A stretch of DNA of 64,000 nt from Flaccisagitta enflata. Its lineage: Eukaryota. The stretch lies in assembly GCA_965153355.1 (NCBI GenBank), contig OZ231126.1, positions 7,006,001 to 7,070,000 on the forward strand, given 5' to 3'. The first letter of the stretch is position 1. Each line of letters opens with the position of its first letter. A program made the translations under genes and the position numbers. Below the pieces are notes generated by a model. The model was not told the origin of the DNA and ran no database searches. It saw only the letters and a program-made list of their open reading frames with translations. This document shows positions 1-64,000 of the stretch, piece by piece.

Positions 1-1295
1 TTTTGCTTGTATAGCAACTGTAATGGTCTCTTGTAACCCTACCATTAATTTGCGTGTGACATGTTTCACAACTTCTTTTTCTGTTTTTGCTTTTCGGATT
101 TTAAGGCAAACGTTTCATTAATTTTGTTGTAAAATCTAAACAATTTGAGCAAATGAGCTCTGCTTGGTGGCAAATGAAAGCTCTTTCGAAGCTCTATACA
201 TTGGTCATCAATTTTCCAGACCTTCTATGATTGATATGTACAGGATATACCCATACAAAAACGCTAGAATTATAAAAAACAAGGCCGGATACACGGCTAC
301 CAAAGTCGCGTGCAGGTGGGCAGGGGCCATATTTGAGGTCACCAGACCATTTGGGCAGGAGCCGTGAGGTCAAAGTAATAAAATCATGAAAAAAAGTAAA
401 GTGTGACCAACCAACCGACCAACCGACCGACCAACCGACCGACGGACAAAGCAGGTTGTAGAGTTGCGTGCACGCGACTAAAAAAATTTACCTCGCAGAT
501 CAAAGTGAATCATTTCACTTTTCTGCTGTAAAATCTGAACAAATTGAGCTACAGATCTCTGCTTGGTGGCATTTGATCAAATTTTTGTAGGGCTTTCTAA
601 CGATCACCAATTTTTGTATGTTTTGTATTATAATTTAGCCACAATTTAAGAAAACATGCCGGACTCTTATTTTGAGCAACATAGTACATAAATACATTCA
701 TACATACATTCTCTTCCCAAATGGTTTTAAGTGAGAACTATGTTTTTGAAAATGCAAAATTCATACATACATTCTCTTCCCAAATGGTTTTTAGTGAGAA
801 CTACTATCTTGGTCAAATTAAGAGTCCGCCATGTTTTCTTACATTGAGGCAAGATTATTCAAAAAAACTTACAAAAATCGGTGACCATTAGAAAGCTCTG
901 CGAAAATGCGATCTAATGCCACCAAGCAGACCTCTGTAGCTCAATTCGTTTAGATTTTACAGCAGAAAAAGTAAAATGATTCATTTTGATTTCTAAGGTG
1001 AAAATCATAGATTTTCATTTTTGAAATTCCAGCAGCTTCATTTGTATATTTTCTATACATAGAAATTATAGAAACATAAGAAAATCGGTGACCGTTATAA
1101 AGAGCTTCAAAAGAGCTTTTATTTGCCACCAAGCAGAACTCATTTGCTCAAATTGTTTAGATTTTATAACAAAATTAGTACAAGCCTCATCATAAAACCA
1201 AAGTGGCAAAAACAGATAAAAGAGATGAGAAACCTGTTACACGCAAATCAGTGATGCTGCAATATGACACCATAAAAAACACTATACAAGCAATA
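1..1295. mobile_element. Long imperfect palindrome (foldback/MITE), left end outside the window
   Basis: 1-690 is the reverse complement of about 800-1295, e.g. ctgcttggtggcaaatgaaagctc vs gagcttttatttgccaccaagcag. Confidence 0.7.
278..486 (-). mobile_element. HINE family 1 copy inserted in a palindromic element
   Basis: aacaaggccggatacacggc...(ccga)n...gttgcgtgcacgcgactaaaa; same structure as 18033-18246. Confidence 0.8.
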
Positions 1296-2625
1296 TATAG
1301 TTCCAAAACACACTGAAATAAACTTCTGCAATAAGAAACAGATTTTTCTGATCAATATTCAAGATTTAAGAACTAAATTTAATTACGAGGACTCTTATTT
1401 TGACCAAGATAGTATGTTTTTGAAAATGCAAAATTCTTCTGCACCGTCTTATAATTTTGACCTCTGGAAAAAGAAAAAAAAGTCAATAAAATTTCACTGA
1501 AAATCTTCATTTTCTTGCCTTTTTCCTTGAGAATTGCAATTTTAAGCATAAAATATGAAACAGACATACATATCAAGTTTAGGTGTGCCAAATAGGGATG
1601 ATGACTGATTTGGACATCATAACATTAACCCAAGATGGGGATTTTGATTTCAAGACAATCACCGTTTTCCTTTTTTCAAAATTCGTTCGGCAACCGTTTT
1701 TTCTTGCGATCGAAATCAAATGATATGTCCGCACTCTTGGTTGCCAAGAAACAGAAAATTAATTTAAAGAAATATCATTCTACAGTTATTGACTTTTGAT
1801 GTGATGGTACTAAGTAGGTTACTGTTCAGTTTTACACCTCATGGTGCCATAGAAATGATTAGAACCCCTCAACAAGCATGGCAAACGAAATAAAGTCAAT
1901 TACATGATTACAACGATATGCAAATTAGGGGCAAAACAGGGGTTTTGAAAAAAATGGAAGATCAGCGAAATATGAAAAAAGAAAAACGGTGAAGGCCCTT
2001 AAATTAGTAGCCCCATGTTGTCCTAGTGTGATATCTCCATAGAATAATGTTTTGCATATTGGCACACCCGAATATCAAGTGTATCCAGTAGCAGCTTGAC
2101 CAATGGAAAAATTTGTGGATGGATAATTAAGCTATTATTTATGCAAAAGTGAAATTAAGCACTGCACTTTTCCCTGGCAGATTTGACGTCATAAGTGTTT
2201 TTGTTGGAATCTAAAATAAACGGCCAAAGAGCCTCATCTACTTTGGACTCATTTTTAGTCGCGGACACGCGACTCTACACCTTGCTGTGTCGGTCGGTAG
2301 GTCGGTCGGTAGATCGGTAGGTCCGTCACATTTTTGAATCCCGAGCGGTTTTCGCATTACTGCTCCTGCCCAACCATCCGTGACTGGATTGTCATGTATC
2401 CGGCCTTGTTATCTGCCTAAGGCCAAGAGCCTATGTTGTTTAACTTGTTATACATTGAATTAACTGTGGTAATTCTCACATGCAGCTGTGGCAGGACAGA
2501 AGTCGCCTGCTCACATTGTGGTACACCTACAAATTATCAATTTGTCAACTTTAATGCATGAATTGATCAGTGAATGATTAAATGAATGGAAAACAGCCTT
2601 GTCTCTTAACTTTCTGTAACGACAG

Positions 2626-2815
2626 ATGGGGATGGAGTTTGTCATCGTGGCAATTATCTCTTACATGATGATGGTTAGCTTCACCGCGGCTTTGGTCCAC
2701 GGCATTTGGAAATGGAATGTTTCTTGCTCTTTCATGTTTGGCTCCATAATAACTGCCACAGACTGTCTCATGCTTATTCCAATCTTTGTTGGAACCAGTG
2801 CGGCGAGAGCTGTAG
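2626..2815 (+). CDS. Na+/H+ exchanger (CPA1, SLC9C/SOS1-like) internal exon A
   Basis: Acceptor gacag at 2625, donor G|GTAAAA. Encodes ...WKWNVSCSFMFGSIITATDCLMLIPIF, matching the CPA1 motif 'W...FG.I.SATDP'. Confidence 0.72.
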
Positions 2816-3925
2816 GTAAAAGGAGTGTAGTCAGTTGTTTTTTCTTGTGTTGTACCATCATAACTGCCACATACAGCCTCATGCTCATTCTAATCTTTGT
2901 TGGAACCAGTCCGGCAAGAGTTGAAGGTAAAAGAAATGATTTCTAGTTTGATACCATCATAACTGCCACAGACTGCCTGTTGGTGGAACCAGCGCGAAAA
3001 GAGCTGTAGGTAAGAGAAGTGAAGTCAATTGTTTTGTCTGATCTGGTATCATTATAACTGACACAAACTGCCTCATGCTTTTTCCAATCTTTGTTGGAAT
3101 CAGTGCGGGCAGAGCTGTAGGTAAGAGAAGTGAAGACAGTTATTTTTCTTATCTGGTACCATTTTAGCTACGATGGACTGCCTCATGCTTATTCAAATTT
3201 TTGTTGAAACCAGTGCGGCGAGAGCTATAGGAAAGAGGAAAGAGGAAAGAGGAAAGAGTCAGTTATTTTTTCTTATCTGGTACCATAATAATGATATAAT
3301 ATTATAACTGCCACAGACTGCCACATGCTTATTCCAATCTTTGTTGGATCCAGTGCAGTAAGAGCTGTAGGTACAACTAAAGATTTCTAGTTTGATACCA
3401 TCATAACTGCCACAGACTGCCTTATGCTTATTCCAATCTTTGTTACAATCAGCTCAGCAAGAGCTGTGGGTAAGAGGAGTGCTTACCAGAGTGCTCTTAA
3501 ATTATGGTGCAATCTGAATCTTGTCTTCCTTGCCTAAGGAGTGTTTCCATATTCATCACAGATGATGGCTCTGGACTCATGTGATGATCAGATAAAGTTT
3601 ACTCATGCCCACCACCCCACCTCTTCCCCATGATAAAAGATAAGAAACTTAGGAGGCATTTTCTACAAGATATGAGGGGGGTGGCGCGGAAAAACTTCAT
3701 TTGATCGCCACAAGATTTTAGGCTTATCATCTGTGATGGACATGGTCTCCATTTGTCCACAAGGGGAACTGTTTATGCTTATGCTTATATGCAAGAGCTG
3801 TAGGTAAGAGAACTGATGTCATTCGTTCCTTAATGTTTGGTACCAACATAACTGCCATGGACTGTCTCGTGCTTATTCCAACTTTTGTTAAAACAAGCGC
3901 AGCGCCAATGAGAGCTGTAGGTCAA
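2740..3925 (+). repeat. Tandem array (about 7-8 copies) of the 3' half of exchanger exon A plus its splice donor
   Basis: Recurring unit ccatcataactgccacagactgcctcatgcttattccaatctttgttggaaccagtgcggcgagagctgtagGTAAGAG near 2852, 2950, 3047, 3156, 3301, 3396 and 3841. Confidence 0.9.
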
Positions 3926-4147
3926 TGGATTAAATTCTGTCATCCTTGACTGTTTCAAGGATATTTGTTTTGAGCGTGCACCTTAAGATTTACAGGTACA
4001 GGTGTGTGTGAGGTGTGGCTGAGGCAAAAGCATTCCATTGAGCTTTGTTTGAAGTATTTTTTACACTATTGAATTTTCAGTGAGAGCTTCAGTATGAAAT
4101 TTTCACTGTCCCGGCATCTAATGATGTGTTTTCTTCTTCATAAACAG

Positions 4148-4243
4148 CAAATCATGTTAATCATGAAGCAACCTTCAACACAGTCCTGGCATTTCTCATG
4201 TTTGACATTTGGGCTAAGTATGACCATTACAAAAACTACCATG
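4148..4243 (+). CDS. Na+/H+ exchanger exon B
   Basis: Acceptor ttcttcttcataaacag, donor G|GTAAGT, 96 nt, phase 1-1. Encodes ANHVNHEATFNTVLAFLMFDIW, aligning with the CPA1 'GESL.ND..AI..F' helix. Confidence 0.68.
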
Positions 4244-4372
4244 GTAAGTGAATCATTGACAAACACGAAAAAAATTCTGTAATGAGGGCAGTCAATTGAG
4301 AATTCTGGCAGATTTTCAAGGAAAAGGATACTTTTCATGTTTCCATGTCTTCTCATTCAATTCTTTTCTTAG

Positions 4373-4485
4373 GTTTCCAATATTTCATGAATGTGTTTGT
4401 ATTATCACCCATCGTTGCCTTTCTCATGGCCCTGCTTTTCTTGCAATTTTGTAAGTGGTTCCACAGCTGTTACATTTCAGATATG
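4373..4485 (+). CDS. Na+/H+ exchanger exon C
   Basis: Acceptor ttcttttcttag, donor ATG|GTAAGT, phase 1 to 0. Hydrophobic helix GFQYFMNVFVLSPIVAFLMALLFLQFCKWF. Confidence 0.65.
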
Positions 4486-5621
4486 GTAAGTACAAATCTA
4501 TTATGATAACCTGGGCTTAAGGAGGATTTCAGTAATGTAACCCACCATAGCGTAGGGCTTTGCTTTGCTTTGCTTATTGATTGCGCCTGGTCAAGGTATG
4601 GAGACATTGGAAGTAAGATATGGTGGACTATTAACTGGGGCTCAGTGCTAGCAGCTTTTGAATTGTATTGTAAAATATATTCTGGCAGGCAAGGAAGATT
4701 CATTTTCAATGTGTATCCTGTTAACAAAACACTAATTTTGTTGTTAAACTACAGATTATTATTCTCTCCTTGATCATTATTTCATACATCGTTGGATACC
4801 ATCTATTAACTCTCTCTGGTACATTGATGGTTTTTGTATCAAGTCTTGTTGTACAATTCAACAAAACCATCCTATCATCTGAGGTAAAGACAAATACTTA
4901 ATATGAAAACAAGGCCGGATACACGGCTAACCAAGTCGCGTGCGGCAGGGGCAGTGATGAAATAGACCAACCAAGCAGTTGGGCAGGAGCAGTAACCCCC
5001 AAACCTCCCATAAACGCCGAAAAAGCAAAGTGTAACAGATGACCAATGTACGGACCAGTGGACGGACCGACGGATGGGCTGCCGGACAGAGCAGGTTGCA
5101 GAGTCGCGTTCACGCAACTAAAAATGCAGAAACAATTCTTGAACATGCCATGTTGGTCCGTTAGTTGATCGATCCGTCCATCCATCTGTCCGTCCTTCGG
5201 TAACTTATTTGAGATGGGAGTGGTTTTTAGCTGTATTGCCCTTTCCCACCCATCTGTGACTTGGGAAGTTGGGAAGAGTGTAGCAGCCTTGTTTTACTTC
5301 TTTTTGAGGTACGACGGGATCATTTTTAGTTGCGGACACGCAACTCTATAAGAGCCTTTGTCCGTCCATCCGTCCATCCGTCCGTCTGTCCATCCGTCCG
5401 TCCGTCCGTCGGTGTCAACGAGTCGAAAAGTGGAACAATGCGCATTTCCGCCCCTGCCCACCCGCCCGCAACTGATGGCCGTGTATCCGGCCTTGTTTTT
5501 TAAAAACTGATCTTTGGCTAAGGACCTATCTCCAGAGCAAAGCCTTGCCTTAAGCAAAATGTAACTCACCACAAATCATGGTCTTGTTACTAACCATTTC
5601 AATTTCATCCATTTCTCTCAG

Positions 5622-5730
5622 GTTCTTTCAAGTGTATACATGACATTAGATGTGCTCACATTTATGAGTACATCAGTATTGACAGTATACACCACTGTCT
5701 GGTTGATTCATTATACAGACATTTCCGTTG
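5622..5730 (+). CDS. Na+/H+ exchanger exon D
   Basis: Acceptor atttctctcag, donor G|GTACGT, phase 0 to 1. Encodes VLSSVYMTLDVLTFMSTSVLTVYTTVWLIHYTDISV, in frame with exon C. Confidence 0.58.
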
Positions 5731-6604
5731 GTACGTGTTTGCTTATGCCTTGTTTAGGGGGCGATATCAGCGGGGGTGAAAAAGCTCGCTCGAAAAAGAT
5801 TGTCAGCAATTTGGCTAAAGTGAGGACGCTGAATAAAACTGTGGAAATCAAAAGTCTTCAGCATTACTCGTTTTGATGTTTTACAAACTTTTTTCTTTGA
5901 AAAAGTGGGAAAAAAAGGTAACACTTATTCTACGACTTCTTTCTAAAACTCATCTCCACCGAATTTTCATTAAGTCAGAGTTAGCTTTGCAATGTATCAT
6001 TACGCGTTGAGAAAGAGAGACAGACTGGCTAAAACCAACAAGTAAATGGACGGACTGATGAGATGATACGCAGACAATCCATTACTACTCCTAAAGTGGG
6101 TGTGACCGCTTGCTGCAGTCAGTGCAACGCAATTTGGCGCCGCGTAAAAAAAAGTTTGTGTGAAAGGTAATGCATGTGTGTAACTCTCTACAGCATAGTA
6201 AGACAGCAACGATGACATAAAAAATCGCACCATAAAAATCACCTTTACCTACATCTTCATGCGAGTAAGGAAGTAGATCTAGAAAGAAAAGTGAAATATC
6301 TTCTAAACCTATTGAGTGACATCGATAAAAAAAAGATTGACCATAAAACATATGAAATACTACAGAGTAAAAAAAAGTATGACTGTCTGTGCTTAAGTTG
6401 ACCTTTATGTCCCCAGACTTTAACTTTGAGCGCATGAACAGAAAATTGTATGAGATATCATGTCAATCGATTTGATATTAGAAATCAGGGGTGCATGGAT
6501 CACTCAATTTTTGGACGGAATCCAAAGCAGAACTTCACGATCTAGCTACCGGTGTCGTTACCGGAATCCTAGAAGCTAGCGTTTGACCGTGGTGATTTTA
6601 TCTT

Positions 6605-8366
6605 CCGCCACCTGCACAAGTTGAGCTAGCTGCATTATTTCTCATCGCAAAAAAAAAATTGAGTAAGGAGGCTAGAAAAAGGTCAATCTTGTGTAAAAAA
6701 ACCTGGGGAATCCAACTGTGACCTTTTTAGAGCCCTACGCGGCTGCGTTTAGAAACGGCCCCAAAAAAACACCCAAAAATGGCTATTTTTGGGTATTTTT
6801 GGCTAAAATTTAGTACTTAAATGGAGGCCAAGTGTTTAATTTCATACTTGGGGACACTTCAAGATGTAAGAGACTAGTAAAACAAGAATCATGATGATGG
6901 GGCTATTGTTGGGTACCTAAAAAGGCCCAAAAAGGGCCCCTAAAACGGAAAAAATGTAGTTTTTTTTTTCATTGTGACTACAAAAATGAATGGAATGACT
7001 TCAAATTTGAAATGGAAGTTCCTTATAAATGCAACTACCATCATGTAAAAATTTGTGGCCCTCCTTAGATGGCTTCATAGGAAAATTTGGCCACAAAAAC
7101 CAAAAATCGCTCCAAAAAAATCAGTTTTTTGAGTTCATTGACCTAAAAACAATATCATAAGGTCAGGGTACCCCAATATTTTTTTCTATTTTGCTAATAT
7201 AAGATGTTTGGAGGTTCCAAAAAAAATTTCAGGCCATAAAGTCGATAAATCTACCTGGCTCACTTTTTTATCTCGAGAGGTAGGACCTCAAACTCGCTTA
7301 TCATCAGACCCACTTTCACTTGAAACGAAACCTGCACGTCTCGATCTAAGGAAACATTTTTTCTCTGTTCGCATCCCCGTTATCTGGAATGCCCTTCCTC
7401 TCACAATTCGCCAATCATCCTCCGTTAATCAATTCAAAGCTCTGTATGACAAATTCCAAAAAAATCAATCTGCCTGAAAAAAGAAAAAGAAATGAAAAAT
7501 TGTAACAACGTCAGATTTTGCATACCGTGCCAAGTGTTGGCAGCTGTCATCATTTGGCACTGGTGGCATAGTGTCAGTTTAACCTAACTGTGCTTTGTCA
7601 TCCTCTCGGCAGGTATTGGTTTCACCTAACCATATCTCGCCTACCCTTCTTTTTTTTCACTCGTCTACAACCAATCTCAAAAATATTAATCAACAAGAGA
7701 CATCAAGACGTGCCCGATTTTCTCGGAATGACGGCCATATGTCTTTCAAGCAAGAAAAATTTGTTTATGGGTTCACAAATCTTTATGACATTTTCTTGGA
7801 GACTAAACATGGACAAAATTTGTCTTGGGGAGACCGATTAGCGACCTCCAAATTCCACGGCCCAAAGTGCTGCACAATCAACAAGCCACCAACAAGTCAA
7901 CAAGCTACCAGGCGGGCATTACAGTCCGGGCATTCACTGAAGACAACTGGCACTCCAAACTCAGCGGCCTGTTCCTTTCAGGCCGTTGTCGGTATGTATT
8001 GGGAAACTCTGTAAAGAAATGAAAATCGCATACAACCAGTGTGCTCGCTTGGCTTGCTTTGCTGCTTGGTTCTCAACTTTTACACACAGAAAAAAAAGGC
8101 AAAGAAAAGAGCGAGACCGGTTCATTTGTAAAGATAAAGTAAAGATAAAGTAAAGATAAAGTAAAGTAAAGTAAAGATAAAGTAAAGATAAAGTATAGAC
8201 CAGTGGCATCGGCCACAACGTTGATCACGATAATTAGACAAAGTAAAGCTCAAGATCTACAAAGACTGCAGCCATAGATGTCGTGGGAGTAGGGCTGCTA
8301 ATGGCCATTTTTTCCAAGGCATCAACCTGGACTTCTGAACATACCATGCCTCCACTTTCAAAATTG

Positions 8367-8417
<51 letters not shown>

Positions 8418-9726
8418 CGACAGAAAAAATGACAACAGTAACAATAACCCTCCATGGAGACTATTTGTATATACGGCATTCAATCAACCAGTGGACAATT
8501 GTGAACTCAAGAAACAGTATCTAAAATTACTTTTTAAAGTCATTTGAAATTGTCATTTTTCGTTATATCGCATTTATTAGTATGTGAAACCTTCTTCCAA
8601 CATTTTTCCGACGGAACAGCTATCATCTCGAAGAGCAAGTCGTAAAAAGCTTGCTTCCTTTGATAGCTTAAATTTTATATTATTATTATTATATTTCCAA
8701 AAAATGGCTGAGATATGACCATTTGAAGCGACGTGGTAAAAATGGAAAACGCCGAAAATGGTCATTTTTTGTGATTTTTTTAAACAATTGGGTACAAAAA
8801 GGGGTCCTGTTCATTTTAATTCATAGTTGGGGACACTACAAGATGTAAGAGATTATAAAAACAGGAATCATAATGATGGGGCTATTGTGGGGTACCTAAA
8901 AAGGCCCAAAAAGGGCCCCTAAAACGAAAAAAATGTATTTTTTTTTTCATTGTGACTACAAAAATGAATGGAATGACTTCAAATTTGAAATGGAAGTTCC
9001 TTATAGATGCAACTACCATCATGTAAAGATTTGTGGCCCTCCTTAGATGGCTTCATAGGAAAATTTGGCCACAAAAACCAAAAATCGCTCCAAAAAAATC
9101 AGTTTTTTGAGTTAATTGACCTAAAAACAATATTTGAAGGTCAGGGTACCCCAATTTTTTTTTCTATTTTGCTAATATAAGATGTTTGGAGGTTCCAAAA
9201 AAAATTTCAGGCCATATTTCCAAAAAATGGCTGAGATATGACCATTTGAAGCGACGTGGTAAATATGGAAAACGCCGAAAATGGTCATTTTTTGTGATTT
9301 TTTAGCCAAAAACCCTAAAACCCTAAAAACCCAAAAAAAGTAAAGTGTGATGGACGGACCAACCGACCGACCGACGGACGAAAGGACCGACGGACCGACG
9401 GACGGACCAACGGACCGACGGACAAGCGGGGTGTAGAGTCGCGTGGCCTGAGGCTTAAAAAAATAACCATTTTAGTCGCATGCTGCTGACTCTACAACCG
9501 CTTTATCGTCCGTCCGTCGTTAGTCCCGTCCATCTGTCGATCGTCCGTCCGTCGGTCGTCACACTTTACTTTTTGAGATTTGCCGATCTTTGGCCTCACT
9601 GCTCCTGCCCAAATGATTGAGTGACCTCAAAAACAGCCCCTGCCCACCCGCACGCGACTGGGGTAGCCGTGTATCCGGCCTTGTTAGTCAAAGACATGCA
9701 AATCTAACCTTGCTTTGTCAGTCAGT

Positions 9727-9793
<67 letters not shown>

Positions 9794-11451
9794 ACAGACA
9801 GCAGAGACAGAGACAGAGAGACAGAACAGAGACAGAGACAGAGAGACAGACAGACAGACACACACACACACACACACAAACACTAAGAAGAAAAGAAGGT
9901 TAGAAGGGAAAATGGTGATCAAAGAAGCATTCTGTACTCGAAACAAAAGCCGCATAAATCTTTTTTGTTTTTACGTGTCAGTTGCCTCGCCTAAAAATGT
10001 AAGAAACGTAAGAGCGTAAGAACCTGCATGTTTGTGGCTTGCCAAAGCGCGCGTTTTTAGTCGCGTGCTCACAGTCTACACCCGCTTTGTCTGTCCATTG
10101 GTCAGTCGTCGGTCCATCCGTCGGTCCATGGGTCTGTCCGTCACACTACTTTTTCTGGGTTTTTGCGGTTTTTGGCCTCACTGCTCCTGCCCAAATGATG
10201 GAGTGACCTCAATTATGGCCAATTGTGTCCAATTGTTTTTAAAAATCACCAAAAATGACCATTTTTGGCATTTTTCAGTTTTACCACGTCGCTTCAAATG
10301 GTCATATCTCAGCCATTTTTTGGAAATATGGCCTGAAATTTTTTTTGGAACCTCCAAACATCTTATAATAGCAAAATAGAAAAAAGAAATTGGGGAACCC
10401 TGATCTTGAAATATTGTTTTTAGGTCAATGAACTAAAAAAACAGATTTTGGAGCGATTTTGGGTTTTTGTGGCCAAGTTTCCTATGAAGCCATTTAAGGA
10501 GGGCCACAAATTTTTACATGATGGTAGTTGCATTTATTAAGAACTTCCATTTCAATTTGAAGGCATTCCATTCATTTTGTAGTCACAATGAAAAAAAAAA
10601 CTACATTTTTTTCGTTTTAGGGGCCCTTTTTGGGCCTTTTTAGGTACCCCACAATAGCCCCATCATTATGATTCCTGTTTTTATAATCTCTTACATCTTG
10701 TAGTGTCCCCAACTATGAATTAAAATGAACAGGACCCTTTTTGTACCAAATTGTTTAAAAAAATCACAAAAAATGACCATTTTGGCGTTTTCATTTTTAC
10801 CACGTCGCTTCAAATGGTCATATCTCAGCCATTTTTGGAAATATGGCCTGAAATTTTGGAACCTCCAAACATCTTATATTAGCAAAATAGAAAAAATGAT
10901 GGGAATTGCCTTATAATATTGTTTTAGGTCAATGAACTAAAAACTGATTTTTTGGGAGCGATTTTTGGTTTTTGTGGCCAAATTTTCCTATGAAGCCATC
11001 TAAGAGGGCCACAAATTTTTACATGATGGTAGTTGCATTTATAAGGAACTTCCATTTCAAATTTGAAGTCATTCCATTCATTTTTGTAGTCACAATGAAA
11101 AAAAAACTACATTTTTTTCGTTTTAGGGACCCTTTTTGGGCCTTTTTAGGTACCCCACAATAGCCCCATCATCATGATTCTTGTTTTACTAGTCTCTTAC
11201 ATCTTGAAGTGTCCCCAACTATGAATTTAAACACTTGGCCTCCATTTAAGTACTAAATTTTGGCCAAAAATACCCAAAAATAGCCATTTTTGGGTGTTTT
11301 TTTGGGGCCGTTTCTAAACGCAGCCGCGTAGGGCTCTAAAAAGGTCACGGTTGGATTCCCCAGGTTTTTTTACATAAGATTGGGCCTTTTTTAGCCTCCT
11401 TACTAAATTTTTTTTTTTTTTTCATCGTAGCCCAACTTGTGCAGGTGGCGG
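6605..11451. mobile_element. Foldback-type non-autonomous DNA transposon with long modular inverted arms
   Basis: Ends ccgccacctgcacaagttg / caacttgtgcaggtggcgg are reverse complements, and TCTT flanks both (6601-6604, 11452-11455). The arms contain about 490-bp tandem units (left about 6830-9300, interrupted by a LINE; right about 10220-11230, inverted). Confidence 0.85.
7239..8693 (+). mobile_element. 5'-truncated CR1/L2-type LINE insertion
   Basis: ORF 7208..7477 ends with RLDLRKHFFSVRIPVIWNALP...SSVNQFK, typical of the CR1/L2 ORF2 C-terminus. 3' stem-loop at 8618-8668 and (TTA)n tail. It interrupts caggccata|tttccaaaaaatgg, which is intact at about 9208-9230. Confidence 0.8.
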
Positions 11452-12552
11452 TCTTACACGCAGTTGAATTTGATTTCAGAGGGAAATCTGAAATGTTGAG
11501 ATCTACGAGCTCACCTTTTTCAAGCCCTACCTTGTTAGAAAGACTGGCTCCAAGATGAATCAAGCTGCAATAAAGGGATACTCCACAGATGTTAACAAAT
11601 AACCCGGGGAAACAATGTTGTCGCGGATATACAACCCCCACCCCCTCCACACACACAATTTCTTTGCACAATTTCAAATGAGCATCTTAAAACTTAAGTT
11701 AGGATGCACATTTTCACACTTTTCAAATCGAGCATTACAGAGAGCTGGACTAACAGATCGACAAATGGATTGACAAAGCCTCTTGAAGACTCGCAAGTCC
11801 GCAATTAAGAACCAGGCTGAAACTTTGAAAACCTTCAAAAGATACACATGAAGGAGTTCATCAAAATCAATCACAAACACTCTACGACATTTCATTTTCT
11901 TTGTCAGTTTTTAGTCGCGTGCTACGCGACTCTACACCCTCCTTTGTTGGTCCATCCGTTGGTCCGTCGGTCCGTCAGTCCGTCGGTCCGTTGGTCTGTC
12001 CGTCTGTCCGTCCGTCCGTCCGCCCATCCGTCTGTCTGTCAGTCAGTCCGTCCTCCCGTCACATTTTACTTTTTTTTGGTTTTTGGGATTTTTGGCTTCA
12101 CTGCTCCTGCCCAAATGATCTGGTGACGGCAATTACAGCCCCTGTCCACCCGCACGCAACTGGGGTAGCTTTGTATCCAGCCTTGTTTTCTTTTCAGTTT
12201 TATTTCTCAGCTCCTGTTTGTTACATGCTACGCGACTCTACAGTATCAATCAACCACAGTGTGGTGCAGTGCTCCTGGTCACTAGAGCATTTGGGCAAGA
12301 GCAGTGAGGCCAGAGTCCATAAAACATAAAAAAGTAAAAAGGGGACTAACCAACCAACGGACGCACAGACAAAGCGGGTTGTAGAGTTGCGTGCATGCAA
12401 CTAAAAAGCGCACATTTTGAATAATTGATGTTGGGTTATGACATTTGTATGATTTTTTAAATATCTTTCTATTAACACAAATCAAAGTACTTGCGTGCAC
12501 GCAACTCTACAACCCCCTTTGTCTGTGCGTCCATTGGTTGGTTAGTCCCCTT

Positions 12553-13382
12553 TTTGGCAGCGGCCCCGAAGGAGTCGATGACCTATGCTTTCGAACATAT
12601 GGGGAATTTTCTCCTCCTTTTGGGCAGCGGCCCCGAAGGGGCCGATGACCTATAACACACAGAGAAATTTCTCCTCCTTCTTCTTCTCCTTCTCCTTCTC
12701 CTTCTCCGTCCACCCCCTTCGAAGCTCATATTCTAGCCTTAGGGCTCATATCCTAACCTATCGGCCCAAATCACAGCCTCAGGCAATTCTATTCTCAAGG
12801 CCCCGAATCTGAGTCTGGGCCCAAATCTTGCGCTGAGGCTCAAATCCCAGCCTCAAGGCTCAATTACCAACCTCAAGGCTCAAATCCCAGCCTGGGGGCT
12901 CACATCCCAGCCTTGAGGCTCATCCCAACCTTGAAGGCTCAAATCCTAGCCTAGAAGCTCAAATCCTTTAGAACTCAAATCCCGACCTCGGCTCAGATCC
13001 TAGCCAGCCAGAGGCACAAATCCCAAACTTGAAGCTAAATCTCAGCCTCAGGAAGCAATCCTAGCTTCAAGGCTGGGAAATCAACCCGAGGCTCAAATCT
13101 CAGCAGAGGCTCAAATCCCAGCTTGCCCGGGCTCAAGTCCCAGCAAAGGCTCATCCCACCCTCGAGGCTCAAATCCCACCCTCGAGGCTCAAATCCAAAA
13201 TCCCAACCTCGAGGCTAAAATCCCATTATTGATGCTCACTTTTAACCCTAGATCATCAAAAATTACTAAGCATAGGTCATCGGCCCCTTCGGGGCCGCTG
13301 CCCCTCTCACCATCACACACCTACTTATACTCACAAAGGGGCAACGGGTACCGCTGACCATCTAACGCTTTTGCGACTATTT
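12553..13382 (+). mobile_element. HINE-like family 2 with internal minisatellite
   Basis: Starts GGCAGCGGCCCCGAAGG, has an internal ~21-bp tandem unit (ggctcaaatcccagcct), an inverted GGGGCCGCTGCCC, and ends GGGCAACGGGTACCGCTGACCAT..GCGACTATTT. Related copies at about 13500-13772, 38209-38650, 40715-40845 and 46935-47455 (-). Confidence 0.65.
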
Positions 13383-13844
13383 CCTCTCCTCCTTCTCCTT
13401 CATCCCCCCCTCCTCCTCCCCACCTCCAGGCCCATATCTCAGCCTTGAGCTGGCGGCTTATATCCCAGCCTTGAAACATTAAATCCCTGTCTTGAAGGCC
13501 CAGGCCTACCTCAAAAATTTAAATCCCGACCTGACTGGGATTTGAGCTCGAAGCTGAGATATGAACCTCAGGCGAGACAGACCTGGGCAGAGGAGAATGA
13601 GTACTGAGGAGAAGGAGGAGAAGGAGTAGGAGGAGAAAATCCCCCATATGTGTGAAAGCAAAGGTCATCGAGCCCTTTGGGGCCGCTGCCCTGCTCCCCC
13701 CCAAAGTTCAACCACAACCTACTTAAGCAGGGCACGGGTACCGCTGACCATATAACGCTTTTGGGACTATTTACTTTTTTATGTTGTATGTACTTTGGCC
13801 TCACTGCTCTTTCCCAAATGCTCTAGTGACCAGGAGCACTGCAC

Positions 13845-14401
13845 CATTGCCTCAGCGACACTTTGGGCAAATGACATAACTAAACAAGACCTGTGCAGTA
13901 GAAATTTTTTTTTAATTTTCACCCATGTTTAAACTTGTAGATTGTGCAAAGTCACTACGATCTCTTTTTCGATAGCAGAATGTTAAACCTGATAAAATTC
14001 CCTTTCATTTTATAGGTTGTACTAGATCGTTTTAAAAAAAATCAAGTTTTTCATTTTTCTTGTCACCGTTACAAATTTTTAACAGTGGCATGAAAAACAA
14101 AAATTGGATACCTTAATGAAAATACACAGTGCGACCTATCTAAGGAAAGAAAATTTCATCAGGAATAACAATAACCAAATAAAAAGTAGTCCAAGTAATT
14201 CAGCAGAATCTATATGCTAAAACATGATTGAAAATTTACAAAATTGGAAATTTCTCAAAAATTGCTCATTAAAATATTTTCTACTGCACGGGTGATTTTA
14301 AGTCTGCACGGGTGATTTTAAGTATTGCCATGGACCATGCAATTCCATAAAAAAAACCCAAGGTTATGTTAAGGCACACCCAAAGTGTCCCTGAGACAAT
14401 G
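13845..14401. mobile_element. MITE inserted into a HINE copy
   Basis: Ends cattgcctcagcgacactttggg / cccaaagtgtccctgagacaatg; HINE sequence continues on both sides. Confidence 0.6.
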
Positions 14402-14494
14402 ATGACTGCCCCTGCCCACCCACATGTAACTGGGGTAGCCGTGAATCCAGCCTTGTTGTTTTAAATTTGCGTTATTTTACCCTTTTCTTTTCAG

Positions 14495-14717
14495 AGGTGT
14501 TTCTGATAGAATCCATTACCCTTTATGTTATTGTGATGTTTGCTCGTGGTTTCGTCTTGGCGATGTTATTTCCATTGGGCAACATCGTTGGGTTTATGTT
14601 TGACTGGCGCCAAAAAATTGTAGTGGCTTGGTCTGGACTGCGCTCTCCCATATTGCTCATTTTGGCATTGTTATTCAACATGTACACCAAAAGCGATCCA
14701 TATAGATTATATGATAA
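14495..14717 (+). CDS. Na+/H+ exchanger exon E
   Basis: Acceptor ccttttcttttcag, donor AA|GTAGGT. Encodes LYVIVMFARGFVLAMLFPLGNIVGFMFDWRQKIVVAWSGLRSPILLILALL, matching the SOS1/SLC9C motif 'R...P...G....W....V..WSGLRG..L.LAL'. Confidence 0.8.
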
Positions 14718-14760
14718 GTAGGTGCTAGTGCATTGATCCTACTTTGATCGTTTTGGTTTA

Positions 14761-15241
14761 CAGTCTATAGACAAAACGAGGAGAGTAGATTTTGCTGATC
14801 ACCCGTATGATGCTTATGCGTAGTTTATTTCAAAATGTAGGCTTGTAATTACCTTGTAGAAAATTACTGAGGACTGAAAGAAATTAACGGAAGAACGATT
14901 ACTACAGGGAGGCCATGTAAAATCATAAAAAGAACTTCTTTTTAATTAAAAGCAAAAGTTGGCATGCAGTCACCCCTGGGACTTGAGACCTCCATCTGGG
15001 CTAAGATTGACCCCCTCTGGCCGACCCTGCGACATGATGGCTATATTTGCTTTCAATCATGAAGAAACTTCTTTCATGATTTTACATGGCCTCCCTGTAG
15101 TAATCGTTCTTGCGTTAGTTTCTTTCAGTCCTCAGTAATTTTCTATGAGGTAATTACTAGCCTACATTTTAAAACAAACTACGCCTAAGCATGATAATGG
15201 TGATCAGCAAAATCTACTCCCCTCGTTTTGTCCATAGACTG
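14761..15241. mobile_element. Tc1/mariner-type MITE (CAGT termini)
   Basis: About 180-bp inverted arms, cagtctatagacaaaacgagg / cctcgttttgtccatagactg; TA on the left flank. Confidence 0.8.
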
Positions 15242-15249
15242 TTAAAATC

Positions 15250-16540
15250 ACAACCGCAAAATGACCCTCATACCCTTTCATCTTTGAAATGCTCTAAAAT
15301 CTCAACAAATTAAGATAGAAATATGCGGATTGCACCACTGGTTAGCTCTTGAGCTCTATTTTTATAATCTCATGGATTAATTTATCGATATCTATGACAA
15401 AGTGACCCAAAATTGAGGCCAAAATGGCCAACATCACCATAAATGGTCATTTTGACATACCCTTTTATCTTTGAAGTTCTGTAAAATCTAAATTCAAAAA
15501 CATATTGAAATGCCGATTGCACCACTAGTTAGCTCTTGAGCAGTACTTTATTTTCCTCATGGATTTCAAGTATTTTTTAAAAAAATAGAAGTGGTCTATT
15601 TTTTTGTCCAAAATTGCCCAATTTTCAAGAAAATTGACTTTTTTACACCTCAAAATTTTTTTTACCATCAGCTAGAGCAGCACAAACTCTTCAATTTGAT
15701 CACCAATTTTATGCAAATTGGTCCATTTAAAGCTGAGAAATACTGAAATATGTGAAAAGAGTCAAAATTGCCTTTGAAATTGACACTGCAAAATGACCCT
15801 CATACCCTTTCATCTTTGAAATGCTCTCAAATCTAAACAAATAAAGATAAAAACATGCGGATTGCGCCATTAGTTAGCGCTTGAGCTCTAGTTTTATAAT
15901 CTCATGGATTTTTTTATCGATTTTTACAGCAAAGTGACCCAAAATTGAGGCCAAAATGGCCAAATCTTACTACAAAATGGTCATTTTGACATACCCTTTG
16001 ATCTTTGATGTTTTGTAAAATAAAAATGCCAAAACATATTGACATGCCGATTGGGTACCACTAGTTGGGGCTCTCTGAGCAGTACTCTTATTTTGCTCAT
16101 GGATTCCAAGTATTTTTTAAAAATGTGGCGGTCCACCTTGTCCAAAATTGCCCACTTTTAAGAAAATGACTTACACCTGTTTTTGGCAGTCAATAAAAAA
16201 TTAGCAAAATCGATCAAAATTTTTACCATCAGCTAGAGCAGCAAAAACTCTTCAATTTGATCACCAATTTCATGCAAATTGTTCCATTTAAAGCTGAGAA
16301 ATACTGAAAAATGTGAAAAGAGTCAAAATTGCCTTTAAAATTGACACTGCAAAATGACCCTCATACCCTTTCATCTTTGAAATGCTCTCAAATCTAAACG
16401 AATAAAGATAAAAACATGCGGTTTGCGCCACTAGTTAGCTCTTGAGCTCTAGTTTTATAATCTCATGGATTTTAGGTTCGATTTCAAAGGCAAAGTGGCC
16501 CAATTTTGCGGCCAAAATGACCTAAATTTGACATTTTTAC
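15250..16540. repeat. Tandem repeat, about 540-bp unit, about 2.4 copies
   Basis: gcaaaatgaccctcataccctttcatctttgaaatgctct recurs near 15256, 15788 and 16349. Confidence 0.8.
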
Positions 16541-18032
16541 CACAACCACCATCCAGTTCTGATCAAAATATCAAAACTGGAACCTCTAAATCACGGAGAA
16601 AAGTCATATAGCGAGTAGTTTTCAATAGTATAGACATAGTCTGTTTAAAAAAGCTGCGGGCTGGGGTGTTCAATTGATTTGATGCAAAAACCATTGGCCC
16701 TAGTCCATATATCTACTTTTCTGTCCATCTGTCCATCTATCCGTCTGTCCGTCCATCCGTCCGCCCGTCAGTCTGTTAGTCCGCTAATGAACAAAGTCAA
16801 CAAACAGATGTACGGACGTCCATACTACCTAGGAAAAAAGTCTACGTTCACCTATCAGTAATAGTTACTACAATTCTAGTCAAGATAAGTGAGAAAAATT
16901 TGTGAGATTCAGAAACTATTTCGAAAGATCTATTATTTGAGACCAATTCTATTCTTGTGGCTTTGACCGTTTAGAAATGAGAGCGATTTAAAGATGACAT
17001 ACCTTTTTGGAAAATGTAGAAAAAAAAAGAATCAAATCTGTTTTGGTGAGCACTTTTGTCAACACAGAATTAAGTTTTTGTCTTGGTACATTTTGTTTGA
17101 TATAATAAATTTTTTTCATGCGCTGGCATAGGATTATCCCACTAAGTCCCAATAATACTATTGTTGATAAACTTTGCCAAACCTAAGCATCTGGAATGAA
17201 AGGCATAAGTGATATCAACTGAGCAGGTGATAAAATGCTACGGGAAAGTTCTCGTGACACATCTGGTTAGAATTCATGAGGAGGCTCAGCAAACTGCTCT
17301 GACACCAAATGGAAGCAGAAATAACCTAGGCAGAATATCAACTGATGTTGCCAAAAAAAAACACCTAATTTTGTTTACATTTTTGGCATAAATGCACTGT
17401 TCCCTCAAGTGAACGTAGACTTTTTTCCTAGGTAGTACATCTCTTTGTTCATCCATCTGTCCATCTGTCTAACCGTTTGTCGATCTGTACTTCCATCTGT
17501 CTGCCGGTGCATCCATCCGACCATCTGCCCATCCGTCTGTCCGTACATCTGCACATTCATCCTTCTTTCCATCGATTCATCCGTCCATTTGTCCGCCAGC
17601 CTGTCTGTCAGTCTGTCCATTGTGTGTTGGTCAGTTATTGCTTTTAAAAAATGGCACTTCTTGGCTATTTTGGCCACGGCGAGGTGTTACGCTGTATCAA
17701 ACGATCGATACGCATGTTTAAAAAGGCTCCTTTGACTGTTATATCACTTATTCAAGCAATCCGTTAGTCCGTTCATCCATTGGTCACTCCGTGTTCATCA
17801 TACATTCAACCAAAAAGTCTAAAATTCACAGGTATAGGCAGTTTTAGACAAAGAAGCATCACTGATGATTGAAGGTAGTAGTTATGGGTGAATGAGTTTA
17901 GTTACGGATAGGAGCTTAATAGTATGTGGATTAGGGACAGTCTGATGGTGGAAGGTGGTGGCTTTGAGTCGGTATGGTTGAGAAAGTCGTAGGAGCTTGA
18001 TAGGTTGTGGATCAGGGCCGGTGCGATGGAGG

Positions 18033-18246
18033 AACAAGGCCGGATACACGGCTACCGAAGTAGCGTGTGGGTGGGCAGGGGCCATATTTGAGGTCACTAG
18101 ACCATTTGGGCAGGAGCAGTGAGGTCAAAGAAATAAAATCATAAAAAAAGTAAAGTGTGACCGACCAACCGACCGACCGACCGACCGACCGACCGACCGA
18201 CCGACGGACAAAGCGGGTTGTAGAGTCGCGTGCACGCGACTAAAAA
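18033..18246 (-). mobile_element. Helentron-derived HINE / DINE-1-like element, family 1 (representative copy)
   Basis: Read on the - strand: TTT-AGTCGCGTGCACGCGACT palindromic subterminal repeat, (GGTC/GTCC)n, CTGCTCCTGCCC core, 3' subTIR CACGC(G/T)ACT, GCCGTGTATCCGGC hairpin, TTGTT end. Other copies or variants at 278-486, 2252-2411, 4907-5125, 5325-5500, 9470-9685, 11908-12188, 25150-25352, 27668-27905, 34652-34831, 47459-47620, 48853-49030 and 57052-57260. Confidence 0.8.
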
Positions 18247-18871
18247 GTGGTGGTTTTGAGTTGGTATAATTCAGATAAGCATAAGAGATTGATAGGTTAT
18301 GAACTAGGGCCAGTGTGCACCGTCAGGACGCATCGTTGTTCAGTCGAGCTTGTTCATCTCCTCTGACGTTTCATCGTCTTGAAAGATCATTCAAGTAAAA
18401 CAAACTGTCATCTTGAATCGCTTCTTCCCTCATTGCTTGATCGGGCTCGTTTGGGTTTTCTGACGTTTAATCGTCTTGAAAGAGCGTTCAAAGTACTCTT
18501 AAACTAACTGTCGCCTTGCGTTACTTCTAGCCTCATTACCGTCGATCCCATTTTGCCTGTGTTTGGCTTTTCTTGTGTCTTAAGTAGATCACGTGCAAGA
18601 CGACTCTTTAATCTGCTGTAACGGTCGATCCGTCGGTTGGTCAATCAGTCACACATTTCATTTCTGGCGTTCACTGGTGGTTTTTATGGAATGGACTCCG
18701 ATAGTGATGGTGGTGTGATTCGAATGTAGATTGTTGCTGGGTTTGTCTCCATATTAACAGGCATTTTGCCTTTCTCCTGTGAAGTAATTGAATTTGAATT
18801 TTGTACATAATCATTCCTGACCAAATGCTTGATTATGCTTTTTCATCATCACTATCCCTGCCCAATAAATA

Positions 18872-19464
18872 TTATCTTCGCCAAAAGAAACGCGACACCC
18901 TGGGAATGATGTGATTTATTGACCATACTCTGACAAAATTTGGCAACTGAGAGAGTTGGTAAGTCAAGTAATTTTTTTCTATGAGAAACAAACCAGGCTG
19001 TGAATCTAAAATGCAATTTCTAACGCATTTCTTCATTAACAGATGCGATAACCTTTTCTCAGTTGTCCTCAGTTTTTTCAAGCCTACAATTTTTAAAACA
19101 GGTCTACTCCTTTGCTTGCCATTTCCAAATGGTTTGAGCTACAGGACCCAGATTGCGCTCATGTTTTAGATTTTTTAATGTAGATCAATTTGCTTTTTTG
19201 GACAAAGTATCTAGCTTTTCCAGAAGCTGAGATAACCAAAGATAAACTTACATTATTTTTTTTCGAAATTTTTTATCAATTCTGAAAATGACTATTTCCC
19301 TTCTTCTGCTTGCCATTTCTAAACGCTTTAAGATACAGTTATCAGATTGGACTCATTTTGTAGATCTTTTGTAGTAGATTAATATGTTTTTCTTAAGTCT
19401 TTAGTTTTTCTAGAAGCCAAGATATTCTAGGTAGAAGGTGTCGCATTTCTTTTGGCGAAGATAG
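18872..19464. mobile_element. TA-flanked MITE copy
   Basis: tatcttcgccaaaagaaacgcgacacc ... ggtgtcgcatttcttttggcgaagatag. Confidence 0.8.
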
Positions 19465-20087
19465 TAAGTGCCCATTCGCTGTGTGTGCGGCCTTGTTTAT
19501 GTGTCACTAACGGCCTTTGTCGTTTTCCTCGGAGGAGAAAGTAATGAATGGTGCGGCAATAAAGGTGGGTCTCGTGGAAGGAGAGGAACGGATACACGGC
19601 AACCCCAGTCGCGTGCAGGTGAGCGGGGGCAGTGATAGAAATTGCTATTCAAGCATTTGGGCAGGAGTTGCGATGAAAAAGTTGCCTGTAAACCCCGAGT
19701 GTTACTGATAGACCGACCAGCCGGCCGACGCACCGAATGACCAACGGACCGATCGATACAGCGGGTTATACAGTCGCGTGCATGCGACTTAATACCGGTA
19801 TTTGTGTGTTTATCATTGATTTGCTTATTGCTTATTGTGTTTTTACAATAGTCTATGGGGAAATTAAAACCAAATCCAATAAATGCTTTACATGTATTAT
19901 GATGTATATAATGTATACATTTATGTTTTGTGCAGTGGGAGCGATGCTATGAGGTAATAAGGGCATCATGAGGCGTTGGCCATCGATGGATTTTTGGGAT
20001 GGTGCAACGATGGGGTGCTGGAGCGTCAAGATAGGAGCGATGGGGTGATGGTGATGGTGATGGGGTAATCGGGTGACGCGATGAGGC

Positions 20088-20417
20088 CAGGCATGTATAA
20101 AGTTAGTATTCCCCCCCCCCCGTGGGCAGTGGGAATAAAATCAAAGGGTTTGGAGATGGGGAAAAATCAAAAGCTAGAAATGAAGAGAAATATTTTTTTT
20201 GGGAAGATTAAACACTTTTAGTAGTTACAAAAGGGGATATTTGATTACTACAACACAATTTAACACGATTTAAACACGATTTAAACTGTTTTATTGATTA
20301 GTGGGGAAGAAAATCATATGTTTTGTAACGCGACGCGACGCGCCACAGGGAAGAAAATCAAAGGCAGGGGGGGGGGGGGGAATCACATCAAAAGCCACTC
20401 AACTATATACACCCCTG
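20088..20417. mobile_element. hAT-type MITE
   Basis: Ends caggcatgtata / tatacacccctg; 8-bp TSD gatgaggc / gacgaggc (7/8 match). Confidence 0.7.
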
Positions 20418-21149
20418 GACGAGGCTCTAGGACGATAGTTTCATGTGATCATAAATGATTGGATAGTCATCATGCGGAGTAATGGAGCCTTGGGAGCTCT
20501 AACTGGTGTTTCACCCGGAAATTTTGGCCAGAATACCCAACTTCTAGCCAAAGTCCCAAATCATGGCCTCTATGACCGAGACCATAGCCTCGAAAGCCCC
20601 AATTCTCGCCTAAAAGACCCAGTATCTGGCCTCCCAAATAAAAAATCAAGCCTCTCAGACCAGAATTGGGGCTTTTAAGGCTGGGGTCTTGGTCAAAGAG
20701 GCCATGATTCATATTTAACAAAGTAGGATATGCATACAAGAGAGTAAAATAGCTTTATAATTCTTCTATTGATTAGTGGGGAAGAAAATCATATGTTTTG
20801 TAACGCAACGCGACGCGCCACAGGGAAGAAAATCAAAGGCAGGGGGGGGGGAATCACATCAAAAGCCACTCAACTATATACACCCCTGGACGAGGCTGTA
20901 GGACGATAGTTTCATGTGATCATAAATGATTGGATAGTCATCATGCGGAGTAATGGGGATATGGGATGATTGTTTGTTTGTTAGCCAACAGGAAGACTCA
21001 AGAGAGAGGGAAGAGAAGGGATGATAAGATTCAGAGTCAGAATCAGAGCTAGAGGAAAGATACACTTTATACAGTGAAAGGAGTAGAATGGTGAGAAAAG
21101 AGAGAAGAGGAAGAAGTGTTAGGCGAACCGACCGGTGTAGGTGGCGTAA

Positions 21150-21580
21150 CCGGAAGTGGCCAACTACAACGGCCGCGGCGGCGACGGCCGCGGCAGTGAT
21201 AGTGGTGGCAGAACCGAGCTCCGCTGAGGTGGCCGACCACGATGGCGGCGACGGCAGCGGCAGTGTTGACGGCGGTGGCGGAAACGGCGGTGGCCGACCA
21301 CGATGGCGGCGGCAGTGGCGGTGGTAACGGCGGTGGCGGCGTTGACGGCAGTGTCTTAACCGGAGCTGAGGTGGCCTACCATGATGGCGGTGACTGCGGC
21401 GGTGGTAACGGCGGCCGCGGCAGTGACGCCGGTTGCTGAACCGGAGGTGGCCGACCACGATGGTTGCGGGGGCGGCGGCGGTGACGGCGGTGGCAGCGGC
21501 GATGGCGGCGGTGGTGGCGGTGGCGGCAGTTACGCTGGCGGTGACGGCGGTGGCGGCAGCGGCGTTTGCGGCGGCGAAAG
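21150..21580. repeat. GC-rich degenerate minisatellite
   Basis: gtggccgaccacgatggcggc...gtgacggcggtggc units spaced about 60-80 bp apart. Confidence 0.7.
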
Positions 21581-22240
21581 CCGGATGTATCGATGGAGGC
21601 TTGAACGATGGAGTGTGGGATGATGGAGCGTCCAGTTGGGACAATGAAGCATCCGTGATGGGGAAGTGGCGCGTCGTACTGGGGCAATGGGATGACGCAC
21701 CCAGGCCATAATTAGCATGAACAATGGGTTCTTCATCATTCCATTAAAAGCATGAACAATGGGTTCTTCATCATGCGGAGCGATGTAGTGCAATGAGGAA
21801 TGATGTTTAAAACGATATGGTAATGCGGCAAACGTGCGATTGAGTGATAATCGTGTGGAACCATTTGACTCATTTGAGGGTGTTCGGATGGAGTGATAGA
21901 ACAATGGAGTGATGTAGTGATAAAGTGATGGAGTGATGTAGCGATGGAGCGATAAAGAGATCGATGAGGATATGGGGTGATTTGGGGATGCGATCATTCG
22001 CATTGGGCATTAGGATTAGGGGAATATGAGCAATTTGCACACGTGCGAATGGGGTGCTGAGTGGATTAGATAGACTTTCTTCAATGAAGGCTCATCGGCC
22101 ACTTTGCCAAATAACCCGACGGCCCGACCAAACGAGCAGCAGATGAACAAAGCAACCGTGACAACTTTGACAAAATGAAGATGTCATCTTCTTAATGAGT
22201 TGCTTCTGCTTCTCCTGGCAGTTCGTGAAAGATCTCATGG

Positions 22241-22353
<113 letters not shown>

Positions 22354-22576
22354 CGTCGTTGACAATCACGCTAATTGTATCGGCTCCAGCATCACTCAGT
22401 TAATTAGCGATGATAACCACGACAACGACTGCGACGACGACGACAAAGACGACGACAAAGACGACGACAACAAAGACGACGACAAAGACGACGACGATGA
22501 AAAAGACGACGACGACGCCAAAGACGACGACGACGAAAAAGACGATGACAGTGAATTCGAAGACTGTGACGAAAAC

Positions 22577-22696
<120 letters not shown>

Positions 22697-24460
22697 TCGA
22701 TGATGATAACAATAATACGGGCAATGACAACGTAAACGGATTGGACAATCACATGAAGATGATAACAGTGACATATATGATAACATAAAGAAACACATAC
22801 AAAGGGAGTTTTAAACAACAATTAAAACCAGAAAGAGTCTTTGTGGCATCAAAACGGTGATGATAAAAAAATGCTGATGCGACGACGGACAAAGACTTTG
22901 AATGACAATAAATTGATTATCGTGACAACTCTAACGACACGAAACTGGACACAACAACGCCCACATTTGCAAAACAAAATGGCGCAGTGGACAATAGCTG
23001 CAACGACACTAAATCCAATGAAATGATAATGACAGCGGTAGCAAGGACTGCAGCAACGGCAACAGCAGTTATGTAGTGATGACAGTAAAAACAATGATTG
23101 CAACAACGGCAACTGCAACAAAGTGATAATTACAGCAACGACGGAGACTCTCATGAAAAAGCGCGTATTGATTCAGCAGACTTTTCTACTTCCAAGAGTG
23201 TTGTCAAAACATTAGACCGCTTAGGCGTCACATACTTTGCATTTCAAAAATACTCATGGGAATTGAACTTGGTAGACAATAACTTTCCATTTTCAGTTCT
23301 CTCGTTGGGGAAATTTGTTCCATCAGCATTTGGTTTTCTGGGTGGCGGCCCGAACTCGGAACCGGGGTCTGTTGATCACAGAAGGAATCTGTCCATCCGT
23401 CCATCCTTTGTGGACCTTCTGATCCAAATACTACCTACGACTTGTTTAACAACTGGTACAACTTGTATGGAGTTGGACAACATTACTGCATAAAAAAATC
23501 TAGAATAAGGACTAGAGCCTTGGGAGCTCTAACTGGTGTTTCATCCGGAAATTTTGGCCAGAATACCCAACTTCTAGCCAAAGTCCCAAATCATGGCCTC
23601 TATGACCGAGACCCTAGCCTCGAAAGCCCCAATTCTGGCCTAAAAGACCCAGTATCTGGCCTCTCGAATAAAAAATCAAGCCTCTCAGACCAGAATTGGG
23701 GCTTTTAAGGCTGGGGTCTTGGTCAAAGTGGCCATGATTCATATTTAACAAAGTAGGATATGCATACAAGAGGGTAAAATAGCTTCATAATTCTTCTATT
23801 TCAAATGCGCCCGGGGCGCTAAAAAGTATAAAACTTGATAGAAGAGTCGCGTGACTGCGACTGAGGGTCTGTATCCACAGGCGTTTTTAAAGGGCCACTC
23901 GGTCGCACAATACATTCGCTGCTCGCACCGCGCACTCCCCCCACTCACTCCATAGCTCGCTGCTGCTTGATGCTCGCTCAACTCATTCCCTCCATTCAGG
24001 AGCTTGCTCACTTTACTTTCTTCCTCGTGGGCCAGTTGAAATTCATGAATATACGTTTACACATTTAACGCGGTTTACGGAAATGATCCCAATTGTTGTC
24101 ACTGGACACACGCCCTTAAACGATGAATGGGGCGTGGCCGGAAATAGATCATTCCAGCTTTTCATGCTTGACAATCAAGTTTTCAAATTTGGATTAAAAA
24201 TAATTGCAGGTGCCAAAAACTATGGCAGAATCAATTTATCTTAAACCTTTTAGGGCGTGTTTCTGCTCGCTAATCTTTACTGCGTGAACACATACAATCT
24301 ATTGATTTCACAAGGGAGTGAGCGGAGTGAGCGAGCCCACTAGTTGCAAGATCTATAAATAGAAAAAAAAAAGTCGATGCAGATTACACCGTTACAGTAA
24401 TTGTGCCGTGTTGGTTGTTGTTCTACTTGTCTAACAACATTAAGAAAAAAAGGAAACAAG

Positions 24461-25754
24461 GAAAATGAAAGCAATGATTTCGTCTTCTGTTTCAGAGGGA
24501 CTTCATCAGGCTAAATGGCAAAGAGGTACAAGTTTTCCATCATGCATCACGCGGCCGACTCTCACCATCACTTTCGATCCGAAGACATTAAGATTCTTTC
24601 TAAGGCCTCTGAGCTGGTTGGCATAAAAGAGATATGAGAAAGGCAATGGCCATTAGAGCCATCGAGCCCTCCCACAATCACAACGAAGGTCGACATGGAC
24701 TGCCTCACTGCTACGACTATATCTTTAACAACGTGAGTAAAAAGCCGAAACCACCTACACCTCACAGTCCCACCAAGCCTCTTTCTAGCACCGAAAAAGG
24801 AGGCCAAGGAAGACCGAGGACTCCATCAAGAATGGAGGAAGACATTAATGACAGGTGGAACAATATCCCTCACTATACCAACACTGAAAAATATGGAAGA
24901 GAGCCCTGTGAGCCCTCACTGACTAGTCACCACGCGCATCACTCCTAGTTTTCCATCTAGCAAAACTAATTTAGCAGACAACCATTCTGAGACTAACCCA
25001 AAACACTAGAGCTTACAAACAAACAAACAAGTGCCATCGCCGATTGAGCCTCAATCAACCCACATCATGACCACTCGAAGTCGAAATTCCCACTTTAATG
25101 AGGGTCGGGGGCTCACTTGATCAGGTTAATCCTTGATCAGTCTCTCTCTTTTTAGTCGCGTGCTACGCGACTCTACAACCCGCTTTGTCGGTCCGTCCGT
25201 CTGTCCGTCTGTCGATCCGTCCGTCACACTTTTTTGTTTGTTTTTTTTTGCGGTTCTTGGCCTCAATGCTCCTGCCCAAATGATCAAGTGACCTCAAATA
25301 GAGCCCCTGGTCACCCACACGCGACTGGGGTAGCCGTGTATCCGGCCTTGTTTCGTCACTCTCCATTTTTTCCATTGTTTTATCCATTTGCTTTTCCTCC
25401 TCCTTTTAACCATGTTATGTGTAGACTGGCATCATTCAAGACTCATAGGGCCAGCTATAAGCATTATGTACACACTTTGTGACATCAGTATTTCACTGAT
25501 TCATAGAGAAAAATATGTCTATGGGTGTTTTAGTACTTTTTTTCAGTTCATGTGCCCAAGAAATAGCACTTCATCATTCCAGAGTTATAAAAATCCCTAT
25601 GTGTAAATGTGAAATCAGTGTGACAGGGTGTGGACATATTTCTTATAGTTGGCCCGGCGAATCTCGAATCTTGCCGTCTATTTTTCTGTCTCTTTGCCAT
25701 TCAGCCTGATGAAGTCTCACTGGAATAGAAGATGAAATCATTGGTTTCATTTTC
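24461..25754 (+). mobile_element. Penelope-like retroelement remnant (frameshifted GIY-YIG endonuclease C-terminus; inverted terminal segment)
   Basis: About 24530-24735 translates, with one frameshift, to SIMHHAADSHHHFRSEDIKILSK.. / ..AMAIRAIEPSHNHNEGRHGLPHCYDYIF, like the PLE motif 'H....H.F....KIL...EA..I....P.LN...G...LP..Y'. 24461-24525 is an inverted copy of 25691-25754. Confidence 0.72.
24468..24514 (-). ncRNA. Candidate minimal type-I hammerhead ribozyme (Penelope-associated)
   Basis: Minus strand reads agc-CUGAUGA-a-guc-cc-ucug-aaa-caga-a-gac-GAAA-ucauu-gcu: conserved core, a pairable stem II, a minimal stem III and a 3-bp stem I. A more degenerate + copy lies at about 25703-25746. 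Confidence 0.5.
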
Positions 25755-27595
25755 ACCGGTTTGTTTTCAGTTGCGGTGACGCAATTCTATGAGAGACTTT
25801 GTCCGTCCGTTGGTCCGTCCGTCTGTCCATCGGTACGTTGGTCCATTGGTTAACTGCTTGAAATAACATTTTAGCACAGTATCCCATCGTCCCGCTTAAC
25901 CAATACGGAGTGAAAAAGATCATGCAAAAAAAAATTACCAAATTTTTGCTATGTGAAGCACCAAAGTCCATTGGTCTGTCTGTGAGCAAGAGTCGAAAAG
26001 TGGGAACACGAGCGTCTTAGAAGCTTCCTGTTTATGTATGTGTCTGGGAAGGGGGTTTTAGTGGGGCGTTGATGTGGATGGGGGTTGACCGCCCATACCC
26101 ACCCTTCTTCAACGATATTGCGACCCCGCGTCACTTGTTTACTCACAGTGTTTTCATGCTCAAGGAAGAAATCAAGATAATAGTGATTTTCTTATAAGAT
26201 AAACCGCTGTTATCATATTTCTTCTCTGGGGGTTAAAGCACTACATATTTTGCAAGATAAGTTGAACAACTACCGTCTACCAATATGGGGTTTATCAAGA
26301 CCGGTTGGGCAGGGGTAGTGAAGCTAAAAAAACCCTTACATATTGAAAAAAAAAGTTACCGAGGGACTAATACAGCAAGTTGTAGAGTCGCGTGTCGCGT
26401 GTCTCTACAGACTAAGTGTACATATCAAAATGCTTTTGTGCAAAATCTTATAAAACAAGCCCAGAAGGGCAACTCGATGCGTCATCTGCGTGATATTAGA
26501 TGAGGCGTAACGGACCGACCGATGGACCAACGGACAGACGGACCGACAGACGGACGGACAGACCCTCTTATAGAGATGCGATGACGCATCTAACAAAAGG
26601 AAAAGAAATCGGATAAGCGAGAAATCTGAGATAAAAAAACTTCCTCCATAAACTAGGAGCTGATTTTGTAGAGAATTTCTTCACATTATGGAGCTCATAA
26701 ATGTCTTTTGGGTCTCTTTTATTAAGTGTGTTAACTGTGTAAGGCTCTTTGTTTTTTATTCTCCTTGGTTGCATGCGACCGGTCAGTCGTTTCTTAAGTC
26801 AGTTGGGTGGTCAGCTAGTAGGTTGGTTTGAATAATCACTTGCTTTAGTGCGCCTGATACAAACATCACTTAAAACAAGTTTTACCACTTTTCAGTCGCG
26901 TGCTACGCGACTCTACACCCAGCTAGGTTGGTCCGTTGGTCGGTCCGTTGGTTGGTTGGTCCCCTTTTTACTTTTTCGGCGTTTTTGAGCTTTTTGAGCA
27001 TACGGTTCCTGCCCCGATGCCCCAGTGACCTTCTCCAGCACTGATCCAAGTTACGGTTCCTGCCCCGATGCCCCAGTGACCTTCTCCAGCACTGATCCAA
27101 GTTTCTTCTCAACTATTCAGAGACGTAAAAAACGCGATAAAAAAACTTTAAAACTTTTCTTTGACTGACGGACAGACGGATGGAAAGACGGACGGACCGA
27201 CCAACGGACCAACGGACTGACCGAAAAGTGGCTTAAAGAGTCGCGCAGCACGACACTTAAAAGTAACTAGTCACTAGTCAGTGAGGGCTCACAAGGCCCT
27301 CTTCCATATTTGATATAGTGAGGGATATTGTTCCACCTATCATATTTGCGTAATCTCTCATTTGCAACCAATCTGGACTTTGTAGCTTAAGTTGATATGA
27401 ATTGAGAGCAATATAAAAAAAATTGCTTTGAGTATCAAACTGTGAATGACTGTTTTACTTTAAATTGCTGTCGCGGACGAACTATTAAAGAAAATCCAAT
27501 GAAATTTTTATGCAAGTGATCCCACTTTGAGATTGATCACCCGGTACAAAATTGAGACTATTTTGCAGCATAAAATTTCTTCCAGAATCAATCTA

Positions 27596-28438
27596 CTATC
27601 TTCGCCAAAAGAAACCCGACACCTTCTATCTACAATATCTTGGCTTCTTGAAAAGCTAGATACTTTTAAAACAAGGCCGGATACATGGCCATCAGTTGCG
27701 GACGGGTGGGCAGGGGCGGAAATGCGCGTTTTCCCACTTTTCGACTCGATGGTTACTGACGGACGGACGGATGGACGGACGGACGGACGGATGGACGGAC
27801 GGACGGACGGACGGACGGACGGACGGACGGACGGACGGACGGACGGACGGACGGACGGACGGACGGACAAAGCCTCTTATAGAGTTGCGTGTCGGCAACT
27901 GAACAAAAAAAGAAATTAATCTTCATCAAAAGATTTACAAAATGAGTCCAATCTGATAACTGAATCTTGAAGCGTTTAGAAATGGCAAGCTGAAGAAGGA
28001 AAATAGTCATATTCAGAATTGATAAAAGATTGTGAAAAAAAAAAAGGTTAGATTTGATAGAACTTTAACTTTTGTTATCTTAGCTTCTGGAGAAGCTAGA
28101 TACTTTTTCAAAAAAAGCAAATTAATCTACATAAAAAAATCTGGAAGGTGGGCGCAATCTGGATTCTGAAGCTCAAGCTGTTTAGAAATGGCAAGCAAAA
28201 GACTAAACCTTAATCAAAAATTATAGGCTTGCAAAAACTGTGGATAAATGAGAAAAGGTTATCACCCCTGTAAATGAAGAAATGCGATATAAATTGCATT
28301 TTAGACACACAGTCTCTTGTATTTTTTCTAGAAATAAAATACTTGACCTTCAAACCCTCTCAGTTAGTAAATTTTATCAGAGTATGGTCAATAAATCATA
28401 TCATTGCCAGGGTGTCGCGTTTCTTTTGGCAAAGATAG
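27596..28438. mobile_element. TA-flanked MITE copy with nested HINE
   Basis: Same TIRs as 30338-30944, opposite internal orientation; HINE at about 27668-27905. Confidence 0.8.
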
Positions 28439-28935
28439 TACCACACATATCAATAAAAAAGACGCACTTTTGAAAGGCTTATTGCAGCAAAAAAATTTAA
28501 TATAACCTAATGAAATTCTAGACTATTGGAAAGCTCTTTAAAAATACTTTAATATGGTTTCAATTGGGTACCTATTTCTATATTTTTTTGTTTGGAAATG
28601 GCATTAGTTTGAATGAAATTGTATTTGTTTTATCAATAAAAAGAAAGGTGCGTCTATTTTTTTGATATGCGTGGTATCGTGTCATTTCATGTTCCCTCGT
28701 GTAATTTGATGTACTATATGCATTTCTTATCTGTAAAATATTGTACAAACAAATAAGTATACGCATAATTTGATTTGTTATATGTTATTCTTATCTACAT
28801 AGAATTGTACAAACTAATTAGTATTCGTTTCATCAAAGAGGTCGTTAGTGATAGGTAGGCAAACCTTGGACAGAACCGCAAGTCGACAACGTCAACAACA
28901 ACAACGATGAAAACAACAACATGAAGAAGAAGAAG

Positions 28936-28988
<53 letters not shown>

Positions 28989-30337
28989 TGACAACGACCA
29001 CAGCAATAACTTCCATTCTGACTGTCATTCTGTGGTGCCAAGCTATGCGAGTTGAGGAACCATGAACTAACGTCAAAAAGCCTCTTACACTGCATTGTAA
29101 GTAGCTTAAGAGGTAAGTTCTCAAGAGAGGGGAGAATAAAGTTGATTTCTCAAAAGGTTCGGATATGGGGGAGGGAACTAAAAGGGATCAATTGATGCGG
29201 GGTCAAAACACCGTTGCGGATAGGTGGGCAGGTGCATCCAACCCCCAGCCTCACCCCAAACCCACCCCAACCACTCCTACCATGCACTCACACACCTACA
29301 AACACAAACACATACACATACACAATAACAACTGCAGTATCATGAATGCGCGTTTTTCACGCTTTCAACTCGAGCGTGACGGACCAACAGACGGACCAAT
29401 GCACGGAAAAATTGCATTTAGAAAATTTCGCGGTACCAACCAGAGAACCTACCGACTAAGGGACATACCCTCTTATAGAGAGAGGACGCATCTAAAAAGT
29501 GTGGATAAATGAGAAAAGGTTATCACCCCTGTAAATGAAGAAATGCGATATAAATTGCATTTAGACACACAGTCTCTTGTATTTTTTCAAGAAATAAAAT
29601 ACTTGACCTTCAAACCCTCTCAGTTAGTAAATTTTATCAGAGTATGGTCAATAAATCATATCAGCCAACCAGAGAACCTACCGACTAAGGGACATACCCT
29701 CTTATAGAGAGAGGACGCATCTAAAAAGTGTAGATTGAAGAGTCTTGTAACATCTGGAACACAATTATTGAAAAAAGATTTTGATGCTACCATGTCTAAA
29801 CCAAGGCATTTGGATTTGAATGGATTTTAATATCTGCTAAAGCATAGAAAATACTTTATTTTGCTCATGAATTTCATTTGAATTGATATAGGCTATGTTG
29901 AGATATGCTAAAAATTGTGACAGGGTCCCTGATGAAAACAGCTCCAAAATTACCAAAAAATTAGGTCGCTTTAAACAATTGAAACTGGAAAAATCGAAGA
30001 TAAAATGCCTCTTTATATGTATCTACTTATATGAATTTGACCTAATCAGTGTTTAAAGCGTATAGAAGCTGATTAAATGCAGTTCTTGTGATGCTTTTTC
30101 AATAATTGTGTTACAGGTGTTATCTAATTCCCTCCTAAAATGCCAAGGACTAAGGATATTTCTTTTGCCAATTTCAATCCCACTAGGTTATTGCGGTTGC
30201 TAATAAGGTCAATGGGAGCACTTGGTATTGGGTAAAGGATAATTTTAAACAATTTTCAAGGAGGGGAGAGTGTATAATGTATCTGTTCAAAAATGTTCAA
30301 AAACCCACATTCAAGGAGTTTTTTTTTCTCTCTGATA

Positions 30338-30944
30338 CTATCTTCGCCAAAAGAAAGGCAACACCCTGGCAATGATATGATTTATTGATCATATTCTGAA
30401 AAAATTTGGTAACTGAGAGGGTTTAAAGGTCAAGTATGTTATTTTCATAAAAGATACAAGAGACTGTGTTTCTAAAATGTAATTTATATCGCATTTCCTC
30501 ATTATCAGGGGTGATAACCTTTTCTCATTTGTCCACATTTTTTGCAAGCCTATGATTTTTGATTAAGGTTTACTCTTTTGCTTGCCATTTCTAAACGGCT
30601 TGAGCTACAGAATCCAGATTGCGCCCACCTTCCAGATTTGTTGATGTAGATTAATTTGCTTCTTTGGAAAAAGTATCTAGCTTTTTCAGAAGCTAAGATA
30701 ACAAAAGTTAAAGTTATATCAAATTTAATCTTTTTTTTCACATTCTTTTATCAATTCTGAATATGATTATTTTCCTTCTTCTGCTTGCCATTTCTAAACG
30801 CTTTAAGTTACAGTTACCAGATTGGACTCATTTTGTAGATCTTTTGATGAAGATTAATTTCTTTTTGTAAAAAAAAGTATCTAGCTTTTCTAGAAGCCAA
30901 GATATTGTAGATAGAAGGTGTTGCGTTTCTTTTGGCGAAGATAG
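30338..30944. mobile_element. TA-flanked MITE family (CTATCTTCGCCAAAAGAAA termini)
   Basis: TIRs ctatcttcgccaaaagaaa / tttcttttggcgaagatag with TA on both sides. Other copies at 18872-19464 and 27596-28438. Confidence 0.85.
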
Positions 30945-32542
30945 TAAGTGAATGTTGTTAACATCAACAGTAGAATGTAGGGTCTGTATATGCCACTGAT
31001 CAGTTTATATGCATTGAAAGATGTGGATATTGAGGTTATCAGATACCTGAAAAGTGTTCTAACTTACTTAATTTATCAAAAGATGCTTTCATAAAGACTC
31101 CGTCATTTGGTATGTCAGTCTGCCTGTGTCTGAGCATGACACTCGGAGGTGAAATAAAAGTAGCAAGGGGATACCTAAAAATTCTATCTCACTTTTTTGA
31201 AAAATATTGATGAAATAAGCCTGATAAGGTATTTTTAAAAGTATATTTTCAATGAAATATTGACCAGGAACAATTTTTATACAAACCAGACAATAATAAC
31301 TAAACGGAATTTAGGTTAAAATAATCGTTCATTTCTGCTTTCTTCCTTCGACCAAAGTTTTCTTGCTAAGTAGTATTCATTTAAATATGCCATGGAAAGA
31401 TGCGATCGGGAGAAGGGGTGCGCATTGGAGAAAATATTTTTTGAAAACAGTTTTCAACAGTATGAAGTCTACTCTATCACATATGTGTGAATCACGCGTA
31501 TGGAAGAATTTTGAGACTCCCCTCTATTCATTCAAAGTTGATAGTTCTTTCAGCATTTTCTCAGGATTCCGTTTCTTGTTTTTTCTCATTTTTTTCAATG
31601 TCGTGGGTCCGTCGGTCCGTCCGTCCGTCCGTTAGAATTTTTGAAAATTATGACTTTTAAGGTTTTTAAGGTATTTTAAGGTACTCTAGGGTATTTCAGG
31701 GTACTTTAGGGTGCTTCAGGGTACTTTAGGGTACTTAAGTTATCTTAGGTACTTAAGGTATTTTAGGGTTTTTCTAGGTATTTTTGAGTATTTTTTGGTA
31801 TTTTTGGGTACACTCACTTAGGGGCAACGGGTACCGCTGACCATCTAACGCTTTTGCGACTATTAAGTTATTTTAGGTACTTAAGGTATTTAAGGGTACT
31901 TTCAGATACTTTTGGGTACTTTTGGGTATTTTTGAGTATTTTTGAGCATTCATATAAGTATCTTAGGGTGTTTTGGGATTTTGGGTATCATTGGGTATTT
32001 TTGGGTATTTTGGGTATTTTGTCAACTTTTTATTGGACACTCGTTATTGGTTCAGAATGTAACTTTTGGGACAGACGTTATGTGATATGAAGTTGTAGTA
32101 TGAAGTTATGTAGTATGAAGTTGTAGTATGTACAGTTAAACCCTGGTCTAACGGACCCGTCATCAACGCTGTGTAGTATGGTGTTGTGTAATTGTGTTGT
32201 AACTTAGTTAATGCGACTGTTTGTTTTTTCTCGTTTTTTTCAATGTTGCTTGATTTTCTCAGGTGTGCTTTGTCTTGTATTTTCCCATTTTATCATATAC
32301 AATGCTGTTTAATCATGTTTTCACCATTTATCTTATGTATATCAAACTCATTTTTACACACAAATTAGACATTTTTCAACGATAGATCACAGCGTTTTGA
32401 ACAGTTACGTGTCCGGTCTCTAATAAAAGACAAGCTTACCAGCAGCTTTTCTCAAAACATAGCACTTTGCCTTTGATAACGAGTTGTATTTTACCAATAA
32501 AGGCGGCTAATCGCCGTAGGAAAAAAGTCGTAAATCCTGAGA

Positions 32543-32628
<86 letters not shown>

Positions 32629-32944
32629 AACAGACAGACAGACAGAGGGGGAGAGAGAGACAGAGGGGAAGAGAGAGACAGAGAGAGAAACACAGAAGAA
32701 CATGCAACACGGGGTTACAATATCATTGCGGACAGGGGCATCCAACCCCCATCAACACCCCAACCCCCACGCACAAGCATCTAGACTGCTTGTATTTCCA
32801 CTTTTCAACTTGGACGGACAGACGGACCAACGAGTGGGTAATGCTACCGAGAATTCTCGGTAGCATTAACTGTGTCATTTTCATATTTTAATGCAATAGA
32901 GAATTCTCCATTGCATGAAAATTGATTCTCAGTTATGATAATAA

Positions 32945-32980
<36 letters not shown>

Positions 32981-33198
32981 TCTCTGTACGACATGCTGCA
33001 CAATCGTATCGAAATTTTTATTCATGCACTTTTGAGTCATTTTTTTGTAGTTACTTATAAATATTCTCTTAAATGCAATAAATGGTTATTGTCAGCAAGC
33101 AAATGGTATGAGCAGCAAACACAGATCCAAATTCATTATCACTGGAATGATGGTAACCATCCTTTGAAACATAATTCAGAGCAGAAATAAGGCAAATA

Positions 33199-33812
33199 CC
33201 GGGTCATCCACCTGAGTTGTCGGATTATGTTAAGCTTTTACTCAAAAATGGTAGCAGTCATGTATTTGAAATTGATCTAGTCTTAAAGAGTTTACATTGA
33301 CGTTTTTTGTATCAAAATTTCACCCGTTTTGGTTGAGTAGTTTGTCTATTGCATGGATTTGAAGTAAAAGCTGATGTTGTCCCCATGCACAAATTTTTCA
33401 TGAAAATCAAGAATCTTTCTTTCCTTGATTTTTAATATTTTTTTCACAAAACCACTCCAAAGAGACCAGATTGGTCTTGAATTAAGGATAAATTGAAAAA
33501 AAGTTATTTGATTTGTTTGAATCATCAATTATTCAAGGCTTATCTGGAATAATGGCTCAGATTGCTCAAAAAAGAAATGTAATGTTATCATGAAAAACTT
33601 TGGATTTTGATGGAAAATCTGCTCAGTGGGGAAACATGAGGTTTTACTTCAAACCCTTGTAAAACACAAACTACTCGACCCAAATGGATGAAATTTTGAT
33701 ATAAAAAACGTCAAAGTATACTCTTTAAGACTAGATCAATTTCAAATACATGACTGCTACCATTTATGAGTAAAAGCTTAACATTATCCGACAACTCAGG
33801 TGGATGACCCGG
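33199..33812. mobile_element. Tc1/mariner-type palindromic MITE
   Basis: TA-ccgggtcatccacctgagttgtcgga ... tccgacaactcaggtggatgacccgg-TA, with long inverted arms. Confidence 0.88.
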
Positions 33813-35005
33813 TACATTTAACAAAAAATATCATAAGTCTATCTTGAAAATAACAAATCTGTGAAATGAGAAGAAAATTTGCATTTTCTAAAACATACGA
33901 CTTTAGATATACTAATCTACAAGAGTCGCACGTTCTTGGTTTTTGTAATTTTTGATTCCCTATGCAAATTTGTTATTTTCAGTGAACACAAGTCAGGTGA
34001 TAAAATTGAAATTTTTTTAGTTTAATATCTCTTATTTTCAAAAGGATGTCAAACTTTAATGAAAGCAGATAAAGACTTGCAGATTTCATCGATAGCTAGA
34101 GCAAGGGATATGTTTTTATTTTCTTATCAATTTTCAATGGATAATTATGAATTGATATTTTTGAATATATGTTTAACACTAACTGAAATATTCAAAATTA
34201 CAGAAATTTAGGAAAAAATCATTTTTTGAAAGTTGTAGGGGCAATTGAGCATGCCAATATGCAAAATATGTCTTAACCTAAGGTATAGAAAGGCAATTAT
34301 TAAAAGTTTAAGGAAAAAATCAGCAATTATGAGAAATTTCTAACTTATGCATGAATAAGAAATTCCACCCTAAATTATTCCATGTCGTACTTCTCTCTCT
34401 CATCTCAATTTAATGAACAAGTATCAAGTAGAACAGAGCATGTTTTAAAAAAAATCATTGTCAAAACCTTATGTACGATAAAACATTAGTGAGGTTTTTA
34501 ATGAAAAGTTGATATCATTGGGGGTTTTTGATAAAAAATATTACTTCATCAAACAAATTTGTTTGAATTCTTTTATCAAAATTGTATCATTTCATCCTTG
34601 TTATCACAATTTTTGTTAAATAATATTTTAATGAAAAATAGCTTTACCCTATTTTTAGTCGCGGACACGCGACTCTACACCTTGCCTTGTCGGTCGGTAG
34701 GTTGGTAGGTTGGTCCGTGTATCGGTCCGTCCGTCGGTCCGTCCGTTACATTTTTGAATTCCAAGCGGTTTTTGCATTACTGCTCCTGCCCAACTGTCCG
34801 CGACTGGATTGCCGTGTATCCGGCCTTGTTTAAATATATCTTATTAGTATATCAATGAATTGTGCAATACTTTGTAATAGTCAAACTAACTGTTGAATAA
34901 AGATTTTTGAAAAAAAAATCAGACTAATCAGAATAAAAAAAGAAGGAAAGAAAGAAAGAAAGAAAGAAAAAAAGAAAAAGAAAAAAAAGAAAGAAAGGAA
35001 GGAAG

Positions 35006-35094
<89 letters not shown>

Positions 35095-35304
35095 ACCAGA
35101 CAGGCCTATAAAAAAAAGACAGGGAAATAAGAGGGAGAGAGAGAATAGAAAGAGAGACTTGAAACTTCTATCATGTCTTCATGCTACCGAGAATTCTCGG
35201 TAGCTTTAAAATTCCCAATTCTCGGTAGCATTACTTCTAAGTATTCTCGCTAGCATGAAACTCCCGGACCAACAGACCGATGGATGGACTGACAGACAAA
35301 GCCT

Positions 35305-35986
35305 CTCATTTGGAAAAAAGTCGAGATTCGAAGATTCGAAGACTTTTTGATTTCCGCGAAGAAAAGTTGTTTTCCCTTTTTTTCATGGGGCATTTGAGAA
35401 AGTTGATCAGTTTTGGGAGCCAAATGAGACTACGCCTGAAATTGATAGCTAAGAAAGAGCTAATTCTCTTCTTTCAGATGACGCCAAGCAGAATTCTGTG
35501 CGATCAATAGTTTTGGAGCTACGATTTTTTGAATCTTTTTTTATTTTTCTGCATTTTTCGCGTTTTCCCGAAAAACGAGGAATTGAGATAGTTGAAGTCT
35601 ACTTGGACTTTGAAATGCCCCAGGTGGTAATTGTGCATCCTGGCAGCACAGTCTCTCTCTCATCTCAACTACGGACTCTATGAGAGGCTTTGTCTGTCAG
35701 TCCATCCATCGGTCTGTTGGTCCGTCTGTCCGTCCAAGTTGAAAAGTGGAAAAACAAGCAGTCTAGATGCTTGTGCGTGGGGGTTGGGGTGTTGATGGGG
35801 GTTGGATGCCCCTGTCCGCAATGATATTGTAACCCCGTGTTGCATGTTCTTCTCTGTGTCTCTTCTGTCTCTCTCTCTCTGTCTCTCTCCCTCTGTCTGT
35901 CTGTCTGTTTGTCTTCTTTCTTCTTCTTCCTCTTCTCTTCTTTCTTCTTCCTTCTCTCTCTCCTCTCTTTCTCTCTCTCTTTTCTT

Positions 35987-36040
<54 letters not shown>

Positions 36041-36442
36041 TCTCAGCATTTACGACTTTTTTCCTACGGCGATTAGCCGCCTTTATTGGTAAAGTCCGTA
36101 GTTGAGATGAGAGAGAGACTGTGCTGCCAGGATGCACAATTACCACCTGGGACATTTCAAAGTTCAAGTAGACTTCAACTATCTCAATTCCTCGTTTTTT
36201 GGGAAAACGCGAAAAATGCGGAAAAATAAAAAAAGATTCAAAAAATCGTAGATCATGCTTGGTGTCATCTGAAAGAAGAGAATTAGCTCTTTCTTAGCTA
36301 TCAATTTCACGCATAGTCTCATTTGGCTCCCAAAACTGATCAACTTTCTCAAACGCCCCATGAAAAAAAGGGAAAACAACTTTTCTTCGCGGAAATCAAA
36401 AAGTCTTCGAATCTTCGAATCTCGACTTTTTTCCAAATGAGT
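35305..36442. repeat. Local inverted duplication flanking an AG-microsatellite repeat unit
   Basis: 35305-35677 is a near-identical reverse complement of about 36092-36442. The central unit is the inverse of 32490-32830 and related to 37075-37630. Confidence 0.75.
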
Positions 36443-37124
36443 AAACATGTGGCTTTACAGCTACATGCTATCCCTGATTTTTCTACTGACGTAAATGATT
36501 AGATTTAAAGATCTTTATTGTCAATTGACCTTAATTGTGACATCTTATTCTGAGCATCTGAAATAATGAACCTCGCTCTTTTAATAGCTTGGTTTACTTT
36601 TTTTTCGGTCCTGGTTTTAGAATACTTAAAATACTTGCCTGAATGGGCTATCGAAAAGAATTCCAGTTAAGCATTTTTTTTCTTTTTTTAGCCTGTGGCG
36701 TGACATACTTTTCTCAGCTCAGAAAAAGAAAAAAATGATTTTGAAAGAAAAATCTAATTTTGGTAAAGCTAAAACAATATAAGCTTCACCTATGCAACAA
36801 GTGTTCTGAGGTTTCTCCTATGACTAGATGCGGTACACCCAAGAAGAAGCATGCTGTACACCCAAGAAGAAGCGCTGGCTAGCATACGACCATTTGACTG
36901 TTATGAGCTGAGCACTTCTTTTGCTTAAGATGGTAGAGTAGAATGAAGAAGAACATTCCTCATTTTCAAATTCTAACTAGAGTGTTTGTTTCTTTAACCT
37001 CTTTAGGGAGATTCTTTGTTGTGCACTATAATTCCTTTCAGTCGCAGACTCATGACTCGATGAGCCACTTCAGTTACCAATAAAGGCGGCTAATCGCCGT
37101 AGGAAAAAAGTCATAAATGCTGAG

Positions 37125-37265
<141 letters not shown>

Positions 37266-37356
37266 AGAGACAGGGAGTGACAGAGACAGACAGACACGAT
37301 TACCACGTCATAATTAGGGGCATGGCCACATACTTTGCATTGATAATAAGGTTGGA

Positions 37357-37423
<67 letters not shown>

Positions 37424-39099
37424 ACAGACAGACAGACGGACAGACAGATGACGGACAGACGGACGGACAGGCAGACGGACAGACAGACAGAGAATGAGAC
37501 AGAGAGAGAGAGACAGAGAGAGAATGCTTGTTTTTCCACTTTTGACTCGATCACCATGGATAGACTGATGGACCAACAGACCAACGGATGGACTGACGGA
37601 AGGATGGACAAAGCCTCTTATAGATTCTACAACAAAAAGAGTGAGAGACTTCGCTGCCAGCATGCACAATCATCATCTGGGACAATGTGAAGTTAAAATA
37701 GACTTCAATACCTTAATTCCTGATTTTTTGGAAAAATGTGAAAAATGCGAAAAAATAAAAAAAGATTCAAAAAATCATAGCTCCGAAACTTTTGATCGCA
37801 CAGAATTCTGCTTGGCGTCATCTGAAAGAGGAGATTTAGTTCTTTCTTAGCTATTAATTTCATGCGTAGCATCATTCGAGCCCAAAAAATGACCAACTTT
37901 CCCAAACTCCTCATAAGACAAAGCGAAAATCGATTTTCGCCGTAGGTCTCAAAAAGCCGAAGGTATTCTTCGACTTTTTTCCAAATTAAGTTGTTTGTTG
38001 AGGTTTTCACTTCCGCCCAGTGCCCACCCATCAACGACTAAGGTTGCTAATTATTCGACCTTGTTCTTAACTATTTTTAGTCGCGTGCTACGCGACTCTA
38101 CACCCCACTTTGTCGGTCCGTCGATCTGGCGGTCTGGCGGTCCGTTGGTCCGTCGGTCTGTCGGTCCGTCGGTCCGTTGGTCTGTCGGTCTGTAACACTT
38201 TACCTTTTTGGGCAGCGGCCCCGAAGGGGACGATGTCCTGTAGAACACGGGGACTTTCGTTTGTCCATTCGTTCGTTCGTTAGTTCGTCCGTCCCCCCCA
38301 TCAAGCCTCTCAGGCCTCAAATCAGGCCTCTCAGGCCTCAAATCTGGCCTCCAAAGCCTTAAATCCAGCCTTTCAAATCCAGCCTTTCACATCCAGCCTT
38401 TCAGGTATCATCAGACCTGTCAGGCCTCAGAGCTGGCCTGTCAGGCCTCAAACCTGGCCTCGCAGGCCTCAAGTGAGCCCTCTCAGGCCTTAAATTAGGC
38501 CTCTCAGGCCTTTAATCTGGCCTCTCAAGCCTCAAATCTGGCCTAAAATCTGGCCTATCAGGCCCCAAATCTGGCCTGTCAGGCCTTAAATCCAGCCTGT
38601 CAGGCCCCATGGCCTCAAACCTGGCCTCTCAGGCCTCAAATTAGCCTTGGAAAATCCCTCAGACTCTTGAAGTAAGTTTTCTCAAAAGATCCTGAGAACC
38701 TTATCCCAGGCTCTCGAGACCGTGATTTTTGAATTCCTCGTCAAAAATTGTGTGGAAACAGTGAAAAGGGTGATTTTTTGACAAAACCGAGATTTAAAAT
38801 CACACTCGTTATCATCATTACTACCCTCAGAAATTTTGCCGCCATTTTTTCATCGGTTTGACTGCACTGATTCTCGCTATGAAACTTTGGCTCGAGGTTT
38901 GTTATTGCATGGATTGCGAGACCAACTGACATTGATTCAATGAAGAAGAAGATGAAGATGAAGAAGAAGAAGAAGAAGAAGAAGAAGAAGAAGAAGAAGA
39001 AGAAGAAGAAGAAGAAGAAGAAGAAGAAGAAATAGAAGAAGAAGACTAAGAGGAAGAGGAAGAAAGGGAAGAGGAAGAGAAGGAGGAAAAGAAGAAGAT

Positions 39100-39189
<90 letters not shown>

Positions 39190-39329
39190 GAAAGTAAAGG
39201 CAGGCAAGTTGAGAGATGCTATATGTGAATGTCATAGACGAAACGACAAGAGAAAAAAACAGTTAATGTATGGAACTACTGACTAGTCGAATTGCAAAAT
39301 GAGAAAAATCATAATCTGAAGCCAGAAAT

Positions 39330-39456
<127 letters not shown>

Positions 39457-41135
39457 CTCAATCATTACCAAATAAATTTCATTTTGCATTTACTTAATTT
39501 GCATGTTTGAGGAATATCTTTAAAAGCGAGCTGATGCTAGCTGACGCTACTGCTCCTATTGAGCTTTTGCGCACCGGTAGATATATATCAGGGGTAGTTA
39601 AATCTCAATCTGCGGCTGTATGCGAGCACTTGATGTTGGCCAAACTAAGGTTTTAGTATTTCATGCAACAAATAAAATATCAAGAAAATGAGGTAAATTT
39701 CTCAAATTTGGCTTGAATCATTGTCACAGCATGTATGAGATTCCAGAGAAAAAAATCGATATTTCAAATTATTAATTGTGTATGACGCACTGAAAATTAC
39801 CATAGAATTTGCTACCCGAGCCAGATAAGTCGTGAAATTTATAAAATGAAATTTAATGAAAATTTTTGTTTTAATATTTTCAATAAAACTACCAACAACC
39901 ATATCTTGCATGAATTGACTTGCATATGCCAGTTTTAAATTTCAATCCTTTATTTAACAGCTGAAAAAATATGCCAAATTCAACAAAAAACTCATTTTGT
40001 CAAGGGACCATGGCTCATTGAAAATTTTAAATTTGCATAGAAAATCAAATAATCAAGAAAACAAAAACATAGCGCGATTCCTAAAAGATCAACTGAGGGC
40101 GCTATGTTCTTTTTTTAATGATATTTGGATTTTTTATGCAAATTTAAAATTTTCAGTGAGCAGTTACTGAAATGATTGTCACTATTTTATTCACTTTTTA
40201 GTCTCATCAGAATTGAATATTTTTCAATCTTTTTGCATTTTTGTCCTTTACCGGTGACAGATGAGTTTCCTCATGTAAGTTTACAATATAAAGTACAAAG
40301 AAATAAACACAAGCATTGACCTAAGCAAAAATAGTAACATGAATGGTAACTTAGTTCTCTGGGTAAATTCCTCTTACTTAAATTTCAGTGCGTCCTATGG
40401 TTTGGCTAAACGGGACTTCCTTCAATGATATTTTTTTGCTTTTTCTCACTTTTTAGTTATTACATTTGTAATAAACAATTTTTGTATAATACAAACATAA
40501 CGTCGAATCTATAGTCATATAAAAGGCGAGCGTGTCACGATTCTAGATATGTTTTTTATTTTTTATTATCACCATATTAAGCTTTTCAAATTAAAAAAAG
40601 GCATAACTATTGATCCAATGACAGCAAACATTATTCCAGCGAACATTCCGCTCTTCTGCAAAAACTTTCAATCAGCTGATTATAGCATATCATCAACGTT
40701 TTCAGGCAGGACGAACGAAAGTCCCCCTGTGTTCTACAGGACTTCGGGGCCGCTGCCCTGCTTCCCCTCACACAAATTCACAATCATGCAAAGCAGGGCA
40801 ACGGGTATCGCTGACCACATATTGCCTTTGGGCGACCTGGTTTAAGTTTTTGTGGTCTTTGTCCTCACTGCTCCTGCCCAAATGATGGAGTGACCTCAAA
40901 TAGGGCCCCTGCCCACCTGCACGCAACTGGGATAGCCGTGTATCCGGCCTTGTTCCTTTCTAATGGAGTTAACTGCCCTCATTTTCGATGACGATTCGTC
41001 AAAAGTAGCCGTCTTTTATATAAGTCAGCCATAATCATTACTTAGGTGATTTATGATTCAACTAATGACTATAATTGCTGAAACCATGAAGCAATAACCG
41101 ATAAGCAATCAGAGTGGAACCTCTTAAGAAAATAG

Positions 41136-41170
<35 letters not shown>

Positions 41171-41281
41171 CTCACTTTTGGTATTGCTGTCTTAGGTTTC
41201 CTATCGTTATTTGGAACGAAGTGTCAACATCACTAGAATCTGTGAAGTAGGCGACCCAGAAAAGTGAAGTATGGTCAATAC

Positions 41282-43147
<1,866 letters not shown>

Positions 43148-43235
43148 GTCAATGCAATACTTCTTTGGCCACCTATAGATGATAGTGAGTAAAAGATTGG
43201 CTTTTGTTTCTTGTGGAAGAGAAAAAACAATAGGG

Positions 43236-43295
<60 letters not shown>

Positions 43296-43474
43296 CATCC
43301 TATAAATTAGGGTTCAAAAGCAAATGTTTGATATCAAGTGCGTTATTCTGTCTGAAGGGCTACTATGTTGATCATGGCAGCCGGACGGATAAAGATTTCT
43401 TTTCCAGTTCCCGTGAAAGACTGAGGAAAAGGAGCAAAGGACTCATATCATTGTGCTGTGAGAAAGTCAACATG

Positions 43475-44005
43475 TGTACTGTGTGGGGGTCATCCTGTGT
43501 GCTGTGTGAGGGTCATCAACTCATCATGTATGCTGTGTGGGAACTGGGGATCATCATGTGTGCTGTGTGGGGGTCATCATGTGTGCTGTGTAGAGGTCAT
43601 CATGTATGATGTGTGGGGATCATCATATGTGCTGTGAGGGGGTCATGTGCGCTGTGTAGGTGTCATCATGTGATCTGTGTAGGTGTCATCATGTGTGCTG
43701 TGTAGGGGTCATCATGTGATCTGTGTAGAAGTCATCATGTGTGTGGTGTGAGGATCATCATGTGTGCTGTGTGGGGATCTTCATGTGTGCTGTGTAAGGA
43801 CCATCATGTGTGCTGTGCCGGGGTCATCATGTATGCTCTGTGGGGGGCATCATGTGTGCTGTGTGGGGTTTATCATGTGTGCTGTGTGGGGGGAATCATG
43901 TGCGCTGTGTGGAGGTCATCATGTTTGCTGTCTGGGGGGCATCATGTGTGCTGTCTGGGGCTTATCATGTGTGCTGTGAGGGGTCATCATGTATGCTCCG
44001 TGGGG
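43475..44005. repeat. Minisatellite, about 21-bp unit
   Basis: Repeated tcatcatgtgtgctgtgtgggg. Confidence 0.9.
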
Positions 44006-44130
44006 TTGAATGTTCCACTTGTCATGGAAGATAGAGCTAAATAAAGAAGCAGTTCTCAATTGTATTACGCGACAGGGCCATTCCATTCATCTTCCTCAAC
44101 CATGCTAAATGAATAGATAGGTTCAGAAAC

Positions 44131-44247
<117 letters not shown>

Positions 44248-44935
44248 ATATGTTCTCTCAATATTAGCCTTTTCACTCCAAATCACTCTCCAACAGTCCC
44301 CAATAATTGTTACATGCGTCATCGAATGTGTCTGTCTGTCCACCCATAGGTCCGTCCGTTGGTCAGTAGTACAATCTCAATACAGAAGCACTTCACTATA
44401 TGGTCGCATGTCAAAGAACTGTACTTCAAAGTGGTCTTTATGCCGTTAAAGAAATCACTACAAAATATCTTGTTGGTCCGTCCATCCATCCATTCATTCA
44501 TTCATCCATCCGTCCTTCCATCTGTCCGTCCATCTGCCAGTTATAGCTGATATTTTTTTTAATTTAGTCATTTTTGTCTATTTTAGAGTGTTTTAGGTCA
44601 TTGTAAGATGTTTCTAGGTGTGATGTAGTCTCGAAGTACTGTAGTATTGCCCCTACCCAACCATCCACGACTTTTATCCTGTTTTGGGCTTGTTATATAC
44701 TTCATGCAAATAGATTCTAGTAGCAGTAGTTCGCCCATACTTAAGAATGCCAACCAGACGACGCATCTATTGCTTGTCTTTCAAACTTTTTTGTCGCGTG
44801 CACGCGACTCTATAACCAGCTATGTCGGTCCGTCCGTCCGCGTTAGCTTTTTTGGCGTTGCAGGCGTTTTTTGCTTTACTGCTCCTGCGCAGGGAACAAC
44901 AAGAAAAAAATTCCCTTTAAGAGAAAAAGAGAGAG

Positions 44936-45138
<203 letters not shown>

Positions 45139-46934
45139 AGAAAGAAAGAACAGATCCATATTCTTAAAAATGCAAATCTATGCATTCAGAGACACATTAA
45201 GAATTTCATGTAAGACAAGTCAAGGGATGGAGGCAAATTTTCTTTTTTTTCTTTCAATTTTTCCAACTGGTTTTGAATGCAAATAAATATATAACTTTTA
45301 ATAAAAATATGATTTCTTTTTTAAAAATTTCAAATTTATTATTTTTTTTTTAGAATATGATTTGACCGTGAAAATTGCCCCATCCTGTGTACCTTGTCGT
45401 AATGACCGGTTCGAGAAAGAAACATCTAATCACCTCTGAGACGAAGAAATGCCGTAATTATGCCCTCCATCTTCCCACCCCCCTACCTCTTCCATCTTCC
45501 CCTATCTTCCCTCTTCCATCTTCCCCCTATCTTCCCTTCCCCCCCCCCCCCTCACCAGTCGTTCTCCGGTAAAAGCGTCCCGATAGACGAATCAACATTG
45601 GCAATCACCGAATAATGATTCCAGTAAAACAAGTCAAGAGCGAGCCCATGTTCGGAGTGAGCGAGCGTAGCAAGCATAGTGGAGCGAAATGCTGCGGAGC
45701 AAGTGAGCGGAGTGGGTAGTGCCAGCGAACGAACGTAGCGAGCGACTGAGTAGCCTGCTAAAAACGCGATTAGCATGTGTAGAAACATGCCCTGAGACTT
45801 CCAGGTGTTTTTCTACTCAAACTCATCTATAGCTTGACTTGAACATACATCTCAAAGGACTTAAGAATTGCAAAGATTACTGGAAATTGAGGGATATTGT
45901 GTTTTCTTCGCAACAGCCAAATTGACATTAATTCGTACGTGCATGTTACATGAACAAGGCCGTATACACTCCCCCTCCCATGTATGAACAAGTGATGCGG
46001 GGTCACAAAGTTTTGCAATTTTAAATGCTGCTTTGGCCGTTCGGCGGTACGTTTGCCTGTCGATCGTGACTCTATAACCCGCTTTGTCACTGTCTGTCAC
46101 TTTGCTTATTTAGCATTTATGGGCGTTTTCCCCATTACTGCTCCTGCCCAAATGCTTGGTTTAGCCTCTATTATTACTGCCCCTGCTCCTATTTTTAGTC
46201 GCGTGCACGCGACTCTATAACCCACTCTGTCCATCTGTTGGTCAGAGACGCTTAGCTTTTTGCCGTCGTTTTATGCCATTATGAGTCATTTTAAGTCATT
46301 TTAAGTTATTTAAAGTTAATTGAAGTTTTTTCAGTCTCTTAGTCTTTTGGTCTTTTAGTCTTTTAGTCACATGGTCTTGCGCCACATATGGCCTGTATAA
46401 AAACAAGGCCAAGAGATGTCCAACAGATGCATCCTCTTTTTATGTAAGATATTAACATACAAATCATTTACATATAAAAATTTTGATAGCATGATATAAT
46501 GATATGAAGATATTAAGATATTGAGATAGAGAGAAAAATATTATCTAATTCTTCGCTCACCCCCCCCCTAACTCTCTCCCCTCCCACTCCTCATTCCCCA
46601 ACACCTCCCCACCCCCACCCCCACGCCTCCCCGGCCCAGCCCCCGACGCCTCCCCATCCTCCTACGCCTCCCCACCCCCACGCCTCCCCAAACCCCATTG
46701 CCTCCCCACCCACCCCCATGCCTCCCCACCCCTCCCCACTATGTGAAGAGACATGGAGAGACCTTAAGAGACATAAGGAAACAAGAGGAGACATGAGAGA
46801 CATGAAAAAACATGAGGAGACATGAAGAGACATAAGAGACATGAGAGACATAAGAGACCAGATTGTTCCCCCTCCCCCCGTGAGGGGGGAAAATAATCAA
46901 AGGGTCTGGAGATGGGGAAGGAAATCAAAGGGAA

Positions 46935-47455
46935 ACTAGTCATCCAAGGATCGCACATGGTCAGCGATACCCGATGCCCTGCTGGGAGTGATCCAGTAAA
47001 GAGGTGGAGTGAGAGCAGGGCAGCGGCCCCAAAGGGCCGATGTCCTGTAGAACACAGGGGGGAATTTCCAGACGTCCTGAGGGGGCAATAGATGACTGAT
47101 TCAGGCCAAAGAAGGCATAGTTGAAGGCTGGAGGGCAGAATTAAGGCTTGGAGAGTGGATTTGAGGTTTGGAGGGCAAATTTGAGCCAAAGAAGGCTGAT
47201 TTGATGCTTGGAGGCCTAATTGAAGGTCTGGAGGGCAGATCTGAGGTCTGGAGGTCAGATTTGAGGCGGGGGGGCTGATTTGAAGCCTGGAAGGCTGATT
47301 TGAGGTCTGAAGGGTTAAATTTAGGGCTGGGAGGGCAAATTTGAGGCCTTGATGGCCAACGGGGGGGGGGGACGGACGGAAGGACGGACGGACGTATGGA
47401 AATTCCCCCCTGTGTTCTACAGGACATCGGCCCTTTGGGGCCGCTGCCCAAAAAG
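46935..47455 (-). mobile_element. HINE-like family 2 copy nested in a hAT-type MITE
   Basis: gggcagcggcccc / ggggccgctgccc inverted pair with an internal ~21-bp tandem repeat. The flanks resemble the 20088-20417 element (ends tatacacccctg near 47803). Confidence 0.6.
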
Positions 47456-49104
47456 AGAAAACAAGGCCGGATACACGGCCAATACCAGTTGCGGACGGGT
47501 GGGCAGGGGCGGAAATGCGCGTTTTCCCACTTTTCAACTCGAGCGTGACGGACCAACCGACGGACCGACGGACCGACGGACGGACAAAGCCTCTTATAGA
47601 GTTGCGTGTCCGCAACTAAAAAGGAAATTTGGGGAAAATATAACGTTTGACAGTACCAAATCATAAAACACGATTAGTAAAACACAATTTAACACTATCT
47701 AAAACTTAACTAAAAAATTTTATTGCTATATGGCGAAGAAATTCATAGATATAAAAACGCGGGGGGGGGGGGAATCAATAGCGACTCAATAATATACACC
47801 CCTGTAAGAGACATTAGAGAAATAAAGTGTTTAGTTTTCGATCAAGCTCGCAAAAACTTCAACTTATGTCTACCCTTGGCTATGATGACTTCTATTCGGC
47901 ATTAGTATGATACATCGAACCTTAGCAAGAGTTAGAAGAAAAAGAAGAAGAAGAAGAAGAAGAAGAAGAAGAAGAAGAAGAAGAAGAAGAAGAAGAAAAA
48001 GAAGAAGAAGAAGAAAAAGAAAAAGAAAAAGAAGAAGAAGAAGAAGAAGAAGAAGAAGAAGAAGAAGAAGAAGAAGAAGAAGGAGAAGAAGAAGAAGAAG
48101 AAAAAAGAAAAAGAAAAAGACAAAGACAAAGACAAAGACAAAGAAAAAGAAAAAGAAAAAGAAAAAGAAAAAGAAAAAGAAAAAGAAGAAGAAGAAGAGG
48201 AGGAAAAAGAAAAATTTACAGTAACAGTTTATCAAACTGCGCCTTCGGAAGCGGAATCCACTTGTTTTTCTGCATTTGCTATACAGACATGTCATCTTAA
48301 AATTATTCTTATTTCTAAATGCTTTGAGCAACTGGAACGGGATTGGTCGCAAGTGAAAGATCTTTTAAAGTAGTTTCTGAATCTCACTAGGTATTATTAT
48401 TTAAAAGTGTTTATGGGTAAACGAAGATTTTTTATGATGCAGAATCCTAAGATTACCGTCCAGATCACTATCTGGCCAAGGTACCCTGGGACAATATCAA
48501 GTGTCGCTTCGCGAATGGGTGATTCTAGACATATTCTTAAGCCATCAAGTACAAAGCGCTGGGAACTTTTTGGTTGAATGACTTTGATGAATATCAAAAC
48601 TGCGTTGAAGGTAATCCAACATCATCTCCCCCATCAATCATTGTCTTAATCCACTAAAAGTCTTTGGATGAACTGCTTTCGAATAAAGATAGATAATGCT
48701 TTGTCTTTGTTACCCCGTCTAAGAGAGTTCCTGAAAGAAAGTGGAAATGCACTTCTTGATGTGTAACTCCTATGATTTTTAATCGCGTGCTACGCGACTC
48801 TACACCGCGCTTTGTCAGTCTGTCTATTGGTCACATTTGTCTTTTCCATGTCTTTAGTTGCGGACACGCAACTCTATAAGAGGCTTTGTCCATCCGTCCG
48901 TCCGCCCGATGGTCCGTCGGTATGTCGGTCGGTCCGTCCGTCCGTAAGCACGAGTCGAAAAGTGGGAAAATGCGCATATCCGCCCCTGCCGACCCGTCCG
49001 CAACTGATGGCCGTGTATCCGGCCTTGTTTATTCTTTGACCTCCTTGCTTCTGCCCAAATGCTATGATGACCTTCAATACAGCCCCTGCCCTACCACACG
49101 CATC

Positions 49105-49216
<112 letters not shown>

Positions 49217-49601
49217 GCAACAACGACAACGACAACAAAAACTTAAGCATTTTTTAAAATCATCCAATAGTTCATATAGCTATTTAGTTCCCTGCGTACC
49301 CTTCAAACTTTACGTCTCAAATGAGGTGAGTGTGATATGAGTGCAATAGATTGTGGACATAATTTGTACCTTCTGTCCTGGGATCGCTGAGAGCAGCCTT
49401 CACATAAATGTACCATTAACTTTTCTTGATTGAGTGTCATTCAAAAGCGATGGATGGCATAACTTTTCATTTTGGGAACTGGAAGGCCCTTCCTGTGGAA
49501 GGCGAAGGAAAGGTGCGGCGTTGAGTAGAGGGGGACGATGAACAAAGCAAATACGGTAAATCAACTTCTTTTTCCATCAAGCCATCCATCACTTTCATCT
49601 C

Positions 49602-49703
<102 letters not shown>

Positions 49704-51907
49704 GGTTCGTGTTCGTGTCTCAGGCGTGGGTATGTTTCGTCGGAGGGAAACAAAGAATTTCAAATTTTATTTTTCTTTCTCAAATCGCCTTCCAACCTTG
49801 AGATGGAATCAACGTTTTTTGTTGGCTGTGCGAGACTTAAAAAATCTAAAGATGATGATGATGATGCCCAGAGTGGTCATCGAAAATTTAAGCAAAATGG
49901 TTCCTTTTTGCTTCTCTGCACTGTACTCTCCATCATAAAAATAAAAATCGTTCTCACTAATTCATTTTGTTCGTTTCTTTTATTCAAGCTTTTCATCAGT
50001 TTTTTAAGTCGCGACTCTACACCCTGCTTTGTCCGTCCATCCGTCCGTCCATCCGCTGATCGAGCTGTTGGTCACACTTAAATCTCTTATGTTTTTTAGT
50101 CACGGCAAACGCGACTCTATGACCCGCTATGTCGGTCGGTCGGTCCGTCCATCCATTGGTCGGTCTCCGCTAACTTTTTTTCGCCGTCTTACATTGTCTC
50201 AAGTCATTTTAGGTCATTTCAAATTTTGACTTTTTGTCTTTTAGTCTTGACGACCGCACGCGACTAAGAGGTGTTGGCCTTGTTAATGCTTGACCCAGGG
50301 TAGCCGTGTATCCGGCCTTGTTTAATTACACTGCAAGTATTAAATTTCAAATTTTCTGTATCTTTTTCTTTCAAAGTTATGTTTTATACCTTTGTCCCTT
50401 TTTTATACCTAGTCATATTTTGTACCTTTTGCAAGTGTTTTACACGCATGATCAGGCTAGTAGCAATCGTCGAGGCACTAAATCAGTCACTGCTGCATGA
50501 TACACTCTCTTTTTTTATAAGAACGTCATTTTTTTTCAAAGGCTTCATGTTCTTATTTTCAAGGCCAAATGAAGCCTTCAACATTCTTAGAGCGTTCTTA
50601 ATTTTCAATACTATATAAACTATAGGAAACCTTAAAATATACTATTACTCAATTAAACTAAATGTATTTTTACTAAATACTGTTAAAACAAATGCCAATC
50701 ATCAAAGTCTAAGGATATTTTCATGATATTTATTTAAAAATTATAAAATATCATCTTAATAATACAAAAATTCAAATGTTTTTTTAATAATCTTTAAGTA
50801 ATATCTTAAGCGAAATTTTTTTCTCAAGATTTGAAGCCTTTGTTTGTTCAAAAGATGTTCTTAATTTTAAGGCCATTCGAAGCCTTGATGTTCTTATAAA
50901 CTAGGTTCTTATAAAAAAAAAGAGTGTAGATTACTGAGAAAATTTGACCATAAACAAACAGATCACCATGAAGAAAACTGAAGATGCTAAGTAACAAAAA
51001 AAAAACAAGGCCAAGTAGGCCAGTATGTGCGACGTGAAGATCATTGAGCGACCGACCGACCGACCGACAAAGCCTCTCGTTCGTTGATATGAAAACAATC
51101 AAATGTGAGGGTCATAACAGAATTTGCAAGCTATTACTCTTTAAACTTCCTTCTACTTAGTGGGTGGGTCAGTATGATGGTCGTTCATAACTCGGTGAAT
51201 TTGTTTGTCCATTGACAGTCGTATTAGCTGTTTTGACAGTCCCTGCGTGAGCGAGTTGATAAGTTACTAAGTATGACTTGGACAAAATTACATTAATACC
51301 AATATAAAACAAGGCCGGATTACTGGTGGCTGCCAGGCTTAGTGGAAGCAAAGGGAATCTGGGCTGGAGCAGATATGCTCAAAGCGGCCGAAAACGTAAA
51401 AGGGGACCGACCAACCAACCAACCGAACGACCAACTGACCCCGAGATAGACTGTAGGTCGCGTAGCACGCGACGAAAAGGACAAGAGCCTTGGGAGCTCG
51501 TACTGGTGTTTCATGCGCACCTCACAGCTATCCTATAAAAATCCATCTTAAAACCAAAGAGCGGCTTACCAGATACAAATCTAAGAAAAACTATAATTGT
51601 CATAAGAAATGTGCTAGTGACAAGAAAAAGTACCAGATTTGTGCGCTGAATTGCAACCCATGTATCCCTCACACCTATCTGATCTTCCCATTGTAAAATG
51701 CTCATAACATCCATGAGTTACCGAGTACGATGTAACTATTTTTTATTCCTCTCACTTTGAATTTTTCTACCCAGAGAATAATGCTACCGAATGAGCCATT
51801 AATGATGATCTGCCAGACTCTTGCCGTGCCTTCTTTGAAAGTTACAAGAGGCGCATCCATCTTGAATTAAACATGGATGCACCGAGGCAGATGAACCACA
51901 ATAGGTA

Positions 51908-53092
51908 AAGTGGGTTTCGTGGAATAACAGACTAAAATGGGGGAATGTATTTAAGCGTCCTAATTTCATTTGACAGACTTGATGCTTATGTCCCTGAGTT
52001 TTTGGTTGCCAAGGAAACCAAAATCTTTTTTTTTTTTTTTTTTTGAACAGTCATAACTATTGAAATATTAATGATTTCAGCAGTGTTATGAGGGAACATT
52101 GCTCAGAATGAAATTTACAACAACTTTTCCACAGTATGCTCTGTAAGAATATCGCTTGTTGCTAGGAAGCGTCATTTATGGTCTTAACAATCGCACGCGA
52201 CTGTAAGGTGTTGGCCTTGTTTAGGCAAAGATGAGTTGGGATGGGTCTGACCAGCGGGCACCGAGAAACTGGGTAATCGCGAGGATGACGTAGAACGGTA
52301 AAGCTGTCTGAGAACGGTAAAGGCTAATTCTAAGGTGCCAAAAAAATTTTTCTTCTGAAAAAAGAGAAGAAAGCGTGGCAAACAAAATCAGTAAGCGACA
52401 AAATTGCGAAAGCCAATCAATAGTAACAGTTTTTTTTTCTTTTTTGTATCCAAAAACGAGATGAAAGGCACAAATGGAAATCACAGAAGACATAAAAAGG
52501 CGGGGGGGGGGGGGAGTAGCGATTCAAATTTCACCATCGACATCTGCAGCAGGGAGCGGAGAACGCTCGAGTAACATGCAACCATTCTCACGTTGTAGTG
52601 TAATGTAAAGACGCTCAAAGAATATCGCTTGTTGTTCTTTTTGTCACCGCGCAAGTTGCTCGACTGGACGTTGACAATTGCCGAGACAGCCAAGAGATAG
52701 GCGGCGGCATTTTCTTCCCAGAGACCGAAGGTGGACACAGGGAGAGGGATTAGGCCAGCGCCAAGCGGAAGTTTGTCTTCATTCATTGTCATTTATTGGT
52801 TGCTATGTGTGATGCTCCCTAGCAACGGCTAAACTAGCATTATTCTCACAGAACATACAGTGGGAAAGTTGTGGCAAATTTAATTCTGAGCAATGTTCCC
52901 CGATTATCTGTCAAAATATTAATATTCTAGCGGTTATGAATATTCAAAAAAAATGATTTTGGTTTCCATAGCAACCGAAAAACGCAGGGACACAAGTATC
53001 AATTGAACAACTTATATTCTAATTATCAAGTTTGTCAAATGAAATTAATACACCTTCCTCCAGTTTGGGCTTTTATTCCATGAACCCCACTG
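51908..53092. mobile_element. Old Tc1/mariner-type element with about 260-bp TIRs
   Basis: 51908-52170 is a diverged reverse complement of about 52818-53092 (ends ...ccccactg-TA). Confidence 0.65.
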
Positions 53093-53169
53093 TAATTCAA
53101 GAGTCAAACGAAAAGGATGAACTCTACAACACCATTAAGAAAATTTACGTTGGAGCTTGTAAAAGAAAA

Positions 53170-53505
<336 letters not shown>

Positions 53506-53666
53506 ATAACTGCAAAATCAATAAAGAAAAACCTTAACAGCAAGAACAAAAGTAAACAACAACAAAATCAACAATAACACCTCGTAATTTGATGAGGTGA
53601 AGAAAAAAGTGCACCCAGCAAAAAAAAAGAGATATTTTCTTTGAGGTGATCAGAGGAGGCAAGGCA

Positions 53667-55428
<1,762 letters not shown>

Positions 55429-55440
55429 GTGAGAAAATGC

Positions 55441-55518
<78 letters not shown>

Positions 55519-55575
55519 CAATGAGGATAATGTTGATGAAAATGCAGCAGCTTGAAGCGATTGTATTGAATGATA

Positions 55576-55656
<81 letters not shown>

Positions 55657-55706
55657 TTGATTCATGCATCCTCTCATCCCTCTTAATTACACATCTTTCT
55701 TTTCAG

Positions 55707-55841
55707 GATTGACGTCTTTGCCTCCTCTTTCTCCTTCATCGTGTTTGAAGAAACTCGTCGCTAAACAATGTAACATTCAGTCTCTTCCTCATAATCTGTT
55801 TCATCACAAATCGGAAGACATCAACTTGTTTGGAAACAAAG
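55707..55841 (+). CDS. ROCO gene exon 2: 135-nt symmetric (phase 1-1) LRR cassette
   Basis: Acceptor ctttcttttcag at 55706. Encodes (G)LTSLPPLSPSSCLKKLVAKQCNIQSLPHNLFHHKSEDINLFGNK. Donor AAAG|GTGGTG. In frame with exon 1. Confidence 0.82.
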
Positions 55842-55860
55842 GTGGTGATGATGATGATGT

Positions 55861-55937
<77 letters not shown>

Positions 55938-56023
55938 GTGAGGATGATGATGATGATGGTGATGTTGATGATGATGATTCATGTATCCTCTTATCCCTCT
56001 TAATAGATCATCTCTCTTTTCAG

Positions 56024-56158
56024 GATTGACGTCTTTGCCTCCTCTTTCTCCTTCATCGTGTTTGAAGATACTCTACGCTCGTGGATGTGACATTCAGTCT
56101 CTTCCTCATAATCTGTTTCATCACAAATTGGAAGAGATCGACTTGTTTGGAAACAAAG
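56024..56158 (+). CDS. ROCO gene exon 3: 135-nt symmetric (phase 1-1) LRR cassette, duplicate of exon 2
   Basis: Acceptor ctctcttttcag at 56023. Encodes (G)LTSLPPLSPSSCLKILYARGCDIQSLPHNLFHHKLEEIDLFGNK. Donor AAAG|GTGATG. Confidence 0.85.
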
Positions 56159-56186
56159 GTGATGATGATGATGATGATGATGATGC

Positions 56187-56223
<37 letters not shown>

Positions 56224-57529
56224 AATGATGACGATGACTTTTAATGGCTTAAATACTCAGTGATAAAATTTTGTTACTTGCGTGCTATGCGATTCTACAC
56301 CCCAAATTGTTTATCCGTCGGTTGGTTGTTTAGTTTTTTATTTTTCATGTTTCTTTTCTTATGTTATGTTTTTGCACCCTTTGGCCTCACTGCTCCTGGC
56401 CAAATACTCTAGTGACCTTATAAGTGGCCCCCGCCCACCCGCATGCGACCAGGATAGCCGTGTATCACGCAAATCAAAGAAAAAGACGCAGCCCTTGATT
56501 TATTAATGAAACAGATCACAAAAATGATTTTAACTATTTTCAGTAAAGTCGTTTTTAAAGATTTTCAAAAAATCTTTCATTCTAGACCAACCCAAGGTCT
56601 GTATCTCAATCGGTTTAGAAGCTAGAGCTCTGCAAAGAGAAGCACTATTTTCCTGAAATGCATTTTATAGTAGCGTGCACGCGACTCTACAACCCTCTTT
56701 GTCCGTCCGTTGGTCCATCGGTCCGTCGGTCCATTGGTCCATCACACTTTACTTTTTTATTATACTTAAAGTTATTCCTAGTCATTCTAAGTCATTCTAA
56801 GTCATTCTTAGTCATCCTAAGTCATTCTTACTCATTCTAAGTCATTCTAAATTATTTTAAGTCACTTAAGTCAAATAGGTCAAAAAAGTCATTTCAGTCA
56901 TTTTAGGTCTTTTTAAGTCATTTAAAGTTGTCCTGAGTCACTTTAAGTCATCTTGAGTCAATAAAAGTCATCTTAAGTTATCTATATCTCGCACGCGACT
57001 TATAGGTGTTGGCCTTGTTCCATAGGGATTGCGAAACTGAAATGAGCAACATTTTTAGTCGCGTGCTATGCGACTCTACACCCCGCTTTGTCGGTCCGTC
57101 CATCGCTTCGTCCGTCCGTCGGTCCGTCCGTCACACTTTACTTTTTTGGTTTTTTTGCGGTCTTTGGGCTCACTGCTCCTGCCCAAATGATCAAGTGACC
57201 TCAATTACAGCCCCTTCCCACCCGCATGCGACTGGGGTAGCCGTTTATCCGGCATTGTTATTCAAACTAATGCCATTTTTAGTCGCGGACACGCGACTCT
57301 ACACCTTGCCGAGCGGTTTTTGCAATATTGCTTCTGCCCAACAGTCCGCGACTGGATTGCCGTGTATCCGGCCTTGTTTGATTAGTTTCTCTAAATTTTT
57401 ATGGCTAAAAGAGTTTTTTAGATGCGTCCTCGCATCTCTATAATAGGTCATGTCCGTCCGTTGGTCGGTTGGTTGGTTGGTTACGCATTCGTCCAAATCG
57501 AGAAATCCTGCAGAAATCTTGCAGAATAT

Positions 57530-57765
57530 TGCATCATAATCATCAGCATCATCGTCGTCATCATCTTCGTCATCATAATCATCATCGTCGTCATCGTCGT
57601 CATCATCATCATCATCATCATCATCGTCGTCGTCAAAGTCGTCATCATCAGCATCAACGTTACAATCCTCATCGTTGTCATCATTCATCGACATCATCCT
57701 TATCAGTTTTTTTTTCATCGACATCAACATTATCGTCGTCATCATAAAATCATCATCATAGTTAC

Positions 57766-57826
<61 letters not shown>

Positions 57827-58108
57827 GCTACCATCATCATCGTCGTTACCATCATCATCATCGTTACCATCATCATCATCGTTACCATCGTCATCATCAT
57901 CATCATCGTCGTCGTCGTCGTCGTCGTCGTCGTCATCATCATCATCATCATCATCATCATCGCTACTATCGTCATCATCATCGTCATCGTCATCGTCATC
58001 ATCATCAGCGTCGTCGTCGTTGTGATCGTCATAATCAACGTCATCGTCATAATCAATGTCATCGTTATAATCGTCAACGTTGTCATCATTCAACATCATC
58101 ATTATCAT
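57530..58108. repeat. (CAT/CGT)n compound microsatellite in ROCO intron 3
   Basis: Seen directly; complementary in orientation to the (GAT)n tracts at 55441-56240. Confidence 0.9.
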
Positions 58109-58119
58109 AGTTTTTTACA

Positions 58120-58505
58120 TACGTCCTCTCATCTCTATGATAGGGCATGTCTGTCCGTTGGTCGGTTGGTTACACATTCATCATAATCCACTATATCCAG
58201 GCCATATCACACATGAATCACAAGCAAACCACCACATATCAATTTTAGATGCGTCCTCTTATCTCTTTAAGAGGGCATGTCCATCCGTTGGTCAGTTGCT
58301 TTCACATTCATCATAATCCACTATATCCAGGCCATATCACACATGAATCACAAGCAAACCACCACATATCAATTTTAGATGTGTCCTCTTATCTCTATAA
58401 GAGGGCATGTCCATCCGTTGGTCAGTTGCTTACACATTCATCATAATCCACTATATTTATGCTATATCACACATGAATCACAAGCAAACCACCACATATC
58501 ATTTT
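58120..58505. repeat. Tandem repeat, about 120-bp unit, 3 copies, in ROCO intron 3
   Basis: agggcatgtc..ccgttggtc..cacattcatcataatccactatat..atcacacatgaatcacaagcaaaccaccacatatc repeated three times. Confidence 0.85.
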
Positions 58506-58951
58506 CTATAGTTAAACTATGAAATTTGCAACAACTATGTATGATAAAAAATATTTTTAACTGCCCATGCAAATGTCATATCATTAAACAGGTTCATAAA
58601 CTGGATCAATAAAGCAGAGCAGCATGGCATAAATTCATATGATATTAAAGAAGACATTTTTAGTGAGAATAAAGTAGAACCATATAGTAAAATCATATAA
58701 AGAAAGACCTCATAAAACAAGATTAAGTAAAGTAAGGTCACATCAAGCATTAACATAAGCAAAATCATCAAGTGGCACCTCAAGCTATGATACCCAAAAA
58801 GTGAAACTATTATGTGAGACAATTAAAAATGTAATCATATAAAAAAAGACCATATAAATAAAGAAGAGGACGCATCGTTGGCCTATCTGGCCTTGTTTTT
58901 ATTCGCGTGGTATCCAGCCTTGTTTCATTTCTCACTTATATTCAGTTCTCA

Positions 58952-59068
<117 letters not shown>

Positions 59069-59069
59069 G

Positions 59070-62000
59070 GCCTGACATACCTGCCAACTCTGCTTCCAAC
59101 TTCACCATTGAGGCGTTTGTATGCGGGAAATTGCGCCATCAAATCCATACAAGCATCATTCATTCGTCGTGGATTGCAGTTGAATTTGGAGAACAACAAC
59201 ATTGAAGAGATGCCACGTGATGAGTTACTCACCTTTCTCAATGGAGGAGGAACATTCCACTATAGGGATGGAATATCATTCTCCCTGAATCCATTGACTT
59301 ACCCTCCAAAGCATATCTATGAAGAGGGTAAGGAATCTGTAATCAAATACTTGACGAACTTTAGCAACTCTATGGTCAATGCCGATGATGTCACAATCAT
59401 GTTGATTGGTAAACAAGAGGCTGGTAAGACTTCTCTAGGCCACTGTCTGGCAGGGAAAATTGTGTCTGCCAGTGAAATCCTCAAATTAGATCGCACCCAG
59501 GCATTTGATAACTACATTTGCATATTACAAGGGACCAAAGTTAAAATCATTGATTTAGGTGGTCACAAAGAGTATGAATCTTGTCTGGCTGTGCTGCTCA
59601 GGGAAAATGGTCTCTTCATATGTCTCTTGAACCCAAATGATCTGAAAAGTGAGGAAACGATCCATGAAGCAGTTTGGCAGTGGGTAGAGAAGGTCCTCGA
59701 TGGCGTTGACAGTCCTCACTTTCTGTTTGTGGTCTCAAAAATTGATGAGATTGAGGAGGCAGAGAGAGCAGAAAGAGTAGGTGAGATGAGGAAAGTGCTG
59801 AAAGCATATCTTGAGGGCAAAAGGGATGAGTTGCTCGAGGCAAGAAAAGCAAGGGAAGAAACACTTAAAGAGGAATTAGCAGATGCTGATGGTGATGAAG
59901 AAAGGAAGAGTCGGTTGGAAAAAAACCTGAGCAAACAGACCAACAAAGTCAGGAATCCACCAAACTTTAACACAGAATGCATTTCCTTTGTCAGCTCTGC
60001 AGATAGACAAGGTTATGATCAGTTGGAGAATCATTTGAAGAAGGCAATTGATCAATCATCAAAAGTCTTGATACAAGAGCATTGGAAGGATACCATTGAT
60101 TGGCTTTTATCTAAGAATCAAGACAAGCCATATGTCCATTTGAGTGAGTTACTCAAAAACACAACCCTTTCTGAGTACGAAGTGAATGAATTACTCAAGG
60201 CACTGACTCACATAGGAACTATAGTATGGGATGATAGTCAAGAAAGAAGAGGAATCATTTTCCACCGACTTGACCAACTTGCAGTGATCATGAAAGCCAT
60301 TTTCTATCATGACATGAATCACGTTCTCAGTCTCTTTGCATCCTTTGCACAAGTTGACAAAGAATCCCTCATCAAACACTACAAACAAGGACTGTTGCCA
60401 TTTGACCTCATTCGACCCATGTTTACTCATGTTACCACACACTTGGCAAAACCCCTAGACAACCTTAACACATCGCAGGTTATCCCTGAATCACGCCTTG
60501 AACACCCCCGTGATAGGATCCAAATCAAATTTGATGACATTGATTTCAGCCATGTTGATTCTTCATCAGACAATCTAATGGAATCCTTTCTCTCTACCCT
60601 TTCCCAGTTGAGTATTGCTTTGCTAGTTGATGAGGAAATTATGGGACTTAAGATGGTTTATGTCCCTCATCTATCCTATGAACAAACAACTGATCCTAAC
60701 TGGATTGAGAGCTTTGCACCCTCAAATCCCCCTTTCCAACTGGGTGTAGGCTTTAGTTTTGAAACATCAGTTTGTAAAAAGACCATGGCAAAATGTTGCG
60801 TAGAGTCAATGGCAGTCATGCAAAGGCTTACCAAAATCACCAGTCAAAAACTTGAGCTGCTTGCAAAAGTTGATGCAGCCATCATGTTTACTGACAATTT
60901 TCATGTCAGCCTGAGTAAAACTGATCCCCAGGAAATGAGGTTATTTGTCATGCTCAAAAAAGATGGTATTCTCCCTGAGACAGTTTGGATTCTTGTCAAT
61001 GATATAACGGCAAAATTCAAGCTGGCAGATCGCGATTGTAAATTACTTTGCCCCATCCAGAAGAGCCAGAACCATGGTGATTATGATCCCAGTCCAACAT
61101 ATCATGGAAAGTCATTGGAAGAAGCAAAGAAATGGGGAAGAAAAGCCTCTAAAGATTTGTGCCGCAAGTGCAAGATTGAGGCCTGCTTCCCTAGTCAATT
61201 AGCAATTGAAATGATGGCCACTCTTCACACCCAAGAGGGTAAGTGCTATTCCCCACTGGCCATCAAACCCCACGATTCTGGCAAAGCTCTGGCACATTAT
61301 CTGGAAACGCGGACCTTGCTTTCCGTTATTGCTGACCATAAGATTGAGAACCCAACTATCCTCAAACAGATGCCCGCCTTCTATCAGACACACCGTGATA
61401 GGTTCCTGAAAATAATACGTCCTGTTAGGCAGCACTTCGACAACATCTCCATATGCAATGAAAAAGCTCACCAAAAAGGATGTAAATGCTTTCAAACTTC
61501 CACAGAGTACATAACAAGCTTTACCCAAATAGAGCAAAATTCTGCGATTGTCACAAAAGGGGATTGGACAAAATCACTGACCACTCTTAAGGTGAAATAC
61601 CCCAAATTCCTGCAAGAATTTACTGGTGTGCCCTGTGGTGTGGCTGCAATGGTAAGAAACTTTCGCAATTTTGCAGCTCATGAAGATCCAGAGGAGTTGA
61701 GTGATGAGTTTTGGTTGGCTCTCAGTGGTAGCTTTGAGTATACTTGCATGCACTGCTTTGCTACAAGAGTCCGCACCTCACTCTCTCAGCACCCTGAACT
61801 GATGCTCCTTGCTGATGCTTTCTTTCAGTATGAGACTTCCATGTGCAATGAGGGCTCAGACAAGGGAATTTTGTCAAGACCATGTCTGCCATTGCTATGG
61901 GTTGTCTTGTTCTTTGCCAATGGAACCGAGAAGGAGTCAACTTTCTACTTTGACTCAAAAGATCCTTTGATTGGCAAAATTGCTCCAGTCTTCCAATTGC

Positions 62001-62401
62001 CAAAGAATTTCACAGCAAGGATCACTTACCACGGAATCTTCACAGGGGCCAAGCCATTAGACCCAAGTCTGGGCCGAGAATTGTCATCACCTGAGGATTT
62101 TGTGTCACTAAACCTTGACACGAGATACACTCACCTCATTCACGTGAATGAGTGGAAAGTCAATGTCCAAATTAAAACAATTACGACAACTGTTGAGAAG
62201 GAATTCACTTCCAGTGATACCGCTGAAACAGTTTTGAAGTATGTTGAGGAGCAGGCTGGTGTCAAAAAACTGGTTTTGCACTATGACAAAAAGAAGATGG
62301 GCAAATCTGACAGCATTGGATCGGTTTGCAAGGGTACAACATGCCAATTGGTAGCATTAGATCCTAGAAGTAGAGAACAAAGAGACAGGTTTCTCTCCTG
62401 A
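59070..62401 (+). CDS. ROCO gene exon 4: last LRRs, Roc GTPase, COR, candidate HEPN and ubiquitin-like domain(s) (MFHAS1-like ROCO core)
   Basis: Acceptor (CT)n-ccag at 59069; phase 1 gives GLTYLPTLLPTSPLRRLYAGNC, in frame with ORF 59108..62401. LRR-Roc linker NPLTYPPKHIYEEGKESVIKYL. P-loop GKQEAGKT (59408-59431), G3 DLGG (59552-59563), G4 SKID (59735-59746), G5 VSSA (about 59990), with a helical insert between G4 and G5. COR-like W..YVHL..LLKALTHIGTIVW..IFHRL. RNFAAH at 61664-61681. Spliced product about 1787 aa from ATG 53667. Confidence 0.93.
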
Positions 62402-62611
62402 GGCAGTCGCACATGCCAATTGGTAGCATTAAATCCTAGAAGTAAAGAGAGAGACAGGTTCCTTTCATAACTTCGTTGCCCATGATGGAGTTGCAATGTT
62501 AGGAAGGAAAACTTTTTTGTATATTTTTTTCTAAATAGGATGTGTGTTATTACTACCTTGATCAAAACTCTTCGTCCACCTGTTATCACTTATAACTGTG
62601 TATCTCAATGA

Positions 62612-62621
62612 AATAAATAAA
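62612..62621 (+). promoter_or_regulatory. Putative polyadenylation signal(s) of the ROCO gene
   Basis: Overlapping AATAAA hexamers about 210 nt after the stop codon. Confidence 0.5.
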
Positions 62622-62724
62622 AGAAAAATTGGCAAGATTCAAAAATTAGATCAAAAGTTCTGTCAGTTGTTACCAATCTGGTCCCTGTGGCTCCAACCTT
62701 ATAGAAATCAGAGCATTTTGAAAG

Positions 62725-63659
62725 TAACTATGGCAAAATAAAAAAAGACAGTAATTTTTAAAATGATATTGTGAGCTCATTTTTTAGAGCAGCTTTTTAA
62801 TTTTCGAGACTATGATAGTTTGTCAAATTTGCTACCTAGCAAAAAAATCAGATCTTGAAAAAATTGATTTTTGCGCCCATAGCATTGATTTTTGAAAAAT
62901 TTGTATATTGAACAATTGCCAAGTTGATATCAGTTTCAGTTTAGATCTAACTTTGAAAATCTACTGTGAGCTCAATTTTTAGAGCAAGATCAAAATTTTT
63001 GACACAGTGAAAAAATCAGAACTCAAAAAAGTTTATTTTTGTAGCTGCAACATCGATTTTTGTAAAATCAGTTGAAGTTGGATGGTCAAAATAAAAAAAC
63101 ATTTATTCAGAATTGATTTCAAATGTTAATTTTTTTTGTAGCTTCATATTTTTTTTTAGATGATGATAGTATGACAAGTTTTTGACACAGCAAAAAAATC
63201 AGAACTCAAAAAAATGTATTTTTGCACTAGTATCATCAATTTTTGTGAATAGACCTCCAATAAAAACTTTAGAATTGATATCCAGTTTTGACAGATTTTA
63301 CAAGAATTGATGTAGAAGGTACAAAAATAGACTTTTTTGAATTATGATTTTTTTGCTATGTCAGAAATTTGACCTGCTATTACCATCTCATAAATATTGA
63401 TCTTGCTATTAAAATTGAGCTTAGAGTAAATTTTTAAAGTTTGATCTGAACTGAAACCTATTTGGCGGTTGTTCAATTGACAAATTTTGCAAAACTCAAT
63501 GCTTCGGGCGCAAAAATCAATTTTTTCAAGATCTGATTTTTTTACCAGGTAGCAAATTTAACAAACTATCACAGTCTCAAAAATTATAAACCTGCTCTGA
63601 AAAATAAGCTCACAATATCATTTTGAAAATTACTGTCTTTTTTTATTTTGCCATAGTTA
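62725..63659. mobile_element. Palindromic TA-flanked MITE downstream of the ROCO gene
   Basis: taactatggcaaaataaaaaaagacagtaa ... ttactgtctttttttattttgccatagtta; the arms pair over most of their length. Confidence 0.8.
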
Positions 63660-64000
63660 ACATACCATTTTTGAAAATGCAGAAAAAAAACTGATTTTTT
63701 TTCTTGATGGAAGGCTGAATACATGGCTGCCAAAGTTTTGTGCGGGTGGGCAGGTGCAGAGATAAAACATGCTAACTCAAGCGTTTGGGCAGGAGCAGTG
63801 AGGCAAAAGATGCCCAAAAACACCAAAAATGCTAAAAAAAGCGAGCATGCGACTAAAGATACATGCTGTAGTAATATTTTGCCTAAAAAAGTCTGTCACC
63901 TTGTATTTTGCATCATGATAAACATGTATGGCCTAAGAACTAGATCATTCATCCCATCTTAAATCAGAATTGAGGGGTTTTAAGCAAAATAATAATTTGT

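What the first reader, a model, noticed from the sequence alone, without database searches (positions are those of the whole stretch)
55707..56158. Duplicated LRR exons differ only at amino-acid-changing codons on the predicted binding face
Hand alignment of the two 135-nt exons gives 12 nucleotide differences in 8 codons, all changing the amino acid (K/I, V/Y, K/R, Q/G, N/D, S/L, D/E, N/D). No silent differences occur in the remaining codons. The changes cluster in the two LxxLxLxxN/C strand segments (LKKLVAKQCN vs LKILYARGCD; SEDINL vs LEEIDL), with multi-base changes such as aaa/cgt and caa/gga. The duplicated intron flank shows ordinary scattered divergence. This pattern is expected from diversifying selection or patchwork gene conversion on an LRR ligand-binding surface, as in plant NLRs and lamprey VLRs.
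Basis: partly seen in the sequence, partly recalled or inferred. Interest (0 to 1): 0.85.

Follow-up and report, generated by a model that had tools for sequence, protein, structure and literature searches.

The report
Twin LRR exons in ROCO gene
Two neighbouring copies of a small exon in a large GTPase-type, receptor-like gene differ only within the strand segments of their leucine-rich repeats, mostly at positions expected to be exposed, and they belong to a large family of such exon cassettes; this resembles what is known from brown-alga ROCO genes and hints at, but does not prove, selection for varied binding surfaces.

Summary
Exon A (55707-55841) and exon B (56024-56158) differ at 12 of 135 bases, in 8 codons, all amino-acid-changing. 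"No silent change" is weak by itself (P 0.03 to 0.27). The placement is not chance: 9 differences lie in 21 nt (P 9e-5). At the ten codons in exposed xxLxLxx positions pN is 0.38, against 0.06-0.14 for intron flank and silent sites.

The exons are phase-1 cassettes of two LRRs each, copies of a 317-nt tandem unit with (ATG)n introns. The gene reads LRR, Roc GTPase, KEN/HEPN-like domain, two ubiquitin-like domains.

Two DNA runs of the same organism laid 220 and 200 contigs on exon A. So the cassette is a large family. Its common variation falls in the same two patches, but silent variants are frequent. Four cassettes on unnamed contigs vary at the same columns.

Best reading: sister exons diversifying at exposed LRR positions, by selection on point changes and/or short patch exchange. 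Expression, ligand binding and family-wide dN/dS are untested. Nothing supports somatic, VLR-like assembly. Closest known case: LRR exon shuffling in brown-alga ROCO genes. I rate it a new variant of a known kind.

The parts
53667..55428 (+). Candidate first coding exon. It has an acidic and poly-Q low-complexity N-terminus, then LRRs in a two-repeat rhythm (LKKLxLxxC alternating with [IL]EEIxLxxN), and ends ...AAC AAA G|gt (phase 1).
   Evidence: ORF 53601-55712. ATG at 53667 and length 3n+1. Pfam LRR_8 at 2.3e-19 and LRR_4 at 3.9e-15 on 54600-55427. Donor AAG|GTGAGA. The start codon and the coding status of the repeat-rich part are inferred; there is no RNA evidence.
55429..55706 (+). Intron 1 (278 nt). 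It is mostly (ATG)n. It holds a 31-nt relic (55538-55568) of the exon-1 LRR at 55190-55220 and ends in a pyrimidine tract plus CAG.
   Evidence: TRF ATG array 55437-55661. Relic 93.5% identical over 31 nt, E 3e-8. Acceptor TTTCTTTTCAG|G.
55707..55841 (+). Exon A: a 135-nt phase-1 cassette encoding two LRRs (GLTSLPPLSPSSCLKKLVAKQCN / IQSLPHNLFHHKSEDINLFGNK). It is the copy that fits the LRR consensus less well.
   Evidence: Weaker donor AAG|GTGGTG. No Pfam LRR hit at E up to 1, whereas exon B hits LRR_4 at 1.2e-4. Letters T55758, C55812 and C55819 have shares of 0-7% in the family sample.
55752..55772 (+). Variable patch 1 in exon A (partner 56069-56089 in exon B): 9 of the 12 differences, at positions 3, 5, 7, 8 and 10 of the first LxxLxLxxC segment.
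   Evidence: Family-wide common variants at 55753-55772, and a depth dip at 55754-55767.
55812..55823 (+). Variable patch 2 in exon A (partner 56129-56140 in exon B): 3 differences, at positions 1, 3 and 5 of the second LRR segment.
   Evidence: Exon B shares the 11-mer AATTGGAAGAG with the homologous place of the upstream cassette at 55396. The family carries T at 55812 in 50 of 50 and 38 of 38 contigs. So exon A is the derived copy here.
55842..56023 (+). Intron 2 (182 nt): (GAT/ATG)n followed by a 49-nt flank 85.7% identical to the end of intron 1.
56024..56158 (+). Exon B: the sister 135-nt phase-1 cassette (…LKILYARGCD / IQSLPHNLFHHKLEEIDLFGNK).
55570..56237 (+). The 317-nt tandem duplication unit (microsatellite, intron flank, exon, microsatellite), 2.1 copies.
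   Evidence: TRF, 91% matches. The repeat finder family D7, 300 nt, 91%.
56159..59069 (+). Intron 3 (2911 nt): (GAT)n at its start, dispersed and tandem repeats inside, and (TC)60 running into the acceptor CCAG|G.
   Evidence: If this intron were retained, the frame would read poly-Asp up to the stop at 56242-56244 (ORF 55978-56244).
59070..62401 (+). Large last exon (1109 codons plus stop). It opens with a third, older homologous cassette (59070-59204, GLTYLPTLLPTSPLRRLYAGNC...). Then come the NPLxYPP linker, a Roc-type GTPase (59396-59746; G1 motif at 59405-59428), a KEN/HEPN-like helical domain (about 61274-61876, with RNFAAH at 61664-61681) and two ubiquitin-like domains (about 61892-62371).
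   Evidence: ORF. Pfam Roc 1.8e-5, 25.4 bits, below the cut-off of 27. A profile of 6 homologues hits Roco Roc-COR structures: 4wnr_A 1e-9, 6hlu_A 5e-8, LRRK2 Roc 2.5e-5. Ribonuc_2-5A is matched by 8 of 26 family members, best E 3.2e-5, but not by the window's own protein. R865 N866 A869 H870 are invariant in 6 of 6. C-terminal model pLDDT 86.2; Foldseek di-ubiquitin, ISG15 and OASL at E about 1e-6; VIA Z 11.6.

Best explanation
Exons A and B are sister copies from a recent tandem duplication of a 317-nt unit made of one exon and one microsatellite intron. The duplication most likely arose by unequal exchange or slippage between the (ATG)n introns. The gene is ROCO-type: LRR, Roc GTPase, KEN/HEPN-like domain, tandem ubiquitin-like domains. 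Each exon is an in-phase cassette (phase 1, 45 codons) that adds two LRRs to the solenoid. Both belong to a family of probably a hundred or more near-identical cassettes in this genome. After the duplication the two copies kept an identical framework but changed faster than neutral sequence within the two strand segments, mostly (6 of 8 codons) at the positions expected to be solvent-exposed. I read this as diversification of the LRR surface. Replacements at exposed positions are favoured, or at least tolerated and retained. They come from single-base changes and/or very short patch exchange with other cassettes. Shown: the duplication, the phase, the placement and local excess of differences, the large family and where it varies, and the domain content. 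Inferred: splicing and expression, the recombination mechanism, selection as the cause, and a sensor role for the LRR.
For: Duplication and sisterhood: a 317-nt unit at 91%; 0 differences in the 102 exon bases outside the patches. Both copies share the minority silent letters A55753 and C55756, which have family shares of 9-28% and 16-37%.

In-phase exons: donors AAG|GT, pyrimidine-tract CAG|G acceptors, and introns of 278, 182 and 2911 nt, all phase 1. The intron-less relative P0068 reads straight across the same ...GNK|GL... joint, and P0168 carries two such cassettes in tandem.

Local excess: pN 0.38 at the 10 a-priori exposed codons against 0.026 at the other 34 (Fisher 6.7e-6), and against neutral yardsticks of 0.057-0.143 (P 7e-5 to 0.015). 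There are 12 differences in 33 patch bases against 7 in 49 intron bases (Fisher 0.02).

Family: 220 and 200 contigs at 80% identity or more lie on exon A in two DNA runs. Summed word depth reaches 38,057 and 30,846 on the exon, against 273-819 and 0-162 on the intron flank. Common variants concentrate at 55751-55772 and 55811-55819. Other cassettes also end AACAAAG|GT[GA]AGGATGATGA.

Independent cassettes (P0168 twice, P0169, P0170) vary at 6 of the 8 A/B-differing columns against 12 of 34 others (Fisher 0.05, Mann-Whitney 0.007).

Each multi-base codon difference can be split into single steps through the family-majority codons GAC, CAA and GAA (my inference).

Precedent: LRR exon shuffling with positively selected concave-side sites in brown-alga ROCO genes (PMC11378527 abstract and sections 11 and 15; PMC3341825 passages).
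Against: - No RNA evidence. The one RNA run of the organism gave 0 reads from 12.2 million records, about 6% of the run, so neither exon is shown to be spliced in.
- Two sequences and perhaps 4-6 mutational events make a small sample, and multi-base events inflate the base-level tests.
- In the family sample 13 of 29 listed variable exon sites are silent in exon A's context. Inside patch 1 the silent sites (55753, 55756, 55759, 55762, 55771) are as variable as the replacement sites. So the family data do not show dN above dS.
- One change (Leu to Ser at position 1 of the second LRR) weakens the fold rather than the surface, and exon A no longer scores as an LRR in Pfam. Its C at 55812 is unseen in both DNA runs.
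- Most letters that distinguish A from B already occur in other cassettes at 8% or more. That fits exchange of standing variation without any selection.
- The concave-face mapping was not tested on a model of this protein.
Confidence: 0.55

Rival explanations
1. Neutral patchwork. Short-tract gene conversion or template switching among the many cassettes moves pre-existing variants around at positions that are simply unconstrained. No selection for diversity is involved.
For: At 8 of the 12 differing sites both the A and the B letter occur in other cassettes at about 8% or more. The differences come in tight blocks, and a 4-base block is also seen in the intron flank. Silent sites inside patch 1 are as variable as replacement sites. 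A relic of another LRR sits in intron 1, which shows the region rearranges.
Against: Both copies keep the rare silent letters A55753 and C55756 inside patch 1. A tract covering the whole patch would need an unusual donor, so any tract must be about 16 nt or shorter. No donor for patch 1 exists in the window: no shared word of 11 or more, and the 9- and 10-mers are at chance level. Another cassette encodes the same Y-A-R residues with different codons (loose-end consensus at 55768, agreement 0.81). That looks like conservation of a variant at protein level, not a fresh copy.
Confidence: 0.2
2. Alternative use. A and B are cassette or mutually exclusive exons, so that one gene yields receptors with different LRR surfaces. 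The differences then mark two isoforms kept by selection.
For: The exons have the same length and phase and lie in tandem. The donors of A (GTGGTG) and B (GTGATG) are weaker than the family's GT[GA]AGG. Alternative splicing of tandem LRR exons is reported for brown-alga ROCO genes (PMC11378527 abstract and sections 11 and 15).
Against: 135 nt is 45 codons, so including both exons keeps the frame, and an LRR solenoid tolerates two extra repeats. The 182-nt intron is long enough to splice. There are no RNA data. I did not look for competing RNA pairings.
Confidence: 0.1
3. Decay. Exon A is a redundant duplicate drifting under relaxed constraint and is perhaps no longer spliced in.
For: Exon A has Ser at a core Leu position, rare letters at 55758, 55812 and 55819, no Pfam LRR score and the weakest donor. 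Its own intron-flank letters were not seen in run X24.
Against: Relaxed constraint cannot exceed the neutral rate, yet the patches differ at 12 of 33 bases against 7 of 49 in the intron, and the other 102 exon bases are identical. Exon B carries as many minority letters as exon A, 6 of 12 each. The frame and both splice sites are intact.
Confidence: 0.08
4. Assembly artefact. Two alleles of one exon were stacked in tandem next to a microsatellite.
For: The microsatellite flanks are hard to assemble. No listed contig spans the whole stretch. C55812 is unseen in both runs, and A-type intron letters are absent from X24.
Against: A-type and B-type intron letters are both present in X1, at one third and two thirds of depth at 55688 and 55691. 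Tandem cassettes occur on an independent contig (P0168). The introns differ in length and content.
Confidence: 0.05
5. Somatic assembly or hypermutation of LRR cassettes, as in lamprey VLR genes.
For: Only the large number of cassettes and the hypervariable patches.
Against: The gene is complete in the germline-type assembly. The cassettes carry ordinary splice sites in one phase and one orientation. No tissue comparison is available.
Confidence: 0.02

Closest known systems
LRR exon shuffling in brown-alga LRR-ROCO genes (Ectocarpus: Zambounis et al. 2012, PMC3341825, passages read. Four brown algae: Teng et al. 2024, PMC11378527, abstract and sections 11 and 15 read)
   Same: An N-terminal LRR followed by a Roc GTPase. 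LRR units are encoded by separate in-phase exons of fixed length that duplicate in tandem. The framework is conserved and the variable residues lie in the LxxLxLxxN strand. Both papers propose the genes as intracellular immune receptor candidates. By my mapping of their numbering, their positively selected sites (14, 16, 18, 19 of a 23-residue repeat) correspond to consensus positions 3, 5, 7 and 8. Those are the positions that differ in the first LRR of exons A and B. This mapping is my inference and I did not check it against their figures.
   Different: There, each exon holds one LRR, is 72 nt long and is phase 2. Here each exon holds two LRRs, is 135 nt long and is phase 1. Here the introns are (ATG)n/(GAT)n microsatellites, also in the related cassettes. 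No COR domain was detected here; instead there is a KEN/HEPN-like domain and two ubiquitin-like domains. The window's G+C of about 40% is lower than I recall for brown algae. Positive selection and alternative splicing are shown there and not here.
Tetrahymena LRR genes with arrays of exactly 90-bp exons (PMC6564038, passages read)
   Same: Mass amplification of fixed-length, in-phase LRR exons by unequal crossing-over.
   Different: The exons there are 90 bp and phase 2, in tens of thousands of copies. The passages I read describe no ROCO context and no claim about a hypervariable patch.
Solvent-exposed xxLxLxx residues of plant NLR and receptor-like LRRs under diversifying selection (as summarised in PMC11378527 section 15; otherwise recalled)
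   Same: A conserved framework with replacements concentrated at strand positions 2, 3, 5, 7 and 8.
   Different: Plant LRRs are not built from duplicated single cassettes with microsatellite introns, and their signalling domain is NB-ARC rather than Roc.
Lamprey VLR cassette assembly (recalled; mentioned in PMC3341825)
   Same: Many LRR cassettes with variable concave-face residues.
   Different: VLR germline genes are incomplete and are completed somatically from flanking cassettes that lack splice sites. Here the gene is complete and the cassettes are ordinary exons.
RNase L and OASL (domain analogy only; KEN as a HEPN RNase from PMC3710099, passages read)
   Same: A repeat-type sensor domain joined to a KEN-type RNase-like domain, as in RNase L. 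The tandem ubiquitin-like tail resembles that of OASL or ISG15 (Foldseek 7sbi_B and ISG15 chains).
   Different: The sensor here is an LRR rather than ankyrin repeats, and a Roc GTPase stands in place of the pseudokinase. RNase activity is untested, and the window's own protein does not reach any Pfam KEN score.

Membership tests
ROCO proteins | Roc (Ras of complex) GTPase domain | tested here: met
   The G1 motif GKQEAGKT, DLGGH and SKID are present. Pfam Roc gives E 1.8e-5 at 25.4 bits, just under the cut-off of 27, for the window's protein. It matches 6 of 6 aligned homologues, best E 8.5e-8. A profile of the 6 hits Roco structures 4wnr_A (1e-9), 6hlu_A (5e-8) and LRRK2 Roc (2.5e-5), including the NPLxxPP linker before Roc.
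ROCO proteins | COR domain directly after Roc | tested here: inconclusive
   No Pfam COR-A or COR-B hit in the window's protein or in the 6 homologues. Remote representatives that do carry Roc with COR-A and/or COR-B (P0075, P0080, P0087, P0091, P0098) align to query residues up to about 335-450. That reaches beyond Roc, but the COR fold was not tested.
ROCO proteins | N-terminal LRR (the LRR-Roc arrangement) | tested here: met
   Pfam LRR_8 at 2.3e-19 on exon 1. The best homologue of the LRR part carries precomputed Roc and COR families (P0001).
Brown-alga type LRR exon shuffling | One LRR per 72-nt exon, phase 2 | tested here: not met
   The exons are 135 nt, encode two LRRs and are phase 1.
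Brown-alga type LRR exon shuffling | Tandem duplication of in-phase LRR exons, many copies per genome | tested here: met
   A 317-nt tandem unit. 220 and 200 contigs lie on the exon in two DNA runs. P0168 has two cassettes in tandem.
Brown-alga type LRR exon shuffling | Positive selection (omega above 1) at concave-side sites | tested here: inconclusive
   For the pair, pN at exposed codons is 0.38 against neutral yardsticks of 0.06-0.14. For the family, silent variants are common and the other cassettes' DNA could not be fetched.
Brown-alga type LRR exon shuffling | Alternative splicing of the LRR exons | not testable with these tools
VLR-like somatic cassette assembly | Incomplete germline gene, with donor cassettes that lack splice sites | tested here: not met
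   The reading frame is complete through four exons with GT/AG sites in one phase.
Mutually exclusive tandem exons (Dscam type) | Tandem exons of equal length and phase, of which only one is included | tested here: inconclusive
   Equal length and phase are met. Including both keeps the frame. There are no RNA data. Docking and selector pairings were not examined.
HEPN / KEN RNase domain | Rx4-6H motif with a polar residue after R (PMC3710099, passages) | tested here: met
   RNFAAH at residues 865-870 of the last exon. R865, N866, A869 and H870 are invariant in 6 of 6 homologues.
HEPN / KEN RNase domain | Family profile match and fold | tested here: inconclusive
   Pfam Ribonuc_2-5A is matched by 8 of 26 family members, best E 3.2e-5. 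P0039 scores 20.6 bits against a cut-off of 23.3. The window's own protein has no hit at E up to 1. The region is helical at pLDDT mostly above 90 in the 509-residue model, but the fold searches were filled by the ubiquitin-like domains. The domain folded alone was poor, pLDDT 52.8.
LRR concave-face variability | Variable residues lie on the concave beta-sheet of this protein | not tested
   The mapping rests on the general xxLxLxx rule.

The most novel reading that the evidence does not exclude
The locus is one member of a large, germline-encoded library of two-LRR exon cassettes. Their microsatellite introns would let cassette number change quickly and let short patches move between cassettes. 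The result would be a hypervariable intracellular sensor family. Its output would be a Roc GTPase switch driving a KEN/HEPN-type RNase with an ISG15/OASL-like double ubiquitin tail. That would be an RNase-L-like defence module with a diversifying LRR sensor, outside vertebrates and outside brown algae.
Probability: 0.15. Interest if true: 0.8.

Novelty: new variant of a known kind. Interest (0 to 1): 0.5.

Why it matters
Fixed-length LRR exons that multiply and vary at exposed positions are the basis of the proposal that brown-alga ROCO genes are fast-evolving immune receptors. This locus shows a similar design with different units: two LRRs per exon, phase 1, microsatellite introns. It also has a different output end, a KEN/HEPN-like domain plus two ubiquitin-like domains, in a genome with about 40% G+C. 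If confirmed, it would be a second, independent case of ROCO-based receptor diversification. It would also suggest a mechanism, microsatellite introns acting as recombination substrates, that can be tested directly with long reads. I found no paper holding both 'KEN domain' and 'ROCO'. The three papers holding 'ROCO', 'HEPN' and 'leucine-rich repeat' do not describe this architecture in the passages I read.

Tried and rejected
- Whole-genome search: no genome is held for this window, so cassettes could not be collected genome-wide.
- RNA: run X23 gave 0 reads on 55656-55850 from about 6% of the run. This is no test of expression. I chose a repeat-free 195-nt stretch because the tool turns away long repeats, so splice joints to the other exons could not be seen.
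- DNA of other cassettes: an exact 26-mer scan of metagenome contigs found 0. A protein-pattern scan gave 200 pattern matches, none confirmed. A viral-contig scan found 0.
- Conversion donor inside the window: none for patch 1. For patch 2 there is only the 11-mer shared by exon B and the upstream cassette.
- KEN/HEPN fold: the PDB profile search gave only a chance-level spectrin hit at E 1.1. The isolated-domain model was too poor to search, pLDDT 52.8. ESM Atlas gave no usable hit. Foldseek and VIA-align lists for the 509-residue model were filled by ubiquitin-like matches.
- Organism: no names came from the cluster look-up, Rfam gave 0 matches at gathering score, and the earlier-findings look-ups were empty. 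I did not pursue the origin of unnamed records.
- Relaxed constraint as the sole cause: rejected because the patches exceed the intron's divergence while the rest of the exon is identical.
- 'B carries the family letters, A is the odd one' as a general rule: rejected. Each copy has the majority letter at 6 of the 12 sites. It holds only for patch 2 and the intron flank.
Full report
**The observation.** Exon A (55707-55841) and exon B (56024-56158) lie 317 nt apart and differ at 12 of 135 bases. In the frame fixed by the splice sites the differences fall in 8 codons, all changing the residue (K/I, V/Y, K/R, Q/G, N/D, S/L, D/E, N/D). No codon differs silently. blastn gives 91.1% identity for the exons and 85.7% over 49 nt for the 3' intron flank. 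The 64-kb window holds no further copy. TRF reports one 317-nt unit, 2.1 copies, 91% matches, at 55570-56237.

**Is it more than chance?** The lack of silent changes is only weakly informative.
- Nei-Gojobori counts are Sd 0.5 of 29.3 sites and Nd 11.5 of 102.7 sites, with Fisher P 0.044 if all bases are independent.
- The chance of no silently changed codon is 0.033 for 12 random substitutions. It rises to 0.20-0.27 if the blocks stand for 4-5 events.
- The placement is not chance. Nine differences lie within 21 nt (P 9e-5), and all twelve lie within 33 nt in two blocks (P 5e-5).
- Six of the 8 changed codons are among the ten codons at positions 2, 3, 5, 7 and 8 of the two LxxLxLxxN/C segments (hypergeometric P 7e-4).
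- At those ten a-priori codons pN is 0.38, against 0.026 at the other 34 codons (Fisher 6.7e-6).
- The neutral yardsticks are 0.143 for the intron flank, 0.096 for flank plus exon silent sites, and 0.057 if the four adjacent intron changes count once (Fisher P 0.015, 0.0015, 7e-5).
- The 102 exon bases outside the blocks are identical, while the intron flank differs at 7 of 49.

So relaxed constraint alone cannot explain the pair. S/L is the core Leu at position 1 of the second LRR, not a surface residue. Four of the seven intron differences are adjacent, so block-wise change is not limited to the exon.

**What the exons are.** Both are bounded by AAG|GT donors and pyrimidine-rich CAG|G acceptors. 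The introns are 278, 182 and 2911 nt and all are phase 1. Upstream lies an open frame (candidate ATG at 53667, ending at 55428) with an acidic and poly-Q N-terminus and LRRs (Pfam LRR_8 2.3e-19). These LRRs follow a two-repeat rhythm, LKKLxLxxC then [IL]EEIxLxxN. Each 135-nt exon encodes one such pair. Downstream, after an intron full of repeats, a 1109-codon exon (59070-62401) opens with a third, older homologous cassette.

Two unnamed relatives support the joints. P0068 reads without interruption from an upstream-type cassette across ...GNK|GL... into a downstream-type cassette. P0168 carries two A/B-type cassettes in tandem, separated by a translated Asp- and Met-rich stretch. There is no RNA evidence. 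The single RNA run of the organism gave 0 reads on 55656-55850 from about 6% of the run, so splicing and expression are inferred.

**The gene.**
- The last exon has GTPase motifs and a marginal Pfam Roc score (25.4 bits, cut-off 27).
- A profile of six homologues hits Roco Roc-COR structures (4wnr_A 1e-9, 6hlu_A 5e-8) and LRRK2 Roc, including the NPLxxPP linker.
- Remote representatives are LRR-Roc proteins with COR-A and/or COR-B, two of them with CARD. COR itself was not detected here.
- Further on, R865, N866, A869 and H870 (RNFAAH) are invariant in 6 of 6 homologues. This is the Rx4-6H signature of HEPN RNases (PMC3710099, passages).
- Eight of 26 family members match Pfam Ribonuc_2-5A, the KEN domain, with best E 3.2e-5. 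The window's own protein does not.
- The fold could not be confirmed.
- The C-terminus is a pair of ubiquitin-like domains: model pLDDT 86.2, Foldseek di-ubiquitin, ISG15 and OASL at E about 1e-6, VIA Z 11.6.
- The family is small in the protein libraries: 26 representatives at E up to 1e-30, mostly fragments, none named.

**A larger cassette sample.** Laid at 80% identity or more, two DNA runs of the same organism put 220 and 200 contigs on exon A. Of these, 29 and 13 were at 99% or more, and 85 and 96 were under 90%. Summed word depth reaches 38,057 and 30,846 on the exon, against 273-819 and 0-162 on the intron flank. The tool warns that this is not a copy number. I read it only as a large family, of the order of a hundred or more.

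Loose ends show that other cassettes also end AACAAAG|GT[GA]AGGATGATGA, so the (GAT)n introns belong to the family. Common variants (5% or more) are listed at 29 exon sites, and 9 further rows were not shown.
- 13 are silent in exon A's context: 55720, 55723, 55729, 55735, 55741, 55747, 55753, 55756, 55759, 55762, 55771, 55780, 55816.
- 16 are replacing.
- All nine bases of codons 16, 18 and 19 (positions 5, 7 and 8 of the first LRR) vary, several with two or three alternatives.
- Depth dips at 55754-55767.

So variation is concentrated where A and B differ. Silent variation is frequent too, also inside patch 1, and the family data do not show dN above dS.

At protein level, four independent cassettes (P0168 twice, P0169, P0170) vary at 6 of the 8 A/B-differing columns against 12 of 34 others (Fisher 0.05, Mann-Whitney 0.007). 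The 19 downstream-type cassettes of relatives are also more variable at the five first-LRR columns (mean entropy 2.12 against 1.26).

**How A and B relate to the family.** Each copy has the family-majority letter at 6 of the 12 sites.
- Exon A's T55758, C55812 and C55819 are rare (0-7%). C55812 is seen in none of 50 and 38 contigs.
- Exon B shares an 11-mer with the upstream cassette at the homologous place, so exon A is the derived copy in patch 2.
- Exon A no longer scores as an LRR in Pfam, whereas exon B does.
- Both copies share the minority silent letters A55753 and C55756 inside patch 1. This supports direct sisterhood and argues against a conversion tract covering the whole patch.
- The multi-base codon differences (aaa/cgt, caa/gga, gtc/tac) can each be reached by single steps in the two copies from the family-majority codons CAA, GAA and GAC. 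This is my inference.
- Most distinguishing letters already occur in other cassettes, so very short patch exchange remains possible.

**Mechanism proposed.**
- Unequal exchange or slippage between microsatellite introns duplicated one cassette. This is inferred. A 31-nt relic of another LRR inside intron 1 shows that the region rearranges.
- Both copies are probably spliced in series, lengthening the solenoid by two repeats each. This is also inferred.
- Replacements at exposed strand positions were then retained faster than neutral change. The excess is shown for the pair. Selection as its cause is inferred.

**Comparison with known systems.** The closest case is LRR exon shuffling in brown-alga ROCO genes. 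There each 72-nt, phase-2 exon holds one LRR. Positive selection is reported at four concave-side sites, and alternative splicing is observed (PMC11378527 abstract and sections 11 and 15; PMC3341825 passages). Tetrahymena has arrays of 90-bp LRR exons (PMC6564038 passages).

This locus differs from the brown-alga case in several ways:
- unit size, phase and number of LRRs per exon;
- microsatellite introns;
- domain content after Roc;
- G+C of about 40%.

It fails the defining features of VLR-type assembly. I rate it a new variant of a known kind, of moderate interest. The decisive data are the other cassettes' DNA, transcripts, and long reads across the locus. None of these was within reach.

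Noticed in passing
window 61274-62371 (last exon, residues about 735-1100): After the Roc GTPase the protein carries a helical domain with an invariant RNxxAH motif. Pfam's RNase L/Ire1 KEN model matches this region in 8 of 26 relatives. Two ubiquitin-like domains resembling ISG15 or OASL follow. I found no paper holding both 'KEN domain' and 'ROCO'.
   Followed up: partly
window 55538-55568 (inside intron 1): A 31-nt relic, 93.5% identical to the exon-1 LRR at 55190-55220, sits between two (ATG)n runs. It is a trace of an earlier rearrangement in this intron.
   Followed up: partly
window 55812: Exon A's C, which makes Ser at a core Leu position, is carried by none of the 50 and 38 contigs covering the site in two DNA runs of the same organism. 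It could be a private variant or an assembly error.
   Followed up: partly
window 55656-55691: Run X24 shows only B-type letters at 55688 and 55691 and no depth at 55656-55662. Run X1 shows both types. Exon A's unit may be absent or different in that sample, although contigs cannot prove absence.
   Followed up: no
window 55842-56029 and 56159-56244: The (GAT)n at the start of introns 2 and 3 reads poly-Asp in the exon's frame, up to stops at 56027-56029 and 56242-56244. The same is seen after the cassettes of P0168-P0170. Intron retention would give an LRR-only protein with an acidic tail.
   Followed up: no
window 53172-54565: Very long triplet arrays: (AAC)111 upstream of the candidate start, then (GAA)29 and a (CAA/CAG)-type array of 166 units inside the open frame, read as poly-E and poly-Q. 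Whether all of this is coding is unknown.
   Followed up: no
window 56260-59066 (intron 3) and elsewhere (e.g. 11829-12329, 46764-47673): Dispersed repeats with a GTCCGTCCG-rich core occur here (families D9, D10, D13, D14). Intron 3 also has a 130-nt unit repeated three times (58113-58505), a 10-nt minisatellite (56769-56978), a (CAT)191 array (57532-58108) and (TC)60 running into the acceptor of the last exon.
   Followed up: no
window 1-64000: No Rfam family reaches its gathering score anywhere in the window. Apart from this gene, the long open frames are low-complexity or repeat-derived.
   Followed up: partly
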